Virus record (IMG/VR): IMGVR_UViG_3300028384_000422
Location: 1-64,000 of that record
Reading direction: 5' to 3' (one strand)
DNA: 64,000 bases
Source: a virus
In this document: positions 1 to 64,000 of the stretch, piece after piece
How the letters are laid out: each line of letters starts with the position of its first letter
Position numbering within the stretch: the stretch's first letter is position 1
Made by a program: the position numbers and the translations under genes
The notes under the pieces: model-generated
What the model was told of the DNA's origin: nothing
What the model saw: the letters and a program-made list of their open reading frames with translations, nothing else
The model's database searches: none

Positions 1-329
1 CCGCACTTGGGTTTAGTTGTTTGTCCTGGTTGCTTGGCACAGGGTTTTCCTGCATATTTGCCGCCCAGTTGAACCCAACCAGGCTTGCCATCAGAAGACT
101 TACTCTTGCCAAACCAGTCACGCAGAGAAGAATCACCACTTTTGTTTTCTTCTTTAAAACCATCACCAGACTTCCATGTTTTACGTTTCACTTGTTTTTT
201 CTGTGCGAGTTTATTAGCGGTGGCGTACATGACTTCCTTATCTCTGTCGCCATAAAGCTCCTTAAAGCGATGATGATTTTTCTTCATCCCTTTAACGATT
301 CTATCTGCTTCCTGATTAACTGTTGGCAT
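1..329 (-). CDS. Hypothetical basic protein downstream of gp16, truncated by the window edge
   Basis: Hand translation from ATG at 329: MPTVNQEADRIVKGMKKNHHRFKELYGDRDKEVMYATANKLA...SLRDWFGKSKSSDGKPGWVQLGGKYAGKPCAKQPGQTTKPKC, open to base 1. Not in the ORF track. Confidence 0.75.
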   Translation of the reverse strand, partial: MPTVNQEADRIVKGMKKNHHRFKELYGDRDKEVMYATANKLAQKKQVKRKTWKSGDGFKEENKSGDSSLRDWFGKSKSSDGKPGWVQLGGKYAGKPCAKQPGQTTKPKC

Positions 330-330
330 A

Positions 331-680
331 TCAACCCGATACTTGCACTTCGTTGATATACATGGTCATGCCATTTGTGGTATCACCCTGTGCCTGAATC
401 TTAATACTATTTCTAGCAAATGCAGTGCCAGTAAATGCAGCAAGTGCAGATGCATCAGCATCAATAGTAATAGCACCAGTTACAGGATTAACAGCAGTGA
501 CTTCTTTATGGGAGAAGTTGTAACCAGAAACAGCAGCACCAGAGATGGTTACATAATCACCAACAACAATATTAGTTTGACGCTGAGTGTCATCCAGAGA
601 TAATACACAAGGATTAGCAGCAGTTGCACCTGCAATCTTTGCTGCAAATCCTGCACGGGGACGGTTACATTCGATGACAT
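331..680 (-). pseudogene. Small virion-type protein gene, frameshifted near 645-657
   Basis: ATG at 680 (MSSNVTVPVQD) follows a late promoter but stops after 43 codons. A second frame (AAKIAGATAANPCVLSLDD...MYINEVQVSG) runs to TGA at 331 with no ATG/GTG/TTG start near its 5' end. The 350-nt span is not a multiple of 3. Confidence 0.6.
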
Positions 681-689
681 GATACTTGG

Positions 690-1118
690 TTATACTTCTT
701 CTGTATTATTTATCTCTTTTTGCTTCTTTAACATTTTTTGTAGGTCCGCTGTACTGCCAATAAACATCGTGTTATTAACAGTAGACGGGCCAGACTTCTT
801 TTCTTCAGCATCTAACTCCTTCATTTTCTTTTGTAAGTCAATGAGTTTGTCGGCAGTATCTGCTACGTTTTTAATAAGTTGACCTGCAACTTCATAAGCA
901 CGAGGATGATCTGACGCTCGTGCCACATCAAGTATTCCATCTACTGCCTCCTGTCCTTTCATTACTAAGTTGTGAAGTTGAGCACGACTAATCTCATAGT
1001 CTTGCTTGACATCTTCTGTCTCAGACTTCTTTAAAGTTGGTTTTACATTATCAACGTGCTTCTGGAGTTCAGAAGGTTCTGTTCCAAAAGCATCATTCAG
1101 ACCATCAAAAGTTCCCAT
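690..1118 (-). CDS. gp16: Terminase small subunit (T4 gp16-like)
   Basis: 142 aa with DYEISRAQL, HPRAYEVAGQLIK and NNTMFIGSTADL motifs; directly downstream of gp15. Confidence 0.93.
   Translation of the reverse strand: MGTFDGLNDAFGTEPSELQKHVDNVKPTLKKSETEDVKQDYEISRAQLHNLVMKGQEAVDGILDVARASDHPRAYEVAGQLIKNVADTADKLIDLQKKMKELDAEEKKSGPSTVNNTMFIGSTADLQKMLKKQKEINNTEEV
707..713 (-). promoter_or_regulatory. T4-like late promoter (ATAAATA)
   Basis: ATAAATA in the 3' end of gp16, 26 nt upstream of the ATG at 680. Confidence 0.6.
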
Positions 1119-2149
1119 TAAATTGCCTCGTCTTGTCCAGTTACAGGATTACGTTTCTTCATGTCAGTAAACTCTGCCTTGAGTTCACCGAAACCAAAGT
1201 CATCTTCAGAATCAAGGAATGCAGCGTCAAGTTCATTGACTAAGTACACATTTGATCCATTGACGTGTGCTGCTGCAACACTATCTTCATGACCCCTAGC
1301 TACTGTCAGATTATTACCACTTATCTTAGTAACTCTAATGAGTTCTGTATCGATGTAGATACTATCAAATCTGCTGATACTAGAGGCATCTGCAACAGCG
1401 ATTAGGTTATCATCAGTATCAGTTGCAGAAGTCAACGTAGTTACAACTACACCATCTCTATCTTGCAGAGCAGTGGGTGTAACTGTATAGCGAACTTCTC
1501 TTGGTGCTTTGTTGACATCTACACTCGTATACATGTCTGTAATCGCTTTCTTGATAGTTGCAGACTCACTAACAGGACCGTAGAGATATGTTTTTACAGT
1601 AAAATCTAATGTATAAATGATTGCTCTACGTTGAGCAAAGTCACCTTCATAACTATCTTCATAGTCAATACTGTTTAAAACAATAGGAACGTCCTTTGTT
1701 TCATTCATCGAAGGAAGCAATTTGACTGATAGATTGTAATGCGGTTGAAAGATAGGAAGAATCTGTTCAATAATTTGTAACCCATCTTCCTGATTTTTAG
1801 AGATAACACCTACTTCAAAAGTAAGATTATAAGGAACAGGCATGAATACATTCTTATTCTTAGTGCTGCTACTTGATACTTTAATTTTTTGCGTAGGTGA
1901 AACTTTTCTAGATCCATCATAACTAATACCTTTGATCTCAAAAGAGATTCTAGGAAGAGTAATCTGAACCCTCTTATTAGTAGGGTCCGACATTTGGTCG
2001 AGACGCGCCAGGAACTTTTGCTTAGGACCGTATGCCAGAGGCACCTTCATTACTTCATCTTGACGACGAAGTTCGATATTGTTGAATAAAGTTCCAAATG
2101 CAACAATAGTCTTTCTAAAAATTTCGTGATATGAATAATTGCCTAACAT
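1118..2149 (-). CDS. gp15: Tail sheath stabilizer/terminator (T4 gp15-like) with an extra C-terminal domain
   Basis: YHEIFRKTIVAFGTLFNNI, KVPLAYGPKQKF, LPRISFE, PVPYNL and QIIEQILPIFQP motifs; synteny 13-14-15-16. Confidence 0.93.
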   Translation of the reverse strand: MLGNYSYHEIFRKTIVAFGTLFNNIELRRQDEVMKVPLAYGPKQKFLARLDQMSDPTNKRVQITLPRISFEIKGISYDGSRKVSPTQKIKVSSSSTKNKNVFMPVPYNLTFEVGVISKNQEDGLQIIEQILPIFQPHYNLSVKLLPSMNETKDVPIVLNSIDYEDSYEGDFAQRRAIIYTLDFTVKTYLYGPVSESATIKKAITDMYTSVDVNKAPREVRYTVTPTALQDRDGVVVTTLTSATDTDDNLIAVADASSISRFDSIYIDTELIRVTKISGNNLTVARGHEDSVAAAHVNGSNVYLVNELDAAFLDSEDDFGFGELKAEFTDMKKRNPVTGQDEAI

Positions 2150-3069
2150 TAGATTGTTCCATCAGTAATAGATCCAACAGTACCGAAAGGATTAGTCTCG
2201 GTGAAATCAATAATATCGTTATCGAGAGTCTCGAAATCGTAATTCTGATCGTATTCACTGTTTTGGTTATTTATCGTATTATACGACGCAGTAGTCCAGG
2301 ATGCAGAAGAACTTCCACCAGTAAGAGTCTCAGGAATTGTAAATGTTCCCGAACGATTAATAACGATAAGAGTTCTTGTAGAACTATCCCAAGACTTAAC
2401 TTCGGCAGTGACATTTGAAGTTCCACCAGTAACGGTTTCACCAGCAGTAAAGTCTCCTGTGCCACCTGCTACGAGACCGACAGTAATCGCATTAGCAAAG
2501 GCAGTCTCAACAGCATCCAGTTCTGTAATACCAGTGTTGATTTCTTCGTCGCTGTACTCGAAGAGTTCGCATTGACATTCCCAAACAAAATTCTTACCCA
2601 GTTGATAGAAGGGACGCTCTACTTCTACAAACTTAATTTCAAACAAATGCTTTGTGATAGGGAACCAAATTAGATCTCCTTCGTTTGGTCTTCCTTCTGC
2701 ATTAAGTGTTTCAAGGTCGTCAACTTGTGCTTTAAACTTCTCACGGGAGAAAATAAACGTTGTCTTATCTTCGACGCGAATTCCAAACTTGCTAAGAAGC
2801 TCGCCTTGTCCTTCCCATCCTTCAACATTATTGACATATGCCCTGATTGCCCTCGCGCTTTCAAATTTGCCATCAGAGTCCTCTCCGAAGACCGTATCGC
2901 GGTTGACCAGCGTGCGAGGAACGTAGTAAATATCTTGCCCATACATTTCAATAGATTCTACGACAAGGTTTTCCATGAACTTCTGCTCCTGAGAAGAAGC
3001 ATTTGCGTTCAATAAACTAGAGTGATTACTAAAAACGTAATCTTGTGCTGGAGAGTTTTGAAATGCCAT
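2149..3069 (-). CDS. gp14: Neck protein (T4 gp14-like)
   Basis: ESIEMYGQDIYYVPR, LSKFG, RPNEGDLIWFP, LFEIKFVE, PFYQLGK, DFTETNPFG. Confidence 0.93.
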   Translation of the reverse strand: MAFQNSPAQDYVFSNHSSLLNANASSQEQKFMENLVVESIEMYGQDIYYVPRTLVNRDTVFGEDSDGKFESARAIRAYVNNVEGWEGQGELLSKFGIRVEDKTTFIFSREKFKAQVDDLETLNAEGRPNEGDLIWFPITKHLFEIKFVEVERPFYQLGKNFVWECQCELFEYSDEEINTGITELDAVETAFANAITVGLVAGGTGDFTAGETVTGGTSNVTAEVKSWDSSTRTLIVINRSGTFTIPETLTGGSSSASWTTASYNTINNQNSEYDQNYDFETLDNDIIDFTETNPFGTVGSITDGTI

Positions 3070-3070
3070 A

Positions 3071-3877
3071 TTAGCCTACCAGATCCATAGGAGGGATTTC
3101 GTAAGTAGAACGAACTTGTTCTTCAAGGTCTTGCTTAAATTTAGACGCATCATCTAAGATTTTGCGACCATTAAGTGTGACGCCACCCAACATTTGAATA
3201 CCATCATACTTACTTAGGTTGCGACCCCATTGCTGTTGAAACAATGCTTCAACATAGTCCTTCAACCAGGAATCGTTATACATTCCTGTATATGTATCAG
3301 GATCTTGACGCATCACAACTTCAACTAAAATAAAATCACCCGCTTGTAAATCTGCCCAATCCATATCAAGATAAAGTCTACTCTGATGCTCATTGAATCG
3401 GACCCTGCGATTCGCTTGAGAGTTGGTAACAAAATCCAAAGTCTCAAGGTACTGAGAAGTCATGAAGTAATGAAGGATATGTCCATGCGTCATTGCATAG
3501 ATATCATTCAAAAAGATTTGATATTTAATATTAAAAATATTCCCAGGAACGATGCTAGAAGCACCAATCTGAGTATAAACATGATTAACAGAGAGGACGT
3601 TTGGCGGGAGTGATACATACTCATTACCTTCTGTCCAATCCGTGCCAGTGATAGCGGATCCTGTCTGAGCTGCAGTTTTAATTGCATCCGTTACCTCAAT
3701 TTTAATGAATGCTTTGTAACTACCGTTGTAGTGATACTCTTGATAGTAATCAATAGCTTCTTCAATCAGATCATCTAGTTGCTCAGTAGCAACGTTGATG
3801 TCAATCGTAGGATATCCTAAACGACGAAGAGCATAATCTCTTAGTTCGGTTTTAGTTGCGGGTCTAGTTGCTGACAT
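3071..3877 (-). CDS. gp13: Neck protein (T4 gp13-like)
   Basis: ELRDYALRRLGYPTIDINV, WLKDY, QWGRNLSKYDGIQMLGGVTLNG. Confidence 0.93.
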   Translation of the reverse strand: MSATRPATKTELRDYALRRLGYPTIDINVATEQLDDLIEEAIDYYQEYHYNGSYKAFIKIEVTDAIKTAAQTGSAITGTDWTEGNEYVSLPPNVLSVNHVYTQIGASSIVPGNIFNIKYQIFLNDIYAMTHGHILHYFMTSQYLETLDFVTNSQANRRVRFNEHQSRLYLDMDWADLQAGDFILVEVVMRQDPDTYTGMYNDSWLKDYVEALFQQQWGRNLSKYDGIQMLGGVTLNGRKILDDASKFKQDLEEQVRSTYEIPPMDLVG

Positions 3878-3883
3878 TTGTTA

Positions 3884-5164
3884 TCAAGCGAATGAGGAAA
3901 TAGTGAGAGTTGTAACATCATTTGCACTGACGACTTCTCCAACTTTGAAGAATCCATCAACGTTATCAACAGTGATCTGGTTAGTTCCCAGAGCAGTAAT
4001 AATACCAGTTGTGCCACTAGTAGCACCAGTGACAATTGCACCGACTTCCATCGTAGTGATGTCAGTCATGGACAAGGTTGCATTAGTAGCGACAGTCGCG
4101 ATATCAACTGTACCGCCTGAACCGCCTGCCTGAACAACCGTAATTGTTTCACCAGCAACATATCCAGTGCCGCCATCATTGATGGTGACGTTGGTGATTG
4201 CACCAGCAGAAGCTGTGATATCAACAATCAGAGAGGCAGATCCAGATCCACCAGTCGTTGCCAGAGCAGTCCCTGTAACATAGTTAGAACCGCCTGTAAG
4301 GGTCGCCAAGTTGAAGGAGAGGACCTTACCAGCATTAGGGTTGGTAATTGTTACAGTATCAGAAATAAGATAATCAGAACCACCAGCATTAACTGCAGCA
4401 GCAGTAATCACTCCACCAACAACAGTGGTATCAACTGTCAGAGAAGAACCAGTGCCACCAGAGGTAGCAACAGCAGTTCCAGCAGTGAATCCACCACCAC
4501 CACCATTATCAACACCAACTGTAACAACTGCACCAGGTGTAGGATCACCATCAAGTGCCAGAGTTAAAGTGGTAGTAGTTGCAAGGTTGTTGAGCATTGC
4601 CTGAAGTTGAGCAAATGCATCGTCAAGTTTTGTCTGAACTCTTGCCTCTGTATAATAAAGGTTGTTGCCTTCAGACAGATTTGTTGTAGATGCAGCAGCA
4701 ATCTTGGTATCAAAAGATGCCTCGGCGCGAGCATCAGTATAATAAACGTTAGTAGAACCTTCACTCAGATTATCAGTAGTTGCAGCGGCAATCTTAGTAT
4801 CGAAAGATGCCTCAGCACGAGCATCTGTGTAATAGAGATTTGTAGAACCTTCAGACAATGCATCGGTATCAGCAGCAGCGATACGAGCATCAGCACGAGC
4901 ATCTGTGTAATACAGATTAGCAACACCTTCAGTTACATCATCAGTAGTCTTAGCACTAAAACTTGAATCGAAACGTGCTTCGGTGTAGAAGATATTAGTG
5001 CTACCCTCAGTGACATTATCAGTATTGATATCTACCTGAGTGACGCTTAATTGACCTGCACCAGACAATTCAATACCAGTGCCATATGTGAAGTGTGTAC
5101 GAGTCCTTGCAGCGGTTGTAAAGAGGTTTGTAGATCCTTCAGTTACATTATCAGTATCAATGTC
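3884..5164 (-). CDS. Long fibre protein, distal segment (frame continues from a break at ~5165)
   Basis: Frame is open from 5164 (DIDTDNVTEGSTNLFTT...) to the stop at 3884. The track ORF 3884..5068 uses an internal TTG. Contains TD-x-L-x-EG-x-NLYYT repeats like the upstream segment. Confidence 0.7.
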   Translation of the reverse strand, partial: DIDTDNVTEGSTNLFTTAARTRTHFTYGTGIELSGAGQLSVTQVDINTDNVTEGSTNIFYTEARFDSSFSAKTTDDVTEGVANLYYTDARADARIAAADTDALSEGSTNLYYTDARAEASFDTKIAAATTDNLSEGSTNVYYTDARAEASFDTKIAAASTTNLSEGNNLYYTEARVQTKLDDAFAQLQAMLNNLATTTTLTLALDGDPTPGAVVTVGVDNGGGGGFTAGTAVATSGGTGSSLTVDTTVVGGVITAAAVNAGGSDYLISDTVTITNPNAGKVLSFNLATLTGGSNYVTGTALATTGGSGSASLIVDITASAGAITNVTINDGGTGYVAGETITVVQAGGSGGTVDIATVATNATLSMTDITTMEVGAIVTGATSGTTGIITALGTNQITVDNVDGFFKVGEVVSANDVTTLTISSFA

Positions 5165-5200
5165 TGTTTGTGCCCTCAGTCAGATCTGTAGTGGAGTGAT
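4630..5200 (-). repeat. Coding tandem repeat, 26-30 aa unit (TDxLSEGSTNLYYTDARA...), about 7 copies
   Basis: Visible in translation; near-identical DNA copies around 4690-4870. Confidence 0.85.
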
Positions 5201-5765
5201 TTGCAATGCTGGAAACTTCACCAGTTACATCACCAATAACACCACCATTTGCAGTGATTGCACCAGTGAATGTGGAGGTTCCAGTTACTGCCAGAGTGCT
5301 GGACAGAGTAGTTGCACCAGTAACTCCAAGTGTGGAACTTAGAGTTGCAGCACCAGTTACGCCAAGTGTATCGGATAGAGTAGTTGCACCAGTAACTCCA
5401 AGAGTGTTGCTCAGAGTTGTAGCACCCGTTACGCCTAAAGTGCTACCGAAAGTTACAGCACCATCGACATTTAGTGTGCTTGCGGTATCTACAGCACCAG
5501 TTGTGCCATCTACAGTAAAGTTATTTGTGTCAACTGCAATGCCACCATTGGCATTCAGAAGACCCGTGAGGGTAGTTACACCAGTTACACCCAAAGTGCC
5601 GCTTGCTGTAAGCGATGTTACACTGACTGCACCAGCAGAGAAACCGCCGCTACCGTCACGAAGGACGAGGTTATTTGCAGCGTTTGTTGCAGAAGATGCA
5701 ACGTTGATTGTAGTATTACCAGCAATACCATCAGCATTGGTTAGTGTAATACCAGAAGATGCGGT
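5157..5765 (-). CDS. Long fibre protein, middle segment (between breaks at ~5766 and ~5165)
   Basis: TASSGITLTNADGIAG...LVLRDGSGGFSAG...HSTTDLTEGTN. Shares LVxRDxxGxFSA and NxFTVDxxxG repeats with the 1473-aa ORF. Confidence 0.7.
   Translation of the reverse strand, partial: TASSGITLTNADGIAGNTTINVASSATNAANNLVLRDGSGGFSAGAVSVTSLTASGTLGVTGVTTLTGLLNANGGIAVDTNNFTVDGTTGAVDTASTLNVDGAVTFGSTLGVTGATTLSNTLGVTGATTLSDTLGVTGAATLSSTLGVTGATTLSSTLAVTGTSTFTGAITANGGVIGDVTGEVSSIANHSTTDLTEGTNRH
5270..5450 (-). repeat. 36-bp (12-aa) coding tandem repeat TLGVTGATTLS(S/N/D), about 5 copies
   Basis: STLGVTGATTLS NTLGVTGATTLS DTLGVTGAATLS STLGVTGATTLS STLAVTGTSTFT. Confidence 0.9.
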
Positions 5766-8700
5766 GAGTTCTGACCATGTAACCAGTGCCAGATTGTGCT
5801 GCAAGTGCAGTAATATCCGCATCATCATATGTGGTAGTGATGGTTACTGCCTGAGATCCATCGAAGGAAACATTGCCGTTGACAACACCATCAATGGTGA
5901 TAACTCTTGCAGTCTTAAGGATATCTGCACTCGAAGCATTACCCAAGAAACCTGCAGCAGCACCTACACCACTAGCAGCAGTGATTTGATTAGCAGAGAA
6001 GTCACCGCTAGAGTCACGAGCAACAACAGTAGTCGGTGTCGCAGCAGAAGCGGTTGTCATGCTGTCCAGAAGGTCAGCATTCAAATTATTAATTTTGGTG
6101 GTAGTAGGAATGACCAGTGCTGCACCAGATGTAACTTGAGAAACAATCTGACCATCAACAGTCAGGGTGCCATCAATGTTGGCATTGGCATCAACATCAA
6201 GAGATGTGCCAGACCCAGTAAGATTAAGAGAACCAGCACGAAGAGCGCCATCTGTACCAGCAAGAACTTCAGAGTTGTTAGTTGCATCAGTTACGAACGC
6301 GAATTGGTTGGCGGATCTGTCGTATCCGAAGAAGCCAATTTTAGCAGAGCCGTCATAATAACGGAATTCAACACCGCGATCCTTACCATCGTTAGACGCG
6401 GGTGCTGTGTCACCACCCACAGTAATAATAGGGTCATCGAGAGTTGTGACCGTGCTATTGACAGTAGTGGTTGTGCCATTAACAGTAAGGTTTCCAGTAA
6501 CAGTAAAATTAGATTCGGCAGTTACGTCACCACCAACATCCAGGGTTCCACGAATATCTGTGTTGCCATTATCAGTATCAACAGTGAACTTATCAACAGC
6601 ACTGTTGGTCTGAATCTTGAACATCTTATTGTCGGCGTTAATGGTAACGTTGTCATGTGTTACCAAAGCGCCAGAGATGTCAGCAGAATTATTGAGATCT
6701 AAAGCACCCGTCAGTTCGGTAGAACCATAGATTCTCGCATCACCACTAACGGCAAGATTCTTACCAATACCAGCACCACCAGTCAGACGGAATGCACCAT
6801 CTGCAGCATAGTTACCAGTCAGAGTTTGCTGAGTATTTCTTGTAAATGTAACAACATCAGAGACGCCCAAAGTATCATTGATCTGAGTTGCATCACCAAC
6901 AGTCAGTGTGCCAATGATATTCGTATTACCATTGTCTGCATCAACACCAAACTTCTCAACAGCAGATCCATTTCTAATCGAGAAAATCTCGTTAGCAGCA
7001 TCAACAATCAGAGAATCGTTGATAGTTGTCTGACCTTGGACAACCAGTGTGCCGTCAGTTGCAACGTTACCAGATGCAGAAGCAACGGTAAACTTGTCTG
7101 TGCTACCGCTTCTAACTGCAAAGTTAGCATCGACATCAACCGTGCCATTAAACTCAGAGTTACCTTGGACCAGAAGTGTCTGATCGAATGTAACAGCATT
7201 GCTAACATCTAAGGTGTTGGTGATTTCAGTTGCACCGTTAACATCCAGAGTGCCTTGAATATCTGTATTACCAGTTACATTATCAACAAAGAATTTGTCG
7301 GTTGTACCGTTTCTGACAGCGAAGTCTGCATCAACATCAACTGTGCCGTTGAACTCTGAGTTACCAGCAACATCGAGTGTGCCTTGAATATCGGTGTTAC
7401 CAGATGCACCCAGAACGGAGAACTTAATGGTATCGCCAGAATATCTCTTACCAACAAACAGACCTTCGCCAGAACCTGTGCCACCAACGTGCAGAGTTCT
7501 TTCAATACCAGCACCACCATGTGCTCTGATAGTTGTAGTATTATGAGATGCATAAGAAGGAGTTGCCTGATAAGAGTCACCGAAACGACCTCTGTATCTG
7601 ACACGCAACCAGTTCAGTCTCGATTCTGCCTCTGTCGCACTATCTTTAACTTCAATAGCACCGTTGACGTGTAGTGTTCCATCAATCAGAGCATCACCAG
7701 CGGCGTAGAAACCACCGTCAAGTCTAAAAGCACCGTAGTCGTTAGATTGAATCTCCCAAACACCAGTGCCAGCATTCTTAGCAACTGTGATGTCATTAGT
7801 GCTTTCAAGATGAACGTCACCAGAAACATTCAAAGTGTTGTTGAGATCCAGAGCACCTGTAAGAGTTGTATCACTAGTAACTCCAAGAGTACCAGCAACG
7901 GTTGTATTACCAGAAGCAGCAACAACGTTGAACTTATTTGTATTAACGTTGAAATTGCCAGTTACATCGAGAATACCAGCGAGAGATCCGTTACCAGTTG
8001 TAGATTGAAACTCGACCTTAGTAGTTCCAGAACCATTGTTCAGTTGTAAAGTCTTGGATGCACCCTGCAGAACGATGTTATCGTCAAAGCGAGAAGTGCT
8101 GTTAGCACGGAATGTGCCATCAACATCCAAAAGACCACCAATGTTTACATCTTGACCAATACCAGCACCACCAGCAACTACTAAGTCGCCAGTTGTATTA
8201 GAAGTGGAGTTAGTATTAGTTGTAAGTTTTACATTACCAGCAATAATACCAGAATCAGTACCAGTAAAGACTTCGGAATTATTTGTAGCAGCATGAAGGA
8301 AACGATAACCGCCTTCATGACCACCCAAATCAGTATAGTTAGTATCCCAACCATAGAAACCTAAGCGTGCTTGAGAATCATAATAACGGAACTCAATACC
8401 ACGATCGAGGTTGTCATCAGATCCAGGAGCAGTATCACCACCGAGAAGGATAGTAACATCATCAACACTCAGTTCAGTTGAATTAACTGTAGTAGTTGTG
8501 CCATCAATCTGAAGGTTACCAAAGATACGAACCAACCCAGTAGCAGCACGGTCATCGCCAGGGTCAATATTCAATTGACCAGTAGAGGCAAGATAGTTTG
8601 ATTGAATTCTTAATTCTTCAATATGAACCTTGCCATTTGCATCTGTAGTATCAATATCAACAACATCTTCTGCACTAATCGTAACAGTGCTTGTGCCAGA

Positions 8701-10152
8701 CCCAGCATTTGTAGAGGTGATGCTGAGGTTTCTGGCAGATGCGGAATTTTGTGTCAAAGAGAAGGTAAGGTTACCATCCCCAGACTTATCCAATGTCTGA
8801 GAAGCTGCTCCATCAAGAGTAATATCAGGATCAGAAAAATAGGAACGGACGTTGACATCAATCTCACCAGCGCCAGAGTCCCCTGTATTATTAGCCCCAA
8901 ACAGAAGATTACCGCTCGTATCATTAACTTTGACGTAGTTAAGATAATTGAATCCTCTGTATCCAGAGGTTGCAGTAAGTTCTTGATCAAGTTCAAAGTC
9001 TTCTTTTGTATTTCCATCAGCAAAGGAGACTCTATTATTTTGTAGTTGTGTATTATCTACGCCTAGTGCGGCGATTGTGACATGCCCGTTGCTGTCAACA
9101 TCGAAATCTTCCTGTGCAAAGGAAGCCAGTCCCTTCTGTTCCGTTGCTTCAGCCGCGAGGTAACGCCATGATCCAGTATCACCACTGGAATGAGTAGGAG
9201 CACCAGCACCAGCACTAATTGGTGCAATTGCTTGGTAAACTTTCGATGCATTAGCAATGATGTCATAGCGAGCATATGTCGTGCCTGCATTGTAGCTAGC
9301 GTACTTACTACCCTCAGTAGCAGTAGCGATAGGCACAGTATTAGAATCCGTTAATCTACCGTATGCATCGACTGTAAATTTAGTAGCGTTTACAGTCTCA
9401 CTACCAGCAGCAGACGTGAGTGATTCGGTATTATATTCTGCTGCACTTACAGCAGTTGTAATTAAGTCGATAACAGGGTTGCCTGCAACACCGTTACCAT
9501 TAGTAATAGCAATTCTAGTAGCAGAACCAAGAATAGTTCTGGTTGACATTGCACCACCAGAAGTTCTGGCAATAATACCAGTAGAAGTAAGGTTTGCTAA
9601 TGCTTGAAGGTCAAGGTCATATGGTTGTGCTGAAGAACCCTCAACATTACCATCCAATCCATATCCAGCAAGAGTTGTAGGATTAGTCGCATTAGTAACA
9701 CGACCTTTTGCATCAACAGTTACTGAACGATAAGTTCCTGATGAATCTCCTGTGCCGTCATAATGAGGTAAGGTTGAAACAAGACTAACTAATGTATTCA
9801 GGTTCAGGTTGGTGGAACCATCAAAGACGCCTGTTGCCTGAACGTCACCTGAAAGTTGAATCTGACGAGTCGAAGCAAGACGAGCGGCGGTTGAAGCATT
9901 ACCGATTAATGTTGCAGTGACTGTGCCAGCACTAAAATTACCATCAGCATCTCTCTGTACGAGTGTATTCGCTGTATTGGTGACGGATTCAACAGGTCTT
10001 TCATACCTCAACGTATTCCATGCGGAAACACCATCACCGATCTTAAAGCGACCAGTATCAAGTTCGATTCCGAGTTCACCTTGTGCCAGGGTTGGGTTAG
10101 CGTTTGCCCATTCCTGAGCGCCACCTCTTCTTAATTGAATTCTATTTGCCAT
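5731..10152 (-). CDS. Long tail/neck fibre protein, N-terminal 1462 codons; N-terminal Mtd_N/hyaluronidase-like anchor
   Basis: Starts MANRIQLRRGGAQEWANANPTLAQGELGIELDTGRFKIGDG; many beta-repeats (GTTTTVNST, DKFxVDxxxGNTxIxGTL); upstream late promoter; position beside gp13. Confidence 0.85.
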   Translation of the reverse strand: MANRIQLRRGGAQEWANANPTLAQGELGIELDTGRFKIGDGVSAWNTLRYERPVESVTNTANTLVQRDADGNFSAGTVTATLIGNASTAARLASTRQIQLSGDVQATGVFDGSTNLNLNTLVSLVSTLPHYDGTGDSSGTYRSVTVDAKGRVTNATNPTTLAGYGLDGNVEGSSAQPYDLDLQALANLTSTGIIARTSGGAMSTRTILGSATRIAITNGNGVAGNPVIDLITTAVSAAEYNTESLTSAAGSETVNATKFTVDAYGRLTDSNTVPIATATEGSKYASYNAGTTYARYDIIANASKVYQAIAPISAGAGAPTHSSGDTGSWRYLAAEATEQKGLASFAQEDFDVDSNGHVTIAALGVDNTQLQNNRVSFADGNTKEDFELDQELTATSGYRGFNYLNYVKVNDTSGNLLFGANNTGDSGAGEIDVNVRSYFSDPDITLDGAASQTLDKSGDGNLTFSLTQNSASARNLSITSTNAGSGTSTVTISAEDVVDIDTTDANGKVHIEELRIQSNYLASTGQLNIDPGDDRAATGLVRIFGNLQIDGTTTTVNSTELSVDDVTILLGGDTAPGSDDNLDRGIEFRYYDSQARLGFYGWDTNYTDLGGHEGGYRFLHAATNNSEVFTGTDSGIIAGNVKLTTNTNSTSNTTGDLVVAGGAGIGQDVNIGGLLDVDGTFRANSTSRFDDNIVLQGASKTLQLNNGSGTTKVEFQSTTGNGSLAGILDVTGNFNVNTNKFNVVAASGNTTVAGTLGVTSDTTLTGALDLNNTLNVSGDVHLESTNDITVAKNAGTGVWEIQSNDYGAFRLDGGFYAAGDALIDGTLHVNGAIEVKDSATEAESRLNWLRVRYRGRFGDSYQATPSYASHNTTTIRAHGGAGIERTLHVGGTGSGEGLFVGKRYSGDTIKFSVLGASGNTDIQGTLDVAGNSEFNGTVDVDADFAVRNGTTDKFFVDNVTGNTDIQGTLDVNGATEITNTLDVSNAVTFDQTLLVQGNSEFNGTVDVDANFAVRSGSTDKFTVASASGNVATDGTLVVQGQTTINDSLIVDAANEIFSIRNGSAVEKFGVDADNGNTNIIGTLTVGDATQINDTLGVSDVVTFTRNTQQTLTGNYAADGAFRLTGGAGIGKNLAVSGDARIYGSTELTGALDLNNSADISGALVTHDNVTINADNKMFKIQTNSAVDKFTVDTDNGNTDIRGTLDVGGDVTAESNFTVTGNLTVNGTTTTVNSTVTTLDDPIITVGGDTAPASNDGKDRGVEFRYYDGSAKIGFFGYDRSANQFAFVTDATNNSEVLAGTDGALRAGSLNLTGSGTSLDVDANANIDGTLTVDGQIVSQVTSGAALVIPTTTKINNLNADLLDSMTTASAATPTTVVARDSSGDFSANQITAASGVGAAAGFLGNASSADILKTARVITIDGVVNGNVSFDGSQAVTITTTYDDADITALAAQSGTGYMVRTHRIFWYYTNQC

Positions 10153-10188
10153 TTTTTACGACAACTCGTATAGATAATGCTTCTAAGT

Positions 10189-10195
10189 TATTTAT
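10189..10195 (-). promoter_or_regulatory. T4-like late promoter (ATAAATA)
   Basis: Intergenic, directly after a terminator and 36 nt upstream of the fibre ATG. Confidence 0.8.
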
Positions 10196-10201
10196 GCCAT
10201 T

Positions 10202-10222
10202 AAAAAGGGGGCGTTTGCCCCC
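10202..10222 (-). terminator. Rho-independent terminator
   Basis: GGGGGC-AAAC-GCCCCC-TTTTT on the minus strand, just after the stop at 10228. Confidence 0.85.
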
Positions 10223-10227
10223 GCGTA

Positions 10228-10434
10228 TCATTCTTCAGTTTCTTCGGGAGTTTCTTCTTCAGTCTCATCCCCATTGAAATACTCAAGAGTTTCAATGGCA
10301 CCTTGCAGTTTCAGTGCAGTAATTTCGTTTTGTTTGATCTTTGCTGCCATTTCCTGATTCTCAGTCACCAGTTTTGTAAGTTGCTCTTTGAATTGAGCAA
10401 GCATCTGGTCAGCAGGCACTTTTTCAATCGTCAT
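10228..10434 (-). CDS. Small coiled-coil hypothetical protein
   Basis: 68 aa, heptad pattern (ALKLQGAIETLEY), acidic tail, followed by a terminator. Confidence 0.75.
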   Translation of the reverse strand: MTIEKVPADQMLAQFKEQLTKLVTENQEMAAKIKQNEITALKLQGAIETLEYFNGDETEEETPEETEE

Positions 10435-10669
10435 AATGTTTTCTAGAATTGTTTTGGACTAACGTTAGTAAGAGTGATTTGATGTCACTCAATTCAGATT
10501 TTAAACCAGAAACCTCATTTTGTAAAGTGTCAAATTCATGTTTCTTTCTTTGCGATGCTTCATAAGCACGCATATACTGTTTATATGTATTAGTGTCAGA
10601 ACATTGAAGAGATCCCGTGCTGGGATCTCTATACCAATGCTCATGATCTTGTACTGGGACTTGATCCAT
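10424..10669 (-). CDS. Small hypothetical protein with C-terminal coiled coil
   Basis: 81 aa; ATG overlaps the stop of the 2430-aa gene; WYRDPSTG and LKSELSDIKSLL. Confidence 0.75.
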   Translation of the reverse strand: MDQVPVQDHEHWYRDPSTGSLQCSDTNTYKQYMRAYEASQRKKHEFDTLQNEVSGLKSELSDIKSLLLTLVQNNSRKHYDD

Positions 10670-13600
10670 TATACAGCGAGGGCAATTGCTCTGAAATCTT
10701 TGATGATTGGTGAGTATGCCTGATTCGGAGAAACGAAGACAACCTTAATTTGATATTGATCGAAGTTCAGACCCGATACTTCATATTCATATTCACTGAA
10801 TACCTGATTTTCAGTAGTTTCAGGAATGTTTGCATCTCCAATATCAAAGAAGTTATATCCAAGAGACTCGATGTTATCAGACCCACCAACAGGTCTCACT
10901 CTATATAGCACCTTGATAGTGCTACCCGTAGGACGGTATCCAGAGAAGTATACCTTAAGTGATTTAGATGGATTGACTAGATTTGCAGGACGAGTGATAT
11001 ACGCAGCCTCGTGCTCATCACCAGATGCCAAAAGTGCAGTATTTTCATCCGAAGGATTATTGATTCTGTTAGAAACACATGTGATAGAAAGTCTTTCTGT
11101 GTCAATAACAGGACTGAGATTTTCTTTATCAGAAATCAATGTTAAATCCATTCTGAATGATTTAGCACCACTCAATTCTGCCGATTCATTAACGGTAGAA
11201 CAAATCAGATTTGGTGTGTTAAAATAATTATCTTCACTTAGAGTAATATCTTTGAAAATACCATCGTCCGAGAAAGAGGATTCAAGAACAGTAGAACCAT
11301 TATTAATAGAAGTACCAGAGATAGTTTTAACTCTTGCTGTGATATCAGTTCCAGGAAGAAGCATTCTTTCAACTTGAGGAACAAGAATCTCATACTGAAT
11401 ATTCTGAGTTGCCTCACCTCTAGCACCACCACCTCTAATACCAAGTCTAGCAATAGAAGTAGTTGAGATATCGTAAGTATCGAGTGTGGGATTAGAGATA
11501 CCAGTGTGTGCTTTATTAATTTCTGTTAGAGGAATACCATCTAAGTTATAGCATTCAACAGGAGTTTCATCTGGATGGGAAATTGCAGTTGTTCCATCAA
11601 GTCCTCTTTCGACAAGAGTAATAGTCTTACCATCGCTACTAATAGCAGAATAAGATACAACTTCAGATTGATCTTCTAGACCAAGAGATCTGTTATAGAT
11701 TCTCGCATATCCAGGATTAGTTGTGCTGATTGCCAAACCATTAATTGTTGTATGGAAGGCAGTTGCGTCAACAACAGACAGTGTAAGATCACTAGCAGAA
11801 ATTGATGCCGTCAATGCAGTATTAGAAATCTCAGATTCAATACCTGCAATAGTTACATTATTAGAGACATCATGCATACCATGGTTGCTATGATGAATTC
11901 TGACTTTTCTTTGACCTGTCGTATAAGTAGGTGTGCTGCTAGGTTCTGCAGGATTGATAACACCAGCCTCAACTTGGTCTCCAGCAGGCGTAAATGCACC
12001 AGAAGAAGCAGCAGTAGTCGCTGCAGTGTTAACACCCGCACCAGCACCATCACCTGTAATATTTTCGCTATTTGCGAAGTCATCAGACACGAAATTCAAA
12101 GCAAGAGTAGTTGCATTTGTTACTGCAGTAATTGTAGCAGTAGCATTAGAAGTACCACCAGTAATGTTGTCACCCACACCAAAATTGGTTGTAGATGCAA
12201 CCGTCAATGTTCCTGTTGTCTTAGAAGAAACTAGATCATTTGAGGAAGCAAATGTTCCAGTAATATCATTAATTGTCAGAGTAACACCCGCAGTCAAGTT
12301 TTGAACATTAACGATCGTTGCTTCTGCAAGCGTAATCTTCTGTTTGATTCTTGCACCAATAGTAAACGGAACAGTTGTAGAATCAAGAGTCAACTGCAGT
12401 TCTGGAATGAAGGTTTCAATTGCATCATTACGAAGTTGAATAACACCCTTATTACCCTTATCTAGAGCAACATTGTTCAAAATAACACTACTATTCTGAT
12501 TAGTTACGAATTCTGCTCTATTAATAGAGAACTTAAGATCTTCGTACTGATCAGCAGTCCAAGTAGATGCGTTCTGAGATTTGAACAGAACACCAGCATA
12601 TGGTTGTTCAGAAATAGTTCTATCTCCTGTAATATCAACCTCACCCATTCTAGAAACCCAAACCTGATAAGAGTTGGAGTCGGAAAGAAGAACAAAACAA
12701 TGTTCCTGAGATTGAGGAATGTATACAGGTGCTCTAAAAGTAAACTTAGTTGCAACAGCAGCCGTTTCAGACAACTGAATATCATTGGGTTCAAGAGTTA
12801 CATCCGAAAAAGGAAGAATCTTAGTAGTAGGATATCCATTTTCCATGGTCCTGATCTGCATAGAAACAGGAATATTGGTGTCCTTAGTATTAAAGTAAAC
12901 ATCAACTGATGTAATGAATACACCACCTTGTTCATCAACAATAAAGGACTGTGCCAGAGGGTCATACCAACCAATCTGACGGGTTTCGGTTCTAATTGTA
13001 TTGAAGTTTCTTGACTGGTTTACAGTATCACGAACAACTTCAGCATTTCTAACAGCAAGAACATTTTCGCGAACTCTGTTCAAAGTGCCCTTTGCTTCGT
13101 ACTCTGCTTCAGCAGAAGATGCTACAGCACCAGCAAGACGGGAGTCTTTTGCATCCGTTGTAAATCTAAGAGTGTTTGTTCCAGTTCTAAATCTAGGAAA
13201 ACCTAGCTCGCCAACCCCAGGGATAGCATTTACAGTAACCTCTTGTCTAGGGAATAATCTACGAGCAGGAGGAATAAACAAAGAACCGTGCATCTTGCCA
13301 GATCTATCACTGAGAAGTCTACGATCTTTGACTATTGCCTTAGCGCCAGATGCGCCCATCAAGATTTCACCAACCAAGAAGTTTCCATAGAATTGACCTC
13401 TAGCTTGCGATGCGAGAGAATCTAGATCAATATTCAAGAATGCAGTCGTTGAAGCATAAGAAGATGGAAGTTCAGTATCATCATATGGATTGAACTTATA
13501 TACATCATTCGGTGCAACAACTCTCAATTCTACACCAGAAAATAGTCCTACGACAGTTTCACCAATAACGAATGGAGTAGAATTAGTTCTACTATCAACT

Positions 13601-16600
13601 GCAGGGTCTTTAATAAGTTCGATCAGTTTCGGCATCACAAATTGACCCATATTAACTCCACTAAAGAAAGTGAAGAATGCAGTTCTCGGTTTCATACGAG
13701 CCGCTTTGAAAGCAATGTTTCTAGAGCGAACGAATGGAATTGTAGTAGAAGATACAACACTATCACCCAGAGACTGTCGATCGATTCTAGGAATAACTCT
13801 GGAACGAATACCAGTTCTTGTTTGACGTGTTGTTGTAAGAATTGTATCAGTCCTGTTAATACGACGCATACCACGACCACCCCAGACACCAGGAGCAGGT
13901 GATCTACCACGGTCCATTTCTAACCAGAAAGAGTTTCTGGTAACATTAGATCCAACAACTCTACTGGAAGACCACTGATCGCGCCATGCACCCCATTGAA
14001 TAGGAGCAAAACCATTCTGATCAACATTCATTTCAGATGATACTGCTTGGAAATCACCTTCAATTTGCGTTACCTGCTGAGGCAATCTTTCAGTATCAAT
14101 CCAATCATCAGATTGAGGAGTAAGATCAATACGACCAATATAGGTAAATACGTTGAATGGGTTGATGTTCTCAACTCTCGAAGCATATGGTTGGTCAATA
14201 ATCTTCTTCTCGGTGTATGGAAGTGTCAGAAGAGGACCAGTTTGCTGATAGTTATTAGACAGAGAAGTGTTAATTTCCAATCCAACATTAGAGGTATAGT
14301 GAGATGCACGACACCATCCTTGTGCAAAATCTAACGCAGCATTAAAATCTTCATTGCCAGTATCCGACTTACTATGGTCGGAGAAGTCATCAACAGTAAA
14401 ACCGTTTTTCAAGCGATCTTTTCCATCACCATCAAGAATCTTAGTATTATAAGTATCAGTTTCAAGAAGGTTCAGTGATGTATAGTACTCAACCTGATCG
14501 AGACGACGCTCAAGACCACCAATATCTTTCATGGTGAAACGCTTGTGGTCAGATCTAGTGATTACTACATCCTGTTCAGGATCAAAACCATATGGTTTAT
14601 GACTGAGAACTGCTAAAAGTAAACTATCTTTAATATCATCAGGTTCATCAGGAGCCTCTGCAGATTTACCCTTAACAACCTGGAATTCACCATCAGGATT
14701 GAGGAAGAGTTTATCCGTTCTAGGTAGATACCAGTCAAAATCACACTTAAAGTTAGTCTGTAATTTCGGAACGTCAAAAATAGTTGCTGCTGGCGATCCT
14801 GAAGTATTGAATACTCTTGAATTAAAATCAAGACTATTAACACCAACATACGCAGGTGAAGAAACAGAACCTGTTCCAGAGTACAAGTTTTTAACGGAAG
14901 GACGGAAGTCGAGGTAATCTGCTAAGAAATTAACTCCAAAGAATGGAATATCATCGTAAGTTGTATTCAGATACGATTGACCACCAAAATAATCACCTGT
15001 AGCAGAGTGTGTATAGTAATCAAAAACAACTTTCAGTTTTCTGATTGGTTTTGCAACACCCTTCTTTCTAGTAATCTTAGAAATATCATAGATGAATGGT
15101 GTTTGATTCACTTCTAAGAAGAAGTTTCCAGTAATAACTTTTGAACCTGCAACGACAGATCCTTCACTATCATTAATGATTGCGTTAATTGCAGTATTAT
15201 TACTATCAAAACCAGACAGAGTTTCACCTGCTTGGAATTGACCAGATTCATAAACAACAGTAAGTTTTAAGTTACCTGAGGAGAAATCTACAACTTTTGC
15301 TCTAGCATTTGATGTTTTACCTGTAACGATAGATCCTGTTGCAAAGAAGACAGGTTCTACAAGAGTTACTGAAGGAATTACGGGATCATTATCATCAAGG
15401 GACTCATAAACTGCATGAAGTCGATAAGCATCAACTGCACCAAGAGAAATATCGTTATCTTCAATACGAGTGCCGTATGTGTTGGTATGAGTCAGGTTGT
15501 ACTTGGGTCTATCTAAATCTTCTACTGTATTAGTAACCTTAAGGACAAACATCTTGTTTTCAGATTTTGTCTTTCTGGTTGTTACGTTCTTAGCAATAGT
15601 TGCTGTAATTTTAACAGAAGTGATATTTGTTAAGTTGTCAATCTGAAGTGTAGTGTTATCACTAGAGGTAAAGTCTGCATAACCAAGAACATTAGATGCA
15701 TGACCAGCACTAGGGGGTTTTAATTGAATTTCTGACCCTACTGGATAAGATCCATTAGTAGAAGCCAAGGCAATCATTGTGAAGTTTGCATCATTAATAG
15801 CTTCAAACTGTTCGTTTTCAGGAAGAGTTAAGGATACAGAACCACCACCAGAAACCGTTTGGGTATCAAACGTTCTTCTGACGATCATAGACTCATCGCT
15901 GATGCTCTTAACATAGTTCTTGGGCATCTTACTGAGAAGATTTGCATTCTCAACGTCAAAGAACTTAGCACGATAACGAAGAAGACTAGTATATGTTCCT
16001 GCACTAGGAGCAGCACCACCTGGACCAGGTGTTACATTAACTGTTTGAGCAGCGTAATCAAAGATACTTGCAAATCCAGTCGTGCTTAATGCATCAGGAT
16101 CTACTTTATCAACATCAACATATTTTGTTGAACTGAAATAAATACGATCTCCAGGACGAAGATCTAAAGCAAAGTTAGACTGTAAACCAGTAATATCTTC
16201 ACTACCACCAGTAGCATCATAAGTGAATGTACTACCTTGAATGAGTTGAATATCTTCTAAAATTAGGTCACTAGTAAATTCAATGACACTAGTAGTCTCA
16301 TCTCTAGATACAAGTTGACGAACGTCGGAGAACTGATATGTATGAATATTGTCAATAGTGTCCAGATTAATACCATCTACTGTCAACATTTCATTCTTAA
16401 TGAATGATCCCTCTACTTGAATGAGGTCGATGTGACCAGCATTACTAAATGCCTCCGTAGTATATCCTCTAGCACCAGAAGTTCTACCAACAACTTGCAC
16501 ACCTGCACCAAGAGTTTGGTTGCTATTCATATCCAGAATAGTAAACATCTGGATATCCATAAGGTTTGCCTTATAGTTATCATCAGTATTACCATAAGTT

Positions 16601-17961
16601 CCATCGGGATTGCTTCTGTGTTCAAAAGAAATGACACGAGCAAGACCAATCTTTTCGCCAGCAGCAGTTCCTGCAGAAGCACTAAATGTGTCTCTTAATT
16701 CAACTGTCTGATATGCATTGGTAATTGTAGATCCAGTTGTATTGGGGAATCCATAAACGTTATTTACGTTAATTAGATTACCTAACTTAAATGCAATATT
16801 AGTATTTTCTCTATTAGCAGTATCTCTCGGTTTATCGAGATCAACAAAAGTCTGAGATAGTGTACTTACACGATAACCTCTGACATATGCAGTTCCAGGA
16901 CCAAACTCAACTGCATACTTATCAGAAGACGCAGTGTTATCTTGAGCAGTAGTATCACCAGCAGCATATACACCATTATTATTGCCGTCATCTAGATTCT
17001 CTCTAACAGCAATATTAAAATCTTTTACAACATAATCACCAGACTCTTCATAAGTTCTAAGTGCTAAAGACTTTTCGAGTTCGCTAAGAGCCGAACGATC
17101 AACCAACTGCTCTACTTTAGAGTTGTTGAGACGGAGCAGTTCGATGAAGTCTTTATCGGCATCATCCGTTAATAATTTTTTATTTAATTTTGTGGTGATT
17201 CTAAATCTATGAGAACCAGGAGCAGCATAGTTACTTGTTCCAGCAGCATTATCGTTGAGGCTGAGGTCATCCTCGGGAGTGATAATGGATTCTTGGATAT
17301 CGAGACCAACACGATAGGAGGGATTTGATCCATACTGATCGAGAAGAAGATATTGATAATCAACATCAACAAAGAAACCTCTGATGTAATAAACACCAGG
17401 TTGAATGTATGCAACAGAACCTTGTTGTAAAGATCCTGTAGGCAGAAGTTGAGCGAAGGGAGAACCAACCTCAATCAAAGTTGTTCCGAATGTAATCTCA
17501 ACATCGGTAACTAACTGTTCATTGTTCGAGAACGTTGTTTGTTCCTGTGAGTCACCACCAGATTCAATGTACTTGACATAGAGTGTGATATAACCTTTAT
17601 CAGACTCTGTATCAGAAATACTGAATAAGACTTTTGCTTTGACGCCAGATGTCAAACCTTCAATAATTTTTCCTGTAAGTTGAGAACGATACTGTTCAAC
17701 GTCAGCACCCAGGAAAGATTCCTGAAGCATAATCGCATCAACTGTCAGGTCATAACCCACCTGACCAGGGATAACCATCGATCCATCTTTATATGTGCCA
17801 GAACCGATGTTTTCAATTTGATTCTGCAGAATACTCTGCATCGTAGTGAGTTCTCTCGCCTGAATGGGAAATCCAGGACGGAACAGCACTCGATAAAAAT
17901 TCTTATCCTTATCGAAGTCGTCGTAGTAAGGTGTGACGTTTAAATTGGTATTTTGTGCCAT
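10669..17961 (-). CDS. Large baseplate/virion structural protein (DUF4815/VrlC-like)
   Basis: 2430 aa; NLNVTPYYDDFD...VLFRPGFPIQARELTTMQSILQNQI, DRLKNGFTVDDF, YDPLAQSF, LFKSQNASTW; follows gp8. Confidence 0.88.
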   Translation of the reverse strand: MAQNTNLNVTPYYDDFDKDKNFYRVLFRPGFPIQARELTTMQSILQNQIENIGSGTYKDGSMVIPGQVGYDLTVDAIMLQESFLGADVEQYRSQLTGKIIEGLTSGVKAKVLFSISDTESDKGYITLYVKYIESGGDSQEQTTFSNNEQLVTDVEITFGTTLIEVGSPFAQLLPTGSLQQGSVAYIQPGVYYIRGFFVDVDYQYLLLDQYGSNPSYRVGLDIQESIITPEDDLSLNDNAAGTSNYAAPGSHRFRITTKLNKKLLTDDADKDFIELLRLNNSKVEQLVDRSALSELEKSLALRTYEESGDYVVKDFNIAVRENLDDGNNNGVYAAGDTTAQDNTASSDKYAVEFGPGTAYVRGYRVSTLSQTFVDLDKPRDTANRENTNIAFKLGNLINVNNVYGFPNTTGSTITNAYQTVELRDTFSASAGTAAGEKIGLARVISFEHRSNPDGTYGNTDDNYKANLMDIQMFTILDMNSNQTLGAGVQVVGRTSGARGYTTEAFSNAGHIDLIQVEGSFIKNEMLTVDGINLDTIDNIHTYQFSDVRQLVSRDETTSVIEFTSDLILEDIQLIQGSTFTYDATGGSEDITGLQSNFALDLRPGDRIYFSSTKYVDVDKVDPDALSTTGFASIFDYAAQTVNVTPGPGGAAPSAGTYTSLLRYRAKFFDVENANLLSKMPKNYVKSISDESMIVRRTFDTQTVSGGGSVSLTLPENEQFEAINDANFTMIALASTNGSYPVGSEIQLKPPSAGHASNVLGYADFTSSDNTTLQIDNLTNITSVKITATIAKNVTTRKTKSENKMFVLKVTNTVEDLDRPKYNLTHTNTYGTRIEDNDISLGAVDAYRLHAVYESLDDNDPVIPSVTLVEPVFFATGSIVTGKTSNARAKVVDFSSGNLKLTVVYESGQFQAGETLSGFDSNNTAINAIINDSEGSVVAGSKVITGNFFLEVNQTPFIYDISKITRKKGVAKPIRKLKVVFDYYTHSATGDYFGGQSYLNTTYDDIPFFGVNFLADYLDFRPSVKNLYSGTGSVSSPAYVGVNSLDFNSRVFNTSGSPAATIFDVPKLQTNFKCDFDWYLPRTDKLFLNPDGEFQVVKGKSAEAPDEPDDIKDSLLLAVLSHKPYGFDPEQDVVITRSDHKRFTMKDIGGLERRLDQVEYYTSLNLLETDTYNTKILDGDGKDRLKNGFTVDDFSDHSKSDTGNEDFNAALDFAQGWCRASHYTSNVGLEINTSLSNNYQQTGPLLTLPYTEKKIIDQPYASRVENINPFNVFTYIGRIDLTPQSDDWIDTERLPQQVTQIEGDFQAVSSEMNVDQNGFAPIQWGAWRDQWSSSRVVGSNVTRNSFWLEMDRGRSPAPGVWGGRGMRRINRTDTILTTTRQTRTGIRSRVIPRIDRQSLGDSVVSSTTIPFVRSRNIAFKAARMKPRTAFFTFFSGVNMGQFVMPKLIELIKDPAVDSRTNSTPFVIGETVVGLFSGVELRVVAPNDVYKFNPYDDTELPSSYASTTAFLNIDLDSLASQARGQFYGNFLVGEILMGASGAKAIVKDRRLLSDRSGKMHGSLFIPPARRLFPRQEVTVNAIPGVGELGFPRFRTGTNTLRFTTDAKDSRLAGAVASSAEAEYEAKGTLNRVRENVLAVRNAEVVRDTVNQSRNFNTIRTETRQIGWYDPLAQSFIVDEQGGVFITSVDVYFNTKDTNIPVSMQIRTMENGYPTTKILPFSDVTLEPNDIQLSETAAVATKFTFRAPVYIPQSQEHCFVLLSDSNSYQVWVSRMGEVDITGDRTISEQPYAGVLFKSQNASTWTADQYEDLKFSINRAEFVTNQNSSVILNNVALDKGNKGVIQLRNDAIETFIPELQLTLDSTTVPFTIGARIKQKITLAEATIVNVQNLTAGVTLTINDITGTFASSNDLVSSKTTGTLTVASTTNFGVGDNITGGTSNATATITAVTNATTLALNFVSDDFANSENITGDGAGAGVNTAATTAASSGAFTPAGDQVEAGVINPAEPSSTPTYTTGQRKVRIHHSNHGMHDVSNNVTIAGIESEISNTALTASISASDLTLSVVDATAFHTTINGLAISTTNPGYARIYNRSLGLEDQSEVVSYSAISSDGKTITLVERGLDGTTAISHPDETPVECYNLDGIPLTEINKAHTGISNPTLDTYDISTTSIARLGIRGGGARGEATQNIQYEILVPQVERMLLPGTDITARVKTISGTSINNGSTVLESSFSDDGIFKDITLSEDNYFNTPNLICSTVNESAELSGAKSFRMDLTLISDKENLSPVIDTERLSITCVSNRINNPSDENTALLASGDEHEAAYITRPANLVNPSKSLKVYFSGYRPTGSTIKVLYRVRPVGGSDNIESLGYNFFDIGDANIPETTENQVFSEYEYEVSGLNFDQYQIKVVFVSPNQAYSPIIKDFRAIALAV

Positions 17962-19493
17962 TAGAACTCGATTACGATTTTGATGTCTTCTACTTGGTCG
18001 TTTGCACGACTAATGGATCTTCTATTATCTATATAAACAACCTGACCGCTGTTTGACTTGATCTCGGGTTTCGCATAACCATTATTGAACTTCATACCCA
18101 AATCATATTCCGTATTGTTGATTGTTCTGGAAGATGAGTTAGGAACAGCAGGGAAGTTCACGTCGGGTTGTCCAGCAGCACCAGAAGTCGCGCCACTGAT
18201 AACGTTAGAACCATCAAACTCATTTTGAGTACCTGTAACTTCAGGGAAGATACCATCAACTGCGTTCTGATAATACTTCAGAACTTTAGTTGTAGCATTC
18301 CAAGAAATAACACGAGCACGAGCGGTAACGTTTTGACCACCTACAACTCTAGTTTGAGTGATAATTTCATCAGGAACATAGTTACCTTGGAACGTAGGAG
18401 AGAAAATTACTGCTTTTGAAGCAGAAACTGTCAAGTCGGAGATAAGTTCCGATGTTCCAAACTTAAGGGGATTGGTAATCAAACCAATACGACGATAATC
18501 GTTATCGACAGGGAAGTCACCTGCACCCTCATCATAAGAGAGTTTAGCGTTGATCATGACACGAAATGCACCAATTTCAACAACTGCGTCATTACCATGT
18601 CCACCTGGAGGAGGAATGATAACGTCAACTTGACCACCTGTTCCTGTGCCGATACCAGTGATAGCATCAACACTAATTTTACCGAAAGTATATCCTGTGC
18701 CACCAGAGGTCACAGTAGCAGAAATAATTTTACCACCATCAATAACAACAGAAACACGACCACCTGTTCCGTCACCATTGATAGCAACGTTATCATATGT
18801 GCCGTTGTTATAACCAGAACCAGCAGAGTTGATTACAACAGTATCAACTTCACCCGAAACAGCGTTAGTTTGAACTGCAGAGTTCGTAAACACTGGCATG
18901 TAGTCATTGGAGAAGAACTTCAAGACCGATGCAACAGGGATAGTATACATATACTTCCAACGATAACCATCACCAGTAGTAATAATAGATGTTGAAGTAC
19001 CTGTAGGTTCAACAGTAGAAGGTTTGCCGTTAGGGTCAGATGGAGAAGTGCCATTGTAAATGCACTTGTAGACCTGATACTGTGAGTTTACGACATAGAA
19101 GTCGGAATCATACAGTTTTGTGGCACCAGAGGCAGCAGTCTTACTAGGAGAATAATCGTGACGATACATGTCATAGGTGAAACCCAAACCACCAGTGGTT
19201 TGTTCGGGAGAAACCCAGTCAATACGACGAACGACCTGAACTGTATCCGAAGCGAGGACTCTCTTCAGAGAGATCATGTCGTCATAGGAACCAGAAAATT
19301 CGGAAAACGAATCGACCGCTTGAGGCGGAGAGTTTTCGTTATCCCATGTTTGGGGACGACCAATGAACAGATACAAACGATCTCTCGTTGTTCCTGCATC
19401 GTCATCACTTTGTGTAGCATTAGGACCCTCTAAGGCTTTAATAAATTTCTTAGATGAAAAAATCCTAAATTGATCAGTTAAAAGAGCTGCCAT
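17961..19493 (-). CDS. gp8: Baseplate wedge subunit (T4 gp8-like)
   Basis: LYLFIGRPQTW, YDMYRHDYS, VYKCIYNG, DGYRWKYMY, PPGGHG, YIDNR, EDIKIVIEF; AGGAGG RBS upstream. Confidence 0.92.
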   Translation of the reverse strand: MAALLTDQFRIFSSKKFIKALEGPNATQSDDDAGTTRDRLYLFIGRPQTWDNENSPPQAVDSFSEFSGSYDDMISLKRVLASDTVQVVRRIDWVSPEQTTGGLGFTYDMYRHDYSPSKTAASGATKLYDSDFYVVNSQYQVYKCIYNGTSPSDPNGKPSTVEPTGTSTSIITTGDGYRWKYMYTIPVASVLKFFSNDYMPVFTNSAVQTNAVSGEVDTVVINSAGSGYNNGTYDNVAINGDGTGGRVSVVIDGGKIISATVTSGGTGYTFGKISVDAITGIGTGTGGQVDVIIPPPGGHGNDAVVEIGAFRVMINAKLSYDEGAGDFPVDNDYRRIGLITNPLKFGTSELISDLTVSASKAVIFSPTFQGNYVPDEIITQTRVVGGQNVTARARVISWNATTKVLKYYQNAVDGIFPEVTGTQNEFDGSNVISGATSGAAGQPDVNFPAVPNSSSRTINNTEYDLGMKFNNGYAKPEIKSNSGQVVYIDNRRSISRANDQVEDIKIVIEF

Positions 19494-19518
19494 GTCCTTC
19501 GACTATTGTCCTCCTGTT

Positions 19519-19525
19519 TATTTAT
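19519..19525 (-). promoter_or_regulatory. T4-like late promoter (ATAAATA)
   Basis: Intergenic, immediately upstream of the AGGAGG RBS of gp8. Confidence 0.8.
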
Positions 19526-19527
19526 GT

Positions 19528-22500
19528 CTATTTGGAACGGATGATTGTTTGGTAATCGATCTTCTTGATTCTATATGATGCACCAGCATTACCATTAATC
19601 AATTCACCACCAAGAATTGCTTGTGCAACCGCTCCACTACCTGTAGTGTCGCCACCAGCATTGGTGAAAGTAACAGTTGGGTGAATATTGTAAGTTCCAT
19701 CAATCGTTTGAGGAATACCATATCCACCATTCGTAACGGTAAGAGATTGAACTTGGTCTCCAGCAGTTGTCATATTCACTGTTGCAGTTGCCTGAATATC
19801 ACCTGTGTTTTCAATCGCAACCGTTGGAGTTCCTGTGTAGTTAGTTCCTGCATTTTGAATTAAGAAATCGACAATAGTATTCTTTTCTGAGAACTCATAC
19901 AAATATCCAGCAATACCAACATTAATATTATTCGTATTGAATGGAATAACATCTTGTACTACCAAGATACCAGTTTGAGCACTCCAAGAAACTACTGTAC
20001 CTCTCACACCACTAATTGCACCAGTAACAACTTCATTCGTGCTGTAATTTTGACCGTTTCCTGTTGTAAGATCAACAGTAATACTTAAGGTTGCGACGTG
20101 TTGAACACCGTCACTCAATCCGCCTGCTTCAATAATAGTTGCATATCTAAATGGGATCGAAGCATCCTTGATACTGTCACCAACTTGGAACAGAGTAGTG
20201 TTTTGACCACCTTGAGTCTCTTCAATACCATACAGGGAACTAAAGATACCACCATCAAGACTAATTTGGTTTTCATAGTCTGTTCCTGTATTTACCAAGT
20301 CTGCAATACCATCTCCTAAGAATGTTCCAGGATTATTAGGATCTTCATTTTCATCATCGTCTTGGAATTTTCTATCTTGTAAAGTAGAGATAGGAACAGT
20401 TAATAATGTAATGGTTGAACCAGTTTCGGTTTCGATAATATGTGGTTGATATGAACTATTAGCACTAGCAGCAACACCAGCGTCAAACTGTACAATAGCA
20501 TCTTCAGTAGAAGGAATACCCGCATCGATAAAAGCAAGTTCATCAACTTCAAAAGTGACTAATAGTTCTCTTGAATTTGGATTCCAATCGTATACCTTAG
20601 CAACTTTGTTGTTTGCATTGTCAACACGACGAACAACTCGGTCACCAACGTTATACAGGTAAGTAGATACTCCTTCAGGTGTATTCTGTCCTGTATCTAG
20701 AACAACTCTCTGATCATAGTTAAAGTTTACACCTCTAGTCAGACCAGTAAATCTACCTTCACTCTTAGCAGTATAAGAAATAGTTTCTGCATCAACAATA
20801 ATTTCACCAGAACCAGGATATGCATCAGTAGAATCTACATAAATCTCACTATCTGTAGAACTAAGTGTTTTAACAAGTCCAGTAAGATAGATCGCAGATG
20901 CATTAAGTGCCTGACGTGCTCTGGTTTTACGTTTAAGTTGAACTAACTTAGTAAAGATAATATTGGGTGGAGAAGTATATCCTTTTCCAGGATCGATAAT
21001 ATTAATTCCAGTGATTTGTCCTTGGAAAATAGTTGCTTCTGCTTTTGCACCAAGACCACCGCCACCACTAATAAGAATAAAGGGAGGTTCTTGATAGAAC
21101 TCACCAGCATCTACGATATTGATATTAGTAACTTTGCCTAAGGTATCGATTTCTGCAGCACCTTGAGCACCTTGTCCACCACCACCTTCAAAGATAAGTG
21201 TCGGAGGTGTGGCGTAGTCTCTACCTGGGTTCAGCAAAGATAAACCAGTAACTGTTTGAACAGTGGGGGTTCCTGTAGCACCACTTCCCTGCCCACCAAG
21301 AATTTTTGCTTTTGCTGAACCAAAGAAGTTATCACCAGTTTTAGTCATCTTAATATAAGAGACTTGACCTGGATTATCAGTACTTAAAACAACTTCACCT
21401 GCAGCTTCGGTTGGGAATTGAGAAACTAAATCAGGGACTGTATCACCCTCAAATAGAGGAATACCATAATATTCAGGACCAATAGCATATGGATATACTG
21501 GATTGCCACTACCATCTTCAGTCATAAAATATGCATAAGTTCCGTCTGGATAATCGGGAGTAACAGCATATCTACCGTTGTACTGATCAAGAGTTCCTAC
21601 GGAAGAATCGTAAATAAAATCAGTAATTAAATCACCTAACAAATATCCTTCGCAAACACCTCTAACACCTGCATCCTCTTCATGATATGCATAAACATAT
21701 ATCAGACGATCAGCATCAACAGGAACTTGGAATCTAATTTCTCGTGTTGTTGCTGCAGAGAATCCAGAAACATATGCAGCATAACTCACGGCAGAACCAT
21801 CCAAATGATAGGTTACTGAATGAGATGCACCATAAACATAAGAAGTATCACCAACTAAAGCGCCATGCCAACCATCTTCTGTTGTAGAGAGTAATAAAAT
21901 CTGAGAAAATAATCCGTCTACGTTACTAGAATCATCTTGATTAAAGACATACGTTTTTCCTCTCAGGAATTCAATGAATGGTAGTGTTTGACCATCAAAT
22001 AAGAATTTATCATTTGCAAAAGTAACAGCATAAGTTACTGTTCCTGCAGTAACAACTTCTGGTCTGGCACCAGATAATTCTGCAGTTGTTTTCAATCTAT
22101 AAGAACTAGATTCTCTACGAACAGTTCCACTATCCGTCTGACCCCAAGGACCATAGATGGGATATCCATCAAAAGACATACCCAAAATTTTAGAGTGCCC
22201 ATTTATATGTCGAGACTTATCGATTGTATTAAGATCGTTAGAATTGGGTTGATAATAATTTTTTGTATAGTAATTATTAGCATGATCCTCTTCTTCTACA
22301 GTAGGATCGAGAACCATATATCCTTCATCGCCAGTATAACCCGACATATAGCGATGATTTTTACAATAGTAATAGATACGATTTGATTCATCCGAATTCA
22401 TAATGAATAACGGTTGATATTCGTTTTCGTAATCAGTTGACCAGTTTTCAGTAACTCCTGTGCTGTTATAGTACAGAGTTCCTCCATTCAACAGACCATC

Positions 22501-23727
22501 CTGAGTTGTGCTGAACTGCATTGGGTGTCCAACACCATGTTGGTTAGATGAATCAGATTGATTCCATCTAATTAAGTAATTTCTTTGAACTCTAATATTT
22601 TCTGGTGCAAAATAATATCTACCTGGGATAAAATCACCAAACTCTTCTGCATCAGATCCAAAATCAATATAAAAAATACCGTTAGGGAAAGTAATAGGAT
22701 CATCATCAATACGAAATTGGAATCCATTAGCACCCAACAGTAAATCGTCTTCAGCAAAAGGACCGTTAACAATATTTCTAATATAAACCTTTGTTGGATT
22801 ATTCTGAGAGTCTCTAACAATCTTAGCGATAAACCCATAGGCATTACCACCAACTTCATCGACTCTTCTACCAACTTCAAGATTACCTAAACTCTGATCT
22901 AATGAGTTGGGAGTAATATTAACTAAAATATTGTCAAATTCTACTTTGATATTCCAGGTGAAAATTTCAATATCACCCCAATCAAAAACACTATTACCTA
23001 ATTTAAATTCATCAATTAACTTATTTGTCTGGTAATAATATGTTTGTGAATCATTGACAGCACCATAGACATTCATATTCTTCAGATAAGAATATTTTGG
23101 TGCGTTGATTGGGAAATTGACCTGTGCATTACCATCAAGACCCCAATCAGGAGTATGAAGTAAAACACCATTTGACATGATGCCAGTTACTTTATTGCGC
23201 TGCTCATCTCTAGTTCCTGGATTAGGAACATCTTTACCGCCTCGGTAAATAAAGGTTTGGTCAAATGTTCTATCTAAGATAGTAGTAGATCCACCAGGTT
23301 CTCTCTCTGCCATAACAAACAGAGATGGTTTGGGATGATTATCAGATACAATACGAAGTCTATCTGTATCGGCATTAAATGATCCAGTAGTTGGAGAATT
23401 TGGATGAGTTTGCCAGATTCTATTAATATTAAAAGAATTTACTACATTAGGTGTTTCCTGTTCAGGAATAATCTTAAGTCTTAGAGGGTCATAACCTCTA
23501 CCTCTTGATAAAACACGAACGTGAACAATTCTACCCGATTCTTCATCGATAATTGGATATAACAAAGCTTCGGTTGTTGGAGTTCCACAACCTGTAATTG
23601 TCAAACGAGGAGGATCTGCTGGATCATATGAGGATCCGCCATTTATAACTCTTACCGCTCTTACACCAAATACTTCGTCAAAAATTGGTTCAATTACGGC
23701 ACCAGTACCAGGAACATTTCTTGCCAT
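19528..23727 (-). CDS. Virion structural protein with split YHYH-like domain, cupredoxin-like inserts and GxGY repeats
   Basis: 1399 aa; HSKILGMSFDGYPIYGPWG, LDQYNGRYAVTPDYPDGTYAYF; HPMQF...YYYCKNHRYM; within the baseplate cluster. Confidence 0.8.
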   Translation of the reverse strand: MARNVPGTGAVIEPIFDEVFGVRAVRVINGGSSYDPADPPRLTITGCGTPTTEALLYPIIDEESGRIVHVRVLSRGRGYDPLRLKIIPEQETPNVVNSFNINRIWQTHPNSPTTGSFNADTDRLRIVSDNHPKPSLFVMAEREPGGSTTILDRTFDQTFIYRGGKDVPNPGTRDEQRNKVTGIMSNGVLLHTPDWGLDGNAQVNFPINAPKYSYLKNMNVYGAVNDSQTYYYQTNKLIDEFKLGNSVFDWGDIEIFTWNIKVEFDNILVNITPNSLDQSLGNLEVGRRVDEVGGNAYGFIAKIVRDSQNNPTKVYIRNIVNGPFAEDDLLLGANGFQFRIDDDPITFPNGIFYIDFGSDAEEFGDFIPGRYYFAPENIRVQRNYLIRWNQSDSSNQHGVGHPMQFSTTQDGLLNGGTLYYNSTGVTENWSTDYENEYQPLFIMNSDESNRIYYYCKNHRYMSGYTGDEGYMVLDPTVEEEDHANNYYTKNYYQPNSNDLNTIDKSRHINGHSKILGMSFDGYPIYGPWGQTDSGTVRRESSSYRLKTTAELSGARPEVVTAGTVTYAVTFANDKFLFDGQTLPFIEFLRGKTYVFNQDDSSNVDGLFSQILLLSTTEDGWHGALVGDTSYVYGASHSVTYHLDGSAVSYAAYVSGFSAATTREIRFQVPVDADRLIYVYAYHEEDAGVRGVCEGYLLGDLITDFIYDSSVGTLDQYNGRYAVTPDYPDGTYAYFMTEDGSGNPVYPYAIGPEYYGIPLFEGDTVPDLVSQFPTEAAGEVVLSTDNPGQVSYIKMTKTGDNFFGSAKAKILGGQGSGATGTPTVQTVTGLSLLNPGRDYATPPTLIFEGGGGQGAQGAAEIDTLGKVTNINIVDAGEFYQEPPFILISGGGGLGAKAEATIFQGQITGINIIDPGKGYTSPPNIIFTKLVQLKRKTRARQALNASAIYLTGLVKTLSSTDSEIYVDSTDAYPGSGEIIVDAETISYTAKSEGRFTGLTRGVNFNYDQRVVLDTGQNTPEGVSTYLYNVGDRVVRRVDNANNKVAKVYDWNPNSRELLVTFEVDELAFIDAGIPSTEDAIVQFDAGVAASANSSYQPHIIETETGSTITLLTVPISTLQDRKFQDDDENEDPNNPGTFLGDGIADLVNTGTDYENQISLDGGIFSSLYGIEETQGGQNTTLFQVGDSIKDASIPFRYATIIEAGGLSDGVQHVATLSITVDLTTGNGQNYSTNEVVTGAISGVRGTVVSWSAQTGILVVQDVIPFNTNNINVGIAGYLYEFSEKNTIVDFLIQNAGTNYTGTPTVAIENTGDIQATATVNMTTAGDQVQSLTVTNGGYGIPQTIDGTYNIHPTVTFTNAGGDTTGSGAVAQAILGGELINGNAGASYRIKKIDYQTIIRSK

Positions 23728-23739
23728 TTAGTGTCAACC

Positions 23740-24978
23740 TTATGCTACGTTAATTGTGCCTTGCATTTGCGCGTGGAGGGTACACTGATAATACAGCGTT
23801 GAGGGAGCATCGAGAGGAACTGTCCAATAAAGAATTGTAGAACCACTACCCGTTTGACCTGTCGTATATGCAGTTCCACTCAATCCCTGAGTAGATTGAA
23901 TTCTAAACGGGTGACCACCACCTTCAACACTATTATCAAATGCGTAAGTGAATCCTCTATAAACATACAGCGTTGGGTCACGATTGTCACCAGCAGGGAG
24001 TCCAGGTCCATTGATCAAATAGTCACTACTAGCATTTTCTACAGGAACGTTCAGTTCATACCAAAGCATTGGACTACCACCTGGGGATCTAACCCAATCC
24101 GTGCCATTCCAATAAATGTTATCGCCCTGTGTCAGACCAGTAGTATCAGTATCAGTTAAGTTGGCAAATGTAGTTGTAAGAGTTCCACTAAAATCAACAG
24201 TTACAGTATCACCAGAAACTGTTGTTGTAATATTCGTTCCACCCGCAATAGTCAGTGTATCGGTTTGACTATTAGCAGTTGTATTTCCAGTATCACCTGC
24301 AATTGTTTGGAATACGTTAATAGAGGACACACCAGCAACGTCATCACCAGGAACCCAAGTAGATCCATTCCACTTAAGTACTTGGTTTAATGTAGGAACA
24401 TTGGTAGTAGTGTCAACATCATTCAAAAGATTGATACTAGAATATTGTGTCAACAATGTTGCTCTAGTATCACCAACACCACCCGCAGTAATATTGATAT
24501 TTACATAGGGATTATCATCACCATCAACAGTGAAGTAATACCCAGGATAAGATGCTGCAGCTGGTGCTGCGGCAAGACTAGCATATTCATTCTTATATTT
24601 TACCGTCGTAGGTAAATCAATACCTTCTCCTGTAGTTCCACCAAACGTAGAAGTAATACCACCTGCCGCCAATGTAATATCACCAGTTCCATTTGCTGCC
24701 ACAGCAATATTTCCGTTAGACGATGAAATAATTGAATTATTATTTACATCTAACGCCGCAGTCAGGTTTGTGAAATCGGAAGGTAGAAAACTAGTTCCGT
24801 TATATCTCAATACCTGACCAACAGCAGGGTTAGCAACACTTAATTGAGTGTTAGAACCATTGCCGATGGCAGTATAAAGTTCAGTGAAATTATCATTGAT
24901 CTTATCGCCGCCAGCACGGAGGGTGTCCCCCGTGTTGTCATTAGCGGCAGTACCAAGATTAAGTGCCTGTTTAGCCAT
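23740..24978 (-). CDS. Baseplate wedge/tail-fibre connector (T4 gp9/gp10-type N-terminus) with C-terminal cupredoxin-like domain
   Basis: MAKQALNLGTAANDNTGDTLRAGGDKINDNFTELY is the gp9/gp10-type N-terminal signature; C-terminus GHPFRIQ...LYYQCTLHAQMQGTINV. Confidence 0.82.
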   Translation of the reverse strand: MAKQALNLGTAANDNTGDTLRAGGDKINDNFTELYTAIGNGSNTQLSVANPAVGQVLRYNGTSFLPSDFTNLTAALDVNNNSIISSSNGNIAVAANGTGDITLAAGGITSTFGGTTGEGIDLPTTVKYKNEYASLAAAPAAASYPGYYFTVDGDDNPYVNINITAGGVGDTRATLLTQYSSINLLNDVDTTTNVPTLNQVLKWNGSTWVPGDDVAGVSSINVFQTIAGDTGNTTANSQTDTLTIAGGTNITTTVSGDTVTVDFSGTLTTTFANLTDTDTTGLTQGDNIYWNGTDWVRSPGGSPMLWYELNVPVENASSDYLINGPGLPAGDNRDPTLYVYRGFTYAFDNSVEGGGHPFRIQSTQGLSGTAYTTGQTGSGSTILYWTVPLDAPSTLYYQCTLHAQMQGTINVA

Positions 24979-24998
24979 TACTCACTAAGTTTTTTAGT

Positions 24999-25006
24999 TA
25001 TTTATA
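24999..25006 (-). promoter_or_regulatory. T4 late promoter (TATAAATA, perfect consensus)
   Basis: Overlaps the stop codon of the giant gene, 20 nt upstream of the ATG at 24978. Confidence 0.85.
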
Positions 25007-28000
25007 GGATCTCTGGATCAACTGCTTCTTCTCCGTAATCCGCAAGATTTGGAGCGGTCCAATCGTCGGGGACAGTTGTTTCAACATCAATGCCTGGGTT
25101 CTGATATCCAGATCCAGCATTACTCATCTCAACACCCGAAACACCAACCAGCGCCTTAATATTACCATCGAATCCAGAGATAGAGTCGATTCTCACTGTA
25201 GGTCTGGAAGTATATCCAGAACCACCACCAGTAACCTGAACATCATCAATAAATCCAGAAGTGATTTGAGCCTGTGCGAGTGCATCTTGACCAAAGACAG
25301 ATCCCAGATAATCGAAAGTGATCAAAGAGTTAGAAGACTCAATAACAGCAACTTCACGATCATCGGTTTCACCCTGAATTCTGATGAAATCACCAGGTTC
25401 AACGGGAGGAACAACTTCAGCAGCATCAACGTCTGCTTCAGAACCAACGTAAGAGAAGGCAACAAATGTAGATCCGAATCTAGGAATTTCGGAGAAGATG
25501 ATTCTAGAACCAACAATCTCAAAACCAATTCCAGGTTCCTGGATAACACCATTGAGAGAAACAATGATGTTATTTTCAGGTCTAATAACACTAGATTGTA
25601 CACCGTCCGTAAGTGTAAGTGAGTAGAATACTTCGTTACGCTTAAGGTTAAAGGACTGACGTAAAGAGTCAAACTCAAACGAAATATCGTCAAGTTGTCT
25701 CAGTTTACCAACATAGAATCCAGTGAACGATGCACCAATATCGGGTGCTTCAGTGAACTGAATTTGATTGGAGAATGCTGTATATGCATTGGTAGCGCCA
25801 GGAGGTTGCAAAATACCATTGATGAATACCAACAGATGACCAGCAGGATCTGGTAGATAAGATGTTCCGTTTTCAATAGTAAGATCGAAGTTTGTCTGTG
25901 TGCCATCGAAACCTTTGGAAGAACGCTTAACGCGAGCCTTAAGATCTTCTTTAGAAGTAATAACTGACTTATAATTATCGGCAGACTTGATACCATCTCT
26001 AGTAGTAAATGTTCCTGCGATATCACTTAGATACAGACGTTTCTGTGTGCCAACCGTCTTAACGTCTTGAATAAGAGCGGCAGCGGCACCTGCGGTTACG
26101 ACTCTGGTTGTGATAGAAGCATAACCAACGGGGAAGTTACCAGCAAGACCATAATCACCAACAACATCACCATTTGTTAATTCACCCTGGAAATCGACCG
26201 CGTAAATGTAGTTATTGTCAAGGTCAACTTCGGTAATAATTGCATATACAGAAGAAACTTGATTACCACTAACAACCTTATACAGTCTGTTACCAACGGT
26301 GAATGTATTCAGATTACTAATAATACTAATACCGAATCTCACATAACCAGTAGATGCAATTCTCTGACCAATTTGAGCATTGAAACCATCATATTTGATA
26401 ACATCGATATATTGTCTGGAACTCTCTGGATATACAACAGAGTTCTTCTCGAAAGTTCCGAGTAATGTCTCTGTGTCAACTTTAAGAGTACCACCAGTAT
26501 TAGAAAGAACTGCTGCCTGATTCTTAATGAATCCAGTGGGTTGTGCAGTCTCGCCACTAGTGTAACCTTTAAACGGAATATCATTAGAGAACTCGCCTTT
26601 AAGGTCGATAATATGAATTCTATTTTCAATTGCACTAATCTGAGCAGATGTGGAGTTTTCAGCACCAACGATAATATCGGTAATTGCCCAAGGACCAGCG
26701 GTAACACGAACATCAAGATACTTATAGTTTTCATCTTCATGGAAACCATATACAACACCAGTAACAGATGGAGCACCTTGCTTAGCAACAGTCTCATTCA
26801 TCGTAAACGGTCCATCAGTGATGTCACCGTCGATACGGAAACGCTTGTAGATTTGAACAATCTTACCGCTATTTTCGTTTAATGTTTCTACTTCTGCATA
26901 TGCATTACTAGACTGACCATAGACAAAATCGGTGGTTTTAAGACCTCCTCCAAGACCAATGACTTTATCTCTTTCTCCAAATGTTTTGGTCGGCAGAGAA
27001 ATAGCGTTCTGAATATCGAGAGAAGTGAAGTAAGTTCCAGTCTTGATTTGCTGTCTAATAATATTGGTCGCATAACGAGCCAAAGCAGTAATAGAATCTG
27101 TAGTGTAATCAGATGCTGCAGTAGAACTGTAGAAACTATAGAAACCTGCATTTGTGGACGGCGATGTAAGAGTTCCTGCGAGAGCCTGTGCAATGAATCC
27201 ATCGAGCAGATCCAGAGCAAAGTTCTTGATATTAAACTCGTTATCAGAGTAGAAGATCTTACCACTGGTTGCAGTGTAAGGATCCAAAGCAAACTTGGTG
27301 AGTTTTGCACCCCAAAGGTAAATACCTGTGCTGCCATTACCAGTCCAGGACTGAGCACCAGAAGCACTATTAGCAATAATATTAGTTCTAAGAACAGAGA
27401 AACCAAAGGAGAACGTTGCAGTAATAAAGAGTCGATACCACCCATCACCAAGAGGAACCGCACCATAAGCATCACCTGTAATACCACCCTGAGGAATAAA
27501 GAGTGATCCAATAGCACCAGTACTGAGATTCAGATCAAAGAAGATATTTTGTTCTGCAGTAGTTCCATCATCCAAGATAAGACCGAATCTGACAGAAGCA
27601 GAACCTGCTGCTTTAACAAAGATGGATGATGTGAATGTTTGTGTTTCAGAAACACCTACAGCACCTGTATCAAAAGATTCATTTGTGGTGTCGAAAGTCA
27701 GTGTGCTTGAGTCAAATGTCTCAAATGCAGTCAGGTTATAATCTCTGAAAGTATCATGAATACCACCATTATTATTTGCAGCGAAAAACTTCTCTGCAGT
27801 CAATGTTCCATCAGGAGCAGAGATCGAATTATCAGTGATCAGCAGAGAGTCAACACCACCATTACTATTAACTTGCCAATTGACAGCAAGTGCTTCAGGG
27901 TTAGTAAACAGATTAGTACCAGAAACTTGACCACTGATGTTAGAAACCAATGTCTTAGCATGATCTAATGTCTGAACATTAGTAGGTTCAGAATACCAAT

Positions 28001-31000
28001 CATAACCACTACCAACAGTAGCAACTGTTGCGGTCGCACTAGAAGTTCTACCAGTTAAGGTATCGGATGCAGACCATGCGGTTCCTGTAAATGCGCCAAC
28101 AATCAACAGATTAGTTTCTTCATTCCACTCAAGAACGGTAGCATAACCGCCGCCACTAGAACGAATGACTTCACCAAGTTGGAAATTGCCAGTCAGAGAA
28201 GTGAATGTAATCTTATATGCAGTTTCCTTAACTGTAGTGTCAGTTGTAACAACATCATGAACCATATCAGTGATAATTCTATCAATGAAAGAGTTGTATA
28301 CCCATGCTCCAGAACCAAACTGAGAGTTGACCTGATTCTGAATCTCCTCCTTATAATAATTGAGGTTATAAAGAATATTCTTAGATGCACTGCGACTAAT
28401 GTCACCTCCAGGTGCAAGAATACCAATAATAATATCAATAAGATCTTCAAATCTATATACAACTTTTTCAATATCAATTACAGTTTCGGTATCGCGATAT
28501 GCAACATCATCACTGTAAATTGCCGCATAATCAGGAGAAGTAAATCCAGAGTTAAAATCATATGCTCTGTTTCTGATTGCAAAAGGACCAATATCCTTCA
28601 ATTTTTGAAGTGAATAAACAAAAGCGAGAATTTCATCTTCGATATCCTTAATTTGAAGAGATGCAGTCAGATATTTTTCAATTTCTGCAATGGTGCTATT
28701 AGTACCACCTGTCTGCAAGTCAGAAATAATACCAAGAAGAATTGCCTCTATATTTGCCTGTCTTACCAATTCATCAGCATATGTAAATGCGTTATAAGTA
28801 ACACCATTCAAATCATATTGGAATTCAGTTCTAGTATAACCAGTTACTTCTTCAGCAAGATACTGTCTGTTGAAATACAAACGATCTGCAGCAACATGGA
28901 AATCATTACCTGTAGGAGCGATAACATCGTTGATAATAGTTACCAAATTATCAATTGCTGTCTTAACGTTTGCACATCCACCAGCATCCTGAGTAATACC
29001 CCAATCACCAACAATGATTGCATCGGTATTATCATAAGTCAAATCACCTGTAATCGCTTGTTTTGCATAGAATGCAAGACGCTCATGTGCATAAACAGAT
29101 TGGAATACCTGTAAGCGAATATATAGAAGAATATCATTAGTACCAAGATAGAAGTTTGCTGCCTGAACAGTCTTCTCATTACCACCATTTTGAATATCAT
29201 CTGCAATTCCATCCAAGATCTGACCCAAGTCAGTCTTACAACGCACAGTACCATCAGTGCTACCACCACCTTGGTTACGAGGCATATCCTGTGCAAGATC
29301 AGGATAACGCTGCAACATATCAAATGCTGCTTTATCAACGATAGCAGATCTGTTTGCTCTAATCAGGTTAGCAGCATCTCTAAAGCGATATTGTGCATCG
29401 GTGTCAATTCTATTACTATAGAATACATCAGTATTTGCATCATGATAAGAAATATCGAAAGGAGTCTCTCTAAATGCATTGACTGTTCCACCAAGGAACT
29501 TGTAAGCGGGAAGTTTCTTAGTAACAGATCCAAGATAATCAACAGCAGGATCTTGACTTGCATTGTCTAATGTATCGCTGACAATAGACATCAAGTTGTC
29601 AACTGTATTAATAACATCTGTGCAATCATTGAGATTATATTCAGACTTAGTTATTGCACCGCTACTTGCGGATACGAAAGTATGTGCATATTGATCATTC
29701 TGACCAGATTTACCAACATTCACAGTGAATGTATTGGTATCAGCAGCAGTAATAACAAGAACTTGTTTTGCAGCAGGATCAGACTTTCTGGGGTATGATT
29801 TCTGTGCAGTATTTCCATCTTCAGTGCAAGTGAATACAATCGACTCAGTTGCAATGAATACGGAATCACCAGCAACCGTAATACCATTAGTGGTTGCACT
29901 TACGAAGCTATGAGTGTAGTTACCACCAGCAACAACACCATTTGTAGTTGCAGACGCAAAGGTGTGTGCTGTAGTATCCCCAGAAGTTCCAAGATCAACG
30001 GTGATTGTATTGTCTTTCTTAACAATTCCATTTGCTGTTGCACTTACAAATGTATGAACATATTGATCAGCAGCAGAAGAAGGACCAACGTTGACAGTAA
30101 ACGTATTAGTAGATACTGCAGTCGGACGTAACCATCTACCAGAGAAAGGATCGGTAGAACGAGGATAAGTCTTATTCTCAAAGTTACCATCCTTAGTGCA
30201 GGTGAATGTTAAAGAATTATCTTCAATTCTAATCTTATCACTAGTGGTGAATCCATGGTTTGCAACGGTAACTACAAGTTGACCCGATGCAGGATCATAT
30301 GTTGCTGCTGTTGCAGTACTTGTTGCACCATTCTGAGTAATTTCATATGAAGTTGCTGCTGCAGTAGGAGCAGATCCGTTAGATCCAGATCCTCTGCTGA
30401 AAGTAAGTGCATTCTGAGCAATTTGAACATTCTGACCAACTTCCAGATTATTCTCAGGAAGAGTAATTACTGCAATACCTGTAGAAGGATTATATGTTGC
30501 AGTAGTCGGAGTGTAATTAACTGTAGGAGACTTACCAACATTAACTTCAAATGTATTCGTAGCAACGTTAGAAACTTCCAACCAACCCTGAGAAGCAGGA
30601 TCATTTGCACGAGGATAAGTCTTCTGAGCAGTATTGCCGTCCATGGTGCAAGTGAAGGTCAGAGAGTTATCTGCCAACTTGATTCTGTCACCATTAGAAA
30701 GACCGTGACTGTTAGAAGTGATTTGAAGAACACCTGTAGTTGCAGTATATGTTGCACCAGTTGCAGTCTTATTGCTAGGAGCAACTAAACCATGACCATT
30801 AGAGGTAAGAACCATGAGACCCGTTGCGGGATCATATGTTGCATCAGAGGGCACAAATGTGGTTGCACTTGCGTAAGAAGACTCGGTAATAGAAGTATCA
30901 AACTTCTGAGTGAGACCATGATCACCCTGTACTTCCCAAGGTGTGTTGTTAATTACATATTCAACAATCTCTTGAGTCTTTTCTAGAGTATAGAGAGTTT

Positions 31001-34000
31001 CTGCAATTTCACTTTCAACATGACTCAATGTGATTGGGTTGACTGTTCTATTAACATACAGTGCAGAAGCATCCCAGATTTTATCATTACTACCATTTCT
31101 CAAGTCATTTACAAGAGCATCGAGAATATCACGAACATCATCCTCACAATTGATTTCTCCACCAGGAACAGTGAAATAAGGATAGCGATTCTTCATGATA
31201 TAAACTGCTTCATTCGCAATAAAGTCCTTATTGAGAATAATGTTATCAGCAGCATTGATATAACGATGAGAGTTGCCAGTAAATCCAGTAACTCCAATAC
31301 CTGTGGAGGACCTAGATGTTGCTAAGATTGCATCATTATTAAAGTACTCATCTGCAGTGAAGGACTCACCACCAGACCAGTCTTCAACATAAGTTTGACC
31401 TTCTTCTCCATCAAAGTGAAGAAGAAGTTTTGTAGTTGCATCACCTTGGAACATTCCTGTAGGAGCAGTGAATGCTGCGGTATAACGGTTAGTTGTAGAA
31501 ACACGAAGTTCGTCAATGTAACCAGCAAATTCGTTTGCGCCTGCATAGTCACCACCGATTCTGAGAGGTTTAGCGGCATAGTTATTAGCATCAATACCAA
31601 CACCTCTCTCAACACCATCAATATACAGTTTGGTGCCTCCAGAAGCGGTAGAAGAGCGAACAACTGCAATATGATACCAAACATTGTTATTAAGCGTGGT
31701 AAGACCAGAAGTTGCAATATCTACATTATTTGAATTAAAACGAACTTGACCAGCTTCAAGATACAAACGACCAGCAACATCAGATGCCTGAGTGCGGAAG
31801 TCGAGAAGAGTCTTAGTTCCACTCAAAGAAGCAGAAAGGGGCTTCACCCAAAGTTCAATTGTATACGCAGCAGTGCCGAATGCAAATTCACTCGAAGATG
31901 GAGTGCTAATGTATTCGTCGATAGGAACAGCACCAACGTTGACTGTAATCGTAGTAGAAGTTACTGCACTGATAGCAAGTGCTGTACCAGATGCAGGATC
32001 AGTAGAACGAGGATACGACTTATTGGAAGTATCTCCATCTTGATCGCATGTGAATGTAACAGCGTTATCTGCGATTGTGACAGTGTTGGAAGTGGTAAGA
32101 GAGTGATTACCAATCTCAAGGGTCATTGCACCCGTTGCAGGGTTATATGACGTGCCTGTAGCAGCAGTGTATGTGCCTGTAGCACCACCGCCAGCAACAA
32201 TACCATCGGCAACACCACTTACAAATGTATGATCGGAAAGACCAGCAGAGAGTGCTAAACAGGAAGATCCAAACTTCTCATTGTAAGTATTAATATAAGC
32301 ACCTGCTTCCCATGTCCACTGGAAGTAATCTTGACCATTACGTTGTGAGCGACCAATCTTACCAACATAAACGGTGTTAATAGCAGAGTTATAACCGATA
32401 ACTTCTGCTTTTGTATCACGGGTTCTAATAATTTGACCAGCAGCAAAGAAACCATCACCAATCTTATCAGTGAATGTTAGTTTTCTAACAACGCCGTTCT
32501 CTATTTGGAAATCACCAACATTGTTACCGTAATCAATTTTATAGTTACGAACAATTTCATCAGCATCAAAATCTCCAGATGCATTATCATAAGGAATTAC
32601 ATAATTATTAATCTGTTCATTTGCAGGGAAGTTAGAGTTAAATGCGGTTGCATTATCACCATACTGAACAACATTGACTTGAGAAGAGGAAATATCGTCG
32701 AGGATTACGTTAGGATAAGTTTGAGATGCAATTCTGTTGAACAGCAGACCGAAGAAAGAAGAACCTTCAGAAATATTGACCTGACCAATAAACTCTTGAG
32801 TTGTAGGATCTTGATATGTGGCAGTAGCAGTAACTCTTGCAACAACACCCGACTGAGCACCGATAATGACATCATTAAGTTGAATATCAAACAATCCAGG
32901 TGTAGACTGATATGTACCAGCAGTCTTACTTAAAGTAAGTGCATTAGTAACAGAAATAGCAGTTCCATATACAGGAGCATCTTCTTGCTGAGGTGCTGCA
33001 GCGGTTCCATTTTGACCTCTAGTTACTCCAATAGTAGTAGACTCACTACCATCAGTAACAGAGTTAACTAAGAAGATTTCGGAACCGACTTGATAGTTAT
33101 CGCCAACAACGAATGTTCCTGCAGCAACAGGCGAATCTGTAGCAGCAGATACATCAATTACTTCAATATTAGTGGTTGCAGCACCGATAGTGTAGCGCAG
33201 TTTTGCAACAGGTGTTTCTTGACCTCTTTCCAGGTTAATCTGTTCAACAATAGCAGTATCGCCATCGAAGTTGGTAATTTTCTCACCGAAAACAAACAGA
33301 CCCAGATTTGTAACTGCTGTGTTAGTTGCTAAGTTAGCATTAAATCCAGTAGTGCTACCAGTGATCAATTCACCGATAATAAACGTGCCAGACTCCATGA
33401 AACCGTTAACTGTGTCACCAACAACACTAGTAACAATCAATCGTGCAGCAGAACTAGTACCAACTAATGTATTACCAGCTAACGGGAAAATACCACTCTG
33501 ATTAGTAAATGTCAGAGAAATAGTATTGATTTGATCAATGGTAATATTTACATACTTAACACTTGCAGGAGGTGAAGGAGGTTCTTGGAAAACAATAGAA
33601 TCATTTTGAATTTCAAACGATGTTCCAGGGTTCTGAACGATACCGTTAAGAACAATCATTAACTGATTAGCGTTTGCAACAACGTTGTCTCCATCAACAG
33701 TTAGAGGGAACGCAATGCGCTCACCATCAAACAGATTAGAAATGTCATCCAATCTTTGAACAACAGAGGTTAAGATGTTCTCAGAAGAGGTCAGTCTCTT
33801 TTGACGGAACAGAACTTCTGTATTATTGAATTCGGAATATACAGGTTCAACCAGAGCAAAGTTCTGAATATTAGGAACAATTGCAGCTTGTGTAAGTTCA
33901 ACCGACTTAGTTAACTCGAAGAAAGTCTCTTTATTAGGAACGAATCCATACTCATTTAAGTTCAGTTCACCAAAGACCTTGAAGGATGCTGGGTGAACGT

Positions 34001-37000
34001 TCTTGATAAGAATTTCTTTCCACTCACCAATCGAAACAGCAGACTTAACAGCATAGGAGAAGTCCTGATAATAGTAAGAGTCTTGAATCTTCTGAATAAT
34101 TTCAGACGGTTTACCAACGTCATCGATAAACTGACCCGTAGTTTCTGTAATAGAACCAATTTCAAGAACACCTTTAGCAATCTTCAGATCACTAATAATA
34201 CCAGAAGATTTAGAAATAACACCTGTGATTCTTTGATTTGCAGAGAAGTCGCCAGTATAGTCAACGATCTTGAGAATTCTAGGACCAACTTGCCAACCAC
34301 TATTTGTAGAAACATAACCAGTTGCTGTTGCAACATCCAGAGAATCACCTTGATATACAAGTTCACCCTCAAGGAATGTAGAAGTTCCAACATTTGCCGT
34401 TGCAGAACCACCGAAAGATTCAGTCAAGATAGACTGACGACCATTACCTGCATTACTGAATGTAAGTGCGTCACCCAGTTCTGCGTTAGCAGGAGTGATA
34501 GCAAGTTTTAACTGATCATCTTCCAAAGAGTTTGCTGTACCAGCAATTGCATAATAAGTGGTAGATCCGTTTAAACGACCAGTTGCGCCAGATGACAGAG
34601 GGAATTCTGCACCATCACCAGTATCAGTTACCGAAACCGTAACTTCAGCACCATTTGTAATACCATGAGGGAAGGAGAATTGAAGCAGACCTAAGTCAAG
34701 GTTGATAACATAGTTGAAAGAAGATTTCAGACTTACAGTAGGTGTAGAAGAATAACCAGCACCAGGATCTTTGATCAAAATTTGATCCAAACGACCATTC
34801 TTAATTGTTGCCTCAGCAACAGCACCAGAACCGCCACCACCAGAGATAATAACAGCAGGTGCCTGAGAATAACCCGAACCAGGATCATTGACAGTAATAC
34901 TAGTAAGAATGCTAGTAGATGTTAACTGTGCGTTGATTGGGAAAGTAATTTCAGGACGCAACGTATAGTCATGAGGATAATCATAACCAAAGTTATTGTT
35001 CTTAAGTTTCTTGATCTTACCGACCTTATCACCCTTAGTGAAAACAGATGCTCCAGAACCGAAGGAGGGAATAACAACCTCAACTTCAGCACCAGAACCA
35101 GTCAAACCAGCACCAAGAATACCATCAACAGAATCAATATCAATAGTTGCAGTGGTATAACCTTTACCAGGAGAGGTAACCGTAACTGCTTGAATCTGTC
35201 CAGGGATTGCATCACCTTCAGAGTCAGTGCCATCAGCAACAGTAATTTCTACTAATCCACCTTCACCATCACCTGCAATAGGAACACCTCGATATTGACC
35301 AACTGCATATTCAGTTCCAGGTTCATTAATTTGAACTCTCTCAATTTGTCTTGTAGATTGAATATCAGAAACAATAGGTAATCTCTGATAGAATCCACCA
35401 GCGTTAACAACTCTAATGTCACTGATAGAACCAACTGCTTTCTTAGAACTAGTGCTATAAGACGCTTGACTGATATCTGCAGGACCTTCAGGCTCATTCA
35501 GCAGAGGGAATTTAATAATGTCAGCACCACGAGTAATTGTTGCACCAGCAACACCACTGAGTTGGAATGTTCCGACATATGGAGAATCTACAACGTCAAG
35601 ATAACTACCAGGAATGACAGGAGAATCATCACCCGTTCTAGAAGGATCAAAGTAGTACGAGATATTGGTTACAATGTTTCTATCAACCTTGAGTTTAACA
35701 GTAGGAGTAGGTTGACCTTCACCAGTAAGACCAGGAGTTCCAACACGTTCAATAGAGTTGAATGAATATTCCAACTTATACAGGTTATCCTTAGAGAAGG
35801 ATAAGTTGCCACCTTCAAGAGAGGAATGACTAAGGTCAAACAGATATTGATGACCATAATACATCTTCAAGGTAGGAGACTTCGAGAAGATACTAACACC
35901 CGATGCTGTTGTAGCAGGATCAGAAACTGCTGCAGCAGTTAACTTGTAAACAAATTCCAGAGGACTGATTACTTGATTGACTGCGAACGCACCATCATAT
36001 TCATCATATGTAACTCCACCAACATCTTGAGACGGGTTACCATCAACAAAGATAACATCACCAGCATCAAGATAATGATTAGTATCGGTAATTACATAAA
36101 CTTCATCGCCATTCTCACGAGCAGTGACTTGAAGAATCTTAGTAAGATTTGTAATTACAGTAACTTTGGTAACACCAGTCAGACCTGTAATTTGAGCGGT
36201 GCTATATGCAGAATTGAATGAAATATTTCCAGAAGCAATCTGAACAACAGATCCAACAATATACGGGGAAGATCCGCTAACTTCGTCAATTCTAATGGAA
36301 TAATCATCATCAGAATATGGTTTGAATACTGCATATTCATCAAGATTATTAGTTCCACCTATATCAGTAGGAGCGTTAAAGTCTGCCAGATCAAGATCAA
36401 AGGTTCCAGGAGTAGTATTAATTACTTGTGCAAAAGAGTAACTATCAATCTGATTAATATCATTAGGAATTACACCAGTAATACCATAAGTAGACTGTTC
36501 ATTAAACTGCTCTGTAGAGAGACGACCCGTGTTCAGATCGTTAGACCAAGTGTTATTATTAACCGCAACAAAAACATGATTGGTTGTAGTATCAACCTTA
36601 GTAATATATCCGCTGTTAATAAATGCTCCTGATGTATTCCTCAGTACTAACTTAGAACCAACGGTAAATCTAAATGACTGATTAATAGTCAGTTTTTGAA
36701 TATTATCAATCTTAAGAGTATTTGTTACTTTGAAGAAATATCTATCTTTAACAACTGCAGTTACCTGCAACTTCTGAGAACCAGGAGAAGGAACAGTTGC
36801 AGTTCTGGAACTCCATATATCCTGAGTATAAGTCAATGTCTCAGAATCTTGAGTCATTGTAGTATCCGCATCATCAAAGTCAAGTGATTGTAGACCAGCA
36901 TCACCTAAAGCATACTCGGAAGTAGAAATAGTAAGAGTGGATCCTGTAACAGGAGTTACTGCAGTTCTTGTAAATGCAATACCAGTATTTGTCTGAGTTG

Positions 37001-40000
37001 CCTTATCACCAAGTCTTACAGCATCAGCATCCTTGTCAACTTTAAGTCCAAAACCAGCGTAATCAATGTAATCGTAACGACCCAGATAATCAGGGAACCA
37101 AGTAAGATCGGTGTATGTGTAGGAAAGTCCAATTGCACCATTAGTTGGAAGAACCGAGATATCACTAGGTGTAGTAGGAGTAACGGCACGATTTCTCAGA
37201 CGGAAGTTATCAGTAATATACTGACCTTGCTCATTTACACGGAATGTGCCAGTAGTGCCATCTTTACCAGAGATTTGACCAACTAAGAAATCTTTGTTTG
37301 CAAAATTAGTGTCGGAAAGAGTTGCGGTAATTACTGAAATGCCATTGACATATACAGTGAATGTATTACCATCTCTCTTAAGACCAATAAACTGCCAAGT
37401 GTCATCAGCAAACATCGTAGTTTGCGTAGATTGTACAGCACTTCCTAAGTTGATGGTTGTAGTGTTATTAGTAACAACTAAGGAGAGTTTACCATCAGCA
37501 ACGTTGTAATACAACCAAAGACCACCTGTAGCATCGGTGGCATCACCAATAGAGAATAAGGTATGTTGAGTGATACCAGAAACAGCAGTGAAATTGGTAT
37601 CTTTAAAGATCTGCATTTCGGCAGTCCAGTTACCATTCAACTTAGTTCCTAATTGAGCGCCAGTAACTTTTAGGTTGCCTCTTGTCCAAGTGCTTTGACC
37701 AGTCTGATAACCATAGATCTTTGCATATCCACCATCGTAATCCAAAGAACCGCTAGTAGATTCGGTAGTCAGTGTGTAATGTCCAGTGGTATCAGTAGTT
37801 GTAGATCCCGTATTAAAGGGGAAAATAAACTCGTTACGGTTCCAAGAGATCTGACCGAAGACATGAACGTCTGCAGAGTTGTCTACATCTAAAGAGTGTG
37901 CGGTAATACCTTCAATATTTGCTTCGTCGAAGTTATTGGTAGTATGATTTTTAACAATACCATTATAACCAATCTTAACTGTATCTACAGTCTTCAACCC
38001 AGTTGTATTATCAGTACGATTAAATGCAACGTTCAGATCACCGAAAATGTCGATTTCTGAATTGCCAACCATATCAACTTCTCTACCAGGAGCAACATAA
38101 CGATAGTTCCAGATAAGAGCACCGTCAGTATTAATCTTACCAACCCAGAAACTATCTTTGTTGGTATCATCGGACTTAAGACGACAATTACCTAAAACAT
38201 AAATTTCATTAAATTCGTCAATACACAGACTAGTATTCAAAGTTGAATATAAGGTGTTTGTATACTTCTTAATCCAAACACTGGTAATTGCAGATGCTCC
38301 GATGGACGCTTTACCAACTGCCACATCGACATCGCCAGCAACGTTAGTGTCAGCAACTTCTAGTGAATAATAGATGTCTTCTCCATTGACAATGATGTCA
38401 GTGATCTTTTCAGATTTATTTGACGATGCAAACTTTCTCTTAACTGAGAAGTTACCGCTAGTATCAATAGATGCGATGAATGCATCTTCAGGACTTACCG
38501 AGTTTGTATTAGTAAAACCACCAATTAAGAAACGAGTATCAGAATACTTAACAAGAGATGTAACAACATCACCACGGGTGCTACCAGAAATACCAGCATA
38601 ACCTTTCTGAAAAGTCAGTGTTGCACTTAAACCATTATCTGCTTGAGTATACTTAGCAAGAATAATGTCTGGGTTATAATCAGCAAGAATGCTGCTATTT
38701 GGTCTATTTTGTCCAACTACCCAAACCGCGTTACCATCAACAACCAGTTTTGAAAATTCTGCTTCCTGTTGTCCAGTACCAAGTTCTAATGTTTTCTGCC
38801 ATTCTTTAACACCTGTAGCAGAGAGTTTAGCAACAAATGCAACTACATTATCACTAGCATCTTTTGTCTTGCCACAAATGAATACCTCTTTATTGTCATT
38901 GACAAAGGTATCGTTGACCTTTACATAGTCATTGTTATTGATAAAGGAGACATAATAATCTGCCTTTTTGAATACCTGTGGGTGAGAAAGAATGACTCTA
39001 GGATTACTTGTATATCCAGAACCAGAATTAAGGATATTGACAGTATCGATAGATCCAACAGAAGATACGACTGCCTGTAGTCTAGCATCAGCACCACTGT
39101 CACTATCAATAACAATTGTGGGAGGAATATCTTCATTATAACCAGAACCAGTCTGATTAATAATAATCTCTTCGATACCCGTATATTGACGAACAATAAA
39201 CTGCTTGTTAGTGTTGTCCATAACAGGACTGTAGTCAACAAATACAGTATCACCAACAACCAGGTTATGAGGTTCTTCAGTTGTTAAGACACCATAATTT
39301 TGTCCACTAATACTTTCAAAGGTATAAGCTTCTACAGTTTCTCCCTTAATTCTAGAAACACGAGCGGAAACACCAGATCCACCAGTATTAGTATTATCAA
39401 AGATAAGTCTATCATCGACCTGATAGGAAAGTCCTGGGTTTTCAATTGTAAATCCAGTTACAGAAGCATCCTCAAACTTAGTAGTCGTTTCAACTTCAAT
39501 ATCAACCTTAGAATCCAGTTTTACCTTCGGGAAATAATCATAAAGTTGCAAAGGAGATTCTTCAAAGACCTGATCGGGATCATCAAGTTCTGCCTGTTCA
39601 ATAACACCACTTCTATCTTCGTCTTCTACTTCAAACAGAAGAATATCACCGTTTTCTAATGTCAATGCATTTGTAGATGCATTAGGAGCACGCTCAACAT
39701 CGATGTCAACATTCTCATATGGATCGCGATAACGAACAACACCAGTTGGAATATTCTGTTGAACTGCATCGGTGCTCAAGTTCCACTTATCAACAACGGA
39801 GTTGAAGCTAGGACCAAGAACATATGGGAATACAGGATTACCTGCTTCTGCAGCATCAATAGTGACAAAATAGCAATATCTACCTTCGGGGAAATCAGGT
39901 GTTTTGCAGAAACGACCGTTATATTGGTCTAGATCACCTGAGTTAAAAACATATTGATAGTCTTCAACGAAATTACCTGCCGCTTCTTCAGAAAGTAAGG

Positions 40001-43000
40001 GACCAGCAGTTCTTACGGGATTTGGATTAGTATCAACGTTGTATACCAATTCGGTCTTCAGACTATAAGAAGTACGCATTCTGGTAATCGAAGATCCTTG
40101 ATCCGTAGGATCAGTATATGCATAAGGACCGTAAATCGGGTTACCATCAAACGCCCAACCAATAATAGGAGAGTGAACAAGTTGATCTTCTTGCTCAAGA
40201 ATACTACCAGCAGTGTCTTGGAAAAGATTATCACCGAGAATATATCTCAGTCTTTGTGGGTTGGAGATGTGTGCATATTCTCCACCATACTGATTATTAA
40301 ATCCTTCAGCAACAAATCCTTTTGCACTATCAATTGTGGAAGTTTCTTGTAAGTTATATGTCCACTTGAATACTTGTGCTGAGAATTGAGCACCTTGACC
40401 AATAGAATTCAAGTTGATAATAGTTTGTCCTTGAGTATATCCAATACCCTTGTTAACAATAGTGATACCAGTAACTCTACCAGCATTTTCACCATCAGTA
40501 TCAATAGTCGCTCTTGCTACAGCACCGAAACCATCACCTTGAATTTGAATCTCTGGTGCAGTAGTGTATCCAGATCCAGCAGAAATAATAGCAATAGAAA
40601 TAATTCTACCATTATTAACAATTGGTTGAGCAACTGCACCAGAACCAGAACTCAGTGTAACAGTAGGAGTTGAAGTATAAGAAACACCACCATTAACGAT
40701 ATTGACAGATTTGATAGGACCTCTAACAAATGCAGTACCAGTAGCACCTGTTCCGCCTCCACCAACAATAGTAATAGAAGGTTGAGATGTATATCCAGTT
40801 CCACCCTCATTGATAAGAATTCTAGAAACTACACCCTTAGTGATAATTGCCGTTGCAGACGCACCAGAACCGCCTCCACCAACGATAGAGACGAGAGGGG
40901 AGGATGTATACCCAGAACCACCAGAATCAACTGTAATCTCGCTAATAGCACCATCAACAACTACATCTGCAGTAGCACCAGTTCCTCCACCACCATCAAT
41001 GGTGATAACAGGGGGATTTGCTGCATCATATCCCTCACCTTTGTTGGGGATATCAATTGAAGTAACTGCACCAAAAGTTTTTGTGATAGTAGACTTATAG
41101 GACCATACTGAGACACCATTCACCCATGTTCCAATAGGACCAGAAGCAATTGTATTCTTAGTCGAAATAGTTACAGGTGATGTGGGGAATCTGTTCAGTT
41201 TACGCTGATTACCAGGTAAAAGAGCAGATCCAGGGAAAGGACCAATATTATAGTTCGGAATACCCGTAGATGCAACGTAAACGTAGTTGTCATTAAAGAA
41301 AGTATTCTGAATGTTAGTGGTATAAGGTCCAATAGCATTAAGAACAATCTGACTATCAGATTTACCCTTGTTCAAGTCAATAGAAACAAGAATATTACCT
41401 TGAGGAACTGTAGTTGCAGGTTGAGGTAATTGATATTGGAAAACCGTAGAACTATCTCTGGAAGTTACCAAAAACGTTCCGTTATAGATGATTGGGTTTG
41501 CACCATAGACCGTAACTTGGTCTCCAACCAAAAGACCGTGAGGATTAGAGCAAGTAACAGTTGCAGACTGGTTATTTACACCACCAAAAGTGATACCAGA
41601 TACTTCAACCAGTTTTTTAACGTTATACAACCAAGTTGTTAACTGAGAAGACGTTCCTGTGCCACCCAGTTTAGAAACTGACAGTTTATCACCAGGAAGA
41701 TAATAAGAACCTGTGTCAGTAAGAGTGGTTTGTTGAGCATCAACAATACCAACAATATTCATTACAACTTCTTGAGCAGTGCCCTTGTTTAAGAAGATTG
41801 TAAAGTTGGAAGAAACCTCTGTAGCAGAATCCCAGTCTTCTACAGTTCCATTTACAGAACGGGTACACTCAATGAACTGGTTTAGTGACTTTTCTTTGTA
41901 TTGAATGACTTCTCTGCCAAGTCCACTACCAATTACAAATTCTCCGTTTCTTTCTGGCCAACCAATCGTAGAGTCAACGGTGATAATACTATCAGTAGTG
42001 TTGAGAGGTTCTGCGAGACGAGTTTTATAAGGAACAGTAAAAGTTCCTGTAATAGTTTCTTCAGAAAGAACAAGTTCAAAGATTTCTACATCAGAAGTTT
42101 TAATCGAAATATAGTTTTCAACCAAAGCACTTGCTGCTTGGACATTAGAGTCTGCAATATCCGCTTCTTGAGTAATCAGAGCGTCTCTGATGTCTACAGG
42201 ATTACCACTAACCAAAGTGGCACGAAGAATTGTGTCAACAGACCAAGTTGCAGCAGAGGGTTTGATGATTTGGTCTTTCGGATACGAAATAGAGACCGTT
42301 TCACCATAAAGTAATTTGAAAAGATATGCAATACTAAACGAAGTTCCTTTTGCTGAATAAAAATCTTTAATTGACTTGATTGCGTTACGAACGTCAATCT
42401 TTTTATAGTCTAATTGAGGAACATCGGGTAAAAACTGCTCAGTATACTTGTCAAGCAGTCTTTTAATGAATAAAGCATCCAAACACTTGACTTCTGCGTC
42501 TACTGCAGCAGATGCCGCTAACGTATTATTAGAAAACTTGGCATTACCATCTTCGGTATAAGAGGTTATGCCACTTGCAGATCTGGCACAACCATTAAAC
42601 GCCGCTTTATCATATTCTGTTCCTGATTTTTGAACTTCAAAACCAGTTACCTCATTAAGACCGATTTCAACTGATGCCTGAGCAGAAGGAGGGTCCTGAA
42701 TGACAATCTTTGGGGGTTGTGTGACGCTGTAACCAGTACCAAACTCAGTTACGTTAATATCAGTAATCTGACCATTAAAGATCGATGCTACTGCCTTAGC
42801 GCCAGTTCCTCCAGAGTAGTTACCTTGAGCATCAGTGCGAGTGTCAACGATATAAACCGAAGGGATCTCATCATATCCACTACCACCATTAAGAAGTTCG
42901 ATACCGATAACACGACCATTACCATCGACTCTAGTTTCAAGAACTTGAGCACCAACTGGGTCAATAATTGCAATTCTAGGAGTTGTGGTATAACCTTGAC

Positions 43001-44453
43001 CAGCATTCAAAATTGAAATGCTAGTAACTAGTCCATCAGCAGAAATATTTGCTCTCAGAGCTGCTCTAATTGGATTTGTGCCTGTAGGTTCATCAACATA
43101 AACCTCAGGAGCAGTAGTATATCCAAAACCGTTATTTGTAACAGAAATAGTTCCTGTAATTGAACCATTAGTGATTGTGGGAGTTCCTAGAGTAGCACCG
43201 CCAGGTTGTCTGAACGTAACTCTAGGAGTAAAAGTATATCCAGAACCAGAACTGGTCAATTCCAACGCAGTTACCGCACCGTTCTCGACAGTTGCGGTCA
43301 TGGTTGCTGCTACAGAACCAGGTTTTGTCGGAGATTCGATTTGAACAATAGGTGGATTGGTAGAACTATACCCCTTACCACCTTGAAGAAGACTTGTAGA
43401 CTTAATACCATTAACAAGAGACCTAGCAGAACCGCCAGACCCATTAACAGACTTAATTGAAACTTGAGGAGGATATTCAAAACGATATTGACTACCACCA
43501 GTGTCAACTTTAATAGAAGTTAGTTCACCATTGTCATTAACACGAGAAAAAGCCTTGGCACCAGCACCAAAAGAGGGGATAGGTGCTTCGATAAAGTACA
43601 CCGAGAGTTGACGACCATTGATAGGTGCAGTGTCAAAGATAAACTTATCACCATCAATGAAGAAATCGATTCTAGGTTGTAAAAGACGACCATCGTAGAT
43701 AGCAATTACATATTCATCAACAGTCGGTTCATATTTTTCGCTATTTTCAGTTAAGGCAAAGGTAGTCTTACCTTCACCAAACGAATTAGAAATATCATCA
43801 AGAGAAGCAATGGTATTTTCAATAAAACCATTCAAATAAGTGATGAAAGTTGTTGTAGTATCATCTGCAGGGAGTTTTGTTCTCGGTGCAGTAGTAAATA
43901 CAATCTCATCACCAGAAAGAGTGAAATCTGTGCCAGGAATCAGAACTTGTCCATAGACACTAACAATCAAATGTTGTGCTGAAGGAGGAGCAATTGGGTT
44001 ATCCTGAGAAACTAGGGGAAATCTTGTCTGTACACCATTAAAATCATTGATTGGTGTTGCCAGGTTGGTCCATTTAAGTTTTACCTGCTCATAAGAGATA
44101 CCAGGAGACAGTGCGATGTTAGGAGAACTAGTTGTGTTCTCATAATAGATGACTTCATCGCCAATCATGATTGAACCGTTCTCTTCTAAGAACTGTTCAA
44201 TACTCTCTACAACAATTTTTGTAGATTTATCGGTAATTGCCTCAACAATCTTGGTTTTGCCTTCCAAGATACCGATGTCCAACTTGTCAATATCAAGATA
44301 TTGAAGAAAGTTGTTGATAATATTTTGACCAGCACCTGTTTTTTCCTGTGACTGATAATAGTACTCCAGGAATCTATTAAACAGAGGATATTCTTCCTCA
44401 AGAAAGTCTGGAGTCTGTTGGACAATCGATTGAGATACCTTGTTAATATTCAT
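25002..44453 (-). CDS. Giant multidomain baseplate wedge protein (gp7-like initiator)
   Basis: 6483-aa uninterrupted ORF after gp6; QTPDFLEEEYPLFNRFLEYYY, IKDFYSAKGT..FKLLYG, QDSYYYQDFSYAVKS...HPASFKVFG; also GxGY repeats, a YHYH-like block and two LamG-like domains. Confidence 0.85.
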   Translation of the reverse strand: MNINKVSQSIVQQTPDFLEEEYPLFNRFLEYYYQSQEKTGAGQNIINNFLQYLDIDKLDIGILEGKTKIVEAITDKSTKIVVESIEQFLEENGSIMIGDEVIYYENTTSSPNIALSPGISYEQVKLKWTNLATPINDFNGVQTRFPLVSQDNPIAPPSAQHLIVSVYGQVLIPGTDFTLSGDEIVFTTAPRTKLPADDTTTTFITYLNGFIENTIASLDDISNSFGEGKTTFALTENSEKYEPTVDEYVIAIYDGRLLQPRIDFFIDGDKFIFDTAPINGRQLSVYFIEAPIPSFGAGAKAFSRVNDNGELTSIKVDTGGSQYRFEYPPQVSIKSVNGSGGSARSLVNGIKSTSLLQGGKGYSSTNPPIVQIESPTKPGSVAATMTATVENGAVTALELTSSGSGYTFTPRVTFRQPGGATLGTPTITNGSITGTISVTNNGFGYTTAPEVYVDEPTGTNPIRAALRANISADGLVTSISILNAGQGYTTTPRIAIIDPVGAQVLETRVDGNGRVIGIELLNGGSGYDEIPSVYIVDTRTDAQGNYSGGTGAKAVASIFNGQITDINVTEFGTGYSVTQPPKIVIQDPPSAQASVEIGLNEVTGFEVQKSGTEYDKAAFNGCARSASGITSYTEDGNAKFSNNTLAASAAVDAEVKCLDALFIKRLLDKYTEQFLPDVPQLDYKKIDVRNAIKSIKDFYSAKGTSFSIAYLFKLLYGETVSISYPKDQIIKPSAATWSVDTILRATLVSGNPVDIRDALITQEADIADSNVQAASALVENYISIKTSDVEIFELVLSEETITGTFTVPYKTRLAEPLNTTDSIITVDSTIGWPERNGEFVIGSGLGREVIQYKEKSLNQFIECTRSVNGTVEDWDSATEVSSNFTIFLNKGTAQEVVMNIVGIVDAQQTTLTDTGSYYLPGDKLSVSKLGGTGTSSQLTTWLYNVKKLVEVSGITFGGVNNQSATVTCSNPHGLLVGDQVTVYGANPIIYNGTFLVTSRDSSTVFQYQLPQPATTVPQGNILVSIDLNKGKSDSQIVLNAIGPYTTNIQNTFFNDNYVYVASTGIPNYNIGPFPGSALLPGNQRKLNRFPTSPVTISTKNTIASGPIGTWVNGVSVWSYKSTITKTFGAVTSIDIPNKGEGYDAANPPVITIDGGGGTGATADVVVDGAISEITVDSGGSGYTSSPLVSIVGGGGSGASATAIITKGVVSRILINEGGTGYTSQPSITIVGGGGTGATGTAFVRGPIKSVNIVNGGVSYTSTPTVTLSSGSGAVAQPIVNNGRIISIAIISAGSGYTTAPEIQIQGDGFGAVARATIDTDGENAGRVTGITIVNKGIGYTQGQTIINLNSIGQGAQFSAQVFKWTYNLQETSTIDSAKGFVAEGFNNQYGGEYAHISNPQRLRYILGDNLFQDTAGSILEQEDQLVHSPIIGWAFDGNPIYGPYAYTDPTDQGSSITRMRTSYSLKTELVYNVDTNPNPVRTAGPLLSEEAAGNFVEDYQYVFNSGDLDQYNGRFCKTPDFPEGRYCYFVTIDAAEAGNPVFPYVLGPSFNSVVDKWNLSTDAVQQNIPTGVVRYRDPYENVDIDVERAPNASTNALTLENGDILLFEVEDEDRSGVIEQAELDDPDQVFEESPLQLYDYFPKVKLDSKVDIEVETTTKFEDASVTGFTIENPGLSYQVDDRLIFDNTNTGGSGVSARVSRIKGETVEAYTFESISGQNYGVLTTEEPHNLVVGDTVFVDYSPVMDNTNKQFIVRQYTGIEEIIINQTGSGYNEDIPPTIVIDSDSGADARLQAVVSSVGSIDTVNILNSGSGYTSNPRVILSHPQVFKKADYYVSFINNNDYVKVNDTFVNDNKEVFICGKTKDASDNVVAFVAKLSATGVKEWQKTLELGTGQQEAEFSKLVVDGNAVWVVGQNRPNSSILADYNPDIILAKYTQADNGLSATLTFQKGYAGISGSTRGDVVTSLVKYSDTRFLIGGFTNTNSVSPEDAFIASIDTSGNFSVKRKFASSNKSEKITDIIVNGEDIYYSLEVADTNVAGDVDVAVGKASIGASAITSVWIKKYTNTLYSTLNTSLCIDEFNEIYVLGNCRLKSDDTNKDSFWVGKINTDGALIWNYRYVAPGREVDMVGNSEIDIFGDLNVAFNRTDNTTGLKTVDTVKIGYNGIVKNHTTNNFDEANIEGITAHSLDVDNSADVHVFGQISWNRNEFIFPFNTGSTTTDTTGHYTLTTESTSGSLDYDGGYAKIYGYQTGQSTWTRGNLKVTGAQLGTKLNGNWTAEMQIFKDTNFTAVSGITQHTLFSIGDATDATGGLWLYYNVADGKLSLVVTNNTTTINLGSAVQSTQTTMFADDTWQFIGLKRDGNTFTVYVNGISVITATLSDTNFANKDFLVGQISGKDGTTGTFRVNEQGQYITDNFRLRNRAVTPTTPSDISVLPTNGAIGLSYTYTDLTWFPDYLGRYDYIDYAGFGLKVDKDADAVRLGDKATQTNTGIAFTRTAVTPVTGSTLTISTSEYALGDAGLQSLDFDDADTTMTQDSETLTYTQDIWSSRTATVPSPGSQKLQVTAVVKDRYFFKVTNTLKIDNIQKLTINQSFRFTVGSKLVLRNTSGAFINSGYITKVDTTTNHVFVAVNNNTWSNDLNTGRLSTEQFNEQSTYGITGVIPNDINQIDSYSFAQVINTTPGTFDLDLADFNAPTDIGGTNNLDEYAVFKPYSDDDYSIRIDEVSGSSPYIVGSVVQIASGNISFNSAYSTAQITGLTGVTKVTVITNLTKILQVTARENGDEVYVITDTNHYLDAGDVIFVDGNPSQDVGGVTYDEYDGAFAVNQVISPLEFVYKLTAAAVSDPATTASGVSIFSKSPTLKMYYGHQYLFDLSHSSLEGGNLSFSKDNLYKLEYSFNSIERVGTPGLTGEGQPTPTVKLKVDRNIVTNISYYFDPSRTGDDSPVIPGSYLDVVDSPYVGTFQLSGVAGATITRGADIIKFPLLNEPEGPADISQASYSTSSKKAVGSISDIRVVNAGGFYQRLPIVSDIQSTRQIERVQINEPGTEYAVGQYRGVPIAGDGEGGLVEITVADGTDSEGDAIPGQIQAVTVTSPGKGYTTATIDIDSVDGILGAGLTGSGAEVEVVIPSFGSGASVFTKGDKVGKIKKLKNNNFGYDYPHDYTLRPEITFPINAQLTSTSILTSITVNDPGSGYSQAPAVIISGGGGSGAVAEATIKNGRLDQILIKDPGAGYSSTPTVSLKSSFNYVINLDLGLLQFSFPHGITNGAEVTVSVTDTGDGAEFPLSSGATGRLNGSTTYYAIAGTANSLEDDQLKLAITPANAELGDALTFSNAGNGRQSILTESFGGSATANVGTSTFLEGELVYQGDSLDVATATGYVSTNSGWQVGPRILKIVDYTGDFSANQRITGVISKSSGIISDLKIAKGVLEIGSITETTGQFIDDVGKPSEIIQKIQDSYYYQDFSYAVKSAVSIGEWKEILIKNVHPASFKVFGELNLNEYGFVPNKETFFELTKSVELTQAAIVPNIQNFALVEPVYSEFNNTEVLFRQKRLTSSENILTSVVQRLDDISNLFDGERIAFPLTVDGDNVVANANQLMIVLNGIVQNPGTSFEIQNDSIVFQEPPSPPASVKYVNITIDQINTISLTFTNQSGIFPLAGNTLVGTSSAARLIVTSVVGDTVNGFMESGTFIIGELITGSTTGFNANLATNTAVTNLGLFVFGEKITNFDGDTAIVEQINLERGQETPVAKLRYTIGAATTNIEVIDVSAATDSPVAAGTFVVGDNYQVGSEIFLVNSVTDGSESTTIGVTRGQNGTAAAPQQEDAPVYGTAISVTNALTLSKTAGTYQSTPGLFDIQLNDVIIGAQSGVVARVTATATYQDPTTQEFIGQVNISEGSSFFGLLFNRIASQTYPNVILDDISSSQVNVVQYGDNATAFNSNFPANEQINNYVIPYDNASGDFDADEIVRNYKIDYGNNVGDFQIENGVVRKLTFTDKIGDGFFAAGQIIRTRDTKAEVIGYNSAINTVYVGKIGRSQRNGQDYFQWTWEAGAYINTYNEKFGSSCLALSAGLSDHTFVSGVADGIVAGGGATGTYTAATGTSYNPATGAMTLEIGNHSLTTSNTVTIADNAVTFTCDQDGDTSNKSYPRSTDPASGTALAISAVTSTTITVNVGAVPIDEYISTPSSSEFAFGTAAYTIELWVKPLSASLSGTKTLLDFRTQASDVAGRLYLEAGQVRFNSNNVDIATSGLTTLNNNVWYHIAVVRSSTASGGTKLYIDGVERGVGIDANNYAAKPLRIGGDYAGANEFAGYIDELRVSTTNRYTAAFTAPTGMFQGDATTKLLLHFDGEEGQTYVEDWSGGESFTADEYFNNDAILATSRSSTGIGVTGFTGNSHRYINAADNIILNKDFIANEAVYIMKNRYPYFTVPGGEINCEDDVRDILDALVNDLRNGSNDKIWDASALYVNRTVNPITLSHVESEIAETLYTLEKTQEIVEYVINNTPWEVQGDHGLTQKFDTSITESSYASATTFVPSDATYDPATGLMVLTSNGHGLVAPSNKTATGATYTATTGVLQITSNSHGLSNGDRIKLADNSLTFTCTMDGNTAQKTYPRANDPASQGWLEVSNVATNTFEVNVGKSPTVNYTPTTATYNPSTGIAVITLPENNLEVGQNVQIAQNALTFSRGSGSNGSAPTAAATSYEITQNGATSTATAATYDPASGQLVVTVANHGFTTSDKIRIEDNSLTFTCTKDGNFENKTYPRSTDPFSGRWLRPTAVSTNTFTVNVGPSSAADQYVHTFVSATANGIVKKDNTITVDLGTSGDTTAHTFASATTNGVVAGGNYTHSFVSATTNGITVAGDSVFIATESIVFTCTEDGNTAQKSYPRKSDPAAKQVLVITAADTNTFTVNVGKSGQNDQYAHTFVSASSGAITKSEYNLNDCTDVINTVDNLMSIVSDTLDNASQDPAVDYLGSVTKKLPAYKFLGGTVNAFRETPFDISYHDANTDVFYSNRIDTDAQYRFRDAANLIRANRSAIVDKAAFDMLQRYPDLAQDMPRNQGGGSTDGTVRCKTDLGQILDGIADDIQNGGNEKTVQAANFYLGTNDILLYIRLQVFQSVYAHERLAFYAKQAITGDLTYDNTDAIIVGDWGITQDAGGCANVKTAIDNLVTIINDVIAPTGNDFHVAADRLYFNRQYLAEEVTGYTRTEFQYDLNGVTYNAFTYADELVRQANIEAILLGIISDLQTGGTNSTIAEIEKYLTASLQIKDIEDEILAFVYSLQKLKDIGPFAIRNRAYDFNSGFTSPDYAAIYSDDVAYRDTETVIDIEKVVYRFEDLIDIIIGILAPGGDISRSASKNILYNLNYYKEEIQNQVNSQFGSGAWVYNSFIDRIITDMVHDVVTTDTTVKETAYKITFTSLTGNFQLGEVIRSSGGGYATVLEWNEETNLLIVGAFTGTAWSASDTLTGRTSSATATVATVGSGYDWYSEPTNVQTLDHAKTLVSNISGQVSGTNLFTNPEALAVNWQVNSNGGVDSLLITDNSISAPDGTLTAEKFFAANNNGGIHDTFRDYNLTAFETFDSSTLTFDTTNESFDTGAVGVSETQTFTSSIFVKAAGSASVRFGLILDDGTTAEQNIFFDLNLSTGAIGSLFIPQGGITGDAYGAVPLGDGWYRLFITATFSFGFSVLRTNIIANSASGAQSWTGNGSTGIYLWGAKLTKFALDPYTATSGKIFYSDNEFNIKNFALDLLDGFIAQALAGTLTSPSTNAGFYSFYSSTAASDYTTDSITALARYATNIIRQQIKTGTYFTSLDIQNAISLPTKTFGERDKVIGLGGGLKTTDFVYGQSSNAYAEVETLNENSGKIVQIYKRFRIDGDITDGPFTMNETVAKQGAPSVTGVVYGFHEDENYKYLDVRVTAGPWAITDIIVGAENSTSAQISAIENRIHIIDLKGEFSNDIPFKGYTSGETAQPTGFIKNQAAVLSNTGGTLKVDTETLLGTFEKNSVVYPESSRQYIDVIKYDGFNAQIGQRIASTGYVRFGISIISNLNTFTVGNRLYKVVSGNQVSSVYAIITEVDLDNNYIYAVDFQGELTNGDVVGDYGLAGNFPVGYASITTRVVTAGAAAALIQDVKTVGTQKRLYLSDIAGTFTTRDGIKSADNYKSVITSKEDLKARVKRSSKGFDGTQTNFDLTIENGTSYLPDPAGHLLVFINGILQPPGATNAYTAFSNQIQFTEAPDIGASFTGFYVGKLRQLDDISFEFDSLRQSFNLKRNEVFYSLTLTDGVQSSVIRPENNIIVSLNGVIQEPGIGFEIVGSRIIFSEIPRFGSTFVAFSYVGSEADVDAAEVVPPVEPGDFIRIQGETDDREVAVIESSNSLITFDYLGSVFGQDALAQAQITSGFIDDVQVTGGGSGYTSRPTVRIDSISGFDGNIKALVGVSGVEMSNAGSGYQNPGIDVETTVPDDWTAPNLADYGEEAVDPEIL
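29648..30865 (-). repeat. Four nested copies of a ~100-aa domain (ATYxPxTG...FTCxxDG...YPRxxDP...VNVG...HxFVSA)
   Basis: Read from the translation of the 6483-aa ORF; see findings. Confidence 0.75.
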
Positions 44454-44461
44454 CTCTTATT

Positions 44462-46486
44462 TTAAATACAATCAGACGTGTTTAAGGTGCCACCGTTGGC
44501 AACATCAGCGACCGTAACCGTAGATGGTGTCTGGTCGAAAATCGTTGGTGTCAAACTATTTAGAGGGATTGACGTAGGTGGTGTTGTTCCCACTGGAGCA
44601 ATTGTAACTTCAGGGGAAATAATATTGATAATAGTTCCAGGAGTCGATGCAGGGATCGAAGCGGAGTTAGCGGGGATAAACTGAACAGGAACCTGAAGAC
44701 TACCAGGCAATGAGTCAGAATCAGTAACAGATCCCTCACCAGAAACACTATTTGTAATGTTTACACCAGTTGCTGCAACATTTGAACCTGCACCAATCAA
44801 ATTAATAGGTCCAAATGCAATTTCACCGTTGTCATAGTTGACAGTTCCCGCACTACTATTGGTAATAACCTTTCTAGTACCTGTATTATAGAAAACACGA
44901 AGGTTTCCAAACCCATCATCCTCAAATTGTTGGTTTACACCAGGGCGATCTGCGGTTCTGAACGTTCCAGAGAGCAAAATCGGTTCTTTTGTTGTGTTAG
45001 CAGACTGAGATTGTGATGGTGCCGAGTTATAAAGCGGTGATCCAGTCGCAATAATGTAAGTATTGGTCTGATTAGTGACTGGTTTGATGTATCTGACAAC
45101 AGTTGTCTGCAAAGATACGTCAGAAACGCACTTAGAAGCGAGTGTAATCGCTTTTTCAAAGGATTGTGAGCGGAAAGTTGAGTTAAAGTTGTTAATTTCA
45201 GTCTGTGTTGCCCATTGATTGATGGCATTTTGCACATCTGTCTTGATTGTGGTTGTATCATCACCGCAACCAGTGTCATATTGAACAAAAATCTTGTTAT
45301 AGATGTAAATATCCTCGGGATCAATGATCACAGGGTCGATAGATGCCATCGCATACTTCCTTAAATCCGCAGCAATGGACTTTTTGGTCGCATCATTGAG
45401 TGATGAACCCGTTTTTGTTTGCACTGCGATGTAAACTTTACCGTAAATTGGCGGATTTAACGAATCTCCACCATAAGCGACGACGGATTTTGCGTTATCA
45501 TAGACTTTTTTAGTCAACACAGCGTAATCCTGCGCGGTAACTGCCCGATATTGCGCGGAATAGTAGCGAGGAGCGTTATATTTGATCGATTCTACGGTCT
45601 CTGCAGACGATCCGCCGTAAGCAGTCTCTTTAACAGTCATTGTGGTTGACCCAGCAGCGTAAGTTGCGCCGTTAGAGTCCTGTATAATACCCTTAAAGGC
45701 AAACTGACTGACATCATTTGCTGCAGAACCCTCTGTAGTGAGGTATTCAAGCACAACAACCTCACCATCTTTCAGTGATCTGCCGATAGAATCATCACCA
45801 AACTTGATTTCGTACTGCATATCCTCACCTTCAGAGAGGAAATACACCCTAGAAGTTGATGTAAGGTTGGTTACATTCTCAACTTTACTATAGGTATCGG
45901 ATGTAGTTGATGATTCGTTGGGTTTTACCCTAACAGATAAGGTTGAAATATCAGCATCTGCACTAGGAATCTTATAAACCTGTGTTGCAAACGTATTAAC
46001 AACATAAGAGAAGGTAAGAATATTACCCTCTCTAAACATAATACTCTCAAATGTCGCTAAACCTGTAGATGGATCAGGTTCTACCGTTACATCTGACAGT
46101 CTATTCCAAATATAATTACCACCAGTTGCTACTGCGCCCTTCTTTAATGTGCAAGATGTAGGATATACACCTCCGACCGCAGTGGTTTGCAGTTCTAAGT
46201 TAAAACATGCTGTGCTCGATGTGACTGACTTCGGCACATAATTCAATAATTTTGCAATATTAACAATATTATCACGCACTGTAGCACTCGTAATGAATGC
46301 TTCGTTCATTGCCATGTTAGCATTAAACGCCGTATAGTACGTATTATACGCTAACGTGTCAATTAGATACGATAAACTAGAACCTTGAAAGTCATAATCT
46401 GTAAACTCCTCTCTGGTTCTCAGATATGCTTTGATAGATTCTTTGATATCATTAAAATCTAATGCTGTTAAGTTATTTGGTTGCAT
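44462..46486 (-). CDS. gp6: Baseplate wedge subunit (T4 gp6-like)
   Basis: LDFNDIKESIKAYL, DYDFQGSSLSYLIDTLAYNTYY, IKFGD, ESIKYNAP, RAVTAQDY. Confidence 0.93.
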   Translation of the reverse strand: MQPNNLTALDFNDIKESIKAYLRTREEFTDYDFQGSSLSYLIDTLAYNTYYTAFNANMAMNEAFITSATVRDNIVNIAKLLNYVPKSVTSSTACFNLELQTTAVGGVYPTSCTLKKGAVATGGNYIWNRLSDVTVEPDPSTGLATFESIMFREGNILTFSYVVNTFATQVYKIPSADADISTLSVRVKPNESSTTSDTYSKVENVTNLTSTSRVYFLSEGEDMQYEIKFGDDSIGRSLKDGEVVVLEYLTTEGSAANDVSQFAFKGIIQDSNGATYAAGSTTMTVKETAYGGSSAETVESIKYNAPRYYSAQYRAVTAQDYAVLTKKVYDNAKSVVAYGGDSLNPPIYGKVYIAVQTKTGSSLNDATKKSIAADLRKYAMASIDPVIIDPEDIYIYNKIFVQYDTGCGDDTTTIKTDVQNAINQWATQTEINNFNSTFRSQSFEKAITLASKCVSDVSLQTTVVRYIKPVTNQTNTYIIATGSPLYNSAPSQSQSANTTKEPILLSGTFRTADRPGVNQQFEDDGFGNLRVFYNTGTRKVITNSSAGTVNYDNGEIAFGPINLIGAGSNVAATGVNITNSVSGEGSVTDSDSLPGSLQVPVQFIPANSASIPASTPGTIINIISPEVTIAPVGTTPPTSIPLNSLTPTIFDQTPSTVTVADVANGGTLNTSDCI

Positions 46487-46905
46487 TATTCGGGTCTCTG
46501 TAATACGAAACTAACACTTTCTGTCAAAGGTAATCCAACAATACGATACTTTATCGTTACGCCGTATTTACCTGTCTCGAAGTTTGGTTCAATAATTGTA
46601 TTAATCAGTGATACTCGTGGTTCAAACTTATTAATCGTCGCGGCGATTTCATCCTGTAATGCATCAGAAATTAATTCATCCATTGGTTCAAACAATAATT
46701 CATTTACTCTTGAACCAATACTATTGTCAAATGGCACTTCCCCAGGCACAGTCAATACAAGATTCTTTAATGCTTGTTTGATACTGTTATCATTCTTGAC
46801 ATGCGCGACATCATCGGTAAAAGGATTTCTCGCAAAATCAATCTTGATATCTTTAAATGCCTTTGAGATGGCAACATCTCTTCCTGTTACCTGCTTAAGT
46901 GCCAT
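46486..46905 (-). CDS. gp25: Baseplate wedge subunit / sheath initiator (T4 gp25-like)
   Basis: SIKQALKNLVLTVPGEVPF...IGS...LLFE...FEPRV; upstream of gp6. Confidence 0.92.
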   Translation of the reverse strand: MALKQVTGRDVAISKAFKDIKIDFARNPFTDDVAHVKNDNSIKQALKNLVLTVPGEVPFDNSIGSRVNELLFEPMDELISDALQDEIAATINKFEPRVSLINTIIEPNFETGKYGVTIKYRIVGLPLTESVSFVLQRPE

Positions 46906-46928
46906 TTAACTTATAAACTGAACAATGC

Positions 46929-46935
46929 TATTTAG
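46929..46935 (-). promoter_or_regulatory. Late promoter variant (CTAAATA)
   Basis: 23 nt upstream of the gp25 ATG, overlapping the previous stop codon. Confidence 0.65.
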
Positions 46936-47078
46936 CGCCCTTGACCCCGATAACGCTTTTTCGCATTGTTCCGACTTGTGGATGCATACTTGGTATGCTG
47001 TCCTGCACCCTGTCTAGTCTTCTTCGGCACTGACTCGATCATGTTCTGACCCGTCAGTGACTTCTTCATTCTTGCCAT
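46932..47078 (-). CDS. 48-aa Lys/Arg-rich peptide
   Basis: MARMKKSLTGQNMIESVPKKTRQGAGQHTKYASTSRNNAKKRYRGQGR; AGGAGG RBS; below the ORF-track cutoff. Confidence 0.8.
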   Translation of the reverse strand: MARMKKSLTGQNMIESVPKKTRQGAGQHTKYASTSRNNAKKRYRGQGR

Positions 47079-47274
47079 TAATGTCCTCCTGATTTAAAGA
47101 TTGTGGATCGCTCCCATTATACCACATAATATCCCATTTAGCATCCATAATACCCATTATAGTGGATACCGCGTTCTCGACCCGCTCCAGGCGCTCTGAG
47201 AGGGCAATCAGACCTAATCTGATAGCTTCGTGGGCTTCGGTGTTATCCTGCCATTTATTATAATCTTCATTCAT
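47014..47274 (-). CDS. Hypothetical protein (short coiled coil)
   Basis: 86 aa; ATG overlaps the end of the upstream AbrB-like ORF. Confidence 0.65.
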   Translation of the reverse strand: MNEDYNKWQDNTEAHEAIRLGLIALSERLERVENAVSTIMGIMDAKWDIMWYNGSDPQSLNQEDINGKNEEVTDGSEHDRVSAEED

Positions 47275-47431
47275 CTTTCGCTTTTCTTAAAATAAAACTA
47301 CCCTCTGAAATCTCAAAGTCTAATTTCGTACCTACATCCCATCCTAATTCCTCACATGCTTCATACGGAATTGTAAGGATAAGATCTCCGAAATCGTCCT
47401 CTTCTAGTTCTGTAATGAATCTGTGTGACAT
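47267..47431 (-). CDS. AbrB/MazE/SpoVT-like swapped-hairpin DNA-binding protein (54 aa)
   Basis: MSHRFITELEEDDFGDLILTIPYEACEELGWDVGTKLDFEISEGSFILRKAKDE fits the family pattern G-x-h-h-h-x-IP-x5-LG-h-x2-G-x2-h-x-h...h-h-h-R; not in the ORF track. Confidence 0.7.
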   Translation of the reverse strand: MSHRFITELEEDDFGDLILTIPYEACEELGWDVGTKLDFEISEGSFILRKAKDE

Positions 47432-47435
47432 ACTT

Positions 47436-47654
47436 CTATAACCTGTTTACTATTTGCGGGTTATTTGTGGGGTTATCTTCCTTCCACTCCACCCATAGTG
47501 TATATAGATCGTTTGTATTCTGTGATGCATAACCTGATGCATAGTAGTCAGCACACTCATACATGCGAGGATCTAAGAATCCCTCACGACGCAATAATTG
47601 CTCTATCGCCCATACTCTCGTCTCCTGTCTCTCTATACGGGTCTCAGAGTCCAT
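47436..47654 (-). CDS. Hypothetical protein
   Basis: 72 aa, GAGG RBS, tightly packed with the downstream ORF. Confidence 0.7.
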   Translation of the reverse strand: MDSETRIERQETRVWAIEQLLRREGFLDPRMYECADYYASGYASQNTNDLYTLWVEWKEDNPTNNPQIVNRL

Positions 47655-47842
47655 TTTTTTACCTCAGAAATTTTTTTATACGCCCTTGAGTAATTACTCG
47701 AATAATATCTAGGGCGTCTGGGAACCTTTGTAGGTTAGGGTAGTGGCCGTTTATAACATTTAGGGGGGCTAATTTAACTGCCCTCAATAACATTTAAAAC
47801 TGTCTTAGTAGGTGTTACATAGTGACCCTCTTATACCCTCCC

Positions 47843-47872
47843 ATTATACCTCACTGGGCATATAGTTGTCAA
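47843..47872 (-). promoter_or_regulatory. Consensus sigma70 promoter TTGACA-N18-TATAAT
   Basis: -35 at 47867-47872 and -10 at 47843-47848; fires into a ~180-nt ORF-free tract. Confidence 0.8.
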
Positions 47873-48047
47873 CACATTCCCACTGCCATCCTATCGTTTT
47901 GATATAATCGAAGCATGACATTCTCGGAGTATTTGGGAAATTATCTCCCCTTGCATTCCGAACACCATCGATGTACCTTTCCATGTCATAAATGCTGCTG
48001 AAAGATCCTCTGAGAATCTCTAATTCGTCATAGATGTGAAAATTCAT
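47844..48047 (-). CDS. Hypothetical protein (67 aa)
   Basis: ATG at 48047 (MNFHIYDELEILRG) preferred to the track start because it avoids overlap with the upstream ORF. Confidence 0.65.
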   Translation of the reverse strand: MNFHIYDELEILRGSFSSIYDMERYIDGVRNARGDNFPNTPRMSCFDYIKTIGWQWECVDNYMPSEV

Positions 48048-48057
48048 GTGTTCTGAA

Positions 48058-48255
48058 TTAAGGTGAATAAACGTAGTAACAATAACCCTCTGATAGTAGA
48101 TAACTGGCAGTATAAGAGAGGATCTCACAATCCCAACATTGATCAGTATCTAATAAGAACTGAAACAGTGCTATTCCATCATCAAGGGAACACTGTTTGT
48201 TGTAGTAACTCTCTAAGAGTTGTTGATACTTTGGAGGACCTGTGATTGTTGTCAT
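48058..48255 (-). CDS. Hypothetical protein (65 aa)
   Basis: First ORF after the promoter at 48292-48320. Confidence 0.65.
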   Translation of the reverse strand: MTTITGPPKYQQLLESYYNKQCSLDDGIALFQFLLDTDQCWDCEILSYTASYLLSEGYCYYVYSP

Positions 48256-48291
48256 TTAGTACAGAACCTGTTTCTGAACCTCTACAAGGTT

Positions 48292-48352
48292 ATTGTATCA
48301 TGTTTCTGATACTTTGTCAAGGGGTGCATTGTGACACTTTCGGAGGTGATCT
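48292..48352 (-). promoter_or_regulatory. Early promoter TTGACA-N17-TACAAT with upstream palindrome AGATCAC-N8-GTGTCAC
   Basis: -35 48315-48320, extended -10 48292-48297, palindrome 48331-48352. Confidence 0.8.
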
Positions 48353-48437
48353 GAGAGGGGTTGACATACGTTAGGAAGCGTGCTAAGACTACATCATGAG
48401 AGCACATTTAAGGGGAATAAAACACACAAACATGTTT

Positions 48438-48477
48438 TTTTCCACATTTCCACAGATTCCGCATATATTGTGGAAAA
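48438..48477. promoter_or_regulatory. Cluster of DnaA-box-like 9-mers (TTTTCCACA)
   Basis: Perfect TTTTCCACA at 48438-48446 (+) and 48469-48477 (-), ATTTCCACA at 48446-48454, degenerate GATTCCGCA at 48455-48463; intergenic. Confidence 0.6.
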
Positions 48478-48493
48478 GTATCATTTAGGGCGT

Positions 48494-48802
48494 TTACGGT
48501 TGTTTCTCTGAAATTCTATCATGTGATCTCGCCATGAATTGAATAGGATCGAAGTTAGTTCCTTCATTGTTAGTTTGATGTATTGGAGTTGTTCTAACAA
48601 TGTTGTGCCATTCTGATGAGTAGATGAGTAAACAGACGAAGTTTTGTTTGTGTCTGGAATGTTCTGCGATTTGTTTGGGTTTGTCATAAGTTCTGATGCA
48701 TAGAGTTATGTACTCTGGGGAGATAAAATTGATGAACCCTTTGTGTTCTTTCCAGGTGATGTATTCTCCTTGTTTGAAGTCATCAACGGTTAGATTTTTC
48801 AT
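48494..48802 (-). CDS. Hypothetical protein (102 aa)
   Basis: FKQGEYITWKEHKGFINFISPEYITLCI, beta-rich N-terminus; GAGG RBS. Confidence 0.7.
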   Translation of the reverse strand: MKNLTVDDFKQGEYITWKEHKGFINFISPEYITLCIRTYDKPKQIAEHSRHKQNFVCLLIYSSEWHNIVRTTPIHQTNNEGTNFDPIQFMARSHDRISEKQP

Positions 48803-48882
48803 ATGCCCTCATTTCAATATAAAGGTCGTAATCGTCTGGGGATAGGATATCATCCCAATCGCCATCATTGTCATCGTTGTAT

Positions 48883-49101
48883 TTACTTTGTTGAGGGATT
48901 TGTGAACTGTGAGAGAATGTCATCCAGTTGTTGTTTGAGTTCATTTCTGATAGTAATGAGGGAAGAATTGTAGAGATGTTTGTTGTCTGTTTTGTAGAGA
49001 GATTTTGTGAGTTGGTCTATACTATCGATAGCACGTTCAAGTTCAACGACGTGCTTATCTAGTTCCACTAATTCACTCCATTCGTATAAAACATGATGCA
49101 C
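48883..49101 (-). CDS. Hypothetical helical protein
   Basis: 72 aa with amphipathic heptads; GTG start overlaps the upstream stop. Confidence 0.6.
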   Translation of the reverse strand: MHHVLYEWSELVELDKHVVELERAIDSIDQLTKSLYKTDNKHLYNSSLITIRNELKQQLDDILSQFTNPSTK

Positions 49102-49238
49102 TATTCTTTACAGTAACTGTTATCTATTTTACATAGTTTTTGCAATTTTGCATCCTGAAGTTCTGAAACGTAGTTAATGACAGAAACACCGATGTTTGCA
49201 CCGATGATGATAACGAGGGCAGCGAGGAATAGTCTCAT
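49101..49238 (-). CDS. Small membrane protein (45 aa)
   Basis: MRLFLAALVIIIGANIGVSVINYVSELQDAKLQKLCKIDNSYCKE; ATGA overlap with the upstream ORF. Confidence 0.7.
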   Translation of the reverse strand: MRLFLAALVIIIGANIGVSVINYVSELQDAKLQKLCKIDNSYCKE

Positions 49239-49369
49239 TTGTTGATGTGAATGATTGAAACTTTGAGAGTTTTGGGATCTAGAACTTTGATGTATTTGGG
49301 TTGTTTAGTGTTAGGGATAGTTGTGAACTGATTGAACCCAACACGACGAACAATAGTAGGAGTTTGCAT
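49235..49369 (-). CDS. Small basic hypothetical protein (44 aa)
   Basis: MQTPTIVRRVGFNQFTTIPNTKQPKYIKVLDPKTLKVSIIHINK; TGATG coupling upstream and ATGA downstream. Confidence 0.6.
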   Translation of the reverse strand: MQTPTIVRRVGFNQFTTIPNTKQPKYIKVLDPKTLKVSIIHINK

Positions 49370-49506
49370 CAGAAAGTGATTTTAATTGTGTTGTCAGTGG
49401 GGCGGACGAATTCAGCAGCATCGTTGAGTACATCTGCTGTGAAGTGTCTCGCGTCGTTACTATTCCAGAGGAGAACGCCGATGATAGTGATGAGGACGAA
49501 TTTCAT
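49369..49506 (-). CDS. Small membrane-anchored protein (45 aa)
   Basis: MKFVLITIIGVLLWNSNDARHFTAD...; hydrophobic N-terminus. Confidence 0.7.
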   Translation of the reverse strand: MKFVLITIIGVLLWNSNDARHFTADVLNDAAEFVRPTDNTIKITF

Positions 49507-49596
49507 TGGAAAGTGATGCAAACAGGGGATGAAATATGTAGAGGGGAGGTCTCGCGGCAGGAGACACAATTATATAAACCCTCTGTTGTGAATGTA

Positions 49597-49920
49597 TCAG
49601 GCGAAGATATAACCTTGCTCGAATTCTCTCACGACGTTGTTATCACGAATGAACCACTCATAATTCTTCTGGAAAACACCATCAGTGACGCCATTACAGA
49701 ACTCATTGATGATAGCATTGAGACGAGATTTAGTTGTAGTTGTTTGCCAACCACCATCAAAGATCTCAAGGAAGTCATCACCCAAGACAGCAATTTTGTT
49801 ACCGTGAAGACGAACAATAGAGGTGTTGTTTTCTTCGTTGAAGTGAACAGAAGTGTTACCAGACTGCCAGTTCTTGTTGTTAGCGAGAGCAGCGTTCATT
49901 TGAGTTTCGATCTTACGCAT
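49597..49920 (-). CDS. Hypothetical early protein (107 aa)
   Basis: MRKIETQMNAAL...VRLHGNKIA...DGGWQTTTTKSRLNAI; ATG at 49920 lies downstream of the promoter. Confidence 0.8.
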   Translation of the reverse strand: MRKIETQMNAALANNKNWQSGNTSVHFNEENNTSIVRLHGNKIAVLGDDFLEIFDGGWQTTTTKSRLNAIINEFCNGVTDGVFQKNYEWFIRDNNVVREFEQGYIFA

Positions 49921-49977
49921 GATGAGAGAGTTGAGTGAATGTTTGGTGGGGTTGGTTTCCCTCCCCCTGATGTCTTT

Positions 49978-50035
49978 ATTATAGGGCATAGGCGGGCGCT
50001 GTATACCACCTGTGTGCCAGTTTGTTGACTGTCCT
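49978..50035 (-). promoter_or_regulatory. Early promoter TATACA-N16-TATAAT with palindrome AGGACAG-N8-CTGGCAC
   Basis: -10 49978-49983, -35 50000-50005, palindrome 50014-50035. Confidence 0.75.
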
Positions 50036-50201
50036 AGTGTCGATCAGAAATGTTCCACACGCCTGCGGGTGATGGATACGCCTGCCAATTACGCTTGGAG
50101 AGTGATTCTAATGCTGCCATGATTGCAGGATCTTTGAGACAATTGGGAGAGACTTTCACAGCACCGTTGTACAACGGAATGAGGTTAGTTTTTTCTTTCA
50201 T
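50034..50201 (-). CDS. Hypothetical protein (55 aa)
   Basis: MKEKTNLIPLYNGAVKVSPNCLKDPAIMAAL...WNISDRH; starts 1 nt after the upstream stop. Confidence 0.65.
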   Translation of the reverse strand: MKEKTNLIPLYNGAVKVSPNCLKDPAIMAALESLSKRNWQAYPSPAGVWNISDRH

Positions 50202-50202
50202 A

Positions 50203-50364
50203 TCACATACCATTGAGAAAATCGTGAAGTGCTTCTTCATACTCTTCATAAGAAGAATAGCGATCACGCATAGAAGCGGGAATCTCTTTTTTAGCAGGTT
50301 TGTAACACTCTCGAACAGTGTAACCTTTGGATTCGATGTAATCAGTCAGATAGTTGTTTTGCAT
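50203..50364 (-). CDS. Hypothetical protein (53 aa)
   Basis: MQNNYLTDYIESKGYTVRECYKPAKKEIPASMRDRYSSYEEYEEALHDFLNGM; fills the gap exactly. Confidence 0.7.
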   Translation of the reverse strand: MQNNYLTDYIESKGYTVRECYKPAKKEIPASMRDRYSSYEEYEEALHDFLNGM

Positions 50365-50379
50365 AATTCTTGTTAGTTA

Positions 50380-50610
50380 TCAGGCGAAGTTGTATTCGGT
50401 GCAGTTACGATTGTCGCAAGATTCCCAGGCATCATAGAACATATCCCATGCTTTATTATCACAAACAAAGGAGGAACAATCTGCCATTTCACATACCCAA
50501 TCGTATGCCATATCTGCATCAGCGTTAGTATCATCAACGAAGGCAGAAAGTTGCGCGATTGCATCAACAAATGCAGAATCTTCGATGAGTGATTGGAACT
50601 GATTTTTCAT
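50380..50610 (-). CDS. Acidic hypothetical protein (76 aa)
   Basis: MKNQFQSLIEDSAF...DMAYDWVCEMADC...WDMFYDAW; first gene after a promoter. Confidence 0.75.
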   Translation of the reverse strand: MKNQFQSLIEDSAFVDAIAQLSAFVDDTNADADMAYDWVCEMADCSSFVCDNKAWDMFYDAWESCDNRNCTEYNFA

Positions 50611-50637
50611 GTTGTTTGCTTTGTTTTTCATACTAGT

Positions 50638-50696
50638 AGTATGGCACAGATTTGGGCATTTTTCAAGGGGTGTTGTGCCAGTTTGTCAACTGGTTT
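50638..50696 (-). promoter_or_regulatory. Early promoter TTGAAA-N17-CATACT with palindrome AAACCAG-N8-CTGGCAC
   Basis: -10 50638-50643, -35 50661-50666, palindrome 50675-50696. Confidence 0.75.
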
Positions 50697-50719
50697 TTTA
50701 CCCCTTGATTTCTCTACAC

Positions 50720-51082
50720 TCACATGTAAAGATAACCGCCTGACCAATCACAACGGGCGAAACATTCTTCGCGGGAGTTATCATCTAGCAGTGTGAAGCG
50801 GATGTGCTTAGCGGGCGCTTTCCATGATGCTGGTTTATACACAGCACCAAACTTCTTCTCTACAAATGCATGAACAGACTTAGAACCGTTCTCACATTCC
50901 ATCACAATTTTGTGATACTTTCTACCACTTTCAATGTAAAACTTGTAGTCCAGTTTTCTACCACCTTTGTAGAAATCTTGGGTCAATGCTTCACAAAGCA
51001 TTTCAGAGTACTTGAGAACGAGTGCGAGATTGTCCATGCGTTGTTGTTGAGTAGCGGCGAAATCAGCGAAGGATTGTTTCAT
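50720..51082 (-). CDS. Conserved phage hypothetical protein (120 aa)
   Basis: GRKYHKIV...SVHAFVE...GAVYKPASWKAPAKHIRF, a motif typical of T4-like phage early regions. Confidence 0.8.
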   Translation of the reverse strand: MKQSFADFAATQQQRMDNLALVLKYSEMLCEALTQDFYKGGRKLDYKFYIESGRKYHKIVMECENGSKSVHAFVEKKFGAVYKPASWKAPAKHIRFTLLDDNSREECFARCDWSGGYLYM

Positions 51083-51085
51083 AAA

Positions 51086-51358
51086 TCAACCCACACATGC
51101 CATGGGAGCATACTCTTCACGAGGCATTTTGTCGGTGTTGTAGTCAGTAACCTCAGCACCCTTAGCAATACGCGAAGCAACCTCATGTTTGAAGTCAGTT
51201 GCACCAATAACGCTGTAGGATTTCATACCATTAGCACGGAAAGTGACACGCTTGATGAAACGTTTGACGACAACTTTCATGCCCTTAACTTCACATGCCT
51301 CAGCAATAAATGCCTCAGGGAAGAAGTCAACAATGGTGGCGGAGTTAGTAAGTTGCAT
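51086..51358 (-). CDS. Hypothetical early protein (90 aa)
   Basis: First gene after a promoter; AAGGA RBS. Confidence 0.78.
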   Translation of the reverse strand: MQLTNSATIVDFFPEAFIAEACEVKGMKVVVKRFIKRVTFRANGMKSYSVIGATDFKHEVASRIAKGAEVTDYNTDKMPREEYAPMACVG

Positions 51359-51383
51359 TTGGTGCTGTTCCTTTGACTCTTAT

Positions 51384-51441
51384 AGAATACACGAGATTGA
51401 CGCGGAATCAACCAGTAGTGGACACTTTGACCAACTGGCAC
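51384..51441 (-). promoter_or_regulatory. Early promoter TTGATT-N16-TATTCT with palindrome GTGCCAG-N9-GTGTCCAC
   Basis: -10 51384-51389, -35 51406-51411, palindrome 51418-51441. Confidence 0.72.
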
Positions 51442-51450
51442 ACGCGGAGT

Positions 51451-51690
51451 TTAATTCTCTTCTCTCTCCTCTGTAAGATCAGGAGCGAAGATAAACTCAA
51501 AGTCAACATCTTGAGGATCTACACCATCAACAACCCACTCTTCATAGCAGGCGCAAGCATCAAACTTGTCACCATTTTCAGCATTGTTTACCATAGAACG
51601 AAAGTACAATTGTGCCATCTGATCGATCATATGATCACGATCATTGGTGTTGTCGTTGTGGCAAAAGAGATCGAGAGTTGTGTCAAACAT
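51451..51690 (-). CDS. Acidic hypothetical protein (79 aa)
   Basis: ORF track; operon-like packing. Confidence 0.7.
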   Translation of the reverse strand: MFDTTLDLFCHNDNTNDRDHMIDQMAQLYFRSMVNNAENGDKFDACACYEEWVVDGVDPQDVDFEFIFAPDLTEEREEN

Positions 51691-51692
51691 GA

Positions 51693-51905
51693 TTATTCAG
51701 AAAGAGGGGATTCGCGTTTGCAAATTGAGTTTTTACCTTTTAATACGTCATCGACGTAGTTACTAACGGGATTGCGTGGTTTCATCAATTCTCTCATGGT
51801 TTCTTCGTCCAGAGAGTATTCTAAACCCAGATCTTCGTTGAACCAAAAGTCCTGCCAATCCTCGGGTAAGTCAGTAACATCTTCGATGTTCTTTTTATCA
51901 GTCAT
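51693..51905 (-). CDS. Acidic hypothetical protein (70 aa)
   Basis: ORF track; overlaps the upstream stop. Confidence 0.65.
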   Translation of the reverse strand: MTDKKNIEDVTDLPEDWQDFWFNEDLGLEYSLDEETMRELMKPRNPVSNYVDDVLKGKNSICKRESPLSE

Positions 51906-52074
51906 TTTTTACATTTAGTGTTTGTTGCATTGTGATACCACGAGCAGCAAAAGCATCCGAGACGATACCACATAGCGCAGTGATTTCAAAATTACTCAGT
52001 TCCCAAACATCTCCCACAAGTTCAATTTGTTCCTGAATTTCGTTGCTGAGTTGTAGTGCTTCAAAGTTGTTCAT
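51898..52074 (-). CDS. Hypothetical protein (58 aa)
   Basis: MNNFEALQLSNEIQEQIELVGDVWELSNFEITALCGIVSDAFAARGITMQQTLNVKND; ATGA coupling. Confidence 0.7.
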   Translation of the reverse strand: MNNFEALQLSNEIQEQIELVGDVWELSNFEITALCGIVSDAFAARGITMQQTLNVKND

Positions 52075-52259
52075 TTTAGTGCTTCAACCTCGTAACGAAT
52101 TTGGTTTGGATAGGTTTTTTGTGCCCATTTTAGCACTCGATTGTTTTGTGCTTTGATGCCCTTATGTGTTGTTGGTTTGGTGGGCATTGTCCGAGAGACT
52201 TGCATCATTGTGAACTCATCATAGAGTCGCACGAGATACGTTTGAGTGTTACTTTTCAT
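52071..52259 (-). CDS. Basic hypothetical protein (62 aa)
   Basis: ORF track; coupled to the downstream ORF. Confidence 0.7.
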   Translation of the reverse strand: MKSNTQTYLVRLYDEFTMMQVSRTMPTKPTTHKGIKAQNNRVLKWAQKTYPNQIRYEVEALK

Positions 52260-52268
52260 AGGTCGAAA

Positions 52269-52475
52269 TTACCCTCCGAAGTTGTCATCCATAAAGGCAG
52301 AGTCTTGTCCGATTCCATCATCATCACCGAACATTTCACGCCAGAGATCCATCGACCCAGTTTTTTCAGCAACAATTTTGGTGTTTTCAATGAAGTCATC
52401 AGTGTTAGATAGTGCGAGAATTTCGGGACCTGAGAGAGTAGAGCAGATGCGACCGTTTGGACCTTTGAAAAGCAT
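52269..52475 (-). CDS. Hypothetical protein (68 aa)
   Basis: ATG at 52475 (MLFKGPNGRIC) after an AAGGA RBS and a promoter. Confidence 0.7.
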   Translation of the reverse strand: MLFKGPNGRICSTLSGPEILALSNTDDFIENTKIVAEKTGSMDLWREMFGDDDGIGQDSAFMDDNFGG

Positions 52476-52499
52476 GTGTGGTGTTCCTTTGACTCTTAT

Positions 52500-52557
52500 A
52501 CAATACACGATTTTAAGGCACCTACAAGCGCCTGTGTGGCGCTTTGTCAGGTGTCAC
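52500..52557 (-). promoter_or_regulatory. Early promoter TTGTAG-N16-TATTGT with palindrome GTGACAC-N8-GCGCCAC
   Basis: -10 52500-52505, -35 52522-52527, palindrome 52536-52557. Confidence 0.7.
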
Positions 52558-52591
52558 AGTATCAGAAGACCGTTGTCCATTGTTTATGCTT

Positions 52592-52732
52592 TCATTGTGC
52601 GAGATTCCAGAAACGTTGAGAAGCGATTGTTGCCTGTTGTTCAATAGGCAATTCAGGATATTCTTCCTGAACTTGTTCAAAAAGAGATTCCATGATCTCT
52701 TCGTTTGTGTTACATGACATAAGTTTTTCCAT
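52592..52732 (-). CDS. Acidic hypothetical protein (46 aa)
   Basis: MEKLMSCNTNEEIMESLFEQVQEEYPELPIEQQATIASQRFWNLAQ; TGATG coupling. Confidence 0.68.
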   Translation of the reverse strand: MEKLMSCNTNEEIMESLFEQVQEEYPELPIEQQATIASQRFWNLAQ

Positions 52733-52920
52733 CAGAAAGGGTTGCTCCATGTCTCGTACTGTTTCAGGGTGATGTCACCACTCTTGCAGAGCATATCAGT
52801 GAAGTTACCGAACGCAATACGCTTGCGAATCTTATCACTTTTGTAGGAAGGATTGGCGAGACATTCCACCTTCCAGTTGTAGCGGAACTGTTCGAGAACT
52901 TGTGCTTTTGTGTGGCGCAT
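52732..52920 (-). CDS. Hypothetical early protein (62 aa)
   Basis: MRHTKAQVLEQFRYNWKV...FTDMLCKSGDITLKQYETWSNPF. Confidence 0.78.
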   Translation of the reverse strand: MRHTKAQVLEQFRYNWKVECLANPSYKSDKIRKRIAFGNFTDMLCKSGDITLKQYETWSNPF

Positions 52921-52944
52921 GGTTGATTGCTTGACTATGAACAT

Positions 52945-53003
52945 AGTATGACACGGAATCGGACCCAATGGGGCGATCAGTGGACACTTTGACCAACTGG
53001 CAC
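52945..53003 (-). promoter_or_regulatory. Early promoter cassette (CATACT -10, poor -35) with palindrome GTGCCAG-N9-GTGTCCAC
   Basis: -10 52945-52950; palindrome 52980-53003 is identical to 51418-51441. Confidence 0.65.
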
Positions 53004-53005
53004 AG

Positions 53006-53206
53006 TCACCCCCAGATTTCCATATACTCTTCTAGGGTAAAATGTTCATCAGTTGATGTCTCTTCGATGATTTCTTCGATTGACATGTTAATCAAGTCCT
53101 CACGATATTCTTCGGGAGTTTGATCATCAGGATCATAATCATCATGGCAGAGATATTCCCACTCTGCCACGATTGCATCGATGAGTTGTGCTTTTGTGTA
53201 GTTCAT
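53006..53206 (-). CDS. Highly acidic hypothetical protein (66 aa)
   Basis: 21 D/E versus 2 K/R. Confidence 0.75.
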   Translation of the reverse strand: MNYTKAQLIDAIVAEWEYLCHDDYDPDDQTPEEYREDLINMSIEEIIEETSTDEHFTLEEYMEIWG

Positions 53207-53208
53207 AA

Positions 53209-54450
53209 TCAGCAGTAGGCAAGAGGAGGAACGCCCTCCAAGAATATTTGATTGACAACATTTTGCAAACGTTGTGCAATAGCGTTGCCCATTTTGTAAC
53301 CGATAGGCATACTCACAATGCCCTCACTTTTCTTGTAAAGATGAAACGCACCAGCAGGAATACGTCCCTCAGCAACAGCAGCGCGATCATCTTTATGAAC
53401 ACGGATAACACGACCGATTGTCTGTGCCATCTCAACGATGGGAAGATTACGGAGGAGAATAGTGTGAGTCAACCCAGGCACATTGATGCCCTCACTGAGA
53501 ATAGAATAGTGGAAGATCACAAACCTTTTAGTGTCATCAGCACCCCAAGACTGGAGCACGTTGAAGAACTCTTCGCGACCAACTTTCTTGCCGTTGATGA
53601 TAGCACCGAACTTGCTGGTGATGTGCATCACGTCATAACCATTGTTCTTGAAATACTCAAGAATGTCAGTCTGTCCGAGCATATTACCCAGCACTTTGCT
53701 GGATGGTGCAGACACCAAAACTTTGGGGTTCTGAGCATCATCGAGTTGCTCAAACATATCCTTCAAGTTGTCAGCATCAACATCGTGTGCATTATGCTTA
53801 GTGCGAATACGATTGGTCTCAAACGGTACAACTTTAGGGGGAACGATTGCACCACTAGCGATGAGTTCCTGTGCAGGAACATTGCAGAGAGTGCCACCCC
53901 AAACATCGGTGTTATTCATGCCGCGAGCAACACTTACACCACGACCAGTTTTAGGTGTTGCAGTGAAATAATACCTGCGCTTAGCATACTGAGCAGTAGC
54001 AAAGACGCTACGGAAGAAACTTTTTGCGGTGCCATTGTGTGCTTCATCAAAATAAATGGTGTCGATATTGATACCACTATCTACAACGCGGTGCAGAGAA
54101 TGGTAGGTTGTGAATATAATGCAGGACTCACTCGCTGCCCACGCAGTGTTAGAGAACAGAGCAATCTTATCACTCTTAGTGCTACTGAAATAGTGCGTTT
54201 CACCACTGTGAGCATGACAAACATGCGTCCAAGTTGCGCTCACAAACTGCATAAACTCTTCGCACAATTGATTAGCGAGGAGAATACGCGGAGCAACTAC
54301 AACAATAGTTTTACGACCAGACTTTAGTTGGTTGATTGTATCGGCAATCATGATATAGGTCTTGCCGCCACCAGTAGGAACGATGATTTGACCTGCATTG
54401 TTTGCTTGCATAGCATCAAATGCACGTTGCTGATGAGGACGAAGGTTCAT
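53209..54450 (-). CDS. Superfamily 2 DExH-box helicase/ATPase (ResIII-like)
   Basis: Q motif LRPHQ, Walker A PTGGGKT, FDEAH, TAT, LSEGINVP, QTIGRVIR. Confidence 0.9.
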   Translation of the reverse strand: MNLRPHQQRAFDAMQANNAGQIIVPTGGGKTYIMIADTINQLKSGRKTIVVVAPRILLANQLCEEFMQFVSATWTHVCHAHSGETHYFSSTKSDKIALFSNTAWAASESCIIFTTYHSLHRVVDSGINIDTIYFDEAHNGTAKSFFRSVFATAQYAKRRYYFTATPKTGRGVSVARGMNNTDVWGGTLCNVPAQELIASGAIVPPKVVPFETNRIRTKHNAHDVDADNLKDMFEQLDDAQNPKVLVSAPSSKVLGNMLGQTDILEYFKNNGYDVMHITSKFGAIINGKKVGREEFFNVLQSWGADDTKRFVIFHYSILSEGINVPGLTHTILLRNLPIVEMAQTIGRVIRVHKDDRAAVAEGRIPAGAFHLYKKSEGIVSMPIGYKMGNAIAQRLQNVVNQIFLEGVPPLAYC

Positions 54451-54472
54451 GTGATCGCTTGACTATGAATAT

Positions 54473-54530
54473 AGTATCGCATGAAAAAAGACCCCTGTCA
54501 AGGAGTCTGTGTCAGTTATGCAGGTGTCAC
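54473..54530 (-). promoter_or_regulatory. Early promoter TTGACA-N17-GATACT with palindrome GTGACAC-N8-CTGACAC
   Basis: -10 54473-54478, -35 54496-54501, palindrome 54509-54530. Confidence 0.78.
54484..54507 (-). terminator. Rho-independent terminator overlapping the promoter
   Basis: GACTCC-TTGACA-GGGGTC-TTTTTT. Confidence 0.75.
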
Positions 54531-54671
54531 ATCCCACTCATCCGTGGGCACCATTGTTTTAATTACATGCTCAACATTGTCAATGCCGTAAACAATAACT
54601 GATTGTTTTGAAGTGAATCCATTGACTTTCTTTTGTCGTCTCCATGATACACGCCAGCGATCTTTGCTCAT
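54516..54671 (-). CDS. Hypothetical protein (51 aa)
   Basis: MSKDRWRVSWRRQKKVNGFTSKQSVIVYGIDNVEHVIKTMVPTDEWDVTPA; ATGA coupling. Confidence 0.68.
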   Translation of the reverse strand: MSKDRWRVSWRRQKKVNGFTSKQSVIVYGIDNVEHVIKTMVPTDEWDVTPA

Positions 54672-54856
54672 GATTTAATCTCCCAGTCAGGATCATTTTT
54701 AGGGTGAACCCATAGTTCCATTCCACTATTGGGATGGTACAAGTGCCATTTATCTTTGCGATCAGTCACATAGGCATAAGGATCACGTCTCAAATCATAG
54801 GTGAAGATCTTGTTTGCCATGCGACTTTTCGCAATTAACTTAACACGAGATGCCAT
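54668..54856 (-). CDS. Hypothetical protein (62 aa)
   Basis: ORF track; GAGG RBS; LWVHPKNDPDWEI C-terminus. Confidence 0.7.
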   Translation of the reverse strand: MASRVKLIAKSRMANKIFTYDLRRDPYAYVTDRKDKWHLYHPNSGMELWVHPKNDPDWEIKS

Positions 54857-54962
54857 CGATTACCTCTGATTCTTCACCTAATACGGATGCAATCCAATCA
54901 TCTTCAGGTGCTTGAACCATGTCATGTTCATCCCATTCGATGTCAAATTCTTCATTGTACAT
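54840..54962 (-). CDS. Highly acidic peptide (40 aa)
   Basis: MYNEEFDIEWDEHDMVQAPEDDWIASVLGEESEVIDGISC; GGAGG upstream. Confidence 0.6.
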   Translation of the reverse strand: MYNEEFDIEWDEHDMVQAPEDDWIASVLGEESEVIDGISC

Positions 54963-55122
54963 ACTGTCCAAAACCTCCACGTTGTTCAATGTTTGCACGG
55001 CGTTCAACATCAAGAAATTGACGCCTTTTCTTTTTCAGTGTGTGAATCTCATCCTCAGTATAGTTCTCAGGATGCTTTAAGCAATGGTTGATTTGTTTCG
55101 TTAGTTTCTTTAGCGATGACAT
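54952..55122 (-). CDS. Basic hypothetical protein (56 aa)
   Basis: MSSLKKLTKQINHCLKHPENYTEDEIHTLKKKRRQFLDVERRANIEQRGGFGQYVQ. Confidence 0.68.
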   Translation of the reverse strand: MSSLKKLTKQINHCLKHPENYTEDEIHTLKKKRRQFLDVERRANIEQRGGFGQYVQ

Positions 55123-55139
55123 TGTTAATATACACGGGG

Positions 55140-55772
55140 TTAGTCTTCTTGTCCAGCATCTTGTGCAGGTTGTTGTGCTGGCATAACGTTAAAGTTTGCA
55201 CTGATTGTAATTCTAGTTTCAGTGCCACGATGAGGTGACACTAAGTGCAAATAATGTGCTGGAAAAATGATAACATCTCCCTTCTTTACTTCGGGAACTG
55301 TTACCTGCTGTGTTGGTGCATTTAATACATCAAGTCCCTGAGATTTATACAGTTGATGTTCAGTGTTGATGAACTTAAATGCACATCCATCATCATCATT
55401 TATAGTATGGAAGTACACCATACTCAGATTATTTCTTGGATCACAGTGATCGTGTGCTTCCTGTGAATCGCCTGAGTTATATTTACTAACCCATGCATTC
55501 ATTGGCAGGATTTCAATATCAGTTTGTGATCCGACTTCTTCGATAAACTTATCAAAGATTGGACGAATTACGTCCAACCACTCACCATAAGGTGCAGATT
55601 CATCAGGTTGAGTGGACCAAGATGTCTGCACATTACAATTCCAATCCTCAGGTTGATGAAAGTTATTTTCGTTTGAGATATACTCACGAAACAACTCATC
55701 AATGATTAGTTGAGACCTAGTTCCTAACTGAGATTGGAAATACCACTTAGGATTGAAAACTTGAATAGTCAT
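55140..55772 (-). CDS. 2OG-Fe(II) oxygenase (TIGR02466-like)
   Basis: AWVSKY..GDSQEAHDH, LSMVYF, GDVIIFPAHYLHLVSPH, RITISANF. Confidence 0.85.
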   Translation of the reverse strand: MTIQVFNPKWYFQSQLGTRSQLIIDELFREYISNENNFHQPEDWNCNVQTSWSTQPDESAPYGEWLDVIRPIFDKFIEEVGSQTDIEILPMNAWVSKYNSGDSQEAHDHCDPRNNLSMVYFHTINDDDGCAFKFINTEHQLYKSQGLDVLNAPTQQVTVPEVKKGDVIIFPAHYLHLVSPHRGTETRITISANFNVMPAQQPAQDAGQED

Positions 55773-55960
55773 CGATAAAGGTCAGTCAAATGTAATTTGT
55801 CAACAATACCTTCAACCTCTTTCATTTTGGTAAGGTATGAAGATTCAGGGATCATTTTATCCCTATAGTATCGTTTCTGCAAGTCAGAGACATAAAGAAA
55901 CAATGCATCTTTTAAGATCATTTTCTCATCAGAGTCAAGGATTGCGGAGTGAAGTATCAT
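55769..55960 (-). CDS. Hypothetical protein (63 aa)
   Basis: AGGAG RBS; ATGA coupling with the oxygenase. Confidence 0.72.
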   Translation of the reverse strand: MILHSAILDSDEKMILKDALFLYVSDLQKRYYRDKMIPESSYLTKMKEVEGIVDKLHLTDLYR

Positions 55961-55963
55961 TGA

Positions 55964-56137
55964 TTATCTCCTTAGAGTTTTGAGATAGTCAAGCACATAA
56001 CTCCTGATGTACATGAGTTCATGGTAACATTTTTGATTGTGAGCACATTGACGCAATTCATGATCAGGTTTGTGAACCGATTCCATGAAAAGGTCTAGTC
56101 CTCTATTAAATTTTTCGTGTTGAGATTCTCCGTCCAT
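55964..56137 (-). CDS. Hypothetical protein (57 aa)
   Basis: MDGESQHEKFNRGLDLFMESVHKPDHELRQCAHNQKCYHELMYIRSYVLDYLKTLRR. Confidence 0.72.
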   Translation of the reverse strand: MDGESQHEKFNRGLDLFMESVHKPDHELRQCAHNQKCYHELMYIRSYVLDYLKTLRR

Positions 56138-56140
56138 GAT

Positions 56141-56221
56141 TCATACTGAGTGAGTGTAATCGAGGTCGTAGTCTACCTCAGAATAGTCATCAAATTCTAG
56201 TTCTTCATATTCTTTTTCCAT
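56141..56221 (-). CDS. Acidic micropeptide (26 aa)
   Basis: MEKEYEELEFDDYSEVDYDLDYTHSV; fills the gap between neighbours. Confidence 0.5.
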   Translation of the reverse strand: MEKEYEELEFDDYSEVDYDLDYTHSV

Positions 56222-56228
56222 TTCATAA

Positions 56229-56426
56229 TCAATGCCACCCATCGTTATCATAGTCTGTGTCGATGTTCTTTCGACCTTTCTTTGATCCTTTGGTTGAGAA
56301 GTTTTCGTCATTGTTGTCTCCCCAGTTTGAACGATTGGTGCCACCTTTTGAACGCTTGTCACGAATGGATTTGCCGAAGGAATAGTATCCTCGCTCGTCT
56401 CCACCCCGCCGATAAGTCTTGCCCAT
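56229..56426 (-). CDS. Basic low-complexity hypothetical protein (65 aa)
   Basis: MGKTYRRGGDERGYYSFGKSIRDKR... Confidence 0.68.
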   Translation of the reverse strand: MGKTYRRGGDERGYYSFGKSIRDKRSKGGTNRSNWGDNNDENFSTKGSKKGRKNIDTDYDNDGWH

Positions 56427-56470
56427 GAGTTTGAAACGTGAACGAATAGTAAACTACAGTGTTATATATC

Positions 56471-56686
56471 TCAGTCGATGTTACGATAAATGGATGCATA
56501 TTCATCCTTATCGCTAGTATCTTCTGGGATAGGGAACACTTGAGTATGCAATTCTTCAAAGCAATAACCTACACCCTTCAAGAAGTCTTGCGTCTTCTCT
56601 ACTACTTCAGGGAGCAAAGTTGCTTCAAATTCTTTAGTTGTGACAGTAGAATCCTCATCAGTACAGATGAGAGTGAATTGAGGCAT
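56471..56686 (-). CDS. Hypothetical protein (71 aa)
   Basis: GGAG RBS; first gene after a promoter; EFEATLLPEVVEKTQDFLKGVGY. Confidence 0.75.
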   Translation of the reverse strand: MPQFTLICTDEDSTVTTKEFEATLLPEVVEKTQDFLKGVGYCFEELHTQVFPIPEDTSDKDEYASIYRNID

Positions 56687-56709
56687 GGTTCTCCGTTGAA
56701 TACCCCAGT

Positions 56710-56766
56710 ATCATATCACAAAAAAAGGGGGTTGTATACCCCCTGTGCCACCTCTGTAAGCGTCAC
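56710..56766 (-). promoter_or_regulatory. Early promoter TATACA-N17-TATGAT (extended -10) with palindrome GTGACGC-N8-GTGGCAC
   Basis: -10 56710-56715, -35 56733-56738, palindrome 56745-56766. Confidence 0.72.
56720..56743 (-). terminator. Rho-independent terminator closing the late fibre cassette
   Basis: GGGGG-TATACAA-CCCCC-TTTTTTT. Confidence 0.82.
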
Positions 56767-57119
56767 TCAGACGGATAGGCGTTCTTAACACTCTTGAGAG
56801 CACCAAACCACCTAGATGTATCTTTGCCAGCGATTCTGCCCTCATCCATATCATGCCAGAGCAAATCTAATTGCTCTTCAACAGTAGGATAATCTAATCG
56901 TCTTGATAAATCATACGAAGGAGCAGGAAATGTTCTTTTACTGATAACTTCGGTCTCTTCACTATATTGATAATCAGGTGGTTGTAATCCTTCCTCAATA
57001 GTTTCAGGACCTTCCACCCATGTAAGTTCGGGAGTAACTTCAAATCTTACAGATTCGTCTCCTTCCTTAAACTCAATTACTTGTCCAGATGGACCGTGAA
57101 CTAATGCTTGATATGCCAT
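56763..57119 (-). CDS. Putative tail-fibre assembly chaperone (118 aa)
   Basis: ATG at 57119 (MAYQALVHG); RRLDYPTVEEQLDLLWHD...VKNAYP pattern typical of ORFs that follow fibre genes. Confidence 0.65.
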   Translation of the reverse strand: MAYQALVHGPSGQVIEFKEGDESVRFEVTPELTWVEGPETIEEGLQPPDYQYSEETEVISKRTFPAPSYDLSRRLDYPTVEEQLDLLWHDMDEGRIAGKDTSRWFGALKSVKNAYPSE

Positions 57120-57124
57120 GAAAC

Positions 57125-57946
57125 TTAGGAATAATTGTATACGATAACGCAACCTGCACCGCCGCGACTATTATTGTGTGCAAAACCATTCTGTGAATAG
57201 TAACCATAACCTCCACCAGATCCCCACTGACCATGGGTAATCTCTTCTTGGTTGTTATAGTAATGGTGTGATGATCCTGCAGAGTGCCAGAATGATGATC
57301 CAGCACCACCTTCTCTGTTGTGACCGTGAGACATCTCACCACCACCGCCAGGTACATTAATATCACCACCAGAAGCACTTCCGCCAGGTCCACCTTGGTG
57401 GGGAACATCAGTTTGTCCACCTTGTCCACCACCAGCAGTACAATAAGAACCGAAAGATGAAGTGCCACCTGATGATCCCCTGCCACTATTTCTAGCATAA
57501 CTACCACCAGCGCCGTAAGTATAAGCGACTGATGATACACCAGAGACATCAATCCACTTGATAGCAGTAGCACCACCACCGCCACCTGCGCCACGGTAGC
57601 TGTTATCATTAACTCGTGCTCCACCACCACCGCCAGTGACATATACTAAAACATAATTACATCCAGCAGGTTTTGTCCATGTTCCACTACCACCAGTAGT
57701 AGAGTTAGAGTTCCAAGTTCCATTCTGTGATGTATATACGTTCATGCCTAACAATCTACCACCCATAGCAGCGGCAGCATAATTAGTACCATCGAACACC
57801 AATGCTTGCCCATTGGCAGCAGACATAACGTTGCTATGCACCCCAGGGACATCAGATAGACTATTAATACCTGTAATTTGTGTAGTGGAATCACCCGTAA
57901 ATGATGTAGTTCCAACATTCAAGGTTCCTACATTTAATTCTGACAT
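57125..57946 (-). CDS. Gly-rich fibre/adhesin-like virion protein
   Basis: SGTWTKPAG..VLVYVTGGGGG..GGGGG..GGTSSFGSY..GAGCVIVY polyglycine pattern; late promoter upstream. Confidence 0.78.
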   Translation of the reverse strand: MSELNVGTLNVGTTSFTGDSTTQITGINSLSDVPGVHSNVMSAANGQALVFDGTNYAAAAMGGRLLGMNVYTSQNGTWNSNSTTGGSGTWTKPAGCNYVLVYVTGGGGGARVNDNSYRGAGGGGGATAIKWIDVSGVSSVAYTYGAGGSYARNSGRGSSGGTSSFGSYCTAGGGQGGQTDVPHQGGPGGSASGGDINVPGGGGEMSHGHNREGGAGSSFWHSAGSSHHYYNNQEEITHGQWGSGGGYGYYSQNGFAHNNSRGGAGCVIVYNYS

Positions 57947-57955
57947 GAATTATGT

Positions 57956-58291
57956 TTATTCTTCACTCTTATTTATCTTCTTTACTTGTCTATTGCTCCA
58001 AAATGCCAACAGGATAATAGATGCATAAAAAATAGTATCATCCAACATCACAAGAAAGAAGATAACTGATCCACCATACTTGATAACATCAGGCAGAGGA
58101 GAGATTACCTTTGCAAAGAACTTACGATAGGATTTCTCAAACTTGAAATAACCAAGAGCACCAAGTGTGACCACAAACTCACTGTATGGAATTACAAAAT
58201 ACAATGACAAAATAATAAACAAGGGCCAATAATGTCTCTCAGGGATCTTAGCGACCAATTTGACATAACGACCAATTAAATTCTTAAACAT
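57956..58291 (-). CDS. Small integral membrane protein
   Basis: 111 aa; two internally similar hydrophobic hairpins (FIILSLYFVIPYSEF / SVIFFLVMLDDTIFY). Confidence 0.72.
   Translation of the reverse strand: MFKNLIGRYVKLVAKIPERHYWPLFIILSLYFVIPYSEFVVTLGALGYFKFEKSYRKFFAKVISPLPDVIKYGGSVIFFLVMLDDTIFYASIILLAFWSNRQVKKINKSEE
57970..57976 (-). promoter_or_regulatory. T4-like late promoter (ATAAATA)
   Basis: 23 nt upstream of the ATG at 57946. Confidence 0.7.
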
Positions 58292-58781
58292 AATTTAGAT
58301 TCAAAACCATACGATATTCATCAGTTGTAGATGTTCCTGTGTGCCTCATTGAGTTAGGAAACTCTACAAATCTATTGCCGACACTTTCTACTTTAGTGCC
58401 ATCTTCAAACATTGTGTATCCATCACAGGTGTTCAAATAATAGATCGATGTCTTAACATAAGGGCGATCTTCTGCCTCTGTAATATCATTATGCAGTCCA
58501 TGTTCAACAATACGATCCGTACCTGTCATAAAGTTTGCTTTTATCTTCACAATCGACAGGGGTTGAATCTTATCAAGTAGAGGATAAATGACCTGCATAT
58601 AATCTGTCTGTGGTGCATGATTTGTATAAAACATATGAATCATTTGAACATTTCTCTTGTAGTTCTGAGGACTATCACTGACAATCTTTGAACTAAACCA
58701 AGGGAAATTAAATGCTAACATCTGATTACGGATGTTATTATATGTTTGTTCAGGTAAGTAATTATCAATAACGTTGATCAT
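58284..58781 (-). CDS. 2OG-Fe(II) oxygenase-like protein
   Basis: VIDNYL start, HxD (HGLHND), TSIYYLN..DGYT.F, distal H (RHTG) and R (RMVLNLNY). Confidence 0.8.
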   Translation of the reverse strand: MINVIDNYLPEQTYNNIRNQMLAFNFPWFSSKIVSDSPQNYKRNVQMIHMFYTNHAPQTDYMQVIYPLLDKIQPLSIVKIKANFMTGTDRIVEHGLHNDITEAEDRPYVKTSIYYLNTCDGYTMFEDGTKVESVGNRFVEFPNSMRHTGTSTTDEYRMVLNLNYV

Positions 58782-60499
58782 TTTTCAACGACTGCAATAT
58801 ACAAACCATTCCACCAATCCTTGTCATCTTCTACGATCTCTGTCCTGATAATTCTGTCGTAAACAACATCTTTACCCTTCAAGAATTCTTTTGCGTTATC
58901 AACAGCACCATTAAAGTTTGCATCATCAACAACTAAGATGTATGAATCTTCTGCTTGATTGTGAATATGTTCTAAGTTAGGAATCATATTGTCTTCAATC
59001 TCTGCATCATAGAAGATAACATTAGGTTTGAAGTCTGGATTAAACTCCATCTGTAGGATAGGTTTAACACAGAAACCAACTGAACAATCTGTATTGAAAT
59101 ACTTCTCAGCGTTCTGAATAAACTCATCGATAGGATTATCAATGGTATATTTGTCAAATAGATTCTTATTTTTAGGACGAATACATCCTTCAGAGAAATC
59201 ATCAATAGCATATGCTTTTACTGCCTCGTTACCCATCAGAGCAGCAAACAACGTGCTGCCTGTGTAACAACCAACATCTGCATAGATTGTACCACGCTCT
59301 GAACATAGATTGTTCAAGAAATGTCTAACTTTATTAGAAGACAGACCAAGAACATTATATCCATCGGGTTTGAAGTTGGAGTTATCGTCCACAGCATTAT
59401 CAATGGCACGGATGACTCTATCTACCAGAGGATTCATTTCACGCTTTTGTTTCTTCAGTCGGAATTCTACCACAGTTTCACAATAGTTACAATCCCAACA
59501 GTCAAACTTACATGTCTTGATCTTTTCACGCCATTTGTTGATAGGTGCATCGGGCATATCAACATCCTGCATGTAATCCTTAAACTCAGGATACATTAAA
59601 CTACAAGTGGGATCATCCCATCGCTTAATAAGATCCATGGACTCTAATAGTCGCATAGTATCTTCTCTACCATGTAGTTTGAATACGTCAATAACATCTA
59701 AGAATTCTTTCCAATCACTCTTCCATGGGGGAAGATTAGCAACCTTAAGTTCATGTGCAGGATCAACTGCGTCCCATCGTGAACATGAAATACGACTGAT
59801 TTCACTGTTGAAGTATTGCGGTTCTGTTCCTTGTCGTGTGCTGTTGTACTGATAATGTTCAGGCATGATAGGACAACCACCCCAACAATGTTCATTAGCA
59901 AGTAATGACAACTCTATAGGAGTTCCTTTCTCTGCACAATATTCTTTTGCTTGTTTGATACGATCCAATGCTTCTCTGTCTCGCATAACATCACGATCCA
60001 GATTAATATAATTGAATCCAGCACTAGCGAGAGTGACAATCTCGTTAGGTTTGACTACCTCACGAATAATAGTATTCTTGATCTTTAGTTCAGGATATTC
60101 TTTTTGGATTTGTCCTGTCATCACCCATGATGTATGAGGAATAGTTGCAGTCCTAACACCAGCATCATACAAGAACTTAAAGTTTTTAATAAACTCATCT
60201 AAGTTCTTTTGATCTGGACGCACCCAGATGTTATTAAACGTAGCAGACAAAGGAATACCAGTCTTCTCACCAATCACCAGAGCATTGATAGCAACCTGCT
60301 GTGCATCTGTCTCTGTACGAAATACATCACCCATCGCATCTTGCGAGAATGGTGGCATCCTAGAGGTGAAATATAGATCGTAAATTAGATGTTGATGCTG
60401 TAAAAGGAAGGGGACTAACCCTTCCTCAATATAATCAAGATCCAGTTTCGGATTTATCGGAAGACTGAAGATAGCGGTCTTCAACGTTGTTGTTTGCAT
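58778..60499 (-). CDS. U32-family (Fe-S hydroxylase-like) domain fused to a class I SAM methyltransferase
   Basis: N-terminal: INLDRDVMRD, LLANEHCWGGCP, ISC, FKLHGRE, CKFDCWDCNYC. C-terminal: YADVGCYTGST, AIDDF, IFYDA, ILVVDDAN. Confidence 0.78.
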   Translation of the reverse strand: MQTTTLKTAIFSLPINPKLDLDYIEEGLVPFLLQHQHLIYDLYFTSRMPPFSQDAMGDVFRTETDAQQVAINALVIGEKTGIPLSATFNNIWVRPDQKNLDEFIKNFKFLYDAGVRTATIPHTSWVMTGQIQKEYPELKIKNTIIREVVKPNEIVTLASAGFNYINLDRDVMRDREALDRIKQAKEYCAEKGTPIELSLLANEHCWGGCPIMPEHYQYNSTRQGTEPQYFNSEISRISCSRWDAVDPAHELKVANLPPWKSDWKEFLDVIDVFKLHGREDTMRLLESMDLIKRWDDPTCSLMYPEFKDYMQDVDMPDAPINKWREKIKTCKFDCWDCNYCETVVEFRLKKQKREMNPLVDRVIRAIDNAVDDNSNFKPDGYNVLGLSSNKVRHFLNNLCSERGTIYADVGCYTGSTLFAALMGNEAVKAYAIDDFSEGCIRPKNKNLFDKYTIDNPIDEFIQNAEKYFNTDCSVGFCVKPILQMEFNPDFKPNVIFYDAEIEDNMIPNLEHIHNQAEDSYILVVDDANFNGAVDNAKEFLKGKDVVYDRIIRTEIVEDDKDWWNGLYIAVVEK

Positions 60500-61322
60500 A
60501 ATCAGTTAATACTCCAGAGGTGTCAAACATTTGAGGTCCTTGACCTTTTAACATATTCTCTACTTTTTCTTCTGCTGCTGCTTTAATCTTACCGACATTG
60601 ATATTCATAGCAGTAGAATATGTCATTGCCAGATCAGTCACTGCTGCTTGATCTTCAGGACTCATCATAAGCATACTATCTAGATTGCCTGCTTGAATCC
60701 TACCAGTGGTAAGAAGATCGATGGAGCATTGTTTTGCTAAACGAGCAATCCAATATTTAACCTCTTCACCTTCCTCATTTTCTTTTGCGAGGATGGTTGC
60801 CTTGAGTGTCTCCAGATCTTCGAGATCAACATTCTCTCCTGTGCGCTCTTTGATGATACGCAACAGACCTTCAATCTCTCTCTTACACTGACGCAGTTTG
60901 TTGTGCCATACTTGTTTATCGAGAAGCAAAATCTCGATTTCATATTCTTTATCTTGCTTGAAATATGGATCTTCCTCAGTCTCTATTTCATGGCGAATTC
61001 TAGCGATATCGTTGAGTGTTCGCTTATATGAAATGGTTACTTTCTGGAGAGCATTAAATCGCGTCTGGATCTCCATAATTGCTTGACGCATTTGACGCCA
61101 AGGTGTTACCTGTGAGTTAACAACAAAATATTTGTTTTGATAATCAGTTTGACCAAAGAATTGAGAATCACTCCATCCGACCAATCCTTCATCAAAATCA
61201 GATAAGACCCAGGGATCAATGTTCTCTAGGTCTTCGATTGTTTTAGATAAAGGCAGTCTCTCAGAATCTAATTCCGTACTCAAAAGGTTCTTTTCTGACG
61301 ATGAGTCCGTCTTCATTTTCAA
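60435..61322 (-). CDS. Helical/coiled-coil hypothetical protein of the fibre cassette
   Basis: 295 aa, overlaps both neighbours; TPWRQMRQAIMEI and YWIARLAKQ..IDLLTTGRI; exact start uncertain. Confidence 0.78.
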   Translation of the reverse strand: MKMKTDSSSEKNLLSTELDSERLPLSKTIEDLENIDPWVLSDFDEGLVGWSDSQFFGQTDYQNKYFVVNSQVTPWRQMRQAIMEIQTRFNALQKVTISYKRTLNDIARIRHEIETEEDPYFKQDKEYEIEILLLDKQVWHNKLRQCKREIEGLLRIIKERTGENVDLEDLETLKATILAKENEEGEEVKYWIARLAKQCSIDLLTTGRIQAGNLDSMLMMSPEDQAAVTDLAMTYSTAMNINVGKIKAAAEEKVENMLKGQGPQMFDTSGVLTDYANNNVEDRYLQSSDKSETGS

Positions 61323-62016
61323 TACACCTACCGTAATTTAGACATTGTTGATTTGACATTGAGATTCCGAAGTAATCTTCTAGGAATACATTGACATCAG
61401 CGACATTTGTGATTGCTTTTAATTTAACAATCAACGTCTGTTCTGCAACAGCGAGATCAAAAAGTTTGCCTTTCCACTCACCCTGTTTCTCGACAACTTT
61501 ACCAGCAAACTGTTCAGTTGTCAACCCACGAAGTTCTGCTAACCTATGAATTAACTTAGTTTCGTGACTATTGTCTGCCAAATATGCTTGAGATTCTGCA
61601 AGTTGGTCTCCCCACGTTGCATCTTCAAGACTACTATATGTAGCACGGAGTTCTTGATATCTTTTTTCAAATACTTCTTGCACTGCTAATGCAACTACTT
61701 TCTTCATGAAAGGCAATGTATATTGCTGCTGAATAGCAGAATCAACTGCTACTTTATCTTTTTGTGTAGTCCCTTCTTCACTCTCACCATACTCAGATCT
61801 TTCTGCTCTGTATTCACCCCAGTATCTCTGACCAAAGGTGCCAGTCTTATAATCAAATCTAAGATAATGAATGTATTGAGGAATATATTGGAAGTATTGA
61901 TCTTCCAATTCAAAGACTTCTAGACCTAAGAAGTCACCAATTCTTGTACCCCAGACTTTAATCTGAGGCCATTTCTCTTCATCGAGAACGATAATATCGG
62001 GATTAGTAGTTGCCAT
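61261..62016 (-). CDS. Putative tail-fibre assembly/chaperone protein
   Basis: TGATG coupling to the fibre; ExxTWxxQxxExxAYxAD...LAxxRG...KV pattern seen in phage fibre-assembly proteins. Confidence 0.65.
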   Translation of the reverse strand: MATTNPDIIVLDEEKWPQIKVWGTRIGDFLGLEVFELEDQYFQYIPQYIHYLRFDYKTGTFGQRYWGEYRAERSEYGESEEGTTQKDKVAVDSAIQQQYTLPFMKKVVALAVQEVFEKRYQELRATYSSLEDATWGDQLAESQAYLADNSHETKLIHRLAELRGLTTEQFAGKVVEKQGEWKGKLFDLAVAEQTLIVKLKAITNVADVNVFLEDYFGISMSNQQCLNYGRCIENEDGLIVRKEPFEYGIRF

Positions 62017-63410
62017 CAGAAGTTAGGAATAGTTGTGCCGTAGTTGTATTGTGCGACGCCATTGTCATCAACACCAGAAATAGCAGATGCAGAAGAACAA
62101 TGAGCAGAACTCATGCCACCATGACCAGTCGGAGGTGAAGATCCACCAAGGTTAGTAACACCATCAGTTTGATAGTTCACCTTGAAGGTGTTGTTATTCT
62201 GAGAACCATTATAGTTACCCAAGCAATAACCTTTCCTCATTCCAATTTCAAAGTTTTCCTCACCCATTCTACCGAAGTCAATACCTCTAACCTGAATACC
62301 TGATGTATCATCACACTTTTGATTGCCATTCTGGTTATTGTTACCAGTTCCAACATACATGTGACCTAACATAGTACCAAGAATTTTCTTCCATCCATCA
62401 CCACCAGGTCCATGGTTCCAACTAACCCAAGATTCAGTCTTAAATGTCATTGCTTGACGTGTGCCACCACGCTTATACCATCCTTTTGTTCTAGAGTTAC
62501 CACCCCATGTAGGGTCATCACCACCATCACCATGGTTAGGAGGGAATCCAGATGTTCTCATAACCTCTGTAACAACATTAAATGCATCAGTTCTAGCGTT
62601 ACCACCACCCTGTAGATAGGATATTCCACCAGAATGTTCATAATCTTGGAATGAACCCATCGATCCTCTGTTAACAGTCATATCCCAAGAGTTTTGGTGT
62701 GAGATACCAGATTCAGAGGTCATACTGAAACCAGACGTATAGTTAGAAGAACCTCTATAAGTGTTCTCCATAGAATGGAAGAAGTGTCTATTATCCGAGA
62801 AAGATCCTGCCATATAAGCACCAGATCTATCAAGAGTATCACCTAAGTTTGATGATGTATCTGTAGCATGAACAGTTCTATTGACGTTTCTCCATGGTGA
62901 ACCACTTTGATATCCACCACCAACATATCCATGGGTCCAAATTCTTGCCAATCCCCAATCATTTAGGACACCTTCAAAAGACCAATATGCTTCAGTTCCA
63001 TTGGATTTAAGGACAGCACCCTGAGAATAATCAACACTAAATCTATCGGTAGATTGATTCGGTGTTCCTCCACCGCTACCAGCAATAGGTCCCCATTCGG
63101 GTTGATTTGTGCTGCTATTTAAGGAATATCCCTCAAACGTGCCATCAGTTGTATTATATCGGAACATACCTTGAACAGGTGTTCCAGGGCGTTGAGCAGT
63201 TGTACCAACGGGAACAACAACACTACCCGTTCCAGAAATATCTAAGTTTGATCGCGGATTTGTAGTGTTAATACCAACTTCATTATTCGCACTATCGACA
63301 TACAGCGTGCCCGAATCAAAGTTAAAATTGCCACTAGATTCCAACTGGAATTGTGCCGTTCCGCCACCACCACTTAAAGAAACTACTCTATCTACATTAA
63401 GTTGGGACAT
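62016..63410 (-). CDS. Fibre-like virion protein with C-terminal Gly/aromatic repeat (propeller-like) domain
   Basis: VGINTTNP, VPVGTTAQRP..GMFRYN..FEGY fibre motifs; repeated GY-x-x-GG blocks; late promoter upstream. Confidence 0.78.
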   Translation of the reverse strand: MSQLNVDRVVSLSGGGGTAQFQLESSGNFNFDSGTLYVDSANNEVGINTTNPRSNLDISGTGSVVVPVGTTAQRPGTPVQGMFRYNTTDGTFEGYSLNSSTNQPEWGPIAGSGGGTPNQSTDRFSVDYSQGAVLKSNGTEAYWSFEGVLNDWGLARIWTHGYVGGGYQSGSPWRNVNRTVHATDTSSNLGDTLDRSGAYMAGSFSDNRHFFHSMENTYRGSSNYTSGFSMTSESGISHQNSWDMTVNRGSMGSFQDYEHSGGISYLQGGGNARTDAFNVVTEVMRTSGFPPNHGDGGDDPTWGGNSRTKGWYKRGGTRQAMTFKTESWVSWNHGPGGDGWKKILGTMLGHMYVGTGNNNQNGNQKCDDTSGIQVRGIDFGRMGEENFEIGMRKGYCLGNYNGSQNNNTFKVNYQTDGVTNLGGSSPPTGHGGMSSAHCSSASAISGVDDNGVAQYNYGTTIPNF

Positions 63411-63432
63411 ACCTAGTCTTGTACCTTCGTAT

Positions 63433-63439
63433 TATTTAT
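63433..63439 (-). promoter_or_regulatory. T4-like late promoter (ATAAATA)
   Basis: 22 nt upstream of the ATG at 63410. Confidence 0.75.
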
Positions 63440-64000
63440 CAGATATCGAAATCATCTTTGTAGTAATTATAGATCTGCGTTCTTTCCGCCTCTGTAATAT
63501 GTCTATTGTAATACATGAACACAGGGAAAGAACCGCAGTTCTGAGATGAACTATGAGGGTTTCTATCACCCTGACCCCATGCACCTACATGGTGAAATCC
63601 TCTATTAAATTGTGCATTTCCATTGTTAATGGTTGCTCTAGCACTTGCCTCGTCATTCAAATAACATTGATAGCAAGGAGAATACTGACCAGAAGTATAG
63701 TTAGATAATCTCCAAGTATACATGTTGAACTTACTATCCCAGTTAGGGAATTGATCAATATCATATCCACTATCTTGGAAACCAGCATTATTGTTATCAT
63801 ACATGCCTAGACTTCTACCGCCGTCTTGCACAATAATCTGATGGTCGGCATCACGAGAACGCAAAGGTGTCCTCCACTGACTATTGTCTGTTCTCCACTT
63901 CAAGAAGAAAACAACACTAACAGCAGGAAAATACGGGACATCAATGTAATTGGAATGTGAGAACTTAGCACATCCAGAACCATTCACTGAGAAGTCCATG
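63439..64000 (-). CDS. C-terminal part of a probable virion protein with a LamG/lectin-like domain (5' end outside the window)
   Basis: Frame open to the window edge; ends FMYYNRHITEAERTQIYNYY, a LamG-like terminal motif. Confidence 0.65.
   Translation of the reverse strand, partial: MDFSVNGSGCAKFSHSNYIDVPYFPAVSVVFFLKWRTDNSQWRTPLRSRDADHQIIVQDGGRSLGMYDNNNAGFQDSGYDIDQFPNWDSKFNMYTWRLSNYTSGQYSPCYQCYLNDEASARATINNGNAQFNRGFHHVGAWGQGDRNPHSSSQNCGSFPVFMYYNRHITEAERTQIYNYYKDDFDI

Follow-up and report, generated by a model that had tools for sequence, protein, structure and literature searches.

A cyanophage protein with a divergent U32-type barrel fused to a methyltransferase: a putative hydroxylation and O-methylation enzyme

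A gene that is widespread in marine cyanomyoviruses yet unnamed encodes what appears to be a two-domain tailoring enzyme, with a very divergent U32-superfamily barrel followed by a class I methyltransferase. Because the barrel is joined to an O-methyltransferase-type domain, one protein may well hydroxylate and then methylate its target, a putative activity drawn from homology to which we give about even odds. The gene lies in a 64,000-nucleotide stretch of viral DNA, the window, which belongs to a T4-like cyanomyovirus. It is 98% identical to a "hypothetical protein" of Syn19, and hypothetical is its only annotation. Viruses whose hosts produce oxygen are an unexpected place for a relative of O2-independent enzymes.

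The enzyme is encoded in a single frame of 573 codons plus stop (Table 1). A first-pass annotation had delimited this ORF and quoted several motifs, every one of which was located in its protein: LDRD (residues 167-170), ANEHCWGGCP (201-210), S238-C239, KLHGRE (274-279), CKFDCWDCNYC (330-340), DVGCYTGST (408-416) and VVDD (523-526). The long start appears correct because residues 1-47 (FSLPINPK...) are kept in relatives. Some database entries use M48 as the start.

Table 1. Features of the enzyme gene and its neighbours, in window coordinates
Feature	Position	Strand	Basis or remark
Whole enzyme gene, 573 aa + stop	58778..60499	-	Syn19_046 orthologue, T4-GC 354; phrog_1458, E 4e-288
U32-type (beta/alpha) barrel, residues 6-284	59648..60484	-	VIA-align and Foldseek to 5d88; hhalign to archaeal/CPR clade
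E203-x-C205-x3-C209, variant U32 Glu/Cys motif	59873..59893	-	C205, C209 invariant in phage-type set
C239, third conserved barrel Cys	59783..59785	-	Invariant in phage-type set
K274-L-H-G277-R278, FKIEGR-like strand	59666..59680	-	K274, G277, R278 at least 90% conserved (85 sequences)
Helical extension with C-terminal Cys cluster, residues 285-350	59450..59647	-	Model secondary structure; aligns to U32 clade
C330-x3-C334-x2-C337-x2-C340, candidate second metal/Fe-S site	59480..59512	-	Invariant in 85 sequences
Helical linker, residues 351-376	59372..59449	-	Model helix 357-370
Class I SAM methyltransferase, COMT/CCoAOMT/TrmR-like, residues 377-573	58781..59371	-	VIA-align; PF13578 in relatives; Atlas
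D408-VGCYTGST-416, SAM motif I	59252..59278	-	G410, G414 at least 90% conserved; 106/110 fused homologues
D498 after beta-4 (F-Y-D-A), candidate SAM/metal ligand	59006..59008	-	At least 90% conserved; 106/110
D525-D526-A-N528, end of beta-5, candidate metal ligands	58916..58927	-	At least 90% conserved; 108/110
295-aa helical partner gene, phrog_1409, T4-GC 353	60435..61322	-	Overlaps start of enzyme gene
251-aa partner gene, phrog_1604, T4-GC 352	61261..62016	-	121 cyanophage records; most of 80 loci
464-aa fibre-like gene, 'sericin 1 precursor-like', phrog_1417, heads block	62016..63410	-	Homologues upstream in many viral loci
165-aa downstream gene, denV label in Syn19, possibly 2OG-oxygenase-like	58284..58781	-	PADLOC '2OG' model, E 0.0018

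Two predicted domains in one polypeptide

Protein and profile queries of the Pfam, NCBIfam and PDB sequence libraries returned nothing usable and left the enzyme unnamed. Pfam assigned 0 families to the 573-aa protein at E<=1, the gathering score of PF01136 was not reached, and a PF01136 search of the full 83.9-kb contig was negative at E<=10 and detected its positive controls. Among 56 scanned relatives, a single one passes PF01136. The link to the U32 superfamily runs instead through an intermediate set of proteins. Sixty-one phage-type N-domains (20-44% identity to the window's domain; bridging protein P0259 excluded) were aligned by hhalign to 28 archaeal/CPR 'U32 family peptidase' proteins, with a probability of 99.9% and E 4.7e-33 over 311 columns. 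All but one of these 28 pass PF01136, and as a profile they match E. coli TrhP, RlhA, UbiU and UbiV (96.6%, E 5.7e-10, 152 columns). Compared directly, the phage-type set and the paralogues of E. coli give only a marginal match (52%, E 1.4e-4), and hhalign of the enzyme family against the single UbiU or UbiV sequence gave no informative match. On PF01136 itself, P0259 scores 38.1 bits and E. coli UbiV 38.4.

Predicted models of the protein (pLDDT 93.5 and 92.5) point the same way. When the barrel model was compared with 48,161 chains by VIA-align, the U32 protein Mk0906 (5d88_A) ranked first, with Z 16.7 and rmsd 3.4 (230 of 247 residues aligned); the next barrel followed 4.4 Z lower, at 12.3. 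Another VIA-align comparison gave Z 16.9 and rmsd 3.2 to 5d88_A, with 229 residues aligned. Foldseek also placed 5d88 first (TMt 0.71). The whole two-domain model retrieved pyruvate kinase and PRMT5 from Foldseek; at an rmsd of about 23 A, we set these aside as mere architectural look-alikes. The U32-type barrel proposed on first reading is thus upheld by the profile chain and by the fold match, and residues 6-284 form a very divergent barrel of the superfamily. Membership holds at the superfamily level. The protein matches neither the Pfam Peptidase_U32 model nor the canonical Cys motif; judged from its sequence, the barrel is a separate branch rather than an ordinary U32 member. A quick tree draws a long branch between the enzyme family and RlhA, TrhP and UbiU. 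Among the titles and abstract openings surveyed, we found no description of a branch with this Cys signature.

How large is this family? At E<=0.001, 1806 proteins match the enzyme among 7249 candidates scored, and the N-domain alone matches 274 clusters (50% identity) among 1.84 billion representatives searched. At the sequence level, these match counts and the invariant cysteines described below lie far beyond chance.

Over residues ~377-573, VIA-align returned numerous class I methyltransferases with Z between 13 and 16.4, headed by 8c9v (16.4), 5x7f (15.9), 6g7d (15.8) and 3tr6 (15.6). TrmR is among the best structural matches (5zw3, Z 15.4, rmsd 2.6, 167 residues aligned; 8k1f, Z 13.9), which upholds the earlier claim that the barrel continues into a fused methyltransferase of class I. 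In Pfam, the window's own protein has no match to Methyltransf_24 or Methyltransf_3, and 12 of 24 fused relatives carry PF13578 (best E 1.1e-8); in Atlas, 25 of the 30 nearest named clusters fall in the Methyltransf_24 set. Searches of PDB sequences with the C-domain, profile query included, found no match. We conclude from the models that residues 377-573 form a class I methyltransferase nearest to the small COMT/CCoAOMT/TrmR-type O-methyltransferases. The O-methyltransferase structures lead by little, with m1A58 (TrmI) and CbiT-type enzymes within ~1 Z of them, so that O-methylation is a candidate activity. The available text of PMC6158493 gives D133, D159 and N160 as the Mg ligands of TrmR. 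By position, D498 and the DDAN motif would be their counterparts: the two are 27-28 residues apart in fused homologues, compared with 26 between D133 and D159 of TrmR.

Cysteine signature and proposed chemistry

Seven cysteines (C205, C209, C239, C330, C334, C337 and C340) are invariant in the 61 phage-type domains, and the C-terminal cluster of four is invariant across 85 sequences, so that the conservation claimed for the cysteines at the outset proved correct. E-x-C-x3-C occurs in 104 of 104 fused proteins, 70 of 76 representatives and 120 of 120 proteins of the archaeal/CPR clade. The four-Cys cluster is found in all 104 fused proteins, in all 76 representatives (of at least 320 aa) and in 100 of the 120 clade proteins. 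This distinct signature is common to the archaeal/CPR clade and to Dehalococcoidia paralogues. The available parts of PMC6599085 and PMC6747719 describe E162, C170 and C177 (E-x7-C-x6-C) as essential in TrhP and CX6CX15CX3/4C as the four-Cys pattern of U32 proteins. The canonical Glu/Cys motif, as these sources give it, is present in TrhP and RlhA of E. coli and in none of the 104 fused proteins, 76 representatives or 120 clade proteins; therefore the Fe-S site, if any, would be differently built. The E. coli paralogue consensus also contains SFKIEGR, and the profile alignments with the E. coli proteins end before this strand.

What would such an enzyme do? Insofar as PMC6599085, PMC6747719 and PMC10990095 were available, U32 proteins are needed for O2-independent hydroxylation: UbiU/UbiV for ubiquinone, TrhP for tRNA ho5U34 and RlhA for 23S ho5C2501. 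Hydroxylases paired with an O-methyltransferase also have precedents, the trmR-trhP1-trhP2 operon and TrhO-TrmR fusions, in the available text of PMC6599085. By analogy, the barrel would bind at least one [4Fe-4S] cluster and hydroxylate an aromatic or heteroaromatic C-H without O2, as UbiU/UbiV, TrhP and RlhA do, with prephenate as the likely oxygen donor. The methyltransferase domain would then cap the new hydroxyl with a SAM methyl to give a methoxy group. Against this best reading, an O2-labile Fe-S enzyme would be awkward in an oxygen-evolving host.

The barrel might instead catalyse another Fe-S or metal-dependent reaction, for example radical or redox chemistry at C-x3-C-x2-C, or contain a zinc site of purely structural role; the methyl group would then go to N, C or S instead of a new hydroxyl. 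We consider this unlikely. It would account for a Cys signature unlike that of all characterised U32 proteins, and C330-x3-C334-x2-C337 has radical-SAM spacing. Furthermore, both in Dehalogenimonas and in the split cassettes of phages the homologue has radical-SAM genes as neighbours, the fold search ranks O- and N-methyltransferases level, and the available part of PMC10990095 indicates that hydroxylase activity has been directly demonstrated or reconstituted in vitro for no U32 protein. However, the Pfam search gave no match to PF04055 (radical SAM), and the fold comparison puts U32 clearly ahead of the other matches. The Cys cluster numbers four cysteines and lies C-terminal to the barrel, not behind strand 1. 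A radical-SAM cluster is expected after strand 1, and a fourth Cys would occupy the SAM-binding iron site. The Asp/Asp/Asn pattern of the second domain suits cation-dependent O-methyltransferases.

Gene neighbourhood and candidate targets

Among 80 viral loci, which collapse to 9 clusters at 70% identity, 18 encode the two domains as a fusion and 59 as split genes, with the methyltransferase ORF abutting on the same strand. Of the remaining loci, two run off the end of their contig and one truly lacks the methyltransferase. The 295-aa helical partner is matched by its HMM in 76 of the 80. It occurs in 123 phage records, all cyanophage and equal in number to the cyanophage records with the enzyme, although these co-occurrence counts overstate the independent lineages because many records are near-duplicate isolates (S-RIM2, S-RIM12). 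The enzyme domains are thus co-inherited with the 295-aa helical, the 251-aa and the fibre-like proteins. Other tailoring enzymes found in the cassettes are a radical SAM enzyme, two Trp halogenases and 2OG oxygenases. The gene context of eight cellular homologues shows no consistent partner, and PADLOC matched neither the enzyme nor its partner genes to a defence family.

Sister-clade annotations of 'collagenase-like PrtC family protease' and the location of the gene in the structural region would fit a peptidase that processes a virion protein, as the old name 'U32 collagenase/PrtC' implies. We hold this to be very improbable. A methyltransferase fused or adjacent in 77 of 80 loci offers no rationale for a peptidase, the Pfam search found no protease motif, and the functionally studied U32 proteins are all linked to hydroxylation in the available text of PMC6599085, PMC6747719 and PMC10990095.

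Which molecule would be modified? Under the hydroxylation and O-methylation reading, a protein is a tentative first choice, a small molecule is somewhat less probable and nucleic acid is an unlikely target. We favour a target linked to the co-inherited module: the side chain of an aromatic residue in one of the module's proteins, or else a small ligand that the module handles. The most specific version, in which an O2-independent, prephenate-using Fe-S hydroxylase/O-methyltransferase of cyanophages places methoxy groups on aromatics of a co-inherited fibre-module protein, is doubtful. If true, it would represent a novel way of tailoring virion proteins, to which the halogenases, 2OG oxygenases and radical SAM enzymes of the cassettes would add more marks, and the seven-Cys branch would contain the first U32 enzyme acting on protein. 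A single chain that couples presumed hydroxylation to methyl capping, beside its probable partners, could also offer a tractable entry to the enzymology of the large U32 family.

The same two steps could be directed at the pyrimidine C5 of a nucleic acid or nucleotide, with the phage protein serving as TrhP plus TrmR to make tRNA mo5U, or marking rRNA, phage DNA or the dNTP pool; this, too, seems unlikely. In the available text of PMC6599085, pyrimidine C5 is the site of action of both U32 proteins linked to RNA, and the TrmR structures rank high for the C-domain. A dCTP-deaminase gene lies near N-domain-only homologues in two large-phage contexts (RP31 ORF131, L091 6345-6968). Atlas adds a weak lead (0.80) to bacterial Peptidase_U32+Methyltransf_3 proteins named tRNA 5-hydroxyuridine methyltransferase, but this score is within the chance range. 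Pfam does not find Peptidase_U32_C, the E/C/C motif of TrhP is absent, and the methyltransferase domain is acidic (pI 4.48; median 4.72 in 109 fused homologues). Moreover, the co-inherited partners of the enzyme belong to the fibre region rather than to translation or nucleotide functions, and no tRNA gene was found in the 64-kb window.

Does a second hydroxylase lie next door? The first-pass annotation had proposed an O2-dependent one, encoded by the 165-aa downstream gene, and thereby parallel O2-dependent and O2-independent routes. The '2OG' model match and a PHROG that is also matched by a genuine 2OG oxygenase of the window speak weakly for such a neighbour; direct comparison of the 165-aa protein with a 2OG oxygenase of the window is not significant (BLASTP E 0.11, hhalign probability 0.3%). 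For the parallel routes, we found no supporting evidence.

The T4 late-promoter consensus, TATAAATA, was observed once in the window versus 3.7 expected, and nowhere near the enzyme block. In contigs from three metatranscriptome runs of one study and from one viral RNA run, the partner genes are partly covered at no less than 99% identity. The same contigs cover only a 46-nt piece of the enzyme gene with 4 mismatches, which has no bearing on its expression.

Comparison with known systems

The predicted phage barrel resembles UbiU, UbiV, TrhP, RlhA and Mk0906 in its fold, in a Glu/Cys motif that follows the same strand, and in several invariant cysteines. It also has a strand resembling the FK-x-x-GR of U32 proteins, short of which the E. 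coli profile alignments stop. In contrast to the characterised members, it falls below every Pfam threshold, lacks Peptidase_U32_C, is fused to a methyltransferase and is encoded by phages of oxygenic phototrophs. Further, E-x-C-x3-C...C plus C-x3-C-x2-C-x2-C replaces the CX6CX15CX3/4C reported for U32 proteins in the available sources.

The archaeal/CPR/Omnitrophota clade (P0259 and relatives) is closer, with full-length homology, E-x-C-x3-C and mostly the four-Cys cluster. These proteins differ in being cellular, PF01136-positive, often TPR-fused and without a methyltransferase fusion.

With B. subtilis TrmR (YrrM), COMT and CCoAOMT, the C-domain shares the predicted class I fold, motif I and an Asp...Asp-(Asp/Asn) arrangement of near-equal spacing, as far as the available TrmR description extends. 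In B. subtilis, according to the available text of PMC6599085, TrmR takes the step after a U32 hydroxylase. Unlike TrmR, the phage domain is acidic, has no Pfam match and is covalently joined to its presumed hydroxylase. The TrhO-TrmR fusions, as described in the available part of PMC6599085, have an O2-dependent rhodanese-type TrhO in place of the U32 barrel and act on tRNA. They are like the phage protein in placing a hydroxylase and an O-methyltransferase, activities that for the phage enzyme are predicted, on one polypeptide.

The enzyme gene and its distribution

The product of the gene at 58778..60499 is a real, abundant and unannotated phage enzyme. All motifs from which the first-pass annotation had proposed a U32 Fe-S hydroxylase-like domain fused to a SAM methyltransferase were found in its 573-codon protein, in the order stated. 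The window comes from a T4-like cyanomyovirus, and the Syn19 gene labelled 'hypothetical protein, T4-LIKE GC 354' shows 98.4% identity to the window protein by tblastn. The protein matched 126 phage records: 123 from cyanophages, spanning nearly its full length, and three from Ralstonia jumbo phages, spanning residues 6-344 only. Of 7249 candidates scored in a large protein collection, 1806 matched at E<=0.001.

What do existing resources say of this protein? Pfam returned 0 families at E<=1, NCBIfam gave chance-level matches only, and PDB sequence searches with the protein or either of two family profiles found none; PF01136 had no match at E<=10 across the whole contig, with control genomes positive. 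The matching PHROGs, phrog_1458 (full length) and phrog_36869 (residues 6-345), are both annotated as unknown function. Sullivan et al. (2010; PMC3037559, supplement file 1) enter T4-GC 354 as a 'Hypothetical-Protein' and give coordinates for it under five genome columns; the GC 353 entries occupy the same five columns and those of GC 352 four. A full-text literature search, judged from titles and abstract starts, yielded no relevant work on U32 proteins and methyltransferases in phages or cyanophages. The protein couples a separate U32-superfamily branch to an O-methyltransferase-type domain.

A divergent U32 barrel with its own cysteine signature

Sequence and fold evidence place the N-terminal domain in the U32 superfamily as a divergent barrel. 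Searched exhaustively, residues 1-380 returned 274 clusters at E<=0.001. Among 56 longer N-domain members scanned with Pfam, the homologue P0259 (E 4.4e-14 against that query) passes Peptidase_U32 with 38.1 bits at a cut-off of 22.4, while the remaining 55 matched no relevant Pfam family; as calibration, the validated Fe-S U32 protein UbiV of E. coli reaches only 38.4 bits on PF01136. The P0259 clade is cellular (DPANN archaea, Omnitrophota and CPR bacteria) and is annotated at source as 'U32 family peptidase / collagenase-like PrtC', and 27 of its 28 aligned sequences score above the PF01136 cut-off. A phage-type profile of 61 N-domains, P0259 left out, aligns with the clade's profile over 311 columns (99.9% probability, E 4.7e-33); the match spans the whole N-domain, C-terminal Cys cluster included. 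Against aligned E. coli TrhP, RlhA, UbiU and UbiV, the clade scores 96.6% (E 5.7e-10, 152 columns), and the phage-type profile itself only a marginal 52% (E 1.4e-4). Long TPR-repeat regions are fused to many archaeal, CPR and Omnitrophota members of this sister clade (P0294-P0367).

The predicted fold agrees with the assignment to the U32 superfamily. AlphaFold2 modelled the full-length protein with a mean pLDDT of 93.5 and pTM of 0.78, and the N-domain alone with 92.5 and 0.89. Across 48,161 representative PDB chains, the top match of the N-domain model was 5d88_A, 'U32 peptidase Mk0906' (Z 16.7, rmsd 3.4 A, 230/247 residues, covering model residues 6-284), which also led with the whole two-domain model; the next chains were generic barrels (Z 12.3 and below, rmsd 4-6 A), and no other U32 catalytic-domain structure is among the matches listed. 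5d88 was also the top Foldseek match in the full PDB, with TM 0.71 on the target and rmsd 4.2; E-values for MTHFR and xylose isomerase were similar, but their TM was 0.3-0.5 and their rmsd 8-16 A.

Its cysteines mark the phage-type N-domain as a separate branch. The window protein carries E203-x-C205-x3-C209 and C239 in the barrel and C330-x3-C334-x2-C337-x2-C340 in a helical extension, and these seven cysteines are invariant across a 61-sequence alignment. Both E-x-C-x3-C and C-x3-C-x2-C-x2-C occur in 104/104 fused proteins, and in 70/76 and 76/76, respectively, of N-domain representatives of >=320 aa; the canonical pattern, sought with a regular expression that matches neither UbiU nor UbiV, occurs in 0/104 and 0/76. 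PMC6747719 describes CX6CX15CX3/4C as common to most U32 families and gives the [4Fe-4S] ligands as C169, C176, C193 and C232 in UbiU and C39, C180, C193 and C197 in UbiV; essential residues noted in PMC6599085 are E162, C170 and C177 of TrhP and E161, C169 and C176 of RlhA. A quick, midpoint-rooted tree of 79 rows with SH-aLRT supports sets RlhA, TrhP and UbiU apart from all other rows by a long branch (3.05, support 100). Distinct groups are the archaeal/CPR clade (92), a ~400-aa cellular group (99) and the phage-type group (99), with the methyltransferase-fused forms as one nested subclade (96). The position of UbiV is unreliable because its branch is long.

The methyltransferase domain, fused and split

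The domain at the C-terminus belongs to the class I methyltransferases, where it fits the small O-methyltransferase type. No Pfam methyltransferase model was matched by the window's own protein; Methyltransf_24 was matched by 12 of 24 fused relatives (best E 1.1e-8). Among these 24, one has DUF7483 (PF24299, E 1.3e-51) in place of the methyltransferase, probably P0125 judging from its alignment row, and a second row, P0128, likewise has an unrelated C-terminal part. The Methyltransf_24 set accounts for 25 of the 30 named Atlas clusters nearest to residues 372-573 (scores 0.96-0.97), some co-annotated TylF or Methyltransf_3. The best structural match of residues about 377-573 is the O-methyltransferase 8c9v (Z 16.4, rmsd 2.5), followed by 5x7f (Z 15.9), 6g7d (15.8) and 3tr6 (15.6). 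Since CbiT and TrmI-type enzymes tie with the O-methyltransferase structures within about 1 Z, O-specificity is likely rather than proven.

Do the two domains belong together? They do. A search with aligned 'standalone' N-domain proteins as the query retrieved 80 loci on viral contigs, and HMMs derived from fused members were then run against the ORFs of each locus. The N-domain was found in 80/80 and the methyltransferase in 77, within the same ORF in 18 and as a separate ORF in 59; all 59 separate ORFs share the strand of the U32-like gene and touch or overlap its 3' end, so most sampled 'standalone' forms represent one half of a split pair. Two of the three other contigs end about 100 nt or less from the U32-like gene, and only L091, a locus on a 224-kb viral contig, truly lacks the methyltransferase. 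Near-copies are frequent: at 90% identity the loci collapse to 27 clusters (14 fused, 12 split, one without methyltransferase), and at 70% to nine (six, two and one). The split-pair rule does not extend to large phages of the Ralstonia and L091 types or to cellular homologues.

Cassette neighbours, chemistry and target

Features of the window and of fetched viral loci
Feature	Locus and coordinates	Strand	Remarks
U32-like/methyltransferase gene	window 58778..60499	-	single ORF, 573 codons
165-aa gene	window 58284..58781	-	adjoins enzyme gene; 'denV, DNA endonuclease V' in Syn19; phrog_274
273-aa glycine-rich protein	window 57125..57946	-	PF21722; phrog_863 'tail fiber assembly'; two genes downstream of enzyme gene
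Radical-SAM gene	L033 3940-4998; L075 4001-5005		PF04055, E about 1e-9 to 1e-10; directly upstream of U32-like gene, split-type cassettes
DUF401/CitMHS-like membrane protein	L033 7589-8632		downstream in split-type cyanophage cassettes
DUF401/CitMHS-like membrane protein	L002 (Ralstonia phage RP31) 4998-7071		after N-domain-only U32-like gene
Two tryptophan-halogenase genes and 2OG oxygenase	L094 6676-10375		PF04820, E 7.6e-93 and 1e-31; after fused gene
dCTP-deaminase gene	L091 6345-6968 (within the region 1474-6968); L002 9805-10407		near N-domain-only gene, two large phages

The gene of the glycine-rich protein, two genes downstream, places the enzyme block among fibre genes. The 295-aa gene overlaps the start of the enzyme gene and occurs in 123 phage records, all cyanophage, the same count as the enzyme's cyanophage records; the 251-aa gene occurs in 121. 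In most of the lineages listed the three genes lie side by side; in the S-ShM2/S-RIM14 group some 6 kb separates them. A partner HMM matches 76 of the 80 viral loci, three misses lacking upstream sequence and the fourth being L091, and many cassettes begin with a homologue of the 464-aa fibre-like protein. Contigs from RNA libraries cover the partner genes and not the enzyme gene; a 557-nt marine metatranscriptome contig matches window 60990..61546 at >=99% identity and spans the 251-aa/295-aa junction, with DNA carry-over possible. GGDEF-EAL and SPFH genes lie upstream in L091. Homologues of the ~400-aa cellular group (25 loci) showed no consistent partner gene across genomes; one Dehalogenimonas chromosome has three paralogues (L009, L019, L020) beside reductive dehalogenase genes, two of them adjoining B12-binding radical-SAM/PqqD genes.

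The adjoining O2-dependent hydroxylase proposed at first is a weak candidate. The 165-aa protein hits the PADLOC '2OG' model (E 0.0018) and shares its PHROG with the window's confirmed 2OG oxygenase (7.6e-8), but direct comparisons were not significant. It matched no DNA endonuclease V-type Pfam family at E<=1, and its denV label is probably wrong.

What would the two domains do? Beside the fold, homology, conserved cysteines, methyltransferase motifs, fusion/fission pairing and gene linkage, which are directly established, hydroxylate-then-methylate chemistry is plausible by analogy. As in the U32 family, the barrel would bind Fe-S and hydroxylate an aromatic or heteroaromatic C-H independently of O2, and the O-methyltransferase-type domain would then methylate the new hydroxyl. 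PMC10990095 traces the oxygen in UbiU/V hydroxylation to prephenate and reports no U32 activity reconstituted in vitro so far.

The target may be a nucleic acid or nucleotide, tRNA among the candidates, in keeping with the pyrimidine-C5 chemistry known from this family, the presence of TrmR among the best structural matches and the dCTP-deaminase genes of RP31 and L091. Against tRNA in particular stand the lack of a Peptidase_U32_C domain (Pfam), the acidic methyltransferase domain (pI 4.48; median 4.72 across 109 fused homologues), linkage to fibre-region rather than translation genes and the finding of no tRNA gene within the 64-kb window. Alternatively, co-inheritance with the partner genes suggests that the target may be a protein or small molecule tied to that module, as do the halogenases, oxygenases (L075 also has a 2OG oxygenase), radical SAM and transporter-like proteins of the same cassettes; recurrence of the DUF401/CitMHS-like gene in a Ralstonia jumbo phage and split-type cyanophage cassettes hints at small-molecule transport.

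How does the enzyme compare with known systems? The pairing of hydroxylase and O-methyltransferase has precedent, since PMC6599085 places B. subtilis trmR and trhP1/trhP2 in one operon and mentions single-gene TrhO-TrmR fusions. The phage methyltransferase domain resembles B. subtilis TrmR in fold (5zw3, Z 15.4, rmsd 2.6, 167 aligned) and, by position only, in its Asp/Asp/Asn residues. Those reported as Mg ligands in TrmR are D133, D159 and N160 (PMC6158493); their putative positional counterparts in the phage domain, >=90% conserved, are D498, which follows strand 4, and D525-D526-x-N528, which closes strand 5, found as motifs in 106 and 108 of 110 fused homologues, with an Asp-to-Asp spacing of 27-28 residues versus 26 in TrmR. 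E. coli TrhP and RlhA have the canonical cysteine pattern and neither phage motif, whereas the window protein has both motifs and C239 without the canonical pattern. With the archaeal/CPR clade it has E-x-C-x3-C in common (120/120; canonical 0/120), and the four-Cys cluster is found in 100/120 proteins of that clade.
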